Source of the DNA: Trichosphaerium sp. ATCC 40318
Taxonomy: Eukaryota; Protista; Tubulinea
Direction of reading: 5' to 3'
NCBI GenBank assembly: GCA_038496445.1
Contig: JALMLS010000174.1
Location: forward strand, 2,362 to 66,361
Length of the DNA stretch: 64,000 nucleotides
Both the position numbers and the translations under genes were made by a program. This document shows, piece after piece, positions 1-64,000 of this stretch. Within the stretch, counting starts at the first letter, position 1. Each line of letters opens with the position of its first letter. The notes under the pieces were generated by a model, which was given only the letters and a program-made list of their open reading frames with translations, did no database searches and was not told the DNA's origin.

Positions 1-2
1 CG

Positions 3-674
3 TTCTACAGACTCGTATGTCTCCCTGCGGATATCCAACTTGCGATCATACATACCGATTTTGAAATAAATAAAAAATGGGCTCTTCTTTGTTATGGCAC
101 AGCGACGAGCACAAGGTTTAACGCTAAATTGGATAAATATGGCACATGGGAGGCACGTGATAAACGTGGAAGACTAAGACGCCGTGTGCACTTTAATTCG
201 GTTGGATTGAAAGAAGGAACATACAAAAGTTGGCACAGAAAGGGAACGCTTAAAGTGTGGGCTAGGTATCACCTAGGACAAAAACGGGGGAAATATGAAA
301 GTTTTTACAGCAATACAAATCGAGAAATACTATCTCACTACAAGTACAACGTCAAACATGGTCCTTACAAGACATTCTTTCGGAATGGTGATCCCATGGT
401 AGAGTGTAATTACTATAAGGGCAGGTTTCATGGCCAATATAGGCAATGGAATAAGGAAGGACACTTGATTGGCTATATTGAATTCAAAAGAGGTAAAAGA
501 CACGGTTTGTATAAAAGATGGGAAAATGGAATTTTAACAGCACATGCCTTATATGAACGTGGCGTCCTTGTTCGTGATAGAGCTATGAAGAAAAGTGCTG
601 GTCAATCAATGGCTAATATTAGTCCGAGGGAATTTAGGAGGTATGGTTACAGGACATCACTACGACACACGTAG
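3..674 (+). CDS. Intronless F-box-like + MORN-variant repeat protein (5' end lies outside the window)
   Basis: Frame 3 is open from base 3 (FYRLVCLPADIQLAIIHTDFEINKKWALL...) into the 129..674 ORF. It carries ~24-aa G-x-x-x-G-x-Y-x-x-W/F repeats. The N-terminus aligns by eye with 60830..61732. Confidence 0.75.
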   Translation, partial: FYRLVCLPADIQLAIIHTDFEINKKWALLCYGTATSTRFNAKLDKYGTWEARDKRGRLRRRVHFNSVGLKEGTYKSWHRKGTLKVWARYHLGQKRGKYESFYSNTNREILSHYKYNVKHGPYKTFFRNGDPMVECNYYKGRFHGQYRQWNKEGHLIGYIEFKRGKRHGLYKRWENGILTAHALYERGVLVRDRAMKKSAGQSMANISPREFRRYGYRTSLRHT

Positions 675-944
675 TCATTAGGCGTTTTTTATGGCTGTAC
701 AAATGTAAATAAAAAAAGTGTGAATTTCGAGACTAGGAACTGGCACTCCGCTGAGCTACACCATCAAATGCACAGATCGAAAGGCCCTTATAATTTGGTC
801 ATTCTGATTAATTACTGCCTAGTTAATGAAGTATTTGTGCACCGTTATGGCGCCCTATTTGCAGTCTGTGCTTAAACATTGTTGAACAGTGTGGACTCTA
901 AAACATCTTCTCATTCATTTTATTGGAGGCAAGGAGTTTCAGTA

Positions 945-2883
945 ATGGCGGCACTCAGTGACCTCGAGCCAATGCGGATACGCGACCTTGTCGACTACAT
1001 AACAAGCGTTGAAGCTACACGTACGTTTTGGTTTTTTCAGTTCAGGTTCTTTCATCGCATCCACACCAAACGGTTTTATCAATCCCTGCGAGCTTTGGTT
1101 TTTAAACAAACTACATTTCTGCAAATGGTGTTTTTCTCCCTGACGTCCCCCTTTTCATTACCCAGCTATCCACCGTGTAACTCTCTATGCGTAGCCGAGT
1201 GTAGGCAAGCTGTTGTTCTAACTATGGATTATTACACAACCAAACATAGGCTCCTGTCCAAGGTGTTCGACGGGTATGCGCACGTGTTTATTTCATGGGC
1301 TTCCAAACTTATTTTTGTTTGCGAGACATTTTGTAATTGGTTAAATAGATTCCTTAATACCGGAGACGCAAAGAAACGTGATTTACTCCTAGAATTTTTA
1401 TTCGCATGGTGGCATACACGCCGACGTGAACTTAAAAACGACACCAAATTTACAGACCGTATTAAAGCTTTTGCAGCAGAACTGCTGGAACGTGAAGACG
1501 TGCAAGAATATGGCATGAGAGTAACCAGACAGGTACGATACACCCGCAGCATCGTATTCGTTTTGAGCGATTATTCCATTTGTGTGGAAAATCAATAAAA
1601 CATCACGTGATTTTCACGTGATCATAAAAAATAATCTAACATGTTTTAGATGATCACTGCTCCTTTGAAAAGGTTTGGTAGTAAAAACACAAGGCTTCAG
1701 AGGCGAGTTGTCGCCGTCAAAGTGACCGATTCTTTGCGAAGTATTCAACAAAAAAAAAGCTAAATTGGTTTGGATTATTGAAGTTTACAAATATTTTAGT
1801 TTCACGCTTCACGTGGCGAAATTTGAACGCAGAAAGACTTGCAATGTACCTCACAATGGTTGATCAGGAACTCACAAATGATATAAGAAACGCAGACTTG
1901 CTACAAGGGTATAAAATTGTCTAACAATTGAATTGTACTTGCTTATAACGTTAGACGCTGGAACCTAAAAAAAGGTCACAATGTAAAAGCATCGGCAGTG
2001 CGTGTTCACAGGCTAATAGACTGGTCCAACATGGTGCAATATTCATTTACTAGCAGTAATATTTATTGTGTGTTTTAGATAGGAGATTGGGTGGCTACAG
2101 TTATTTGTATGGCTCCAAAAACAAAACAAAGAGCTTTTGCAATCTCGTACTTTGTTCGGGTTTTAAAAGTACGTAGCATACGATATACAATATAAATAAT
2201 CCCTTACGGTCGATTAGCACTTGCGACACTTCAATAGCTTTAATTGTTTGTTTGTGGTGTGGTCTGCATTATCTAGCTTAGCCGTACAATTCCTAAGAAG
2301 GTGTGTTCCTATTTTTCAATCGCTTTTACTGATATCTCTCAGAGAATGGAAAGAGCTCTCTTCAGAACTACGTGATGTCTGGGACGCCGTGAATGTGGTA
2401 CTGAGCATGTCCGGTAACTTTCAAAACTACAGAGATACTATTGATGCAGCGCAACCTCCTGCCATACCATACTAGGTACACATTCACTTGGCATAAATCC
2501 ATCATTTCTAACAATTTACTTTAGGATTGCTACTACAAGATATCATACACGCGGAAACCGATGAAACATTTGTAACGCAGCCATCAGAATGTAGGCGATC
2601 AAAGTACCGCAAACGTATTAATTTGAGCAAAATGAGCACTATTGCCACAACGTTGAGTACAAGGGAAAAGAGTCTGGATGACTACCGATGGCTTACAGAC
2701 CTATCACCAATTACTGGATCGTACTTTCTTCACTTGAACAATCACGAGGAGGTACTTGGTACTGAGGCTCTAAAACAAAGAGTAAAATCATTACCAAAGG
2801 AGTCAGTATCTAAAAGACAAGCACACAGAATAAGACGCACGTGGAGTTTATCACGTGTCAAAAAGCATAAAGTGTACACGTGA
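945..2883 (+). CDS. Ras guanine nucleotide exchange factor (REM + CDC25 domains), multi-exon
   Basis: REM-like segment AVVLTMDYYTTKHRLLSKVF...LLEFLFAWW. CDC25 motifs NSFNCLFVVWSALSS and GNFQNYRDTIDAAQPPAIPY(LG)LLLQDI. GT-AG introns separate them. An upstream exon is possible. Confidence 0.8.
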
Positions 2884-3804
2884 ATTCACCAATGTAATAA
2901 ATTAATATGTAAAATAACAATACGAGCAACGAAGCAACTTGATTATGAGAACATGCTCTATGAATCTGCAATTACGGTTTGGTAACCCACAACAATGTGT
3001 ACACCAACAAGAAGGATGGAAAAGGATCGATACTGGTAATCTGTAAGTTATCGGGTTTTAGTGCTACTTTTTGCAAGATTTTTTATCTGTGGCGTTAATA
3101 ACGTCGTAGAGGATGTCCACCAAAGCTATAATGAAGTTTTGCGTACAACCAAACCAAGAATTCTACACGAGTGCCGAAAATCTAAATTATGTCGCTATTC
3201 CATCTATTACGCCTCCCAGCACTCTAGATAATCTCTCGAGAGTTTCTCAGCGAATTTCAAGCCCAAGAGTATAAACCGCGATATGGAGCCCAAAACTAAG
3301 TACCTCATTGTCGTGACGTATGGCAGTCTTTCTTTATATGTGTTGTCGTCACTTTCGGAATTATTTAAGCGCATGTATTCCCGTTTAGTTCGGTCTTTTC
3401 CTTTTTAACCGCCCCCGTTGCATCAAGCAGACAGCAAATATAAAAAAGAAACAAAGAATTCGCGCGTTAGCTTATTGTATGACAACCGAATGATACCACT
3501 ACATAAACTGCGTAAAGCTAAAACTGAATTCGATTTCGTTGCAGCCAAGTGTGTAAGCATGCGTTTTTAAAGAGTATTTTGCATTCTTCTCTCGTTTAAT
3601 ATACCCAATAAGTAACACAAATTAATTGAAAAATTTATAGGTGATTTGTTGCGCACGGATACCCCTTTCAGAGGTCAACTCTCACATTTGTAGCGCGTCG
3701 GTAATTATTTATTTTTATTTTTTGAAAAACAAACGCATTGGCTGCTCAAAAGCACATCAACGCCTTTCAATTATTCGCCGTAACTCAGGTAGATTGCGCG
3801 CAAG

Positions 3805-6550
3805 ATGAAGAGAAGAGCCAGATCTGTTGGGAGCGCCTTCAACTTTACAGGCGTCGATTTTAAGCACGCGACGGTAGTACACCGTCGTGTACGCTCAAAA
3901 TCACTCAATGTAAAGGAGAATGATAAAAAGAAAGCTGTGAGAAGGACGCGAAGCTTTAATGAGTTGACACCTAAAGAACCTCAAAAACCAAGGAAACAGC
4001 GTAAAACAGGCATACGCTCGTGGAAGTTTGACAATAAACTTTACGTTTCTACGCCACAAAAGAAGCGTAGTAAGAGTACGTTATTTTTTTCCATGACTCG
4101 GGCATTGCCAGTGTGAACGAGTCGCCGTCAATTTTTGAAAACGAAAAAAATTACTTTTGCTTTTTTTTCTTCTTTTTCTTATTCTTGTCTCTCACAAACA
4201 ATCGCGAGCCAATATAACTATAAAATTTAATATTTACACCGTATCCACAATAGCTATGCTTGTTTTCGGTACATTCCAAACAGAAAATGCTATTTTGGCA
4301 AAAAACCTTTTGCGAACCGCTACCACTTGCCATTAAAATACACTCAATTATTTTTTGATTGTTTTCAAAAGGAGCACAAAAAGTACTTCTTTTTTTACCA
4401 TCAGCCATAAATTTTTTTCATTTTTAGCGCTTTTGTTCGGAAAAAAAAATTGCCAGAAATAACTCAAAAAAAATTGCAAGTCAATAGCCTTCCTTGTGCA
4501 ATTTCCTGCGCGCTAGCACGTAATTAACCCATATCCTTGTAGAGAAGAAAGGACATCGCGGTCAATCTCGTCAGAGTCGTAAGAAGAACGGCCGTTCACC
4601 AAAACCAGCAAGACGCGCTACTAAAAAGCCGGAACGTGTTGTCATCGTCAAGGAGAAGAGAGAGGAGCGATTTCTTTTCTCACACAACTTCGTTGATTAC
4701 TATTTGGTCACACATCGCCCAAATTGGCCAAAACATCAACCACAACAACCTGCAGTAGCGTCCAAGCCCACCAAGGCGACAGCTGCACCAACAACGTCAG
4801 AGAAGACTAAAAAAGTTGGTGGACCACCAAAACCCTTAAAACTACAACAAACAGCGTCAACTACGCCGCCAACCAAAGTAAAACAACATCTTTCAAGCAG
4901 CGCTCCAATGGCACCCGAAAATTCGCCGCAACTCGAAGCAAAAGTAGAGACAAAACCATCTCTACCCTCCCCTCCAATGGCACGCCGTCGTAGGTCCCGC
5001 AGAACGAATGTGCCTAGCAAAGGTGGACGTGGTAAGGGTAAGAAATACATGAGCCGTGCGTTTAAGTATCCCTGTCCCTATTATGTATCACCCTCCCCCT
5101 ATGTATATATTATAGAGACGCGGTTACAAAGCGCTACTAATGATTTCAAAATAACGACGTCGGTGCAATCTCTCTCAGTTGGTTTGTGTCTTTTTTTTTA
5201 TTATTCTTGAAAGACATGACATGACACACCCAACCTGATTGCACCGACGTTGTCAAAATTGAAATTTCGAAATTATCCTTTTTTGCCTTAATACCCTAAT
5301 TTGCAGGTCGCAGGCGCCTGGTTTTTTGTTGTTTTTTTCTATTTTTTTCTGACCTTATTACAAAGTGCCTCTATCACGATCTCTGGGTTCGTCTTTACCA
5401 CATACACCACCTGTGTTTAGAAAGACAGAAGATGAGGAAGGAAATCAAAAACAACCTAAGCGACGTGCTCCTAGACCTATTAAAACACTAGGCGCTCCAG
5501 TATTGCCTTATTGGTTGGTCAAAGGTAATAAAAACAAGCAACAACTTCATTTTAGGCTACAAAGCCTTGTACTGTTTTTTTTGACTACGCGCATAGCCTC
5601 GCACTATTTTGCGATTAATACAGCCCCAAAACAAATTTAATGCTAACTTATTTCCCAGGCACACCGCCACCAAAACCTGGCGATACTATCCCTCAATTGG
5701 TGCTTGAGAGTTCAACTGCAGAGGAAAAGGAGAAGATGGGTAAAGGCACTCGTGTTCGACGACGAAGCAGAGGATTTCGAATGGCTAAAACGCCTTGGAG
5801 AAAACCAGAGATTAAATCGATTGATCCTGCAACCCTTAGCACTCCTGCTCCAGATTTTAACACAATTCTTGCCAAAGAACGTGAAGCCATCACTGTCAAG
5901 GTCACCGTACCGGATCAAATTGATGAGGATTATGTAGAAGGCATACATATATTGCTCGAGACATATCACCACAAGAATGCCTTGCACCTCCTGCGGTATG
6001 TCAAATCATTCAGTATTTTTTAAGTGCTTTTTTCAAAAACTCAAGAGGTTGGACTTACTTTGGATTTAGGACGACTGAAGAGGGTCGTAAGACAATGGCT
6101 ATATCCATATTGATACGCGATAAATTACGTCAAAAGGAAAAGCGCCGTGAGCACGTGACACAGCACGAGTTTCAGCTGCTATCATTTGTTGATGCGTTCT
6201 TGTTTCAACAACTATTTTATCAAAGCGCAAAGGGTAAAGATCAAGCTGAGGATGAAAAATTAGACAAGAAACCTACTGACAACAAAACCGCAAAAACATC
6301 TACACCACCAAAACCTGCGCCTGCTGCCAGTGAGACGACAGAGGTTCAAGATACCGAGCCAACTGACCAACAAGCCAAACCAGTAGATCAATCTGCTGAA
6401 CAGGAGAACACCGACACCACACCATCACCTTCACAACCAAAGGCGTTAGTGGACGAGCCATCCGCAGATGAGGAAGAGATCTCTGATCCAAAGAAAGAAA
6501 TCAAAGAAGAGGAGGAAGAGGAACCACGTCAGGTTGACGACGATGAGTGA
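3805..6550 (+). CDS. Orphan basic/Pro-rich low-complexity protein, 5 exons
   Basis: ORFs 3805, 4704, 5365, 5640 and 6095 join in frame through phase-compatible GT-AG introns. No family motif recognised. Confidence 0.6.
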
Positions 6551-6868
6551 ACGTCATGACTTGATAGCTTCATTCTCAATCATCTCGTGGCTTTGCACAC
6601 CTGGCGAACGGGTTACATTTTTTGCTTCTCGCGAGTCCAATTTTTCGTTATTAGACTGTACTTTTAGCTTGTAAATAAGAATTAGATAAGTATTAAAAAA
6701 ACACCATGCACATTTATGTATGTCTGCCTACTCTAAAAATATTGCTTTTGTTTTGTAATGCAAACAGAATTAGTTTGGGGGTTTGTTTTATTTTTTGACT
6801 GTACAGTTTGTGTGAGTTGATGCAACAACCACACGCAAAATTTGAGGAAAAGTTCGGTGTGTGAGTAT

Positions 6869-8925
6869 CTATTCTTTGTATTGCCTGGAGCGAACAATCT
6901 TCGTATCACTAATACCGCCTTCGCCGGTGTATGCCTTTGTTTTGTCTCGCATCTTGGCTTGACCAGAACGATTCTTCTTTTTCTCGAACCGTTTCTTGGC
7001 CTTAACGCGAGGATTGGATCGAGTCCTCTTGACTGTACCACGTGCACTTCTGATTTCTTCTGTGATGCCACGCTTGGCGCCTTTATCGACTGTATCATTG
7101 TAATAGTCAAAAGACGTTCTCTGCCTCTTGCTTGGTTGTTCTCTAAGGAATCCTAGATCGTCGTCATCTATAGGCATGGAGTCATCACCCAATCCCAGAT
7201 CCTCATCGTTGCCCATAGCATCGACCGGTGTACTTGGCCTGAGCTTAGTGTTAGCGAGGGTGCGGGCGCAAGTGTGGAAAGTATTTTATGGTACACGCAC
7301 GTTGGTTGTTTCCTCTTGACGCCTTTGGATGGGACCTTATCTGGTTCTGCGTCGAAGAAAGCTTTAAGTGAAGCATCTTCTTGTTGGCCTCTGATTTGTG
7401 TGAATTCGGGTATGGTAGGGGCGGTGTCTTTGCCCTGTTCCCATTTCGCAATGTCGCCAAAGGACTCGATACCAGCCAAAGGATTGAACTGTCCAGGCTT
7501 CACCCTTGATTTCTTGATGCCCTTCGCACGCTTGTAGTTGTCCTCTTCCCATTCACGTTGTTTTCTAAGAAGTTTGGCATGCGCTTTCGATTTTGCAATG
7601 TCATCGAGGCCAGTTGTTGTCCCTTCTTCTGGTGCTTCACCAAACTCTTGCATGAGAAAGTCAGCCATGCCTGTTCTCTGTGCTTGTCTTCGCTTCTTGT
7701 CTTGTGCTTTCTCTCCTAAATAACCAGGGTAGTCAGTTATCAGTCACAATTTTTTTTTGAAGGCCAGTGAGAGGCAAGTCACAAAAATGTATGTCGACAC
7801 GTACGCTTCTTTGTGATGTGCTCTGGTAAATTTTGTACTGCTTTGTACTTGGCGTCTTGGTCTTGTTCCTCGTCATCAGAATCGTCCATATCCAGACCTG
7901 GTCTGTGAGCCAAATCGTCATTGGCAATGGCGCCAGTGGCAGCCATACGGAGTAGTTTGTCAATTTGATATTTAAGTTTTGTGTCAAGGGATGACAACCG
8001 TTGAAGGAACGTCCTGTGAAGGACAAGCTGTTCAATAACAGGATGATCTTTAATTGACCTTCCTGACGTTTTCAACAATAAATAAAATGCTACATCTATG
8101 CAGTAAGCGAGCAACAAATCTATATTTTTAGGTCAAGGAAATAAGTGATAAAAATCAACAAAAATGTCATCAAAGAATATGTCGGTGGTAGGATACGCAA
8201 TTTAACCTCGAGGTAGCTGAGACCCTTGTTCGTTGGTAAAGCTGCTTTCCTCAATCTCTCCAAGAGTGGTAGTACGCGCTCTTTGACCTGCTTGAGCTGC
8301 AACTTGAAAGAGTCGCAGAGTTTGACGACCTCCTCGCTGTCATCTACCACAATTTTTGTAACCTTTGTGGATCGTTTTGTCGTGACGGCGCCCAGGTCGT
8401 GTTTTCTAAAGCCTGATGATCCTTGTTGAGCGCCTTGGAACATGTCCATGGCGTCGTCGTCTGACAGCTCTTCTAATTGTGATTCTTTGGCATCTCTTGC
8501 TTGTACTTCTTCCAAGAGCTCGTTTCCTACGTGTTTGGTTAAACATGGTCCAATTTTGGCGCAAACAAACAGTAATTCGCTGCCGCTGTTCAATTAGGCT
8601 TCGTTTGCGCCTTGTTGGGCGTAGGGCGTGGCTTTTACAGATTAATTGTTGGTTAAAAATTTTACCTTTTTTCTCAGGATCTCTGGTGTTTACTAAATCC
8701 TTCTGTTGGATATATTCATTACCACGATAATCTTCTGCGTCTTCTCCGAAGCGACTTCTTTCGCCTTGCACTTGTTTGTATACATCACGCTGTAAATACA
8801 ATAAATACGCCAAATAGAGCAGTAATAGACAGTACCGAGTCACGAACGCCCTTTTTCACGTATTTTGTTCTATTTCGCAAATCTTCTCTCAACGCCTCAA
8901 CGTCAGCGTGTGTCCTGGTTGACAT
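6869..8925 (-). CDS. UTP3: SSU processome Sas10/Utp3-family protein with neuroguidin/Lcp5-like middle and Sas10 C-terminal domain
   Basis: Sas10/Utp3/C1D domain KGLSYLEVKL..LLAYCIDVAFYLLLK..HPVIEQLV..LDTKLKYQIDKL. C-terminal KRGITEEI..NPRVKAKKRFEK..YTGE..VRS. Confidence 0.85.
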
Positions 8926-9025
8926 TTTGCTGTACTGAGTAGAAATCAAAAATGTAAATGGAATTTGCTTGACTTGAGTTGTTGGCTATTCAGTTCCTAT
9001 ATTTTGACGCTGCAACGTTAACGCC
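8926..9025. promoter_or_regulatory. Putative 100-bp bidirectional promoter (UTP3-like / dynamin)
   Basis: Divergent ATGs at 8925 (-) and 9026 (+). Confidence 0.55.
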
Positions 9026-12021
9026 ATGGACAATTTAATACCCGTAATAAACAAACTTCAAGACGTATTCAACGCTGTTGGGTCACACGGTCTTGATTTG
9101 CCTCAAATTGTAGTTGTTGGAAGGTACCTGGTTAGTTGACGCATGTTTCAGGGCTAACAATTGGTTACAGTCAGTCTAGTGGCAAAAGTTCAGTATTGGA
9201 GAACCTAGTTGGCAGAGACTTCCTTCCTAGAGGTGGTGGCATCGTTACCCGACGCCCGTTAGTTCTTCAACTAATTAATCTGCCTAAAACAGACCAAGAC
9301 TCCGGTACGCGTGTCTAAGCACCCAACGCCGGCGCCTCAGGCATCAAAACAATCTTAAAAAAAATGCAGTGCTTTTCTGTGACTAAGGGTTCTAATAACT
9401 CACTACAACACTGTAGGTGAATGGGGAGAATTCAGCCATCTACCAAATGAAATGTTTCACGATTTCAACAAAATACGTGCCGAAATCCAACGCGAGACGG
9501 ACAGGCTTGTAGGCACCAACAAAGGCATATCACCTCTGCCAATTGGCCTAAAGATTTACTCTCCTCACGTACTAAACTTGACACTCGTCGATTTGCCTGG
9601 TATGACGCGTGTCGCTGTTGGCGATCAACCGTAAGTACTCTGTCCTTGAAGAATTATTCTCAAACCTACTCAAATTTACAGAATCACGACAAGGGCACCA
9701 TTCGCGTGTGCACTGTTGTCTCGAACTTTTAAGAATAATTCACCCGTTTTTTTACATTTGTAAAATGTCATTTTGCACATGCCATTATTTTTTTACCATG
9801 TGTTGACGTTGTTTGTCCCCTGTAGGCACGACATTGAAGAACAAATTCGTAAAATGATAATGTCTTACATTGAAAAGAAGAATGCCATTATCCTCGCTGT
9901 ATCGCCGGCCAACCACGATCTCGCCAACTCTGACGCTTTGAAAGTGGCACGTATTGTAGATCCACAAGGAGAGCGGACTATTGGCGTCTTGACAAAGTGT
10001 GACATCATGGACAGAGGGTGCGTACCCGCCTTCAACGCATAGAAATCCAATTATCCAAGTACTGTCAAGCCCCCTTCTAACACTATTGCCTAGCACTAAT
10101 GCCAACGATATTCTAACAGGGCGTGTGTATCCTCTAAAGCTTGGATTCATCGCTATTGTGAACAGGAGTCAAGCTGACATTATTGCTGAAAAGTCAATCA
10201 AGCGTGCTCTCACAGACGAGAAGGCTTACTTTAAAAAAGAGTACACTGATCTCGCACACCGCTGTGGTACTGCCTTCCTCGCAAAGACGCTCAACAAGGT
10301 ACGTAAATGAACTCCTGATACGATGACTTACTAGCAGAGTGTAGCTGTTGCTTCGACACATTAGATACTGCCTTCCTTCCCTCAAAACAGAGATTCAAAA
10401 ACATTATTTAGAGGCACAACAAGAGTTAAATTCGTATGGCGATGTCATGTACGACTCTGAAACGAGCAAGGTATTGCGAGAGTGATGGTCACGTATGTGT
10501 TTCATTAATTCATGTTCGTTATTAGGGTGCAGCGCTCTTGCAAATATTAACAAAATTCTCAACTGCTTATCGCGATTCTATTGACGGAAAGCTTCAAGAC
10601 AGCTCAGCCAACGAGTTGTACGGTGGTGCGCGTATCAATTACATTTTCAATGAGGTGTTTGGTCAGTGCATCTCCAAGATGGCTGTTGACGGCCTCAATC
10701 CTAATGATATACGCACTGCTATCCGTAATGCCACTGTGCGTCCTATTATTTACACGTTTGAGCTTGTAGACAAAGTTGTACTTATAATTGACTTCAGGGA
10801 CCACGTACTGCCTTGTTTATTCCTGAGATTGCGTTTGATCTCCTAGTAAAGAAGCAAATCACGCGACTAGAGGATCCATCCTTACAGTAAGGCGATTAAA
10901 AAAAAAATAGAGCAAGACGTCAGTTTCGCTCACAGTGTGGTGTTTAGGTGTGTAGATGCTGTATACGATGAGCTCCTCCGTATTGTGTCTCAAATTGAAT
11001 CAAAAGAACTATTGCGATTTAGTACGCTCAGAGAAAAGGTTGTGGCTGTAGTACACGATCTATTGGGAAACTGTCGCGAACCAACCAAGAAGATGATTCG
11101 CAATTTAATACAGATTGAACTTGCTTTCATCAACACGGCACATCCTGACTTTATAGGTAATCATGACCCCCCACATGGAATCTCTAGTTTTCTAAATATC
11201 TATTAGGAAGTACTGGGGCCCTTGGTAGCATTTTGGAGAAGATGGTTAAAGAGAGAGTGCGCTTCAGTCAATACTCCAAATTTTTCTAAATTGTGCCTTT
11301 GTAGGTAAAGGAAGAGGATAGACAACGACGTGCAATGCAAGCACAACAACAAGCGCAACAACAAGGGTACCCTCAAGGGCAGCCACAAAGACCACCACAA
11401 CCGTATCCAGATAGTCACCAAGAGGACGATTATTCGTCATCCTCCTTCTTTGGCTTCTTTTCGCGCTCTGGGAAGCCATCCAAGTCTAAAAAGTCCTCGC
11501 GCCAAAAGACAAACGCCGCAAGCGTACCAAACAAACTGGAACAGGTTCGTTCTCGTCAAATGTGACTCATGCGCGCCCGATTGCGACAAGTACTCACAAA
11601 TCGTCACTAGGTGCCTCAACGTATTAACATCCCAGACACGCACGCTCCTTCTGATAAAGAGCGTCTAGAGATTGATGTCATTCGTACGTCTATTGGCTGG
11701 CTCTTTTTTGCCTGTTAAAAGTGTTGAGGGCTATCACTTACTGGTTTTTTTCTAGAATCCCTCATTCTTTCGTACTTTGATATCGTCCGTAAGAACATCC
11801 AAGACTCCATTCCAAAGGCCATCATGCACTTTTTGGTGAATAGATCAAAGAGCAATGTACAAAGCGATCTCGTGACCAACCTGTACAAAGAAGATTTGTT
11901 CGATGAGCTATTGGAAGAGGACAGCAGCATTGCAGGACGACGCAAGGCCAGTAAACAAATGGTAGATATGTTGAGGAAGGCCAGTCAGATTCTCAATGAG
12001 ATTCGTGATACACAAATCTAA
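9026..12021 (+). CDS. DRP1: Dynamin-related GTPase (Drp1/Vps1/DymA type), multi-exon
   Basis: [55 protein letters not shown], and a GED ending (IMHFLVN...LNEIRD). Drp1 versus Vps1 orthology is not resolved. Confidence 0.93.
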
Positions 12022-12132
12022 TCCCAGGCTCTCCTTCTACTTTGTACAAAAACAAGCTCTTTTTTTTTTGATCGTTTCTTTGTAAGTTGTGGTTGAAAAA
12101 AAACAAGTTGCCCCACCCATTTTAATCGTGGT

Positions 12133-12917
12133 TTATTTTGCATTGGCTGTCTCTTCCACCGGTTGTACTACATTGTTGCCACCGTTTCGTCGTTCGTTGA
12201 TACGGTCTCTGTCTTCCTTGTATTGTAACATTATCTTCTCGACTTGCTCCTGCTCTGCCTTTGCTTGTGCAATTCGTGATGGTGATTTAATCTCTCGTTT
12301 CTCCATAATATTCAATTGGTAGTTTAGCACATCTACAACAGTTTTTTTTTGTAAGCACGTGATACGAACCGCCACGTTTGCAAAAGAAAGGGTTATATAT
12401 AGGTACACTTACCAATGCCAACAGTGAGGTTTTGCTCGTTGTACACCTCAAGTACCATCCACTCTTCGAATTCAAATACAATCTTCTTGAACCCAATCGT
12501 GTTCATAAACTCTGTGCCGCCTTTTACGTTAGCAATGCGCGTCCTGAAGCTGTAGGGCTATACTTAGTATTTTTGTAACGTCAAACAACAAAAAGAGGTG
12601 TCAGTCGCCCTCCCACGGCGATATTAGTCGTAGTGGAGGGTCATCAAAACAATTTGCGTACGTGTTGCTTCGCATTTTGATCTTGCGTATCTTTTCGTTG
12701 TTAGGCTCCTGCATTATCCTTGATATGATGCGAATAAGCGTCTCTATCATTGTTTTTATATTCTACAACTGATTTAGCCGGAATTTCAACAAGTTGGGCT
12801 GTTTAATGCCTTGGGAGGTTCTCTCCTCGTTGTTTGGAGGTCAAATATCCTGTACAAGGTCTTGCGCTTTTGTTTCATCGCCTCAGTGTACTTTATCGCC
12901 GTTGTCGGTTGGCTCAT
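12133..12917 (-). CDS. PUB (PUG) domain protein, putative p97/Cdc48 adaptor
   Basis: Spliced translation gives TLIRIISRIMQEPNNEKIRKIK..N.FRTRIANVKGGTEFMNTIGF, a PUB signature, followed by a coiled-coil tail. Confidence 0.7.
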
Positions 12918-13213
12918 GCTGTATTCGTTCGTTTTTGACGTGTTTGACTTGAGTTGAGGAGCGGCGCCTTTAACTATTTTCAGTGTTTGTTATGGGAACA
13001 AAGTCAATACTAAAATAACGGACAAAGTTGACAGGGGCAGAAATAATTTATTAGGTTTTTAGATAAGGGAGGTGTTAAATAATAGTCCTGTCGTGTTTTA
13101 CTACTGGCTTGAAACGTGGAATAGGCTACAAACAATTGATTAAGGAAAAACAAATCCCAGAGTAGAAATTCGTGTACCTCAGCCAACTGCCACTCCTTGA
13201 ATAAAGATAATTC

Positions 13214-14352
13214 TTATGATGAAGAAGATTCCTGTGCATAAGTAAGTTGTTGGGTCAACAATTAAATTAAAAGGAAAGTGTCACTTTTTTTTATCACGTG
13301 CCTCAGAAGAAGAATCAGAGGCGCCAGCACTGCTATCTATGCTACTGCTCGACTCTTCATCATCTTCACTGGATTCATCGCCCTCGCTAGACTCTTCACT
13401 GCTGCTATCATCCTCACTGCTCTCGTCATCCTCGCTGCTCTCGTCGTCCTCGCTACTCTCTTCGGCAGAGTCATCTTTAGCGCTGGCGTCTGCTGAGTCG
13501 TCATCGCCACTATCGTCTGAAGATTCTTCGGAACTTGAGTCGTCTCCGCTGCTTGAGTCATCCTCGCTGGTATCATCCTCGTCGGATTGTGGCTCGCTGC
13601 TTTCGTCGTCGTTGCCTGATGAGCTATCGTCATCGTCATCGTCTGATGAGTCGCCAGGGTCTTCAGGGCTGTCGCTGTCATCGTCATCGTCGTCATCATC
13701 GTCTTGTGGATTCTCAGCGTCGTGGTCCCTTTAATAACAGTTAACTATCAACCCAAAGTAGAGTAGCGTGGATAGCCATATCGTTAAAGTATAGAGAATC
13801 TAGAAAGCGGGGGGGGCTACAGAGGAGGATGCGATAAAGCGTACTTTGGCTGTTTGCTTCCGCCACAACAACAATAAGCCTCAATATCACAACAAGTAGT
13901 ATTAGCGAGTATCTGACGGCATTCTCTTGTTTGCACGGTTAGTGCGAAGGGATCTAATAAAACCGGTGAGGTGCGCTCCGAGGCAAGTTGAGATAAAGTG
14001 CGCTAGTGCTCTAAGGGCAACACCGCTTTTGACGGGAGGTGGGTAAAAGATAGAGATCGGGTTTACTGTACCTTTATTTACTACGGCCGCAGTTTGTCCT
14101 GTTTCTTTAAGCTACAGAGCAGGGTTAGCACGATAAACGTGTTTTTTTTTGCCCCAGGTTTTTTTGAAACACAAACCACGTGACAACCAGGTTAGGGGAT
14201 CGTACCTGTAGTTTATACCAATCTAGCGTATCCAAGAGTTCCTGTAGGTTGGAAGGATCAGAGTTTTGCGCTTGTTCTATGCGGGCTGAAAGGAATAAGA
14301 TCTCCTTCTGCAGTTGACTAGCGGTTTCGATATTGCGGTGTTGTATTTCCAT
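13214..14352 (-). CDS. Orphan protein with Cys cluster and ~140-aa Ser/Asp/Glu-rich acidic tail
   Basis: Exon 14352-14206 (MEIQHRN...), then a CCDIEAYCCC exon, then an open frame at 13302-13730 reading DDDDDDSDSPED...SSEDDESSEDDESSEDD. Internal junctions are uncertain. Confidence 0.55.
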
Positions 14353-14700
14353 CTGGACGGGGAGGTGCAGTGTTGATGCTTAGCAAATGTTTGACTTTTT
14401 GTTAAAATGCGCTGCGCCTAGCAATAGCGTTGTGTGCTACAAGAGCACATTCCTTCGCTAAGTGCTCACTATTGGCATCATAGCAGCGTATTGTAGTTCG
14501 TGTTAATCGGATTTATGTTGTGGTCAAACACCACCGGCAGAAGCTATCGTGTGAACGTGATTGTAGCTTTTCAGCTGGCCACACTTCAACGGAATAACGT
14601 TTGGGTACGATTTTGTAGCAGCCGGCAAAATCTTAAACTGAAATTTGGCAGAATTCAAAAAACAATCAACCACTAGTGCTGCAACAGCTAGAAACACGCG

Positions 14701-15649
14701 ATGAGAAGAGATAAAAAGGCACAAAGCGCATTAAACCTAACCGTCCTCAAGCGGAGAGACAAAGACGTCACCAGCATTGTATTCTCCGCGGGACACGTTC
14801 AAATGTACTCTTGGGACGTTCAAGACAATCAATGGGTAAAACAATGATCAATTGCCCTTCAAATTCGCTAACAACGCCTCTGAAAGGCTCAAGATGAAAT
14901 AACAGGTCCTTTGTTCATTGTTAGTCGGTACGCTCTTTTTAGCGTTTGCTCCAGTCCATAGGGTGTCTCTAAATACTTGTCAGTACTAGCGAACCCCAAT
15001 ATCAACTCAACGTACTAAATCGGAAGGGTTTAAACGATTTCGTTCAGCCAATAACTACAGACTTTGAAATAGACTCCAAGACTCTAGATACACCAAATTT
15101 TGTGTTTTACCAAGATTGGATCGGAGACGCCAAAAAGGTGAAAGGAATTTGGTTCTTTGACGACGAGGAGAAGGGCAAGTTCATGGAGCTCATAAACGAG
15201 TCTAAGCGCATGTACGTTTTGTACAGTACTCTGTAAACGGCTTTTTTGAAGTAGAATTCCAACGTTCATTTGCGCTCACGATTGGACCATAGAAAGCGCC
15301 AAACACTACAAGACATAACCACAAGCCAAGAACTGGATGATGGGCAACCACCTGTGGAGCAGTTGACGAATCCGTCAATATCATTGCACCAACAAGCCAA
15401 GGAGAACATATTGCAGGACTTGTTTGGACAACAACCAGAAAAGCAACAGACACAAGCCAATGGAAATAGTTTCTTCAATGCCAAACCTGTGTCACAAACC
15501 AGTTTGACACGAGAGTCTGTCAGTGCAACATTGCATGCTTTAGCTGAGGTATTTTGGCAACTATTATTAATCTTTAAATCACTCAAATTCATAAGGACCC
15601 AACCTTTTTGGACATGGTATGCAGTGCTGTTGCCAGAACCAGTCATTAA
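14701..15649 (+). CDS. DCP1: mRNA decapping activator Dcp1
   Basis: EVH1 domain ALNLTVLKRRD..AGHVQMY..W..GPLFIVSR..VLNRKG..GIWF. C-terminal trimerisation-like helix LTRESVSATLHALAEDPTFLDMV. Confidence 0.9.
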
Positions 15650-15915
15650 AGGCAAATTATGGATATATTGATGCGATTTGTTGTTTGGCCATGAAAAATC
15701 ATTATTCACATACCACATGGTGTTTGCTTTAGAGCACAGCCAAAAAGAAGCATTTGTAGACTATAGATTTAACCTTCATTATAGTCATTGTAAATATATT
15801 TAGCAATTTGAAAACTCAAGATAAATAAGCATCTTGGGTCAAAAATTGAATTTTGGTAAAATAAATATGTTTTGGATCTTTTTTGGTGTAGCAACAATTC
15901 ACATAAGATCTATAA

Positions 15916-16039
15916 CAGTGGTAGAATTGGATAAAATATGCATGTTCTGAACATGCAATATGTGGAAGAGATGTTCCTTGAGTGGATAATCATGAGCATG
16001 CTAAAATGTGCTATTTGCCTTATGTTTAATTCCACCACT
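15916..16039. mobile_element. Decayed family-A TIR element
   Basis: Ends cagtggtagaattgga ... aattccaccacta are CpG-decayed versions of the family-A TIR. Confidence 0.55.
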
Positions 16040-16177
16040 AAATACACAGGGTAGCAACTTTTGAAAGATATTCATTACCCCACCTGGATCCAAATCTAAG
16101 GCAAGTAAACAACAACATTATTATTCAGACTCTGAAGCTCAGATGATTGGAAAAAATGCTGTATCTACCTGGTTCTA

Positions 16178-16351
16178 CAGTAGTAAAATCAGGAGTACGG
16201 ATAATGTATGGGTAGAGTACGGGTCAACAATACGGAACCTGTACGGATTAAGTACAGGTCAAAAGTATGGGTCACGTACGGGTTTTGTACAGGTCAAAAG
16301 TACAGGTTCTGTACGGGTTTAGTACGGGTCAAAATTCCGATTCCAGTACTG
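16178..16351. mobile_element. Family-B non-autonomous TIR element (MITE) with GTACGGGT array
   Basis: TA|CAGTAGTAAAATCAGGA ... TCCGATTCCAGTACTG|TA. The interior is made of gtacgggt-type repeats. Confidence 0.85.
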
Positions 16352-16523
16352 TAGGCTTAACAAGGAAAAAAAAACAGAAGTGGCAGTTGAAAATAAGCTA
16401 AGGGTAAAGTATCAATGAAGGTGATATGATGAAGTTCAATCTGTTAGATTTAACAGCCAGTGGTGGCTTGGTCCAACAAAACATCTTGATTGCCTTGAAC
16501 ATCAACAACTTTCAAGTTGCCAA

Positions 16524-16640
16524 CAATAGTAAAATCAATGGTACAGATAATGGGTAAAAGTATGGGTCATGTACAGGTTTTGTATGGATCAAAAGTATTG
16601 AACCCATACAAGTTAAGTACAAGTCAAAATATGTGTCAGC
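16524..16640. mobile_element. Decayed family-B fragment
   Basis: caatagtaaaatc... followed by gtatgggt/gtacaggt units, which are CpG-mutated gtacgggt. Confidence 0.55.
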
Positions 16641-17062
16641 AGTTATAATTGTGTATGGCATGTTATAAGCACATGTATTTTGGTTGATTCTGCAGTAATT
16701 TGCCTTTATTCAGGAAAGTATAATTACCTATTTTTGTAAATTTTTCTTCATTTGGTATTGATTCAATTGAGAATTATCTATATTAAGCCAACAAAAATGT
16801 GTTGTTGGTGCAAAACATCACTTTATGTGGGTGGAATATCTTCATCAAAGAGGAAAGAATTTCTGCATTTTCATATTCATAATTGAGCTGTTCTGTATAG
16901 CTTTTTCTTTGTTGCTTGAATATTTGAGAGTGTTATCAGACCATCCATTCAGATTCAATGAGATGTATTTGATAAGCATATTGCCAATAGCTTTGGCATA
17001 ATTCCATTCAAAGAATAGACACTGAAGTGGATATTGGCTATCAGTATGTTGGACAAGGAGTA

Positions 17063-18175
17063 CAGTGGTGGAATCGGACAGAACGCAAATCACACGTTTT
17101 GGGCACGTTTTGGGCACGTTTATTTTCCACGCAAAAGACACGTTTTGGGCACGTTTTGGGCACGTTTTTTTTTCACGCAAAAGGCACGTTTCTCTTCCAC
17201 ATGCTGGCCACGCAAATCGCACGTTTTGGACACGTTTTGGGCACGTTTATTACCTACGTTTTGGGCACGTTTTAGGCACGTTTATTTTCCACGTTTTGGG
17301 CACGTTTTGGGCACGCATATTTGCCACGCATATCACACGTTTTGGGCACGCATAAAACACCACTTTATAGAGGAAAAGAAAATAACAGTTTATTACGATA
17401 CATAACACATAACGATTACAAAGAGGTTTGGTACAATTATTACAAACTTTACATAAAACTATCCCCACATAAACAATACCCAGTTTATATCAACCAACTT
17501 CATGTTTTTGCCATTTTACCTGCTTTTTTCGCCAATCCTGCCTTATCGTAAATACTTAAGCAAGAACTTACCTAATTAGGCAAAAAATCTCAAATCCAAT
17601 AATCGTCTTTAAAAAGGGGTTTAATGGAGTTATTGAGCCATAATATCCTTAATCTACCCTAAATATCTATTTTCTATCGTTTTTGCCTTAAAAAAGGGGC
17701 ACCGAACCCCAAACCACCACAAACCATGCATCGTACCTAATAGTGGGCCATACTTCGTTTTTTAAAGGATTCGTACTAGTAGACCTGAGTTATTCACGAA
17801 AAATAGGAAAATCAAGAAATTGTTGGTTTTTGGGTATTTTTAGATTTTTTCGCCTACTTTTAGAGCCATGCCAATACAAACCTAACTACTGCTTACTTGG
17901 GTGAAAATACATGTTTTATTGTTGACGATCGGAGGCGATCGGCTTTGGGGTGAGATGGTTGAGTTTTGAGTTTGTCAATTTTTTTATTTTGAATTTTTCT
18001 CCAAATTTCTATTAAGAACAAGACATGGTTAAAACACGCAAATGGCACGTTTTGGGCACGTTTATTGCAAATATACAACACGCAAATGACACGTTTTGGG
18101 CACGTTTTGGGCACGTTTATTTTCCACGCAAATGGCACGTTTTAAGCACGCGTATTTTGTCCGATTCCACCACTG
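17063..18175. mobile_element. Family-A non-autonomous TIR element (1113 bp) with CACGTTTTGGG subterminal arrays
   Basis: Perfect TIR CAGTGGTGGAATCGGACA / TGTCCGATTCCACCACTG. Flanks are TA and (a)TA. Arrays of the 11-mer cacgttttggg lie at both ends around an AT-rich non-coding core. Confidence 0.9.
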
Positions 18176-18294
18176 ATAGTTTGAGCATAAATCTTCAAAG
18201 AATATCACATGGTCTATTGATACCTCCAGAGTGTTGCCAGGTGACAGAGTGAATCCTAAGTATTTGTCAGAAAAGGATGAGGAAAGTGTCTGTT

Positions 18295-18469
18295 CAGTAG
18301 TAAAATCGGGAGTACGGATAATGTACAGGTAGAGTACAGGTCAAAAAATACAGATCCTGTACAGGTTTTGTACAGGTCGAAAGTACGGGTTACGTACGGG
18401 TTTAATCCGGGTCAAAAGTACGGAACCCGTACGGGTTGAGTACGGGTCAAAATCCCGATTCCAGTACTG
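18295..18469. mobile_element. Family-B MITE
   Basis: CAGTAGTAAAATCGGGAGTACGG ... CCCGATTCCAGTACTG, homologous to 16178..16351. Confidence 0.85.
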
Positions 18470-18498
18470 TTATAAGTTGTTAAAAAACAGGCCAGAGT

Positions 18499-18930
18499 AC
18501 ATATTTGCCACACATATCCAGTGGAATTGGACATGCAAACTGCAAGTTTTGGGCATGTTTTTTTCCCAAATAAAAAGCAAGTTTCTCTTCCACATGCTGG
18601 CCACACAAATAGCATGTTTTTGGCACACATATTTTGTCCAATTTCACCACTGTCCCATATTTTGGAAATGCATAAAACACTATGTTATAGAAAAAAAGCA
18701 AAACAATTTATTAAGAGTAAAAATGTGTTGTAATGTATTTGTAATGTTGTATATTTGCAATATGTGTGTCCAAAACATGTCATTTGTGTGGTTTAACCAT
18801 GTTCTGTCCTTAATAGAAATTTGGCCAAAAATTCAATAAAAAAAAATGGAAAACTCAAAACTCAACCATCTCACCTCAAAGCCAATTGCCTTTGATCACT
18901 GACAATAACATGTATTTTCACACAAGTAAG
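18499..18930. mobile_element. Old, CpG-decayed, rearranged family-A copy
   Basis: Matches parts of 17063..18175 with cacg->catg/caca changes (gggcatgtttt, ccacacaaatagcatg). Confidence 0.7.
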
Positions 18931-18969
18931 CACAGTAGTAAAATCAGGAGTACAGATAATGTACAGGTA

Positions 18970-19778
18970 CAGTGGTGGAATCAGACAAAATATGCATGCC
19001 TAAAAGGTGCCATTTGCGTGTTTTAACCATGGCTTGTCCTTAATAGAAATTTGGCCAAAAATTCAAAATAAAAATGGAAAACTCAAAACTCAACCATCTC
19101 TCACCCCAAAGCCGATCGCCTCCAATCTTTAACAATAAAACATGTATTTTCACCCAAGTAAGCAGTAGTTAGGTTTGTATCAGCATGGTTTTACAAGTAG
19201 GTGGAAAAATCTAAAAATACCCAAAAACCAACAATTTCTTGATTTTTCTATTTTTTGTGAATAACTCAGGTCTACTAGTATGAATCCTTTAAAAAACGAA
19301 GTATGGCCCAATATTAGGTATGATGCATGGTTTTGTGGTGGTTTGGGGTTTGGTGCCCCTTTTTAAGGCAAAAACAATAGAAAATAGGTATTTAGGGTAG
19401 TTTAAGGATATTATGGCTCAATAACTCCATTAAACCCCTTTTTAAAGACAATTATTGGATTTGAGATTTTTTGTCTAATTAGGTAAGTTCTTGCTTAAGT
19501 ATTTACAATAAGGCAGGATTGGCGAAAAAAGCAGGTAAAATGGCAAAAACATGAAGTCGGTTGATATAAACTGGGTATCATTTATGTGAGGATAGTTTTA
19601 TGTAAAGTTTGTAATAATTGTACCAAACCTCTTTGTGTATTGTAATAAATTGTTATTTTCTTTTCTTCTATAAAGTGGTGTTTTATGCATGTTCAAAACA
19701 TGCAATATGCTTGGCAAATATGCGTGCCCAAAACGTGCCCAAAATGTGCAATTTGAGTGTCGTCTGATTCCACCACTG
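18970..19778. mobile_element. Family-A copy in inverted orientation, inserted at a TA inside a family-B left end (18933-18969)
   Basis: Reverse complement of 17063..18175 with shortened arrays. TIRs are cagtggtggaatcagaca / gtctgattccaccactg. Confidence 0.9.
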
Positions 19779-19969
19779 AAAGGCCAGCCAATAAGTTGAT
19801 GCTACTGCACAATTAATGTGCCATCTTTGACTCATTTACACAAAAAAAATTTAGTAAATTGAAAAACTATAAAACACACCTTAGAACTTCTTTTATCTAA
19901 ATCAACACACATTTTATCATTAGCACCAATATCCACTGTTACTTTTGCTGCACATCCATTTGTATTATT

Positions 19970-21807
19970 TTGAACAAAACTTTCAAAGTAGAAAGAGGCA
20001 CTGGTCAAGGTAATCCCCTCTCTCCCACACTGTTCGCTATCATGTTAGAGCCGCTCAACAGAATGATTAATCAATGCAATGATGTCAAAGGTGCTCAAGC
20101 CATTTTTCTTCTCCTCAAACAAATCCTCTTTGCTGACGACGCATTGCTAACCTCCTCATCCTCCTCTGATATTACGCTTTGCCTAGATATGATTAACAAT
20201 TACTCTAAAGCATCTGGATTGTTCTTGAACAAAGCCAAATGCTTTCAAATTAACGTTGTCAAAGATATAGAACAAGTACTTCCCTCTGCTTCTATTACTA
20301 AATACTTAGGCTTTGATTTGTCACCAGGTACCTCTCTCACCTTCAACTTTCATAAGGCATTAGACGGTATCATCAAGTCTTTGAACTCATGGAAACCCTA
20401 TGCTAGAACTCTCAAGGCCAAGCACTCAATACTCAGGACGTATGCCCAATCACGTATCTTATATTTTGCTAGACCTCTGCAGATACCTTTGTGTATTGAT
20501 AAGCAATGGCGTAACATTGTCAACTGGTTCATGTTTTATGGCTATTATGACAGTGCTAACAATGTTTCCAAAGTCTACAATAACAACCACACTTATCGTT
20601 CTTCCTTAGGTTCTAGGACTGCTCTCCCTTTCCACTTGGGTGGGCTGTCTATCCCTGATATCTCCACCATAGCTGACAATTTTAAAGCTTCTCTTTGGTC
20701 TAGGCACCTCAACACAATCACACTGTATTCCGATCTCTGGGAATCTGGTCTTTCTGAAATAGGAAACTATTGTCATGACCAATGGCTCAAATTAGGTCGT
20801 GGTGTAAAAATTCCTCCTAATCAAACCTATGTCAAAGTCTCAGACATTGTCAAACATAATACCCCTGCTTCCAACCAGATTCACTGGCCACCTACTCTTC
20901 AAGCAATGATAGATCTAGGCTGGAAAGTTCATCTTATGCTCAAGTCTGTCAGTAAGCTTAGGGGAGTCAATAAACCTAGAGATATTCTTTGGAGATATCT
21001 GCTCAAGCTCCTTCCAGTCAAACATTCTGATGTTAAGTATCCACTACACTGTCATTGTTTATTTTTTGAATGGGAATATGCTAATGCTATAGGTAGTATG
21101 CTCATCAAACACATTTCACCCTTCTTATCCTCCTGGTCTTTTAACACTCTTAAACTAACCACTAACAAAGAAAAAGCCATTCACATCAGCTCCATCATGC
21201 ATTGCATTTGGAAGTGTCGCAACTCTCTTCTTCATGATGAAGCAACTCCAGTAGTTCACAAAGTTCTTTTCTGGCACCAACAAAATATTCTTGTTGCACT
21301 CAACATTGACAATTCACAGTGTGAAAATCCCCCAGATGAAGAAAAGTTCACTTATGTTGGCAATTTCTGGAAGTCCACGGGCTGGTTGGCAGATATCACC
21401 GATACCTGGGAAGATTGGGGTGCAGGCTTACCTCCTCCACCTGAACCTCCTCCTTTACCAACTACACCTTCTAAAAACACCTATACAGTAGTAAGTACGT
21501 GGCACGTACGTATATAGTACGTGTGAAAAGTACGTGCCACGTACGTATATTGTACGTGTGAAAAGTACGTGCCACGTACGTATATTGTACGTGTGAAAAG
21601 TACGTGCCACGTACGTATATTGTACGTGTGAAAAGTACGTGCCACGTACGTATATTGTACGTGTGAAAATCCCGATTTCACTACTGTATTAATTCAATTA
21701 CTAACCACTTAACCCCCATTATTAGGTATAAAAGGAAAAAACACAACTATTACTCAAACTATGAAAGTTCAGATGAATGGGATGATGATCCATACTTTGA
21801 TTTGTAA
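19970..21807 (+). pseudogene. Truncated LINE ORF2 (C-terminal half of the reverse transcriptase), interrupted by a MITE at 21486
   Basis: 515-aa ORF. Removing 21486..21686 plus one TA restores the frame to ...SSDEWDDDPYFDL* (stop at 21805-21807). Confidence 0.85.
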
Positions 21808-21900
21808 AAACCTAATGTAACCCAATTGCATGCGTGGTTATTGTCGTCCACAGCACAATAAACCCACCTTTTTTTTGAAAAAAAAAAAAAAAAAAAAAAA
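19973..21900 (+). mobile_element. 5'-truncated L1/Tx1-like non-LTR retrotransposon with poly(A) tail and 15-bp TSD
   Basis: RT motifs QGNPLSPTLF, FADD, SGLFLN..KC and KYLG. AATAAA at ~21857 and A23 at 21878-21900. Direct repeat ATTTGTATTATTTTG at 19958-19972 and 21900-21914. Confidence 0.93.
21486..21686. mobile_element. Family-C MITE with five 35-bp tandem repeats
   Basis: TA|CAGTAGTAA ... ATCCCGATTTCACTACTG|TA. The unit gtacgtgccacgtacgtatattgtacgtgtgaaaa is repeated ~5 times. Confidence 0.85.
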
Positions 21901-22123
21901 TTTGTATTATTTTGTCCAAGAGAGTAAAAAGACTGACATAGATCATATAACTTTTCCACATTACCAAGATGTTTTTTCTTTGTCACATACATGAATATCT
22001 TTAGGCCCTTTTATATCTGAAATGTTGCTGCAAAAATCTTTGTTGTAAGCCTAATATGTACATTAATATTATGATAACACAAAAAAAGTGATATGTAAAA
22101 TGTTTGAAAGGCTTACAATGTTA

Positions 22124-22390
22124 CAGTGGAATCAAACAGTGTGCAAATTGCATGTTTTGGACATGCATATTGCACATTTTGGGCATGCATAAAACACCAT
22201 TTTGTAGAGAAAAAAGAAAATAATGATTTATTACAATACATAACAAATCCAATAATCATCTTTAAAAAGGGATTTAATGGAGTTATTGAGCCATAATATC
22301 CTTAAACTACCCTAAATACCTATTTTCTATCATTTTTGCTTTAAAAAGACACCAAACCCAAACCACCATGAAACCATGCATTGTACCTAA
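22124..22390. mobile_element. Decayed family-A fragment
   Basis: Matches 17063-17740 with deletions and CpG loss (catgttttggacatgc). Confidence 0.7.
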
Positions 22391-22399
22391 ATATACATA

Positions 22400-23600
22400 A
22401 TGTTACATTTTCTGAGCAGTTCATACAGTTAGACCAAAGTTATGCAATAAAACAACAAAATTCAGCAAAAAGCTACACATACATTGTATGGGAAAAAGAG
22501 GTGTATACCTTGAGTGTATTTTCATTCCAACTATTAAGTGCAGAAATGTGCTCAATAAGCATATTGCCTACAGTGGTGGAATCGGACAGAACGTGAATCG
22601 CACGTTTTGGGCACGTTTATTGCAAATATACAACACGCAAATGGCACGTTTTGGGCACTTTTTGGGCACGTTTATTTTCCACGCAAATGGCACATTTTAA
22701 GCGTGCGTATTTTGTCCGATTCCACCACTGTACAGCTACCACATAATTCCATGAAGAAAAAACAATGATGCTGAAGTGGGTATTGTGAGTTTGAATGCTT
22801 AACAGGAAGTAGTTTTAGTAAAAAGCCATAAAATGTCACATGGCCTATTGATTTCCAAGAAAACTGACAGATTTCAACATTTTGTGGAGTTTCCATCCTT
22901 TATCTCTCAATGTGGGGGGGCCTTAAGTTGTCTATTCTCTGCCATGCTTTAAACTTGCCTCAGCTTGTTGTTAGTGACCTTCATGAATATTTGTAATCAT
23001 TGTTAAGAAGTACAATGGAATGTAGTTATTCAGTAAACTAGAATCATTTTTTTTGTATAGAAGGCAAATGATACCTCTACCAAACCACTTGTATCAATAA
23101 AAAGTGAAAACAAATGTCTAGTGATAGATGATCCAAGGTTTTTAAACAAACACATGCCCACACCATCTGGACCAAAAGCTTTGTTTGATGGCAAGGATTT
23201 GACAGCAGATAGTATTTTTTTTTTGTAATGGGCTTTGACTTACTGGCAAAAATATGTACTTTGCAATAAACCTTCCAATAGGACAGAAAATCTGACAAGT
23301 CTGGTGGGTGGTTAAGTGTCTAAGTTCCTTTATACTTTGTGAAGCTTGCTTGCCTTCAAGTACTTTGGTAATGTATGGTGAATGAGTTTTCTCATTGGTA
23401 CCACAAGAGATTTGGGAACACATGTATAAAAACTTGCATCTTTCTGCCATGAGTTTATTATACTTAACTTCTTCTGCCAACAAGATAATATCATCATTAA
23501 CAACCTTAAGAGTGTGTACTTCCTCCAAAAATTGTTGCACAAGTTAAAAAACAGGTTTTGATTGGCTTTAACATCTTTCAAGAGGGCGACTTTGAGTTTG
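22400..23600 (-). pseudogene. Decayed LINE remnant with RT domains 0-2 and a C-terminal fragment
   Basis: Frameshifted minus-strand peptides KPITK..ILSAVKSLPSNKAFGPDG, GIICLLYKKND..NNYIP..LLNNDYKI and LLKLLPVKHSNSQYPLQHHC..GNMLIEHIS. Confidence 0.8.
22571..22730. mobile_element. Family-A 160-bp deletion derivative
   Basis: TA|CAGTGGTGGAATCGGACA ... TGTCCGATTCCACCACTG|TA, sitting inside a LINE remnant. Confidence 0.9.
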
Positions 23601-23919
23601 TTGTACTCAGACAGAAGTGACAATCCATTCATTCAACAACTCACACAAAATGGTGGAAACACATGACAGAAAACTAACAAGGTATGGTCAAACACTCTGA
23701 CTTGCAATACCCATTTTGTAGGTATTGTTTTGTTTTTTTTTTTGAAAATTGAGAATATGCCTTCACTATTGGTAATATGTTAATTAAACACATTTCTATA
23801 GAATTGTCAGGATTGTCTTCTGAGATAATCAAACACTGTACCAACAAATTCACATATGTTTTTTCATACATTGCACAAAAATGCAAATATAAATGGATTT
23901 AGGACTAGGAGACAACACT

Positions 23920-26165
23920 TTATTGTTGTGTATGGTCATATGGTTTAAACAAGGAGGTAAATTTTTTGGCTGTTTCTGTTTCTTTTTTTGTTGATTCAAC
24001 ACATTTAATCCAGGATGCATACTCTGCTCTACCAATTACAGTTGTTATAACACGCCTAAGCAGTTTGTTTTAAGTCAAAAATTACTTTATACTTGTATAC
24101 CTGCAAAATTCACGTGGTGGATAAGTATCATCAACCCTACACTGTAATGTGGTGCCATCTGATATCTCAATGTGCAAAAAGTCATTATCACCAACAACCT
24201 AAGAGTACAGTTAGTATACAAGCATATATATAAGTAACCTAGCAATATTTAACACCAAACAACATATTTTTTGACATACACTCTTGAGTGTAGTATCTTT
24301 TGCTAGTGGTTCTATTGTTAGCTTTTTCTGTCTGCCATAATCTTGAAATACAGCCCGTAAATCCTTCAGTTTATCCTTAGGCACAGCAATAGACTATGAA
24401 AGCACCATATATCAGTTTATAAGTTGATTGGCTAACAACAATACCTGTACGCCCATGTGTTGCACCCTATTCTGGGTACGTGTGTTACGCTCAAAAAATA
24501 CAACACCTGAGCCTTGCGCTTCATGCATTGCTATAATGTTCTTCTTGTAACTATTGCTCTATTAGCCGTTTACTCACCAACGCCAATATGTGTACGCAGC
24601 CATTTCCTTCATCTCGTCTTCATTGAGCTCAACTGAGCTTGCTTTGTGCTCTATTGGCACTTTTGCAAAAACTTTTAGGATTCATTGTATTTCAATATCA
24701 AAGACGTACCAATAATAACGTGCTGATTGTCTACAGGTCCCTTGGCCATCGCAACATACAAGTTATCACTAACACTCACTATGAGATGCCGTTCGATATC
24801 CGGGTTTGCGAGACAAAACCAACATTTGTCAGTTGACAGCTTGCCCTCTGCCAAGTGTTTCGAACGTTCCACCTTCTTACGCTTTCTAGCCCTTTTCGCT
24901 TGCTTTTCCTGATTGTTGAGCGTCTCCATATAACCTGTTGGTATCGCCCATCTAAATTGTTGAGGCTCTACAAAATAGCAAGCGAGTTAGTTCCCTTTAC
25001 CATTATATTAACTCGCTATTGACGTTTACCTTCACGTGCTCTCTTCTTTGTATCTTTAGCTGGTAGGTATTTTACAAAAGGAATAGCCGTCGTTGTAGTA
25101 GGTATGGCAAGCAAACTCTCCTTGCTTTGTTCTGTGATTGGTGTCGTAGAAAACGCGTACAAAAACTAAGAGGTTATTAGCAAATTTGATAAGAAATTTT
25201 TACATACTTTTTGTTTCTTGGCATTGAACGCATCCCCCAGTGCATAAAATCTAGTCACTGGCCACTGCTTCTGTACTTTGCCAGTAAACTGTTTCCCATT
25301 GCTGTATGGTGGACGCTCATAAAATACAGATTGTCCTGAAGCGAACTAAAAAAAAAGAGGGCAAAATAAGTGCAATTGCCATTTAAAAATGTTGGTTAAA
25401 CGCACGTGATATCGTGCTGCCATAAACGTTGCAACACGAGCCACAACAGGCTTTCCAACTGTATCATATTGCAACAAGGATATAGGTACAGAACCGGACT
25501 TGACATCTTTAAGAAGGCCGCGTGGCCAACTGTTCGACAACAATACATCCACGCCTCCAAAGTCTTTGTGTTGTATTCTGGTGAGAAGTGCTGCAATGTC
25601 CGGATCCAGTCCTTTCTACAATTCCCACGTGATTAGACACAATTACACATAGCACTGCATTGGGTTTATTAATATTACCTCTTTGTTGGCGCCTCCAGTT
25701 TCGACGAAGCCTATTGAGAAGCCGTCCACCTCAAAAATACCAGCTTTGCCGAGATATGTCAAATTTTTGCATAATGTGCCTCCTGTGTTACAGTATTATT
25801 ATTAAGACGGTATGGTGAGCGACATACCTTTGGTTAAATTCATTTTTGACAGATACGCTGCACCATCTCCTTCTGTCGTTATAAAGTACGTAGGAACGGC
25901 AACTATTGCAATCAGGTGGTTTACGTGCTTTTATGGCGTACTCTCTTTGGACCCATCTACATACGCTTCAATCTCTTTGCTCTTTCCAAAGAACGTGCCC
26001 ACACATAGAACAAACGCGAAATTGTGCTTTTGGTGAAGCGAGGCAACTTTTGCGAACAATTTGTCCAAATTACCGTTGAGAGCACCCACAGCCAGTCTTA
26101 ATGGCTTTAGTGTATAATTGGGGCCTTGTAGCGTACATTTTGCGGTTGGCAGGTGTAGAACTCAT
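23920..26165 (-). CDS. CWF19L1: CWF19-like protein 1 (Drn1; debranching cofactor)
   Basis: N-terminal pseudo-metallophosphoesterase (LCVGTFF, DVLLSNSWP, ARYHF, FYERPPYSN). CwfJ C1 CWFCLANPDIERHLIVSV..AKGP. C2 ending ..W.KC..F..LFKPYD. Confidence 0.92.
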
Positions 26166-26329
26166 TTTATGTATACTGGCTTATGCGCAACGGTACTACG
26201 GTATGAAATTACAGCAATCAAGAAACAAAAAAGTCAATAAAAGCCAGATTACGTGAAATGTGTTGTGACACTTTGGATTGAGGTACAAAACAAAGACAGT
26301 ATTTAAAAAACAATTGGGAGGTATTCTAT

Positions 26330-29189
26330 TTAGGATTGTTTGGCAGGTTGTTTGAGATCTTTCATCAAGAGCATATTTTGACCTTCCTGAACGACGGTAC
26401 CCTCGGTTATATACACCTCGCTTACAGTAGCATCAGCAAAGCAGGATATCTTGGTTTCCATTTTCATACTCTCCATAACGAGGAGCGTATCGCCCTTTTT
26501 CACGGCATCTCCAGCAGCGACACATATCTTTACAATCTTGCCTGCCATTTCGGCCTTGTATAGGGCACCTTGCAGTTTTTGTGCAGCCTGTGGGCGACGC
26601 AATCGGGGCGCCTTTACAAAAGTGCGTACGCCAAACGCATGTGTGTGAACGTGAATCTTGCTCTTGGCTTGGTCAAAGCAGCATCGGTACTCTCTCCTCA
26701 ACTTGTTCACTATGCAACTCAAAGTAGCAGTAGATACACCTGGTGTGTGGCGCGCTTCTGACGTCATGCAGAGTGTCGCTTCTGTTGTGTGTTTCCCATC
26801 AATTGTTACAGTGAATGTTGGTACAGGCTTTTCCTGCAAAACACGGTATGCGATTGTGATTGGCTCATCAAGATAGGACACCGTCACGTGCTGATCCCTA
26901 CAATTACCCACATCAGTCAACATGCTAACTACTACATTGTAGAAAGTAACGGGGTCGATGTAATTACCTGTACTGCACATTTCTGAATCCTGAAGGAATG
27001 TTACGCCATAAATGTCTTTGTACATTTCTGAGGTGCCTTCGATGTTGTGGTTAGTTACACAGCGTTGTGTACTTGTAAATTGCTGGGCTTTTGAGCAACA
27101 AAATGGTAAGAAAGGAAATCGCACCAATCAAACATTACAGCAACTGTAGCCATGTCACAAAGACCTTGCAGTGGTAACGCATCGAAAGCAGCACGGGTGT
27201 CAGCGAGGAGTTGTGTGCCAATGAGATTTGTTTGATAATGGCCAGATAGGAAAGTAGGGTTTTCCAAGACCTAGTAGTAACAACTGTTTGAGTGCACGGT
27301 TGAAGCTTTTTGTTTTAAAACATACTTGTAGTAAAAAATTTGTATTTGTGCGAATGCCAATCGTCACATTGTGTTGGAGAGCACGTGTCATCTTCATTAT
27401 TGCTTCATCACGATTCTTGCCAAACGCAGTGATTTTGGCAACCATTGGATCATAATATATAGAGATATCCGAGCCTATATCATCCATCGCTTTAGCAACA
27501 GTTTTCCTAAAGTGCAAACAAAGAATCGTACCTGATGTTATACCAGAATCGTAGCGAATAGAGTCCATGTTCACAGGCTTCCAATCTAGAATCTTGCCTA
27601 CAGCAGGTGCGAAGTTGTTTGTAGGATCTTCGGCGTATATACGACATTCTATAGCGTGACCAGCACTTCAATAGTCATTAATATAGGACATTGGTTTGGG
27701 GTGGAAATTTGGAATTTAGAATTAAACACATAATTAAAAGACAAAGAGTTCGATGACTAACCTTGTAATGGCGCTTTGTGTCAATCCCAATTGCTTTAAA
27801 GAAATGCCAGACGCGACTTTTATTTGTATTTCGACCAAATCCAAGCCGGTTATTGCCTCAGTGATAGGATGCTCGACTTGTAGCCGTGTGTTTACTTCCA
27901 AAAAGTAATAATTCTTGTGTTCGTCCACAATCCACTCTACAGTACCAGCGTTTCGGTAATTGATCGCGCGGGCAATAGCGACTGATGATTCACCCATGCG
28001 CTGGCGCAAATCCTATGCCAATATTTAGCATATAACAAAAAGCCCAAAAATAAAATCACAACTGGTATAATGGGTCATACCTCATCCACAAAGACACTTG
28101 GTGTTTCCTCTATAACCTTTTGATGACGCCTTTGTACTGAGCAATCGCGCTCGAACAGGTGCACGGTATCACCTGATGTGAGTGTCAATGGGAATATAGT
28201 TTGTAAAGGCGTACCATATTCGTCAGCCATGATCTGGAACTCAATGTGCTTGACCAATGTAAAGTACTTTTCTAAAAGCACCTTCTCATCTCCAAAAGCT
28301 TCTCGCGCCTCCCTTTGTGCGCCTTCTATTTCGCTACGCAAGTCTTGATCCTTCCATACAACACGCATACCTATGCATTACCAATAAATATCAAATCATT
28401 TTTTTTGTGATCGGGACCCAAATTGTGACAGCTGACGTCTTGGCTGTACAAATGAGACAACGTACCCTTGCCACCACCGCCTGCAGACGCTTTAATGAGT
28501 ACTGGATAACCAATCTTCTTGGCTTCTGCTATAAGGGTGGTCATATCCTGCTTGTCACCGTTGTAACTGTATAGTGTGAGTGCGCGGTTAAATTGTAATT
28601 TGTTGCTTGGTTGTGTGGAAATGTCAAACGTTGCGCAAAACTGTTCTTACCCTGGAATCACAGGAATCTTGTTACTGTACGTCGATGACGTCAGTAGGTT
28701 CTTTGCAGCAATTTTGGAACCCATTGCCGCAATACTGGATGAACGTGGGCCGATAAATATTATGCCGTTGTTTTCACAAGCTTTAGCAAAGGACTCGTTT
28801 TCGGCCAAAAAGCCGTACCCTGTCATAAATGGTTGGGAACGTTTTGAATACCAAAAACTTTTGGTTTGTAACTAGTTTATGCTTTTACGCACCAGGGTGA
28901 AGAGCATCGGCGCCAGTGCGCTTCGCTGCTTCTATTATTTTATCTTGGCGTAAGTACGACTCTAGAGATGGCGCTGGCCCAAGCAAAATCGCCTCATCAG
29001 CGTATTTAACAAATGGGGCATGTTCGTCTGCTGTGGAAAATACAGCTAAACGATTTGCGTTAAAATGTCGCTAATACACCATATATACGTACCAACCGTA
29101 GCAATACCAAGCTTTTTACATGTACGCATAACACGAAGGGCTATTTCGCCTCTATTCGCTACTAAAACCTTGGCTATCCGCTTTTGCAT
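26330..29189 (-). CDS. Biotin-dependent acyl-CoA carboxylase alpha subunit (MCC/PCC/GCC-alpha type; BC + BCCP)
   Basis: [64 protein letters not shown] and biotinyl motif ESMKME. Confidence 0.92.
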
Positions 29190-29403
29190 GTTATTTGTAC
29201 CAGTTCGAGACGAAGGAAAAACGTTACAATCAGAGCGCAAACCACTTAACACAATCCGCTTAAAGACTTCGTAAAATGCATAAAATCCATTACTACAGAC
29301 TTGTGAACAATAGTACTTTGTATTTATAATTTACAGCTGGGTAAGGTAATGAGTGTTTCTTTTTTCTTATTTTTTTTCTTATTTGGTGGTGAGATATAGC
29401 ATT

Positions 29404-32271
29404 TCACTCGCCATCAGAGTCGTACTCCCAGGCGTATCTCTTTTTCGGTGCAGTTGCTGCTGATGAGCGACGAGGTGGTGGTAGGGCACCTTCGAACATT
29501 GAAGGGTTGTTGGCATCAGCACGAGGAGCCGCAGTTTCGATGTCCTCTATTTGTCCTAACATATCGTCAATTGATTGTCTTATGTGTAACCGAGTACCAA
29601 TTGGTTCAGCTGCCTGTTGGTCCCTGCCGAATAGTTTGGAGAAAAATCCTTTTTTAGGCGGACCCAAGTCTATTGGTTCTATTTCAGGGACGTCATCGAA
29701 CTACAAACAATTTAAGTGACACGTTACATCAGAAGGAGGTTGAATGAAACATACCCCATTTGAAGACGAGTTGTGGTGAAGCAATGGTATCGGTTCTTCA
29801 TCCTGAATAATGGTAGGTCGCTTGCTATTGCTGCTGTGCGTGTCTGATCCATCAAATTTTACAGGTCTTCTAGATTGTTGCTTCAGTAGTATGTCTTTCT
29901 CAAGTTCCAGTAAGGCTTGTCCCCTCTCCACTTGATCATCATTAACATCTTCATCGTACTGAAACTGTGATCCAAACTTGAAGCAATTTGCAATGCGTGT
30001 CGACAAGTTGAATACAGTGAACATACAGATCAACGCCAGACATATTGGGAAGTAAATGTAGAATAGTTGGCCGAGTTTGGGAACCACATTCATTTGACCC
30101 ATCACCTAAAACACGGGGTGTCACTTTGGAAACCGATTGCATGAACACAACCGCCACGGTCGTACCCCTAAGAATGCATCTTCGCCCTCGCCTACTTTCT
30201 CTTCAAGCCGAGCCATCACTACAAAATTCAATGCCAGCGGAGGTCCAAGACGACATAGATATCTACACAACAATCAGAATCGAAAATGAGACATTAGGCC
30301 TTATGGCGGGTGCGGTGCGTACGCTGCACTGAACAAAATACTATTCTCGTCGCTGTGTTTATGTGGTAGTAATCGGTAGTAATTGAACAACCGCAATCTA
30401 AAAAGGCTAGAGAAGGCACAAGCCGCCATGTACAGTACACAAGCGAACACCAACAACTAAAAAAGATTTCATATTAGCGCATGCCAGCTAAGAACAAGGA
30501 CGTACTTCCAATCCTATACTATACAAGCCAGTGCGCAGTATGATACTGAAGATAGACACTTTAGGGAAGAAGCCAAAGGTGACTTCGCTCCACAAGACAA
30601 GCATTGATAGAACGCCACATACTACTGCCAAACAGCGCCAGAACCTATCCACAGATCCAAGTTAGAACAATCTCACAAGATGTTGGCTGATCAGAGAGGA
30701 GTGTGATGCCGCACCAGGCTGATATGAAGAGTAGCCAAAATGACATGAGCTTATTTGAAACACTGGAAGCAGCACCTCGTTCAGTGCGCTTGAATGTCCA
30801 CTTAATAGTACTCCTACCATGCTCGCGAGCGTGTAAAATGTCTTCTAATTCATAGGCGCGTCTCAGGTTGTCTTGGTACAAGCTACAATAACTGATTAGT
30901 ACCCCAAATACATTTGGTAATAAAATCAAACTCCTAAGTGTGGTTCATAGCCGTACCATTTGTTTTGATGTGTCTGAAGGGCATACCGCATCAACTTGGC
31001 ATGAAGCTTCACAAGATCTGAATACGAAGTGCTGACCTTGTCGCCGCCTGTAACATTGGTGTATTCTTCTTTGCACTGCAAATACCAAAAAGTGAGCACA
31101 ACCCACTTTCCGACAACCAACAATAAAACTGTGATCTCAAATTACTTACCAGCAGTCTCGCCTTGGCTACAATTTTGTCCACATACTCTCGTTCAATCGA
31201 AGTATCTCTAGTGTCCTCGTCCAAGTATTTTATCGCCTACAAACGCGGAAACGAGTCAACAAGCCAATGTTAGAAGCAATAGAGTCAGTACTTTCAAGGT
31301 TTTTGTGAGTGACTTGTTGGATGCGTCCAGCTCACTGCGTAAACTCTGTGCGAGCCATCTACGGTATCTGAGATTGAGGGCGTAATTTCCTCTGCGCCAA
31401 ACACGGCGTGGTATCTCCACTAGGCCAATACCAAGCATGCAAATCAAAATAAATAATCCCCACACATTGGACATTGTCATGGCGATACCGTAGGTTTCTT
31501 TACTACAAAAGAGGTAGTGAGTAATCAGTTAGAAACAAGAATCAAAAAAAAATAAGATCCTCTGTTGAAACTTTAGTTTCCAAGGTTAAAAATTTTGTGA
31601 CATGTTCTCGCAAACGTACAGACTGTGCTTGATAATTGCAATCCAGATGAAAATGCCTCCGAATATGACACCAACTACACCATAGAATATTATATTTTCA
31701 CGAATAGACCCCTTGACTCTAGACCATACAGTAAAGCCGCCGTTGTAGCTGTACGATTGTAGTATCGGATAAACTAGCCTAAAATAAAAAAAAGGTCAGT
31801 AAGCAAAATCATCGTTCTCGCCTCTACGAATGGCAACGAATGATGCGGTCGCTAGTAACATTCTGTTTTTGCCGTACCATGTGCACACAAAGGTTGTCCA
31901 ATAAATTGCGTTCCAGGTGCCTTCTAATACCTCTCGACGCGCGTACGTCACTGGTTCGGTGCAAATAGGCGTTGACGTTGTATTTCCAACACCAGGGATA
32001 GTCGTTCCTTTGCATTTTTCGTATATAGCCTACGTGTAATACGGGAGTAAGGAATAAACCGTTTTTTCGATAACAAAAAAGTGTTAATGACTTTCCGCAC
32101 CACAGAGATATCGTTCGGCAGTAGGAACAAAATAAAGAACGATAGGAAGTAGCCAAGGCTAGCTGAAAAGTAGATCGCTTTGCGCGTCTTTCTGAACGAG
32201 ACATACTGTTGAAGGAAATAGAACACCACCACGCTGCATACCAACGCTTCTAATACGTATGGCACCCACAT
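29404..32271 (-). CDS. LMBRD2: LMBR1-domain membrane protein (LMBRD2-like)
   Basis: LLPNDIS, WNAIYWTT, YPILQSYSYNGGF, SIRENIIFY, SNVWGL..LGIGLVEIPR and FYIYFPI, with several TM segments. Confidence 0.85.
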
Positions 32272-32533
32272 AACAGTGAATTGAGTATAAACTGGCCTAT
32301 TATAGCTAAGCTGTCGGTAATCGCGTTAACTAGTGTCAGAACACGCCAACGTCAGCACCTAACGGAGATAGGGCGCTTAATAACACCTGCTTAATAGCAT
32401 TTCACTAAAACTGAACCTGAACGTTTACAAAAAGATGTTGATATTTCATAGTCTTACTATGCCATAAGAGTTTCATTTTTTTATACTGACACCTACAAGT
32501 CTATTCAATGTTTTGGTTTTTTTTTCTACAAGT

Positions 32534-35500
32534 TCAGGGCGTGGGGGTTACAAGGCTACAAGACAAATTATTCAACGTATTCTCCGTTTCTACGGACAAG
32601 ATTGGCGCATTCTCTAATAGGATTGATGCTGGTGGGATGTTCTGCAGCGTAATCTGAGGGACTAGTACGTCCCCTCCTTCCTTTGCCACTAAATCACAAC
32701 AACATTCTACAACGTCGCCGCCCTAAGCACCAGGTGGTTAGCAGAGCAGCTCTTATCAATACATGAATTTTGTTCAGCGTACCTTGAGCTTTAGCTGGCC
32801 ATAGCGCTTACCAGATACGAGCCATGCATGTGCTTTTTCAATGCGGTAGTAAACAACAGCTTCTGCACCAGATAACTTCTTGATGCGGAATCGGAAAGGA
32901 AAGAACTGACCGCGTCTAACGGAATCTGGAGTGACAATCTCTATAGCATACGCCAGGGCATGGTCTCGTATTGGGAACCGGTATACAAAAGACATTTGAT
33001 TGTTTGCTGCGAGCTCATACGAAATGTGTAGTTCACTGGTTTGCTTGTCCATTGTCTCGGCCTTCAACAAGGGGAATATCAGGTGGAAAACTTGATTTTT
33101 GCGCGCTACAAATGGTGTGTTCTTGTGTGGCTGTGTAACAGAATAAGCAAGTACTACATTGACACAAAATAATCAAAAAATAAAAAAAAAGACAGTACGT
33201 ACAATGTCCACCTTCTTGTCTTGCACAACAAGCCAATAGTCCAATACCGTGACTGGTACTTTAAGCTGACTGGAGCATAGCGTTCGCAAGATTGTTTGCG
33301 TGCTATCGGTGTGCTCTCCCTCTATACGCTGTGGCTCAACAATAAAGGGTTGTGAGAACTTGAGCGGAACAACCATCTTCCTGGACACTTTTTCGCCAGT
33401 GGTCTTGGTGTACTTGAATAAAAACGTGACCTGTTGTTCCAACAGCCGAACAGAGTAAGGTTGAGACTTGACAATGACATCCAAAGCAAATTTAATCTTT
33501 GAACCCTTTGTCACTGCGCCTATTCGTATATTCTTGTTTTCAAGTGCAACTGTAGTGCTCTTTGACTCACCATCCGGATCTATTGATATCAACGCAATTT
33601 AGTATCGGATAATACAAGCTTATTTCGAGCGCGACGCACCTTCTAGAGTGGCTTCGATATCGCCTGGTGCCTTGAATGTGAGTGTGTCTGTGCGCAAACC
33701 TATTTCAGCCAATTTGATGTCATCCTCATGCGAATCGAGAGTAAGGAGCAATTGTGGTTTCTCGTTAATGCCAAAGAATAGCCCGTGCACTGGTGTATCA
33801 ACGCTTAGAGTGGCTGTGTGGTTACTTGGCTTGACCCTGAAGCCAAACATGGCGAGCTCCTTCTCCCGTTTGTCCATCTGCACCAGCAGACATAAATTTT
33901 TGCCAACTTTCATTCTGTACCCCGACACATTAGATACGAGAAATGTAGGTTATACTAATAATAATAATTCGTACTTTGTTTGCTTAGGTTTATAGACGCC
34001 TACTGAAGATGACACAGCCTCAAGCGTCACAACGCTTCTCCCAGGTTCGACAACTATATCAGTTGCAGAACAGATGAGTGCGCGTGCATTATCATCCCGT
34101 GCGATAGCATAGTGTATAGACTACAGAATACGACGAATGGTCAGCAAAGCATATTAACAATAAAAAAAAGACGCACTAGTTGGTCGAGTGTTATATTACA
34201 TGGGAGTGAGCTAGTCAATTCTGCCTTGACAGTCACTGTTTGACCGAGCTGCCAGGATGTTTGCTGAGGTAGAGCACGGATGTGAATTAAATTGTTTGCG
34301 ATTTGTTTGCTAATCTCCCTGCCCAGGTATTGAGCTGAAATATCGCATAGATCGGTAATGTAGTATGTTCGCGTGTCATCATCCAGGTGCTCTGCCAGTT
34401 GTGGATCGACGAGGTATAGTAAAGATGTGATATAGTCCGAATAGTGGTTCAAATGACGTTGTGAAAGCGCTAGTTTTGATCGTGCTGATAACCCTAAAAG
34501 AGGCCAACCCTCCGACCTATAACGCTCACAAACGCCTTTGTATCTTATCTCCGTCTTCTCGTAGTCTCTTCTGGTGCTATAATGCCGTCAGATCTCAAAA
34601 CATCAATTACAGAAATGCGTACAAGAATAAATGCCCAATATCTTCTTCTATGCGATCTGCCGATCTGTGTCGACGTGCTTGCTATATGACAACCATACTT
34701 TAGCATTTTTGAAGATATGGGAAAGGCATCAGTTTTCGTACCTTGTAATATTGGGCAGCATTCTTACTAATGTTCAGATACAACTTATCGAATGCTTTTA
34801 TATCATTGAGCGCATCAACTAAAGCCTCTACAGAAACACCTAAATCTTCAACTTTCTGTTCAAGGTTTGGTTGCTGTGGTTCTTCAGAAAGGCACTTTTC
34901 TTTGAAAATATACTTGTCATTCGAAGGCAACAGCCCACGGAGACTTCCAAGTCGCTCCAGCTATGTTACTGTTAGATGTTTGATCCACAGCTTTGGTCAG
35001 CGGTACCATAGCCCTGGCGTTGAAGCAGAGATCTCCAAGGAGGAAGGTCAATCTATCCATTTCTCGATTCGATTGGGGATTCTTCCTTGTGTACGTGATA
35101 CAAGCCTCTCCAATATCAATGTAAGCATTATAGGCCCAAGAGTACTGAATATATGGAGATAACTAAAAGTAGATGACAGGTTAGCAGACGTATTGTTGCC
35201 ATATTTCGAGGTTTTGATTGTGCACCTTTTCCTTCCGCATGTCTCTTAGAAACTGATTCACGAATTGAATAGACCGCTCAACGACGTGCACAGGTCGACC
35301 CAAGCCAAACAAGAGCTGTAAAAATACGCGTGAGTACGATGACCTTTGTAGAGAAGCATTGATTACCTTGCATTGACGTGCAAAGACATAGTGTCTGAAA
35401 TCAAATCGAGAAATCGTCCCTTTCTGAAGGCGCTTACGATAATCTTTTCGTGTAAAGTCTAGAATAGATCCAGAGTCGTCACCAGCTTCATCTCCACCAA

Positions 35501-36794
35501 AGGTGCGGAGAGTGTTTATATAATCGTCTTGAGGACAATAAGTAGATGCAAAAAAAAAGAGTATTTTTAAGTTTCAAGGTAGTGGTACCATACAGAGCGT
35601 TGAGCTCGTCGTATTGCATCAGTGCGGATTCCATAAGATTCACCGTCTCGAAAATGAATGCGAGGCCTTCCTTGGTGATAAAGAATCTACAAAAGTTCCA
35701 ACCCTAAAACAACCAAGACTTAGCTTGTTTTGACATAAAATCTAATGGTGGTTGGCACCTTTTGTGTTCGAGATTTTTCTCTCTCTTGTATTTGTTCTTT
35801 ATAAAAGTCAACAAGTCTCTCACCATGGTTTTCAATGCAATCCTTTAATTTATCGTGGAACATATCCAAGAAATCCTCACTAATGAGTGGCTGTTAACGC
35901 GAGATATTGTAGGGCTTGGGTGGACATTGTACCTTTTGGGTTCTAGAAGGAATACACGCTCTTCTTTTTTGGGATTTAAGTCTTTCCGCATATTCTCCAA
36001 TAAAGAGTTTTTACCAAAACCGAACATTGCACGATCACTTTTTGCGCCTAAGGAGACACTAAGCCAGTACGCTCTTGCAACATTATCTTTTCTCACATTT
36101 TTTTTTCAAAATCATAATTATTTTGTTTGTAATCACGTGCCTTGTGGTACTATCAAGATGAGCCATTCTACAACTGGTGCCAGAGGATCTTGTTGTATGT
36201 AAGATATCCTGGACGCAAGATTAAAAAAGGGTGACAACAAGTGTTTCGTCGGGTAAATAAATTTAAATGACCTCTGTCTTACCAACGTTTGATTGTGTCG
36301 CGCCACTTGGTTCTGTACTCGTCTAGTGAGCATTGCACAGTCAGAATGTACAAATAAGGTTGATTGCATCGCTCCCATATTTCTGGAAGCTGTAAAGTGT
36401 CGCCTTAATATAAAAACGTTGGTGGTTTCAAATAGACAAGGGGTATAGAGGAGGGGGCTCATACCAGGCGATGTCCACGAGCATTTTTTTAGTTTTACAT
36501 TTAGATCAGCGTTAACATCTGCAATTACGCCATGGTTTGACCACCGGACCTGTTTGAGTGTTAGTGTGCTATTTTGCTTTGGGTTGTATTGCCAACTTTT
36601 ACAAAGTGACGTCTGGTGTGCCAATAATAGGCAATAGACGCCAAAAAGCGCGTACCCCACGTATTGGTTGAACTTTTTTTAAAACGCTCTTGAGACTCTC
36701 TGATGCCTTCCCGATCGTTAAATCTAGATCACTCGAGTGAGCGCAGAGTTAAAAAATAGTTACGTTTACATCCAATCAGAATGCCATGCTCCAT
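32534..36794 (-). CDS. TRAPPC10: TRAPP II subunit Trs130
   Basis: WNFCRFFITKEGLAFIFE..ALMQYDEL, FDFRHYVFARQ and C-terminal WLVSGKRYG. Confidence 0.85.
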
Positions 36795-36954
36795 TGTCAC
36801 TTGTGACCAAAAATAACAGCTTACGTTACAGTGTGGCCAATTGTGTTTGGTTTTTACGGCCTACCGGGGCAAGGTAAAACTGTTTCTTTACGGAGCTATT
36901 TTAAACAGTCCAGATATCAGTACACAGCCGCCACACTACCAAAAATCGGACGTT

Positions 36955-38822
36955 ATGCTAGGTATACTGAACCGATTCTTTTATCTTTACTTATTTACAT
37001 GTCTGGATAGCGCGTACTGCTCGATGTGCCTATTATCATGCACGTACGCATCTATTTGTTAGCTCATCGCATTACTAACGATAAGGCAGCACAACACTCA
37101 CATATGTGTGCGTAAACCTCGCCAACGGCACTATTTTATCGTTCTAGAACTGTAAAAAATACCTAACAGCGTTTTACAGCCATCAGGCGCGTATACCAGC
37201 ACAAACAACAAATAGCACACTTTGTACATGCCCCAAGCCCAAAAGTAAAAGCGTTGGAATTTGTAGCAACTCCTGACAACTATGTCGCTTCCAAATTCAA
37301 CAAAGTAGGCACGTACAACGTGTTACCCGTGTTTTTTTAACGTGTCATTTAAACAGAGCTGACAAAGGCGGAACTTGCAAAGGTAAACACAACATTCCCG
37401 GCTAAACTCACCCTGCTTGCTGACAAACTACTTGTTATAGCGCACTAATCTAGACTTACGCGACCTACGCCGTGTATCTGAGGCACGTGATGCATGTTTT
37501 TTGTCAATGAAAAGGACTTATCATTTTGACACGTTGTGAATAACCCACGGCTTTTTAGACTCCCACAACTCGTAAACAGATTGCCACTGTAGTGGTCCGA
37601 CCAGGAAATATTATCATTAATGTAGAAGGACTAGCAGCTGTGATTCAGGCCGACAAGCTGTGGTTAGCTCCAGTAGAAGACACTCCGTAAGTGCAAAGTA
37701 ATAGTAAGATCACAATATATTGAGGTGACATTATTTCAGGTTTATGAACCGGTTAATGAACAGACTGCCATTGAGGTACCATATTAAACCACAACATCAA
37801 TAGCACGTACACTTGTAAACTAAAAACAACGTACATTGCAATAGGACTCGCAAATCAGTGACACATAATTTGTTCGAATTCAGAGCGATGGAAGCGTTTT
37901 TGATAGAACTTATCGACGAGTACTTCAAGTATTTTGCTCGATTGGAACCCAAAGTATTGGATTTATTGAATCACATGGTGCTCAAAGAGACAGTTGCAGA
38001 ACAACACTTGGAACTCATGAAATACAAACAAAGGTACAATCTCAAACACTTCAAGTCGTAACCTCATTGCCTTGGAACTAGCTTGTACATTTTCGAAGCT
38101 GATGTGCTCGAAATCAAAACCGCCATTGGCGAACTTTTATCGAATGACGAAGATATGGCATCCATGTACCTCACAGCACAAGCGAAGGGGTAAACTGATT
38201 TTTATTTAAAATGTTTCGAGACTTGAGTTTGACACACGCATCAACAGGATTGTACAGCCTGTAGAGGATCACCAAGAAGTCGAAATTTTACTTGAAGGCT
38301 TCTTTACCCAGTTGACAGTGCGTCGTTAAACACCTACGTTCAAAAAGTCATAACAGGTCATTTACAGGAAATTGATAATCGTATCAACGAGGTCAGACGC
38401 CGTATAGACACTGTAAATAGCTATCTACAAATCCATTATGATCAACAACGTAATGCGCTTATCCAAGTAAGTGTTGTCATTTCATTGGCTAGTATGGCGA
38501 TTGGATCAGCGGCCCTTGGCGCCAGTATCTTTGGCATGAATCTTGCATCAGGAATTGAAGAACATCCAACAGCATTTTATTGTATGATGAACCTATTTTG
38601 TCGTAGCTACTCAATTTCTAAACACTATGTTTAGGGGCTTTGGTAGGATTGTCGATGCAATCAGCGACGCTCTTTGGTGCTCCGTATTTTTACTACAAAA
38701 AGATAACACAGCGTGTCCCAATGCCTTTCAAGCACTTTGAGGACCTCAACCTTATTAGAAAATCGCTATCTAACCACGAACACACCCTGGATCTGCGAAA
38801 GAAGCCGAAAAAGGATGAGTAA
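36955..38822 (+). CDS. MRS2: MRS2/CorA-family Mg2+ channel
   Basis: RDLR, FEFRAME, LLSNDEDMASMYLT, EVEILLE, QRNAL and the FGMNL (GMN) motif. Confidence 0.92.
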
Positions 38823-39284
38823 AAAAAAGTTTTCCAGTTTTTTTTGTTGCTCGTGTTACAAGATTGCTAATGATGTTTGAAACATTTAAAAATCTCTTAA
38901 ACGTGTTTTGTGCTCAGGTTCTAATCTTACGAAAGAGGCTGTTGAGTCAATGGTATCAAGTATAGTGAGTGTATCTCCAAGATGTATTCTCATAGCTCCT
39001 AAAAGTATAGCCTCAAAGTACTTACATCTTATTCTCGGTCACATCAACACGGGCAGGCACAGTTTATATAAGGTAATTATGTCTTTTTTGCCCTTGTTTG
39101 CATGTTTATAACATAAAGCTTTGAGTTGACCCGCCATTGCATTCACTACAATGGACTGTATATTAAGAAGTGGTATTTGAATCATTCAGTATTGTACATA
39201 GTTTTTATTTTAAACGGTGTGGGTAAGGATGTGTAGTGGTGAAGAGTGAGAACCACATGAATATCACGTGAATCGTGTAAATAA

Positions 39285-42200
39285 TCACGTTTTCTTCTGG
39301 GTCCTAACCCACGACTCTCTAGCATTAACAGGTGAGTAATCACTTATTTTACAAAGGAAAGGCATACCGTAGCTGCAATAAGGGAGCATTTTTATATTGT
39401 TCAAACGTGAGGTATCCTCTCTGTTCCTACATACATTCTTAACTACTGGATATGAAAAAGTGATAAGCACGTACTGAATCTGCTTTTTTAAAAGCATATG
39501 TTACAACATCCGGCATGAAACAATCATTGTCCTTGTTCCCCGTTGTTATCGCCAAGCAAGCATTCACTGCAGATCCAAAATGCTCCTCCATGAGCTTGCC
39601 ATCGTCATTCATATCATACAAATCAAATGTGACTTGAGACAATGTTAGGGGTCACCATGTCACTAATGCTAGACGTACGTTTAAGCGCATCTTCTACTGT
39701 TGGATTTAAGACACGATCCACTCCTTTTGCATATTCATTAAAGCTCAACGAATTTTCATCTGTCGGTAGCATGATCTATTGTTGTATGTTTAGCTTTTAA
39801 TCAAACGCAGTGTGGGTGCACCTTGTACATTCTATCGAGCTCCATCTCATGTCGCCACCATGGCACGTGTTGTGTAAATATAGTTACGAACTGCTCAAAC
39901 TCAATGTGCATTTGAACGGAATCTACAGGAACAATAGCTTCAAAATCTCTGTGAAACTTATCTACTTGTTTCCTGTTGACTACAAAAACTGTAAGCAATT
40001 CTTGTTTTGGGATTGTTTTGAGCTTACATTTAGTATTTCTTGCCAGCCGAGAATTTAGAGTCAATTTGATTTGATCTTCTTTGGCTTTTATTGCCTTGAA
40101 CTTGTGAAAGTTTCTGAGCTCGTTTAGTTTATCATCTGTTAATTTAAACTCATTGAACGCCGTCTAGTGCGAACCATTAGCTCACTTTGTTTACTTTCTT
40201 TGCGTAAGTGTTAGTCACGTACCTCTAGAAGGAGTGCGCTATCAGTTGTGTTTTCCTTTATAAAGTTCATAGCTTCAACACTATCCTTGATAGTCATAAG
40301 GCGATCTCCTAACAGCTTGAATATGGCCAAGCCGACTTGGAACAATACGTTGGGGCCCTCATAAAAGAATATGTCTCGTATACTACAACAACAAATCAGA
40401 AACATCAAAAACACATGTGGATTCATTCATTTAATAAAACTTTGTGAGGGCGTACCGCAGTGATGCCTCCCATGGCACTTGATTGATGTATTGGCAAAGG
40501 AACCATGGTAAAGCTATTAATTGAACTTGTGCATTGATCTTTATTAGATGGTTATGGACTTGTGGCAAATGCTCTTGAAAGAGACCATCAAATATTGAGA
40601 GATCAACAACAGATCCCGTTAATTCACGGTCATAGTAATCAGGTACACTTTCACATAATGAACACAGTGCATAAAACGCTTCCTCTTCAGATAAAAACAG
40701 TAGGAGATGCGCACAGACGATGTTCTACAACAAAATTGAGCAAGGTATTTTTAATGAATGTTTTCTTAGTTTTTTCTTGAAACAGACTGGTGCGTACCAT
40801 AGCTTGGCAATAGCCGATAGACGGATTGTAGCACGCATAGGCCGTCAATACCCGTCTCAATTTTACAATACCCACGGCACCACGTGCAAAGAATGGGTGT
40901 CCAGGAAGAGATCTGTGCACGTCCTAGACTTTATTTTAACACACGTGTCATTGAACCCAATAAATCGAAATGCTCACCTTTTCAATCTCATCAATAGCTT
41001 CCTTGTTGGATTTACTTTCACAAAGGGATTTATAAAAATTCCTGTCTGCTTTGGCCAAGGTGTACGCAGCGCCGCTTGTTAGCATCCACATGTAACCTCG
41101 CATCGAGTTTGGAATACCACCACGCACAATCTCCCTGAGGCCAGGCGTAAAAAGAATTGATAGCCCCATACCATGTTTTGTCAGATACGCCCAGAGAGCT
41201 TCTTCTTGAAGCTTTTCTTGTACGCAATATGTTGATGAAAATTTTGTTGCATCAGCTAGCAACTCCTTAGTGATGTTATGGCCTAACCTAATACTGTGTA
41301 AACACATAACATGCAATGTTATTTAGCAAAAGTGGTGAGAGCATGAATACCGTTCTGGGTTTAAGAAACTCTTGAGAGACGATAACGTAGCATTTGCTGT
41401 ACGTATTTGCTTCCACAATTTGACCATATCAGTTCGTACTTTATCCCTATTAACCAGACAAAACTTTACATAAGAAGGTTAATAAAAAGGGTACCCCAGT
41501 AATTGCTAGAAACGTACATGAAAAGCGTGAGTATGAATTCGGGTATTAATTACAATAATGTCTGGTAATACACCAAGACGCTCATATTCCCTACAAACCG
41601 CTGTCAGTAACCATGTTGTGATAATACCAAAGCAGAAAAGGGTTGATACCTATATTCCTCATTCTCTCTGTTTTTCCCTCGTTGTATGCTCTTGATGTCT
41701 CTGAAAGGAATCACGAGCTTTCCATAATTTGTTAGTTCGATCAAAGGGTTTGTAATATCGACGCACTCTCGTTTCAGGCAGTACACCTTTCGGGTAAGGC
41801 GTTTGAATCCAACAAACAAAGTTTGTGGAAATATACAGTTTGCCATGCTTGTTATCGACATCAACATCCTTCAACTTGCAACTATACACTTTGTACTCAA
41901 TGTCAGTCACTTTCTTGTTGTACAAAGAACAACGTGCCATGGTTACACACTTCTGACTCTGGCAACAAGAAGAGCGCACAGAAATGCTCGTTTGACTTGA
42001 TACGCCTGAGTGACTCACGTGATGGACTAGGCATGGCATCACGGCTGACTGGCGGACTGTCATTTCCAGCAATGGTTGATGCTGTGCTAGAAGGAAACGC
42101 ATTGCGCTTCTGCAATTTAGACATGGTTTGATGCCACATGGTCTCCATCACATCATACATTTCGTCACGCTCGAATAAAACAGCAAAGATGTACTACCAA

Positions 42201-43198
42201 CAAACAAATGAGCAATTTGTAAGGCAGCCACACTGAAAGCCAAGCCTAACCTCTTCGCCATTGCATAACACACGCAAAAGCGTATTTGCAATACCTCTAT
42301 AATCAAGTTTCTCCAATTGCTCGACGTTATTGAACTCGATAATGATTTCTTCTCCAAGCATCACTGACGAGAAGCCTACAATTCCTTTAATTAATCACGT
42401 GCACTCTACTTTTTTTCTTAAGGGCGTACACATATAATTAGAGGATACGTATGATGTACCCTTACGTGGTATAGCCCTCCACAGAGAGCATGGCCAGGAT
42501 GCAACGAGTTTTTCGCCGGGTAATTTGAATTTATAAGCAAACACATTGCTCTCTGCCACTAATTGTCGTCTTTGACGTGTTATCGAATCTGACAGCGCCT
42601 TTCGTATGGCAGCGTCGTCACTGTTAGTCTTGGCCAAGACCTAGTGGAGTCAGCGCAAGAAAACTACGATTGGGCCACGGAATTGCGACTAGACGCTCTC
42701 AAAGACGTACTCTAGGCAAAACATATTCAAGAAGCCAATGCCAGATAGCATTGCTATCATCTCGGCTGTCATTTAGCGCTATTATAAGTGGTGCCCCTCC
42801 GCTGAAGAGGTGTCAGAGCGAGCAATTTTACTACACGCACGCTGTAATGACAATACGGAAGGGTTGTGCGGCCAATAGCTCAATTTTGTATTTTTGTTGG
42901 CTGAGATACGGTGTTCGCTTTAACTCGGTCCTTGGTTGTTGTTAGCACCCGTCTTTGCATCGCTTTAGTAAAAAGTTGCCAAAATGTTCAATACGTTCCC
43001 GGATGGGAATGTTAGCACTTATACACGCGATGGAGTTGTCAAACGTCACACTGCGCGAAATATAGAATTGTAACTAATTTTTTAACGGTCTAAGTACCAC
43101 ATTGGTGCCCAAGATGACGTTTCCCTTGGCTCAACAATACCTACAGGCGCGGACGGGCCAATAGGTACATCTATGGGTTCAGGATGATTGACCGCCAT
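39285..43198 (-). CDS. GRAM-GRAM-TBC-EF-hand Rab GAP (TBC1D8/9-like)
   Basis: GRAM segments ([12 protein letters not shown]). TBC motifs [36 protein letters not shown] and FFYEG..LFQVGLA. EF-hand-like [10 protein letters not shown]. Confidence 0.88.
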
Positions 43199-43418
43199 TT
43201 ATGAGCTAATGCACGCGCACTGCGTAGTTATTGCTAGTTGACCCTCAAAGTTAATGCCAAAAAAAAAAAATTCAAAAAAACTTAACCAAATATTTGCTAA
43301 ACCGATTTTGGTGGAATACGAAGCACACCCAGGGCAACTTCAAAATATTAATGTAACAAGTAGACGGTTCGAAAAAGACTACAAAAAGTTATTTACATGG
43401 TAATGACATACAGCTGTA

Positions 43419-44234
43419 TCATTGAATAACAGCTTGCCGCTTTGCTGATGTGGCAGTTGCGGGCTGAGATATTTTTTTAGCTTCACGCTGTTCAACCAGT
43501 TCTGGCAACAATTCCTTTATTTCCAAGCTGTTCACACGAACAAAAGTAAGCAAACAATTGCGAGATTAGAAATAAAAAAAAACCAGCGCGTATGCTGGAC
43601 GTTAACGTACTTGAATTCATCTGCAACCTGGGAAATTAATTCGTCTACTTGGTCTGTGCCTGCAGTGTCAACCTTGGCCATTGAGTCGCCCATTGTCGTC
43701 TCAAGAACCTCGAAATCCTCGACACTCTCTTCAAACTTCTCCATAACCTGTTGTACTTTGAGTAGATCCATGTCTTTCATTGCTTTTTCTAGTCCAACAG
43801 TCACATTTGTTAGAAGACGCGCTGACATTTTGGCTGTTGCCACTGATTCAACGCGCGACTTTACACTAACACACAATAAGTTAACGTTGCTTTTTCAACT
43901 GTTATCAGTACAAACCGTACCTGTCTATGCGACTGGAGAGTTTTAAGAGGTTTATTGACTCGTTGTGCTTTCTAATTGCATCAGAGGCATAAATTCTGGC
44001 CATTTCGGCTTGATTGTATTAGTATCAAGTTTGTACGGCGTTTTAACGTACTGTTAGATTTTTTGATGTACTCCAACACCTTTTTTTTCTTTTTCTTTGA
44101 TTCTCGCTCAGCTCGTTTAGATTGGCGTTCTATAATTGTAATTATGCATATTATTTTAAAATAGCCAACGTACCCAAAGAACGAGCTGTAAATTTAAGCT
44201 GGAAAATAAGGTTGAACGTGTTTTTATCGTACAT
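43419..44234 (-). CDS. CHMP1: ESCRT-III subunit CHMP1/Did2
   Basis: [41 protein letters not shown] and [12 protein letters not shown]. Confidence 0.88.
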
Positions 44235-44731
44235 GATGCGTTAATGTTGGCGGTGTAACTGTAACGCTAATTTTTGGGAATTTCGAAAAAAAAAAAAAAC
44301 AAAGGCTAGTCAATACGCCTAGCCAATAAAGTAGCTTTCACGTAATTCAAGCTGGAGAGGAGACCAAAGAGGGTGGGTATTATCCCCACATTGTATGTGG
44401 CTGCCCGGCGTTTTGTTTAATTGGGCAACGGCAATATCTCTTGTTTTTATTGCAATAAGAAGCCCTTCATCAAAGACGTAATATAGTACACTCAAGATCT
44501 AGTGGCCTCATAAATTATTTAGGGGTTTCGCTATACACACCAAAACAATTGCTCCATTATTGTCATTGGCGATATTCTTGCAAATAATAGCGATCGTTGA
44601 CGTGCATCCTGTGTTTTACGCAATCGCACCTCTATTGAGTTTCTGGTTCACAGCACTCCCTTCATTGTACGATGGCTCTACCCTTATTGCCCTTCCCCTT
44701 ACTTTCTGAGTAGACCACGTTCTTTTCCAAA

Positions 44732-47700
44732 ATGGTTATTGCGGGTACGAATATAGTACTAACTCCGTTCACTCCTTATATTGCCCAGAAACACTACAAA
44801 ACAGCCTCTACAACATCTTCAAAAACTAAAGGAAACCAAACACATTCAAAAATATACGACAATCGTGTCACACTCATAAACTATGAGGCATACAGACAGT
44901 TGTGTTTCGGGGTAGATGATTTGAAAATATTCGACTTATTGGGTATTCCAGTGTGGGTAATGGACACAGAAAATTGGTGCTACATTTGGTACTACAATCT
45001 AGTGCACCTCGACGTAGTTTGATTGACCTCCTGAAATAGGGGCAACACAACAGCTCTGCGCCTTTGGAAAGTCACCAACATGCGCAGCGTTGATATATCA
45101 GAAGCATCCGAGCAATTCCGAAAGATACCACGAGGTCTTCTCGCTAAGGTAAAAAACAATTTATACCTTTCACAACGCACAACTCGTAAAAAGTTTTTCG
45201 CCCTTTTGTTGTTTTTTTTCCAAATTTCTGACTTTGCAACGAAATGCTGTATTGCGATCATTTCTTTCACAACAGTTTTGGTACGCAATAGTTAAACCGT
45301 TTAGTGGATTAAAGGCGAAAAAGCGGATTTTACATTTCGTCTGAGGACCTTGTATCCTGGAGGGGTTGCCACTACCTTGTACATGACTTCCGGACCAATG
45401 CAGATGCGGCTCAAAGGTGAAAAGGAGAGCAGGACAGTGTTACTGGCTCATGGCGCAATTATGGGTAATATCAGCATTCAACTTTGTATTACCCTTTTCT
45501 ATTGCTCACTGTTGCATATAGGTGACGCCTATTCTACAGAGAGGCGTGCTATAGAGGCATTGCGGTATATTAGCGACAAGATGGCGTTGTACACGCCAGA
45601 TGGTCAAACAGTGTTGATGCAAAATAACGCTTGTAACACACTCTCCGACGTTAAAGACGGCCAATTGGACATATTGAGACACTTTGGTGGTCGTATAAAT
45701 GTGGTTGAAAGCTTAATAACATCATTCAAACAGGTGCGCTATTTTTTGAGTTGTTCTATTTCTGGGATGAGAAAACGTCCTAAAATGGAGTAATAGGCCA
45801 AACTTGGAACAACCAAAACTTTTAAATTCGAGAACAGCAAAAACTGTTGGAGAAAAGTTAAAGTAACATACATTCGCGATCCAGTCAACTCAAAAAAGGC
45901 AATTCTCGTACAAGAGGAGGACATATCCGAGTTGGAAATGGAAAAACAACGTCTAATAAAAACTGAAGAGACGTACAGTTCCAAGACGCGGATGTTCGCT
46001 TGCATGTCACATGAAGTCAGGACGCCACTGCACGCCATACAAAGTGCCTTATCTGTACTTGACACCAACGATTTTAACACGGAACAACGCAGTTCTTTGG
46101 TACGATGGCAATGACATGACCTTGATTGGTTCATTAAAAAAAACCTCACAGCAACTTGTACTGATTCTGCCTTTAGGAATCTATTCAACGGTGTTCAAAA
46201 TTGTTACTACATATTATTCAAGATGTACTGGACGTGAGTGCAATTGAAACAGGCGGGTTTTCAACAACTATGATGCCTTTTAATGTGGTAGACATGGTAA
46301 GCTTATAATTGCCGATCACGTGTTTTGTTTTATACTTATACTTGGTGTCTAAAATAGGTCAAAGACTCAGTCAACATTACGGCTAACAGGATAGGTTCCA
46401 AGCCGTTAGAGCTCAGCGCTTACTTCCATCCTGGTCTTGAGTCCAACCCATTCGCAAAAGGAGATGCCAACAGACTGCTTCAAGTGATTACTAACTTACT
46501 GAACAACGCCATAAAGTTTACAAATCAAGGTCATATCCTGGTCACAGCAAAGTTACATCATGGCACGAAACAAAGTAAACTAGTCATAAGCGTACAAGAT
46601 ACCGGCTCTGGTATTTCTCAAGTAAACGTTGAGCGTTTATTCGTGCCGTTTTGGCAAGACGAAGCGACAGCACGGAAAAAAAGAGATGGCGCAGGTACGT
46701 TACTTTAACAAAGAAAATTCTTCTGACTATCCATATCACCTTCTTCACTAACACTTGTGGCCATGTAGGACTAGGATTGTATATATGTAAAAAGATAATA
46801 GATAATATAAACGGCGATATCAGTGTCACCAGCGAAATTGGTAAAGGAACTACTTTCGTGGTGTCAGTAATGCTCGATACACTCCCGAACGCAGAAAGGT
46901 ACGTACATCGGTTCGTTGTACCATATCAATAATACCACTACTAGACTTGTTCATACAGTGAGCAACGCCAGCACGTGGTTCCGTAAAAAACACGTGATGC
47001 TAGCTTCTAAAGGTAGTGTGCTCCAGTTGACCTGTGGCAAATACGTTGAGGCATGGGGGAGTAACACAACGAATGTAATCGATTTTGAGGCGCTAAAAAC
47101 CGCTCTAAAGGGTTCTAAAGACGCCATTATATTGATGGATGAGCCCTTCTTAGTTCAAGAAATGAGTGACGCGCATATGAAAGAGCTTAAAGATGTGTCA
47201 CTCCATGCTCTTTGTATTACAAATAATCAACCAGCAGTGCTAGAAGCAATGCAAAAAACACTAAACGAGCCTCACCACATGATTCACTTTCGTACTTGGC
47301 CTATGACAAGGCTATCGCTGTACAGAATTTTTACACAAGCAGTGCCAAAAGCATCGACAGAGCCTGTAAATCAAGCGCCATCAAAGTACAAAACTATAAG
47401 AGATTTACGGATTTTGGTAGTGGATGACGACGCTCTTGTCCGCATGACTACTCTGCGTGCCCTAAAAAAGTGTGGTTGCACGCATGTTGATGAAGCACGA
47501 AGTGGAAAGGAAGCATATAATACATACTTGCAAGCGAAATCGGCGCACCATGTGATTTTAACAGATTGCTACATGGAGGATGGAACCGGTTTTTGGCTTG
47601 CAAAACAGATCAGGCAACATTGTGGTTCTCTAACACAACCTGTAATCATAGCTGCGAGTGGCATGAGCCCAGACACTGCAAAGAAGAGTGATGGATTCAA

Positions 47701-47773
47701 TGATGCGTTGAGGAAACCTTTCACTTTTGAAAAACTGTTTGAAGTAATTGAACGAAATTCTCGAGTTACATAA
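44732..47773 (+). CDS. Hybrid sensor histidine kinase (PAS-like sensor, HisKA, HATPase, pseudo-receiver, receiver)
   Basis: H-box [10 protein letters not shown]-box [11 protein letters not shown]1 DTGSGI, G2 GLGLYIC. Receiver ILVVDDD..LTDCYM..KPF. Start codon uncertain (44672 or 44732). Confidence 0.9.
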
Positions 47774-48012
47774 TCGCCTGCGAGAGTTAAAAAAAAACCG
47801 AAATAAAACTGTACTTGTATCCATCAGTTATCACTATGTGACGCGCACTATAGGGCTGTGAACGTTGAAAAACGCATTCATAGCCTTACCGGCAATCATT
47901 GTGGATTTGGACTGACGCCAAATTGTTTGTGACCGTTTTGGTTTATCCCGCCAAAATCCTTCGGTGGAAAATTGTGAATTTAAATTACATTACATTGCCC
48001 ATTGTGTCATCC

Positions 48013-51000
48013 ATGGATGCGCTCTTGGTAGTACGGACTATCGAAGAAAGGCCCAGCGTAGAGAGCTACGAAGATTTGATAGCTGTTCTACGACAAGACG
48101 CTATAGACCGAAAGACCCGTACACAGACTACATTATCTACAACGCTTCAACAAGCGGTTGGTCGCATAGCCAAAGCAATTATACGCGATTTAAAATCCAA
48201 AAAAAAAGATACAGAAGAATTAAGGTTCGTAGTACACTCACAGCTTGTGACTGCATCTGTGTAAAAAGCCGTTGATTTTTTGAATTTATGTGACTCTACA
48301 AATACGTCACAACGCCACCAAAGCCATATTTACATTACAAACTCGCGTCAATTCTCTTAGTAATACGTTTTAGATTACAAAATGTCTTACTTTCTCTTGG
48401 CTACCTATTAAACGCATCAGCACTTGCCTCAGGCATACCAGGTACGCCCCAAAAAACTCGTGGTAACCGCTAAATATTTTTTGTTTAAAAAGCCAACCAG
48501 AAAAAGGATCTACTGCTTGCAATATGCGAAGTGGCCTCACGACCCGAGTTACGCAAGGTACAGTAACGTGTATTGACAAGAGGGAAAAACTGAGAAAGAA
48601 AACAGCCAATAGCCCCTTAACCCATCAGGAATCATATTTATTGGTTGTAGGGAAGCGTCAATTATTGTATATGGTGCATCTCAGTGCAGAACTTTCCAGG
48701 CAGTACCGTTAGTCAATGCGTAAAACAGCTCATCGACATCTTGTTCGAGGTTCTAACCAAGTTCGTTGATTCGGCTACCGTACAACGGGAAGCTTTTTCG
48801 GTGCGTCACACGGTTTTTTTTTTATATCTAGATTTATTTGAGTTTGAATGTTTCTTTTCGTTTTGGTGATGGTTTGTGTCGTAGGCTCTTCGTAAATTGG
48901 TGACTCAATGTGCAGAGGCGATGAAAGGCATATATGACAAATGGTTACCTCTATTTTGGACCAGACTATATCACGAGGTGAGGTTACGTCATTTGTGGCT
49001 CAATGTTACCTTTTATTTTTTATTATTTTTATATACTGCCATCTGACTGCCAAGTTGTTTATTTACTTTTCTTTACTTTACTCTATTGTGTTCTGACAGC
49101 CAAGTTTTTAGTCTGCAAAAGTTCGTAATGCTGCACTGGAAGGATTGAAATGTGCTATGCCTCTTTTTGAGCCAGTCCCAAAAGAGCTATCCATTCTGTT
49201 GTTTAAAGACATGACATGTGAGGGAGGCATCATAGATGGGCTTCATCGATTCATTGCAGCTGGGCAAGGTAAAAACATTGTAAGTTGGCATTTCCTCGTA
49301 TTTAATGAGTGTGCAGGTGAACATATTGTGGGTACATGGGGACCACTCATTGTCCTTTTGGGAGAATGTATATTTAAAGATAAAATTATAAACAAGCTAT
49401 TAAAGCTGCCAGAGAAGCTATTTATACACCCAGATGCTACTGTTCGCGTTTCTGCTTTTCATGAGTGGCAGTCACTCATTAAAAACTTTTCGTTGGTGCA
49501 TAAAGTCCCAATGGCGGAGCACGTGCGTGGTAGGATGCAAGTACAACTTCTTGTAAAGCCCATTCTGAATAGGTACGCACAAGAGTCAAATTTAGAATGC
49601 ATTTTTCATGACAATGTGTCCATGCTTACTTTTTTGTGTAGTTTTCAAAAGGACAGTTCCACTGTGCTAAAAAATGCGGCGAGAAGATGTTGGAGTTACC
49701 TCGTTTCTAATGTAGGACCACAAGCATTTGAAGTGTGGCCACATCTCGTTGAATCTGTTACAGTGCGTTTTTCTTTTTTTTTTTTTGGATTCATATACCA
49801 TCTTTTGTTTTCAGTTTTTTTTTCGATTCCTAAATCAGCTTTATCGCCTACACTTCTCCTATCTATTAAAAAACCCCACTGCACTCGCTATGTTTTAATT
49901 CTATCTTTGTGAGGTGAAAAGGAGAAACGAATAGACATAATTCTCTTTTTCTTTTTTTGGTTGATCAAAAATGTGAATGGAGTGTCAAAGTACACTCACT
50001 ACATACTAACCGCAATATAGGCGCAATTAATACAAAAATCGGACGTTGACATTCTAGCAAATGTGGTAACGTATTTGGCAAAGTTGATGCAAGTGCAGCG
50101 TGGCGAAGATGCTGCCAACACGTGCGCAACGGTTTTTTTAACACCAGAAAAGAAAAAGAATGTCACCCGCTCTTTCTCACTTTGCTCTTCTGTAGACGCG
50201 AAATCGATGGTAATTGTTTTCCTGTGTATGATTTAACGTTCCCTCCATCTTTTCTACTGAATTCGTGGGGTTGGGTAAAGTCTGTGATTACATTTAGCTT
50301 CACGATACCTGATCAAGGTCCAACTACTTCTATTTTCCAAGCGGCACTCCTCCTCTGGCGCGTCTATCTAAGTCGCATAGAGAACAATCCAGGTTAGCGA
50401 TTATCTCCAAACCCCTTTCATTTCCGCCACACCACGTGCCAGTACTCACATTAAATCTCAGGACCGGATATCGCAAAGCTGAACGAAGTTTTACTGTCCA
50501 TCACATTGTTCACAGAGGACTTTCTTACTTCACAATCAGAGGGCATTCGACGCGGCTCATTCATACTAGATACCCTGGTCGATGCCATGCCAACACAAAT
50601 TGGTGTACGAAAGCCAATGACAGCTCTTAAAGTGAAAGAGGCCTCAGCGTCTTCAGTACTAGCAAAAGGCTTGCCGCCAGCTGGTACGACACCTCATCTA
50701 GTCAAAATGCAATCTTCTTCTTTATTGACGTTCTTGTTTTACCTTGTAGAGTTCTTGATGTATCACTGGATGAAAGCTGCACTCAAAGTGCCTATCATAT
50801 CGACGCCTCAGAAAGGCACATTTTTAAAGACTGTGATGCACGTCTTCAGCGGTCTGTTTTCTCCTTCCGGCAATCCTTCAAACCCATTCCCATTTTCCTA
50901 TCCTGCATCCGTAATGACAACCCTCATGGCCACGTGTATTTCAGTACGTATCAGCACTATCTCTTGGTAGCAGCACGCACAGTATGGGCATGCATGGCTG

Positions 51001-52884
51001 CTTTTTCTTTCCCATTGATTTTAACAATATTTCATCCAGAATCTGAGGACAAAAGGTGGAAAAAAGTCGGACTGCCCTGGCACTACGCTGGAAGTAGCTT
51101 TCGATTTGGGTGTTTCGCTATTACAAATACTAGAGAAACAGTTTGAACAATTATACAAGCAAGGCTCTGAGGGTAGTCTGACAAGCAACCAATACGTTCA
51201 AATCATAAATGTAATGGTATTCCCACTCCAATTGGCGTACGCTTTTTTTACCAATATACCACTCTTACCTCCCCTGGAAAACTTACCAAGTGCATAGAGA
51301 TTGCTTTTCAGATACAGAAGCCCACGTGCAATTATTCGGTAGTGCGAAACGAGATTTGTCCAAGGTACACTAAAGGAGTTCCTTCTTTTTTTTTTTGAGC
51401 ATTCTGGACTGTAATGTCTTAACACTTTGCTAGGCGTACAAGGGCGTCTTTACCTTCTTGTTGAAGGGCACAAAGGCCGTACAGGTTGCATGCACCACAG
51501 TGTCGCGTATAAATGAGCTCCTGACAGCAAAAAAGCTCTCTCTTAAAGACCCACGTGCAGTATTGATTGCGAGCGGTATGATGCGTGCCATGGTGTACAC
51601 GACACACTTTGACAAGCTCGTCCCTGAACTCGCACAGACTACAAGTTCTTTGAAATCATTTGTGGTAATGGTCTGCACTTTCCTGGACAAGGTACATGGC
51701 ATGCTCACGGGGGATATCGCACAGCACACGACCGGTGTTATATCCAACGTTGTGCCACTTTTATCAGTGATTGGTCAAGCTTGGAACGCCATCAAAACAG
51801 AAGAGCACTTGATGCTCTTGCTCCACCTCTCAAAAAATACAATTAGTCTTTGGCTACAATGGAAGACTCCCTCAGTTTTACCTGCTTCTGTAGCCAATCT
51901 ACCTGAATGGAAAACGTTCCCAGGGCCACTCAAACAAGTGGTACGAGCATTCAACGACTTTTTTTTTTCAGACTGATGCCATTTCTTTGCTGGCTGTTGG
52001 CTCACAGCTTATTTAGAACCTGTCTCTATGGGAATCAGTGATGGGCGCCATGTCCAGGACGTCTGTGTCCATATCGTCTTCATTGCTATCCGACATGTGC
52101 GTATTGTGGTCAGCGGGACTGTCAAACCGGTTCCGTGAGATTAAAGAAACAGCCATTGCTTCGTGGAACGATACGTTCGGCAGCAGCGCCATGTTGACCT
52201 ACCCTGATGAGTTGCAGCCTTTATTAAAGGCATTGAAGGGCAAATCTAACATCCTATTGCCTAATATGGAACCCTCTGCGTCTACAATTTTCCCTTCGAT
52301 GCCAGCGCATGACCAATCTAAGGATTCAGCGCCGCTTGACTTGCCAGAACCAAGCCTTGGATTCGGTCATGGTACGGCACCTTATCCACTTACAAACTAA
52401 TACGAGTTCGTGCCATAGATCTCTCTGTGCAGGGTAGACCTACACCGAAACCAACCCCGAAGCCAGATACAAAAGCGAAAAAGAAGAAGGGAGTAAAGAG
52501 GAAATTTTTAGCGTCGTCCCCACCCTGCAGTTCCGAAGTACAGAAAAAACGCCATAAATTCATTAAGACAAAGCATGAGTCACCACAACAACAAGACCAA
52601 GAACAAGAAGCACAAACATCAGGTAATTAATCAGAGTCCCCAACAGCCCTATTCCAGCTTTTGTTTTTACTAACTCGTTTTGTAATGTAGATTCTGAATC
52701 CAGCATGGAAGAGACAAAGTCTCACGTTGACGAAACACTGGATGACGAGCAGTTTACAGAGTTTTTATCAAATTTCCATTCAAGCAAGCTACGAAAATTA
52801 AGTCGTAGTCAGCTGTTGGATACACAAGTGCACATGGCAAAGACAATAGCACATATTGCCACAATATTGAAAGCTCAGCCTTGA
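48013..52884 (+). CDS. RIF1: Replication-timing/telomere protein Rif1
   Basis: HEAT region CIWCISVQNFP, WGPLIVLLG..INKLLKL..AFHEWQSLIKNF..LLVKP, and AIASWNDTFG..LTYPDELQPLL. Short C-terminal helical domain LRKLSRSQLLD. Confidence 0.85.
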
Positions 52885-53024
52885 TAGCACTGTGTTTTGT
52901 ACTGTATAAAATTGTAATAAAATGTTTGGTAGCTAGAAACAGCTTGTTTTTGTCCCAAGAAAAAACGAAAAACTATGTTTACAATGATTGACTTTATTAC
53001 AACATCAGAATGCCAGTCAAACAA

Positions 53025-56000
53025 TCAACTGCCCGGTGGTCCTGGTGGCGTGCTAGGCGCTGTTGCATCTGTATTTTCAGCATCAGTCATGACAGCATCA
53101 GCTGGCTCCTCAGGCTTCGGAACGCCGTCGGGGAAGAGTATGTCTTTGATCATCTGAACAAAACCCAGTCAAATTAAGTGTTTCTACGGAAACGTACCTG
53201 TGGCATGTGCACTTCTTTACTATCTTTCTTACAAAGCTCTTCAAGCTGCTTTTTAAGCTGTGCGTTTTGTTTTATGGCGAGCTTAAACTGAGGTTCAGGA
53301 AGCTGTCCAAGAACTTGCACAGCATACGGTAGAGACATCTAATTAAAACTTGAGCATGCAATATCTTAGTGACGTAAAAATAAGTGAGCGTACCGCACAA
53401 GCCATGACAAAACCTTGCCATATTCTGGCGTCTTCCCACACCTTCTTTGTTACCAGTCTACTCAATATTGTATTGATGATGAATGGCCTCATTTGGTCGA
53501 CACGAGACAGAGACTGAATCACAGTCCTCATAAAGAGCGGCGGAATAGGGACCTTATCCACAAGTTGCTGAAGTACAACTAAAACAAGTGTTAATACGAT
53601 AACTGTAGTTCTAAGAATATGACTTACCAGCAAGAACACCTCTCTTACAAACAACCGGCTGGTCAAAACAGAGTTGTGTGGCCTCTAGGACGCGCTTGAG
53701 CGGTATATTGTCTCTCTTTGTGTCTAACAAGTGAAGAGCTATAAGAAGCTCTGCTGGGGATATTGGCGTTGGTTTGTTATGGAGAAGGCGTGTTAGAGTT
53801 GTCTTGACATGAGATGCAGGAAGTGCTACAAGTTTAGGAAGGAGAGAAATCGTCTCTTCTTTTGTAAGTCCTGAAAGCACAGGAATCAAAAATCTTGCAT
53901 CATTTACACGGTCTTTATATACTTTCTTGACAGCATCTACTAATTCTTTTGTTGGCGGTGCTACAAGGAAGGAGGTTAGAAACTTTATTCAAAAACAAGA
54001 AAAAAGGAAGAAACTATTTCTTTAAAACTTGAGCACCACGTACTCTTCTCAGTAAGAATCTTTAGGATCAATAAAATAAAGCCTTTAGCGCCTTTAGGAA
54101 ACTCTTGTATTACTCGGAGCATATCAGGGTCATCCATACCAATACGTCTTATAAGTCCACCAGCTTGACGATGCATACAAACCTGAGAGGAAGAGGACGG
54201 TTAGTTTTTGAAAAGTAACACTAAAAAGAAATTATCGGTTTTACCTTGACGTGCTTTGGCACTGTTGTATACAGCTGTAGTAACCCATCAAGCATGTTAG
54301 GTTTTCGTGATGTAAGCACAAAATACAGTAGAATACGTTGTGTGACTTCTTCTTCATCTAATGATGCACTACCTTCACCAGACAGACTCATTAAGCTTTT
54401 CATGGCATATTCCTCAATAGGCTCTTGGAACTGCTCTGAAGAGAAGAGCTTTGATGTCACTATTTTGATTGCTTGGTTACATACACTGCTATCTAGAAAC
54501 AACAAGATAAGACACATAAACACTTATAAACGATTATCTGAGTACCTTTTTTGTTGGTATGTTCAAGCAACACTAGCAACGCTGTGCTCCTCTCTTTTGG
54601 TCTCATTTTAATTATCTTGTACAAGGTATCCAATCCAACTGCAACATCTGTTGTTGAAGCACAACATTGTCTTATACATTCATAAACATGAGGTGTTAGG
54701 AACGGGATATCTAACAAGAATCTTGTGAAAGTCTGTTCATGTGTATTGATATTAGCCTTGCACAGTTCCAAAAGTTTTTGAAGAACCCATTCATATCTAG
54801 ACATTGAAGCACTCGTATCACCTCCATCACCTTGTGTCTTTATCACCAAAGCTTCTTGATATAACCACTGCAATCCTATATTTATAGCTGACGGGAAGTG
54901 TTGAGTCACGTGATTAATTATAGAGTTCGCGATATCCTTATCCGTTTCAAGAGGTTGTTCTGTGGTTGAAGCATCGCCAGTGACTGTAGTGCTGTACCAC
55001 AAGGCCATACGTGCAATCAGTCCACGTTTCAAGGGAACAGAAGACCCCTCTATGATTCTCTTGACACATGATAATCGTATTGATATAGTAGGCTTAACAT
55101 CCTGTTTAACGTCCGCCATATCAACGTCTTTGACATCCCTAGTGATTACTAATTAGGTTTTGCGCTGAAGTGTTGTTGGTTTTCTTTGGAAAATCTCGCA
55201 CGGTTTGGACTCTACAACTGGCTTTGGTTCAGTCATCTGTGGTTGTGCTGTATTCCTTTGTATTTGAGGAGGACCAGGGATCGGAAGTGTTGGCCCACCA
55301 GCGCCGTAAATGAGCGTATTAAAAATTTCCTGTGAAGAACCATTAAAACATGACTGAAAAGACCCTGTCAGAAAATTTTGCATACCAAGTGTAGGTTTGG
55401 ATTGACACCTTCTGCTGGAGGTGGATCATCTGGGATACCCTCTGGAATACCATGGAAAATCTCCAAGTTTTTAAAGAAGAGTGAAACAACGTCAGGTAAA
55501 GGAAAGTTTTGAATTTCCCTTACACCAGCAGCAATTTGTCCTTGTGGCAAGTTATTCAATGTAGGGTCGTATTTTTGCCTCTTAGGCGCTCTATCAGAAT
55601 CATCTTGCTGTCTATCACGCCTTCTAGACTCTTTTATAAGCCTTCGTGCAGCTGACTCTGCGTTGACATGTTTCAAGGCATCACTCAGTTTGCTGGTGCA
55701 TGACATACCAAAGTCGGTTCTAGAGGTTGAGTCAAGACTTTAACATACTAGGTACACTTACTGGGCAAACTTTAGTAGCTCCATTCGTACAGCAGATACA
55801 GCACTCTTTGTAAATGATCTTGATCTAGATGTACTGCCATTGAGCAAGTCTGTGTATCCATCAATTACAGAGGTCATCAGAGCTGATGGGTTCAATAACG
55901 CGACTGCTGATAACGCTTTAATTATTACAATCACTTTGGTTGTCCTACAGCCTACCATTAGCCTTGCCTTCTACAAAAAGGTTCAAAAAAGAACTGTACC

Positions 56001-56986
56001 CAAAGGAAGATATGGACATCGAAGAAATAAGATGTTCGCAAATCTTGTGCGCTTCCCTGAGATGCCTTTGTTCTGGATTCGAAGCCTATACACCTCACAG
56101 TCAGAACAAAAAAAAAAAATAACTATATGGTAGTCCAATAAATCACGTGATAAAACTTTAACCACACGTGGTTTAATAAACGTGCCACGTTATTTAAACT
56201 CTACGAATATGTAAGCAATTAGTGTACCTCGAAGACAGCAACGCAAACAACTTGGTAAAGCTTGACAGCTTGTATGAATACTGTATTTTGAAAGGCATGT
56301 TCTTCAGTTTGTAAATAATCTCTAAACCCGAAAATATCTGTCCAAACACCTTGTATCGTTTGCGACCTGTAATGCACTCAATGATTTAACAGAAACCATT
56401 TTTTTTAAGTATACTTCTAGAACGTACATTGGCTCCTTCTTTACAGCAACAATAAGCTTCGTAAACACTTGCAACAGCTTCTTTCGATGCTTAGCTGCCT
56501 TGGTTTGTCCGAAAATAAGAGCCATAGCAGGTACAGTTTTAGTGACATCTACAAGTGGTAAACGAGAGCGTCCAACAACAGAACAAGCATCAAAAACATG
56601 GCAACCGTTTTTTTCTCATGTTAAATAATCACGCTCATCAACACTTTTTACATGATATTTCACGTTTGGTGAATGGCTTGAAGTGAATTGACGTATGGAC
56701 GTACATGTCCATGAGATGGCAAGTGCTTTATCTACAAAATCCACAAGCCAAGCTACAAATGGTTCATCGCGCGTTGCAGGCGTCCATAGGCCAAATACCG
56801 CTTATTTCGCAATTAGAAACGGCTTCTAAACCAATTTTGTAAATACGCACCGTCATAATAGTCCTTCAAGAGCGCTGCGTCCTGTCTAAATACTAGTTCT
56901 CCTATTTGCTCGAGTTTTTGCTCAGGTTTTGGCGTTACAGGCGCAATCTCATTTATTAGGCTTGTGAGTTGATCAGCACTATCCAT
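53025..56986 (-). CDS. SYMPK: Symplekin/Pta1 (3'-end processing scaffold)
   Basis: DARFLIPVLSGL, SPAELLIALH, PPLFMRTVIQS and ILSRLVTKKVWEDARIWQGF. Confidence 0.92.
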
Positions 56987-57170
56987 TGCAATCCTTTACA
57001 ACACGTTTAGACAATTAGTCCCTTTGACAACCTAGAAATGATCGCCACTGATCAACGCGTTATCTATTGCTTCTGTCAATAGCCTCTGCACAGCGTACTC
57101 GCTGCCTTAATGAAATTAAGTAGGGTGTGCGTAAAACTTGTGCTCAAGATAAACATAACAACAACTCACC

Positions 57171-57484
57171 ATGACCCGTGGAAATCAACGCGATACAGAC
57201 AGAAAACGAGCTGCAGCACGTAATGCAAAAAATAAGAACAAGAGAGGTGGCAAAGGAAAGGGCCAGGAAACAAAGAAAAGGATGATGACGTACGTCAACA
57301 AAATTGAATATTAAACTGCTTTTTTGATTTCTTTAAAAAGCCTTTTTTGTAACGCAAGCACGCAATTAATCTCCGTACTAGAGACGCCGAAATAATGAGA
57401 GCAAAGCAGGCAGCTGCTAATGCGAAGAGGGAAGAAGCTAACAAAGTCCAACAAAAAGCATCGAAGAACCAGCGCAAGAAGTAA
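57171..57484 (+). CDS. SERF: Small EDRK-rich factor (4F5/SERF)
   Basis: MTRGNQRD..R and DAEIMRAKQ, with one intron. Confidence 0.9.
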
Positions 57485-57720
57485 AGAACAACCCCTGTGT
57501 TAACGTAATTGTAAAATGTGAAAAATAAAACCTATAAACTTGTGCCATCAAAAGCTGGACTGCTCATAGTACGCTCAAAGTCACGACGTCTTCAATCTCA
57601 TCAGGAGCTTTTCGTGCGCAGAAATATTGCGGTTTTGGTTTTTTTTTCAAACAGTCAAAGGCACCAAAGCCAAAAAAATAGCCAGTCTTGCTTTTTTATC
57701 CAACCACAACAGTAAGCAGC

Positions 57721-58965
57721 ATGTTTATCACTAACAGAATTGTCTTCTCCGTCGGTGGGATTTTCAAAGAGATTGGTAATGGCCTTGAGCGCTTTGGAAT
57801 GCGTATACAAGGAAACTTTGCGTGCACAGAACAATGTAAGTAGCGATAAAACAGAGTAATTGTTGTATTGAAGTAATTGGTTAATAATCTAATATCCGCC
57901 CAGTATCTAGACATAGACGAGTGGTAAGAATTGGAACATACACGGTACGGTCTTGGAGAACGCGCCGAATTTGTTTTAAACACACATAATAACACTGCGC
58001 ACAGCCAAAAATCGGTACAGGCACATTTATTGCACCAAACGCCTGTGTTATCGCAAACGTCGAGCTTGGTGACAACAGTAGCGTATGGTATGGTGCTGTA
58101 GTACGTGGAGACGTAAACACTATAAAGATTGGCAAAAACACAAGCATTTGCGAGAGGACTTCAGTACACGTATGTTCGGTTCCATTTTTCACTTCTTTGC
58201 TGTCTATACGTTGATTATAAGGCTACAAAACAAAAAAAAATGAACGCTCAAAGAAATAAAAAAACCCAACCAATCTTCGTTACTGATGACCTTCAAAAGG
58301 TTTCTAGATCGGATAATATAAGAACAGGTTCTCCTTGCTTGATTGGTGACAATGTAACAATTGGTACGCTTAGACGTCACTAACAGCCTGTCATAAGCTC
58401 ATAAAATTATAGGCCAAGCTTGTGTCATTCATGGATGTACTATTGGTGATAACAGCCTCATTGAAGAAGGTACAAATCATAGCGCTTTTTTTTTCTCTTT
58501 TTTTTTTTTTAATGCAGTTCTGACGTCCTTGTAGGCGTCACACTCTTGGATGGTGTTCAAGTAAGCAGTGGTAGTATTGTAGCTGCTGGATCTGTCGTTT
58601 TGGGTGGCACTGTTATCCCAGCAGGCGAGGTACACTAATCTTTTTATTTCACGTTTTTTGTTTGTAAAAAAAAAGCATGTTTAAATACGTAACAACACTG
58701 TAAAACGCTCTTATAAATACCATGCTACTTGCACAGCAACCCGTACTTACTTTGGTAGAAATGGGGAGGAGCTCCAGCCAAATCACTTGGAAAGCTAACC
58801 GATGCTGATGTAACCCGTATCAAGGACACTGCCGCAAACTATTTAGAACTTGCTGTAAAGCATGACGAGAACCATATGCTTACACCATATGAACATATGC
58901 GTAATGAATATGACGCAAGATCAGGCGTAGGACGCGAAGAACACAACCCAGAAAAGTACTTTTAA
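57721..58965 (+). CDS. Mitochondrial gamma carbonic anhydrase-like complex I subunit
   Basis: N-terminal G..LERFG.RIQG..LSRHR. Hexapeptide repeats with SSVWYGAVVRGDVN, IGDNVTIG and WGGAPAK. Confidence 0.9.
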
Positions 58966-59239
58966 ACGTTGGAAGGCTTTTTTTTTTTTTGTTCAAAAAA
59001 AAAAATGAATGAGATAATCCCTCGTGTAAAACAAATTATAAATTGGCATCTTTTTTCTCTATCAAACATAATCTCTCTCTACAATTGAAAAATGGATCAG
59101 CCAAAAAAAAAACGCTTGGTATGTATGCAGCACACGCAGAAAAAAATAAAAAAAAAAACAATGTCAGAATGCTAAGCTATTCTTTTCTTATCAACAAAAT
59201 CGTAATAATGCGACTTTTGGCTTGTTCTAGCATCAGAAT

Positions 59240-59829
59240 TTATTGTTCTTGTGTTGGTTTGTGTTGTTTTTCATGAATTTTGATTTGTTTTGGATGCCAA
59301 AGTGCCATACACTCTTGAATTGTTTCATGTATGGCATTGATGGTAGCTGTTGCGTATGGTTCACGCGTAGTTGGACGAATAGAAGTCAACTGTTTGGTGG
59401 AATCCGCCAAAGCTGCCAAAATATTGTTCTAGCGCTTGTAAAGTGCGTTTCAAGCACATTTAAGGTTGTTGTAGGCCCATTTGAAATTGCTTACGGATTT
59501 TCTCGCACTACAAAATAAGTTCGTAAGGTACGTCTGTGTAGGTTTCCCTTCGCTCAATGTTTGTTGTTGATCGTTTGTTTTCAAGCACGAAAAACGTTAT
59601 TATCGCTGCCAAAGCACCACAGAGTGAGAATAGAAGGAACACGACAAGAATGGTAATTGACGCTACTGATGCTGGGCCTAAATGCGTAATTAGCCCTGAT
59701 ATTACCAATGCGTTCACTAACCATGATTTCCTGGTGCGCTAGTGACATTTGTGGCGAGTAAGGCTATTTAACCGCTATTAGTCCGTTATATAACACTACA
59801 ATGAGCTTACTTGTATCAACCGTCGCCAT
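59240..59829 (-). CDS. Orphan membrane protein
   Basis: Spliced ORF with a long hydrophobic stretch (ITILVVFLLFSLCGALAAIITFFVL). Structure uncertain. Confidence 0.4.
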
Positions 59830-60048
59830 TAGCTGTCTTGTATGATTATAGTGAAAATATAGGACGTTATTGGCTTAAACCCGATCTTTCTGCGGTCGCA
59901 AGTCGCACGCTGTAAATATGTTCATTACTTTCATTTGGACTTTGTTTTCATGACCAGTGACGCTTGTTGCCACGTGTTTGCGTTTATTTGTTACAATTGT
60001 TTTTATTAGAGATTTAACTCCACAAGATACCTGTGTCCAGGTTATTAC

Positions 60049-60380
60049 AGGTGTTGTGCATACATTGATAAGCAAAGTGCTGCTATGTACAGTAAAAACG
60101 TTATTGATGGCTGAATTGCAGGAGATTGCTGTGTTGCGTCGTAGTCTTCGTATTGGACTGCTTCGTCTTGGTTATCTTCCTGTATTGCTTCCTCGTAATG
60201 TGGTAATCCTGCTACCAGGTTGTCTTTATCCCTGCAAACGTATAATTACGAATTGGTACTCCTATAGGGTTAACCTGCGTACCATTTCGAATTTTGGCTG
60301 TAAGACATGTCCTTTGAGACGTAAGCGATACGGCCGTATGCAAGTGAGAGTAAGGAAAGCAGTAAAAGGGATCGCAACAT
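60049..60380 (-). CDS. Small secreted, possibly GPI-anchored acidic protein (~94 aa)
   Basis: Signal-like MLRSLLLLSLLSLAYG, a 51-nt GT-AG intron, an acidic middle and a hydrophobic C-terminus SITFLLYIAALCLSMYAQHL*. Confidence 0.5.
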
Positions 60381-60829
60381 GTTGTTAGATTGTATTTTAG
60401 TTATCAATTGTAGAACTATTATGACTCACATGTGTACTTGTCCTGAGCAAATTATTGTTCTGCACTGTGCTTCGAAGCAGGGTAGGCGTTCGCAACGTGT
60501 TTATTGTAGCGATAGTTCGATGTAAGTGTACGAAAAACGATGAGTGTAAAAAGAATCAAGCACGTGCAATATGTATCAGTTTTTAGAGTGTTTAAACATA
60601 TCTAATCAAGCCTGGTACGAGACAAGAAGTTTGCCAACTCGGATTTGCATTGTACTTAATTTTGTTCTGGCTCAGAAAATTGGCGGTAATCCAAATTCGC
60701 CGCAACCATATTTGACTATAATGGCTTTAAAACGCAAGCAGGTGCGTATTTCTTTCGTATTAGCTATGAAACACTAACAATAAATAGAATATTGCGAAAG
60801 ATGGTACATGCGCCTTTGTACGCACAATA

Positions 60830-61732
60830 ATGCATCTCCCGGCGGAACTACACAAGGAAATAGTGCATTTAGACCCCAAATCGTTTATTTCATGGCCACT
60901 GCTCTCTAAACAAACTGCTAGAATGCGATTTAACGACTCGTTAAGAAAACATGGCATTTGGCAGGCGTACAGTCTAAAACAAGGGATTTATATTCTCAAA
61001 AAGAAACAGACTTTCAAAAACGGAAAAAAGGAAGGAGAATGTTTGTGCTTCTATGAAGAACCAGGGCAACTTCACTCCAAGTCTCGGTATGTCAACGATA
61101 AACTTCATGGAGAGTACAACGAGTGGTATGAGGATGGTAAATTACTAGCACAGGCAAGTTACGTTAAAGGTAAACACGAGGGTGAGTGTAAGTCTTGGCA
61201 TGATAATGGTAAATTATCAATGTGCTGCGATTATGTCAACGGTAAACTAGAAGGAGAGTTCAAGACTTTTTATTTTGATGGTCCAATCTTTGAGCTATGT
61301 ATTCTTGTCAATGGTATACAAGAGGGTGTTTGTAAGTCGTGGCATGCAAACGGTGAATTAATGGAGGAGTTCAATTATGTCAATGATGAACGAGAAGGAG
61401 AGTGTAAATCATGGCGTGAGAATGGTAATATTTGGGAACAGTATAATTATGTCAATGGTAAACGACATGGAGAATACAAGTTATGGCACGATGATAATCA
61501 GTTGCAGGAACAAGGTAGTTATGTCAACGGTAAAAGAGACGGAGAATACAAAATATGGCATTATACAGGTCAAATCTGGCAACAAGGAATGTATGTCAAT
61601 GGTAAACATGAAGGAGAGTTTAAGGAGTGGTATATGAATGGCACATTGTGTAGGCAATGTAATTATGTTAATGATAAAATAGAAGGAGAATGTACGAGGT
61701 GGAGTGATAATGGTCAATTAATGCCACCTTAA
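60830..61732 (+). CDS. Intronless F-box-like + MORN-variant repeat protein
   Basis: N-terminus MHLPAELHKEIVHLDP..WPLLSK, followed by ~10 tandem 24-aa repeats YVNGKxEGEyKxWyxNGxL. Confidence 0.85.
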   Translation: MHLPAELHKEIVHLDPKSFISWPLLSKQTARMRFNDSLRKHGIWQAYSLKQGIYILKKKQTFKNGKKEGECLCFYEEPGQLHSKSRYVNDKLHGEYNEWYEDGKLLAQASYVKGKHEGECKSWHDNGKLSMCCDYVNGKLEGEFKTFYFDGPIFELCILVNGIQEGVCKSWHANGELMEEFNYVNDEREGECKSWRENGNIWEQYNYVNGKRHGEYKLWHDDNQLQEQGSYVNGKRDGEYKIWHYTGQIWQQGMYVNGKHEGEFKEWYMNGTLCRQCNYVNDKIEGECTRWSDNGQLMPP

Positions 61733-62338
61733 ATTTAAAACAAAATTGTCACCTCACTTTGTCAAAAGTCGAAAATAAACAAAAATTGTTAGATTCTTTT
61801 ACCATCTCTGTATCCCATTCAGGATTCTCAAATTTTTTTTGTACAAATGTATCCCACTGTAGGGGATTTAATTTATTGGGTTACAACACTAGATTACATT
61901 ATTTTTTTTTCAAGGTAAAAACAAACGTTTTCCCTTTTTTTTTTGTTGTTTTTTTTTGGAGGGTTTATTAAAAATGAAGGTTATCTCTAAACGGGGGTTG
62001 CGCTTTTGTTTGTTTTTTTTTGTTTTGCGCATTAATCTACATGCTAGAGATTGCCCTAGCCCTAAGAGGCCTGGAAACACCATTTTGCTTTTTTGTTTTC
62101 GCATCAGGTGTTATCGTTTTTCGACGTTTTGTATCATTCGTATTATTTTCCTTATTATTATCACGTGTCGTTAACACATCAATAGCTGATAACTTACGTT
62201 TTCGATCAAAGCTAGGTGACGACTACAGAATAAGAATAAGACACAAAAAGAAAAAAAACGTGTCGTGCACAAGTCATGAACATGACCGGCACGTTTTTTT
62301 TTTGGTTCAGAAAAAAAAAAAAAAAGAAAAAAAAGAAC

Positions 62339-64000
62339 TCATACGTTCAATCCTGTGCCACGTGTTTGTTGCTGTCGCTGACGTGCTGGTGTTCTTTGTA
62401 GCTTTTTTCCGTGGACCCAAGGATGATTAAGTGCTTGAGGCGCTGTCAATCGTGTACGTGGTTCAATGTCGAGCAATCTTCGGACCAAATGTATAGCTTC
62501 TTCTGAAACACCTTCCCAATAAACTAAAAGCAAAAAAAAAGTTAGTACACACCGTCTCATATCATATTTTGACGTACTGGAGTCAAAGTCATACATTCCA
62601 CAACAGATTTGTTTAAAAAGTGGTACTTGTTGGCTATCACTCTCTTCAAATGGTAGACAACCAGATAATCTAAAAAGAGGAGCTGTTAGACATCACAGTC
62701 AAAATCAGAAAAAAAGAGAAAAAATTATCAAGGCTCTGGGTTTGTTTGTTTCAAAAAGTACGTACAATACATATAGAATAACACCTAAACTCCACATATC
62801 TACACCACTCTGGTAGCCAGTATGTTTTTCAGGTAAGTTGCCAATATGAATGATTTCTGGGGCTAACAAAGAAAACACTGATTAGAAAACTGAAACCGTT
62901 AAGTTTACTTTAAGCCATCCTACTCACCAACGTATTGTGGAGTACCACATAGAGATGTCATATGTTTAACAGTGCTAGTCATACGTGCTAAAATAGAGTA
63001 AGAAATTGTAACAAAATGTCACGTGATAAAAGACTGACCTAATCCAAAATCCGATATTTTTATGTTTCCGTGTTTATCAAGGAGAATATTCTCTGGCTAA
63101 AAAACATAAAATGTCAATGTCATTCAAAATAAAGTATCACAATACCTTTAGATCACGGTGAACGACGTTATTGGTGTGTAGATAGTTTACTGCCTTTAGC
63201 ATCTGTGTGAACAATTTACGAACTTCAGACTCTGTATATAGATGACCTTCTGCTATTTTTTCAAAGAGCTCACCGCCAGTAACACTTGAAAGAAAAAATA
63301 AGCATAATAAGAAATAAATGAAAGCAACCCCAAAACAACAAAAAAAAAATCAACTACGCGTAGTACGCGTAAAAAAAAAACGTAGTCCGCGTAGATGAAT
63401 TATTTCGCGTAGATGTAAAGCTATCAGGAGAAATTCGAAAAAAATGAGCGGTTTGGCTTCTTTCATGAGATTGAACGTACAGTTCGAGGACTATGTACAA
63501 ATGATCCTTTGTATCGAAAATCTCTTGGTACTGGATAATATTAACATGTTTAATCTTCTTTAGAATCTCGACTTCTCGAAGTATTTGCATCTTTGTCTTC
63601 TTCATATTCCAAAATTTCTTCTTGCTTATAATCTTAACAGCCACGTGCTTTCCTGTTTTTTTGTGTATAGCGTGCTTTACTGTACTAAAGTTTCCTCTAA
63701 AAATATACACTTAGTGACAAACAACAGATAACGGTCGAGTAGCACAAAAAACTTTGAAGAAAAAAATCTAACGACTAGTAACGCACATAACGGTTAAAAA
63801 AATACTGAAAAACTTCAAAAAAAAAACAGTTTTTTTTTTTGAAAAATCTCAGCACTGATGCACACACATTTGCTTAAATAATGATAATTCTTACCTTCCT
63901 AGTATCTCTCCTACGCTGTAGACATCAAAAATCTCATCTGCCTCCTTCCCCTTGACTTCAAGAGACAAATCTTGAAAAATGTACGACATGAAGTCTACAA
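62339..64000 (-). CDS. CAMK-group Ser/Thr kinase, Chk2/Rad53-like (5' part outside the window; 3' end may extend to ~62037)
   Basis: [44 protein letters not shown] and [11 protein letters not shown]. Upstream YIFQDL resembles the end of an FHA domain. Confidence 0.88.

Follow-up and report, generated by a model that had tools for sequence, protein, structure and literature searches.

What kind of transposon moves three families of short repeats that share a single terminus and carry, behind it, CpG arrays that differ from one family to the next? The question is raised by the window, that is, the whole 64,000-nucleotide stretch of DNA analysed here, in which a sequence-only reading had recognised families A, B and C and had ascribed them, on account of their CAGT ends and flanking TA, to the Tc1/mariner/pogo type. 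Inspection of the sequence finds all three families where they had been placed, as six elements with the ends described, and they are indeed related mobile elements with a common terminus and family-specific subterminal arrays; the ascription does not hold. The terminus common to A, B and C is 15 bases long, CAGT-N2-T-N2-AATCGG, and its third base is G in every A, B and C end, so that the elements are bounded by CAG...CTG. With three mismatches or fewer, the 17-nt A end has nine matches in the window, where 0.04 would be expected by chance. The host, Trichosphaerium sp., is an amoeba-like (amoebozoan-like) protist with an intron-rich genome of about 70 Mb. Elements of the three families are dispersed throughout its 70.3 Mb: the shared-end pattern has 123 matches, the A end 96 and the B/C ends 89, with none in each reversed control. 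Such dispersed copies, some of them with a TA duplication, are what the earlier reading had expected of a genome scan. Within the window, the elements, their remnants and a retroelement lie as follows:

15916 to 16039: old CpG-depleted A-type miniature, 124 bp; left end with 3 mismatches to the A end, right end decayed (TTAATTCCACCACT).
16178 to 16351, forward strand: family B miniature, 174 bp, two ends and array only; TA duplication, with TA on both sides.
16527 to 16640, forward strand, approximate bounds: older B copy represented by its decayed left part, seen as an inverted-repeat match.
17063 to 18175, forward strand: mid-size non-autonomous family A element, 1,113 bp, with perfect 17-nt ends.
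18295 to 18469, forward strand: family B miniature, 175 bp; TT duplication.
18520 to 18652: old CpG-depleted A-type miniature; right end with 2 mismatches to the A end.
18933 to 18969, forward strand: B left-end fragment, 37 bp, which departs from the B left end at 1 position.
18970 to 19778, reverse strand: older family A copy, 809 bp, with 1 mismatch per end.
19970 to 21900, forward strand: 3' part of a LINE-type retroelement with the end of its reverse transcriptase (RVT_1, E 8.7e-14) and poly(A) at 21878-21900.
21486 to 21686, forward strand: family C miniature, 201 bp; TA duplication; left end without AATCGG; empty sites found.
22125 to 22400, forward strand, approximate bounds: old A fragment with no CpG remaining, a 116-nt inverted match.
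22571 to 22730, forward strand: family A miniature, 160 bp, with perfect ends and a TA duplication.

The 1,113-bp A element keeps 52 of its 58 ancestral CpGs intact and has TA as its left flank; the right flank, with a supernumerary base at the junction, is aTA. Its older relative at 18970-19778 corresponds to it through inverted matches of 538 nt and 119 nt and has no clean duplication, because its flanks are TA and AA; among the 30 ancestral CpG sites that this copy covers, 7 are intact, 20 have become TG or CA and 3 have changed otherwise. The neighbouring B left-end fragment is truncated exactly at the start of that copy (junction GGTA/CAGTGG). Older remnants are more worn. The array of the one at 18520-18652 reads CATGTTTT or CAAGTTTT where CACGTTTT is expected, the one around 16527-16640 can be read as the left end and array of a B copy with CG turned into TG or CA, and in the fragment at 22125-22400, where divergence outside CpG is 21%, seven of eight ancestral CpG sites are now TG or CA and the eighth carries another change. 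The C element, the left end of which lacks the AATCGG block present in other C copies, is inserted into the LINE-type retroelement, and uninterrupted retroelement paralogues at loci L029 and L026 cross the insertion point at 95-98% identity. The 160-bp A miniature, in which about 50 bp from the left end abut about 110 bp from the right end, likewise has paralogous empty sites (loci L029 and L053).

Genome-wide, non-autonomous copies range from 80 bp to 2.2 kb. Those of 80-280 bp match the description of MITEs in size, inverted ends, duplication and absence of open reading frames; against that description, many copies measure 0.8-2.2 kb and there are only some 45-50 end pairs per group. The open frames of the mid-size copies of all three families were discarded, being read-through of the arrays or frames that match no protein family.

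The target-site duplication is the most telling character. In 28 curated insertions with clean ends its length is exactly 2 bp, and its sequence is TA in 8, AA in 4, AT in 4, CA in 3, TG in 2, TT in 2, and AG, AC, GT, CT and GA in one each. Identical 2-bp flanks are found in 24 of 35 automatically paired ends, as against a mean of 5.2 and a maximum of 12 in 5,000 shuffles, and even the elements of 80-139 bp still have their duplications. Seven paralogous empty sites, which include AT, TG, AC, GT and AA cases, align without gaps once one 2-bp copy is removed. Target choice is nearly free, with a mild W-A preference and C preceding. The earlier statement that most elements are flanked by TA is thus a fair description of the window, but it does not extend to the genome, where the dinucleotide varies.

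The short A and B copies can be traced to large gene-bearing parents. That of family A is complete and spans 12,433 bp (C86:239207-251639), from the A-left end at 239207 to an A-right end that is exact over 26 nt (251614-251639), which the right end of the 160-bp miniature of the window matches in 26 of 26 nt. Loci L054 (C86) and L055 (C108) are 99.5% identical across 8 kb from the A end. The first 292 bp of the window copy at 17063-18175 are collinear with the A parent at 88.7%, and the motifs stand at equal positions in both (31, 42, 53, 77, 88, 99, 123, 158 and 169). A family B parent, with its B-left end at C49:306113, carries genes collinear with those of the A parent; the three homologous genes are 31-59% identical. 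From the end of the B parent, the homologue of a gene-2 exon (31% identity) lies at 2.2 kb, those of two gene-1 exons (59% and 47%) at 3.3-4.2 kb, and that of a zinc-finger open reading frame (42%) at 7.7 kb, compared with 9.05 kb in the A parent. The latter frame, of 206 aa with a C2H2-like finger, is the first of a putative transposase gene that starts at C86:248260 and continues past L054, at C86:248878-251300. Coding parents are identified for A and B and none for C; long-spaced end pairs on C515, C630 and C253 were rejected as further parents, since they enclose host genes between two elements or belong to palindromic contigs. Mid-size A, B and C elements have in common a non-coding interior of 160-657 bp with no counterpart in the first 9.8 kb of the A parent, and their history therefore includes recombination besides deletion. 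The proposal that one transposase lineage mobilises modular cassettes has to be recast accordingly: A and B each have a parent of their own, and the arrays are the subterminal regions of these parents.

It is likely, in our judgement, that A, B and C are non-autonomous deletion derivatives of large cut-and-paste transposons with CAG...CTG ends and 2-bp duplications, probably belonging to the CMCT group. The short copies retain just the 15-base end and the parental subterminal array, and CAGT-N2-T-N2-AATCGG would be the sequence that the transposase recognises and cuts. The superfamily, judged from ends and duplication, is most likely CACTA/EnSpm-Mirage-Chapaev-Transib-Plavaka (CMCT). Members of this group have 5'-CA..TG-3' ends and duplications of 2-5 bp (PMC12730594), a range within which CAG...CTG ends and 2 bp fall, and 2-bp duplications are known in Mirage, PlavakaA and some CACTA elements (PMC12730594, PMC6004678). 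The stricter ends of CACTA, Mirage and Chapaev, CAC...GTG, called invariable for CMC MITEs (PMC6004678), are not those of A, B and C, which read CAG...CTG throughout. The parents resemble CMCT elements in being large, in carrying several genes, accessory or cargo ones included, and in giving rise to short non-autonomous derivatives; they differ from the CMCT elements described in their CAG...CTG ends and in their amoebozoan-like protist host. Compared with a protein atlas, the zinc-finger frame yields a weak lead, with a score of 0.87, to a cluster of Plavaka transposases, while an exact-product look-up returns no record. Nothing at C86 or C49 matched when the genome was searched for Transposase_21, Plavaka, KDZ and DUF4218, with an exon-by-exon scoring that is insensitive.

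Could the parents instead be an undescribed lineage outside the named superfamilies, with an enzyme and accessory proteins lacking detectable relatives, and with ends and a duplication that resemble those of CMCT by convergence? The proteins give this some substance. For the 160-aa conserved gene-1 exon, a search of 1.84 billion representative proteins returns no match at E<=0.001; for the A-parent exons, searched individually, there is none in the PDB, no usable match in the protein atlas and no significant Pfam match for any exon tested, and no transposase family searched matches the parents. However, the exon without relatives is part of an accessory gene and not of the transposase gene, and ends and duplication stand within the published CMCT range (PMC12730594). 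We regard such a separate lineage as rather unlikely.

The Tc1/mariner/pogo ascription would make A, B and C MITEs inserting at TA and set in motion by a Tc1- or pogo-like transposase of the same genome. Ends of Tc1, Tc3 and pogo start with CAGT, as do those of A, B and C; the duplication has the right length, TA is its commonest form and predominates in the window, and the genome contains genes of both Tc1-like (DDE_3) and pogo-like (DDE_1) type. With Stowaway, or with the Submariner MITEs of amoebae and pandoraviruses, A, B and C share CAGT-type ends, a 2-bp duplication and small gene-less copies. Yet 20 of the 28 duplications are not TA, and the empty sites agree. Resident families have other ends: the seven DDE_3 matches, which include two families of 3.2 and 3.4 kb with TA duplications, were rejected as partners since the termini of Tc1-like elements are TA+TTGTCCG or TA+TTGTGCG, and so were the pogo-like DDE_1 loci, which have TTAGT-type ends. 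None of the 27 DDE_3 and DDE_1 matches lies within the C86 or C49 parents, and there is no mariner-type (Transposase_1) match. Finally, unlike Stowaway and Submariner, A and B go back to parents of at least 12 kb, with three unrelated spliced genes, and no associated Tc1/mariner/pogo enzyme is found. The ascription is thereby made highly improbable.

Membership of the PIF/Harbinger-ISL2EU (PHIS) group has hardly any credit left. Its ISL2EU branch also duplicates 2 bp, the genome has ten DDE_Tnp_4 loci, and a piece of a Harbinger-like transposase gene lies inside one A copy (L047:4318-7493). However, ISL2EU duplicates AT within A/AT/T and has GG ends (PMC4482050), whereas the duplication here is variable, AT in only 4 of 28, and the ends are CAG; the ten loci have other ends, and there is no DDE_Tnp_4 match in C86 or C49. 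The fragment in L047 is a passenger, because it lacks ends of its own and its intact relative L046 has different, 119-bp inverted repeats. As for hAT elements, which make 8-bp duplications, they are discarded on the 2-bp duplication and on the 22 dimerisation-domain (PF05699) matches, none of which is on C86 or C49.

If the elements are derivatives of CMCT-like parents, what are the arrays for? Tandem Repeats Finder resolves that of family A into 11-bp CACGTTTTGGG units with higher-order units of 35 and 46 bp, that of family B into a 35-bp unit of GTACGGGT type, and that of family C into a 35-bp GTACGT unit present in 5.1 copies with 98% matches. The layout is alike in all three: each 35-bp unit has three ACG-centred sites, spaced 11-11-13 bp and pointing in one direction. 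The C element of the window has 15 GTACGT sites with this spacing; the B miniature at 16178-16351 has nine GTAYRGG sites forward and one reverse, spaced 11 or 13 bp. The A element at 17063-18175 has 15 motifs at its left end and 6 at its right, all in a single direction (CACGTTT 21 forward and 0 reverse over both ends), which bears out the observation that A arrays are not inverted. What had been described as different arrays forming modular cassettes are family-specific in their ACG-centred sequences, as stated, but all three are variants, since diverged, of a single 35-bp layout with 11-11-13 spacing.

Maize En/Spm, a CACTA element, combines short inverted ends with subterminal arrays of 12-bp motifs that bind TnpA, and methylation controls its activity. 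The likeness is considerable: a short conserved end followed on both sides by 200-400 bp in which CpG-containing subterminal motifs recur, at least two proteins encoded by the element, and dSpm-like derivatives that keep only the ends. The subterminal motifs of En/Spm are in mixed orientation and its duplication is 3 bp, whereas here the motifs are one-directional and phased 11-11-13 in 35-bp units, with a duplication of 2 bp. In Ac/Ds, a hAT system, the transposase binds subterminal AAACGG repeats in a methylation-sensitive manner; A, B and C share with it CAG ends and short CpG-containing motifs reiterated beside them, a docking role being putative here. By analogy with TnpA of En/Spm, family-specific arrays may be docking sites for an element-encoded DNA-binding protein, their sites recurring at about one helical turn, and arrays and cognate protein may have changed in step, with the cleavage end kept as it was. 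Among the functions that had been suggested for the arrays (transposase binding, methylation or heterochromatin seeding, boundary elements), a protein-binding platform is plausible, and in family A, where it was measured, the arrays are sites of CpG decay. There, 9-74% of the 58 ancestral CpGs have become TG or CA, compared with a divergence of 0.8-4% elsewhere. CpG decay so far above that of other positions argues that the A elements are probably methylated by the host. Methylation of array CpGs would both silence old copies and erase binding sites.

A bolder reading can be imagined, which we hold to be improbable. The A, B and C elements and their parents would form a deep undescribed branch of cut-and-paste transposons, marked by CAG ends, by a 2-bp duplication independent of sequence and by three genes, among them orphans lacking relatives in 1.8 billion proteins; in it, sister lineages keep one cleavage end and 'speciate' through a fast-evolving accessory DNA-binding protein (gene 2, 31% identical between A and B) co-diverging with helically phased, methylation-sensitive 35-bp CpG arrays. 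If true, cross-mobilisation would be limited and activity would be tied to host methylation.

As far as the evidence goes, this is not a new transposition mechanism. The analysis corrects a misclassification: CAGT ends and TA flanks in one window are insufficient for Tc1/mariner. It ties three short repeat families to large gene-bearing parents, established for A and B, in a poorly studied amoebozoan-like genome. It also presents a natural experiment, in which sister lineages have one cleavage end but accessory proteins that have diverged and arrays that differ while being equally phased. On such material it can be tested how a transposon lineage comes by recognition sites of its own, and how these wear away under CpG methylation.

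The short, gene-less repeat families A, B and C (window 16178-22730) belong, as new non-autonomous members, to a CAG-ended transposon family that duplicates two bases of its target. They lie in a repeat nest at 15.9-23.9 kb of the window, which is contig C245 of an assembly of 70.3 Mb in 642 contigs; the published Trichosphaerium sp. assembly has 70.8 Mb, 37.7% G+C and 8.7 introns per gene (PMC10980511). The surroundings are gene-bearing, with about 40% G+C. Host-gene exons around the nest (46916-47773, 49145-49912, 26330-27127 and 60830-61732) include response-regulator receiver, Rif1 N-terminal and biotin/lipoyl domains and a MORN-variant repeat gene. The sequence-only reading placed its six A, B and C elements correctly, and older A and B remnants are also present. 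Its proposal of one terminus shared by different ACG-centred interiors agrees with the three arrays found by Tandem Repeats Finder and with the core CAGT-N2-T-N2-AATCGG common to the ends. A ends in perfect 17-nt inverted repeats starting CAGTGGTGGAATCGG, B in CAGTAGTAAAATCGG on the left and CAGTACTGGAATCGG on the right, while C has a B-like left end, lacking the AATCGG block in the window copy, and CAGTAGTGAAATCGG on the right. A genome scan recovered 123 matches to the shared-end pattern, versus none with a reversed control, 96 to the A end (at most one mismatch) and 89 to the B/C ends, amounting to some 45-50 end pairs for A and a similar number for B and C together. Copies are thus dispersed across the genome, where they frequently form clusters or nest in one another. 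The window's miniature copies of B and C measure 174-201 bp, against 1.2-1.3 kb for the larger B relatives and 2.0-2.2 kb for those of C; the usual A length is 1.07-1.11 kb. A protein-family search of the copies gave zero matches, and their long open frames are array read-through.

The target-site duplication is two bases, not TA. Identical 2-bp flanks border 24 of the 35 end pairs in all extracted loci, compared with a mean of 5.2 and a maximum of 12 in 5,000 shuffles. Among 28 curated insertions, TA was duplicated 8 times, AA and AT 4 times each, CA 3, TG and TT twice each, and AG, AC, GT, CT and GA once each; the target bias is mild, favouring T or A as the first duplicated base, A as the next and C immediately upstream. 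When one 2-bp copy was deleted and the joined flanks served as query, uninterrupted paralogues were recovered for seven insertions, all seven gap-free across the junction. As cases in point, a B insertion in A has an empty site with an AT duplication (100% identity to window 17340-17396), and a C insertion in a LINE has one with TG (compared with window 20764-20847); others show AC, GT and AA. The window's own C insertion, which lies in the 3' end of a LINE (RVT_1 match), and its 160-bp A insertion also have empty sites, both TA. The TA flanks noted by the sequence-only reading therefore hold in this window, but not family-wide. Copies of the LINE family house several elements (window 19970-21900, 16700-17060, 22400-22570 and 22731-22900) and its uninterrupted paralogues are the source of empty sites; the flanks of the A copies at 17063 and 22571 are homologous stretches of one repeat.

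With these non-TA duplications, and with resident Tc1-like and pogo-like elements ending differently, the proposed Tc1/mariner affiliation is not sound. The seven DDE_3 matches include two Tc1-like families, 3.2 and 3.4 kb long, that end in TTGTCCG or TTGTGCG after TA. Their young copies (L056:2277-5485 and L057:2270-5477 for the first; L058:2224-5639, L059 and L061 for the second) are at least 99% identical; in the first family the inverted repeats measure about 200 bp, and one copy is interrupted by the long B copy L028. The pogo-like DDE_1 elements terminate in TTAGT. They are about 2 kb long, with inverted ends of 51-54 bp (L018:757-807 and 2675-2725; L019:749-802 and 2676-2729), each with two direct copies of a motif of about 19 bp of the GTGTCCCAAAA type. 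Harbinger-like loci carry other inverted repeats. AT duplications and GG ends (PMC4482050) set ISL2EU, the named 2-bp group of PHIS, apart from A, B and C with their varied duplications and CAGT ends. A 3.2-kb A copy (L047:4318-7493; G000:C14:258817-261992 in the source assembly) contains, directly following its left array, a piece of a Harbinger-like (DDE_Tnp_4) transposase gene about 1.35 kb long, without the inverted repeats proper to that gene's element; an intact relative (L046:1868-4417) has 119-bp inverted ends. We read this piece as a passenger, which could have arrived by gene-fragment capture, or by nested insertion followed by deletion. The hAT genes are located elsewhere, and a mariner-type transposase has no match in the genome.

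Large gene-bearing parents were reached via two pairs of A ends whose members lie far apart, at loci L054 (C86) and L055 (C108), which are 99.5% identical over 8 kb from the A end onward. Their features, with those of a B counterpart, are as follows.

C86:239207-251639 (12,433 bp): A parent, bounded by an A-left end and, as an exact 26-nt match, an A-right end; the window A copies have identical ends
About 0.6-3.1 kb of the A parent, minus strand: gene 2, spliced
About 3.3-5.7 kb of the A parent, minus strand: gene 1, spliced
L054:5917-8707 (G000:C86:244916-247706), 2.8 kb: ACGAT-rich tandem array of the A parent
A parent, plus strand: zinc-finger ORF, read at its start only, where a C2H2-like zinc finger lies
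C49:306113: B-left end of the B parent

The first 292 bp of the A parent are collinear with window 17063-17354, with coinciding motif positions: the window copies are its offspring. Its ACGAT array (periods 18, 23, 38 and 78 bp) separates the divergently oriented gene 1 and zinc-finger ORF. At matching distances the B parent has homologues of a gene-2 exon (31% identity), two gene-1 exons (59% and 47%) and the zinc-finger ORF (42%). Since each parent has its own end and collinear homologous genes, A and B descend from separate large elements, which are diverged sisters. At least eight other contigs carry weaker paralogues of gene 1, a hint of additional lineages. No coding parent was found for C; its left end is of the B type, and B has 657 bp of interior in common with it. 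At C108, the left half is doubled as a mirror image; doublings starting at or including these elements (L055, G000:C108:9959-25821; L003, C253; L051, C630; G000:C515:5299-17647) could have arisen by true foldback rearrangement where transposons end, or as artefacts of the assembly.

The family most likely belongs to the CACTA/EnSpm-Mirage-Chapaev-Transib-Plavaka group, as a divergent branch. This placement is drawn from ends and duplication, which fall within the range published for the group, namely 5'-CA..TG-3' ends with duplications of 2-5 bp (PMC12730594); A, B and C lack the strict CAC end (PMC6004678). For the 160-aa exon of gene 1, a search of 1.84 billion representative proteins found no relative at E<=0.001, the PDB contained none and the protein atlas gave no usable match; the exons tested had no significant Pfam match. 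At the parent loci, genome-wide searches for Transposase_21, Plavaka, KDZ and DUF4218 had no match, by an exon-by-exon method that is weak in this intron-rich genome. As a lead only, the zinc-finger ORF matches C2H2 clusters (0.91) and a Plavaka transposase cluster (0.87) in the atlas.

The arrays, described by the sequence-only reading as modular cassettes of different sequence, are in fact related. They share, in all three families, ACG-centred sites spaced 11, 11 and 13 bp, a common 35-bp unit, to which A adds a 46-bp variant (11, 11, 24). The modular idea keeps some truth: mid-size A, B and C copies have a 160-bp interior module in common, which the A parent lacks in its first 9.8 kb, so ends and interiors have recombined. 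The one-way direction reported for A is real, with CACGTTT 21 times forward and never in reverse; the array sites of the long B copy L023 number 23 forward and 5 reverse. The element ends are therefore not mirror images past their first 15-18 bases. Movement needs very little array, as is clear from copies of only 80-139 bp that have clean duplications. In family A, where it was measured, 9-74% of 58 ancestral CpG sites have gone to TG/CA, while the remaining sequence differs by 0.8-4%; in old window remnants CATG or CAAG stands in place of the CACG of young copies. This hypermutability is what germ-line CpG methylation of the elements would leave as its signature, and the CpG density of the arrays therefore means youth rather than selection.

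TnpA binds at En/Spm ends. By analogy, an element-encoded protein may bind the phased, reiterated sites near the ends on one helix face, the transposase presumably recognizing the shared 15-base end. Gene 2 differs most between A and B and is for that reason the predicted array-binding candidate. Array and binding protein would then diverge in step, lineage by lineage, and host methylation would first block the sites, which would later be mutated away. Two features are worth following: the 35-bp phasing common to three arrays of different sequence, and the sister parents with their diverged accessory genes.
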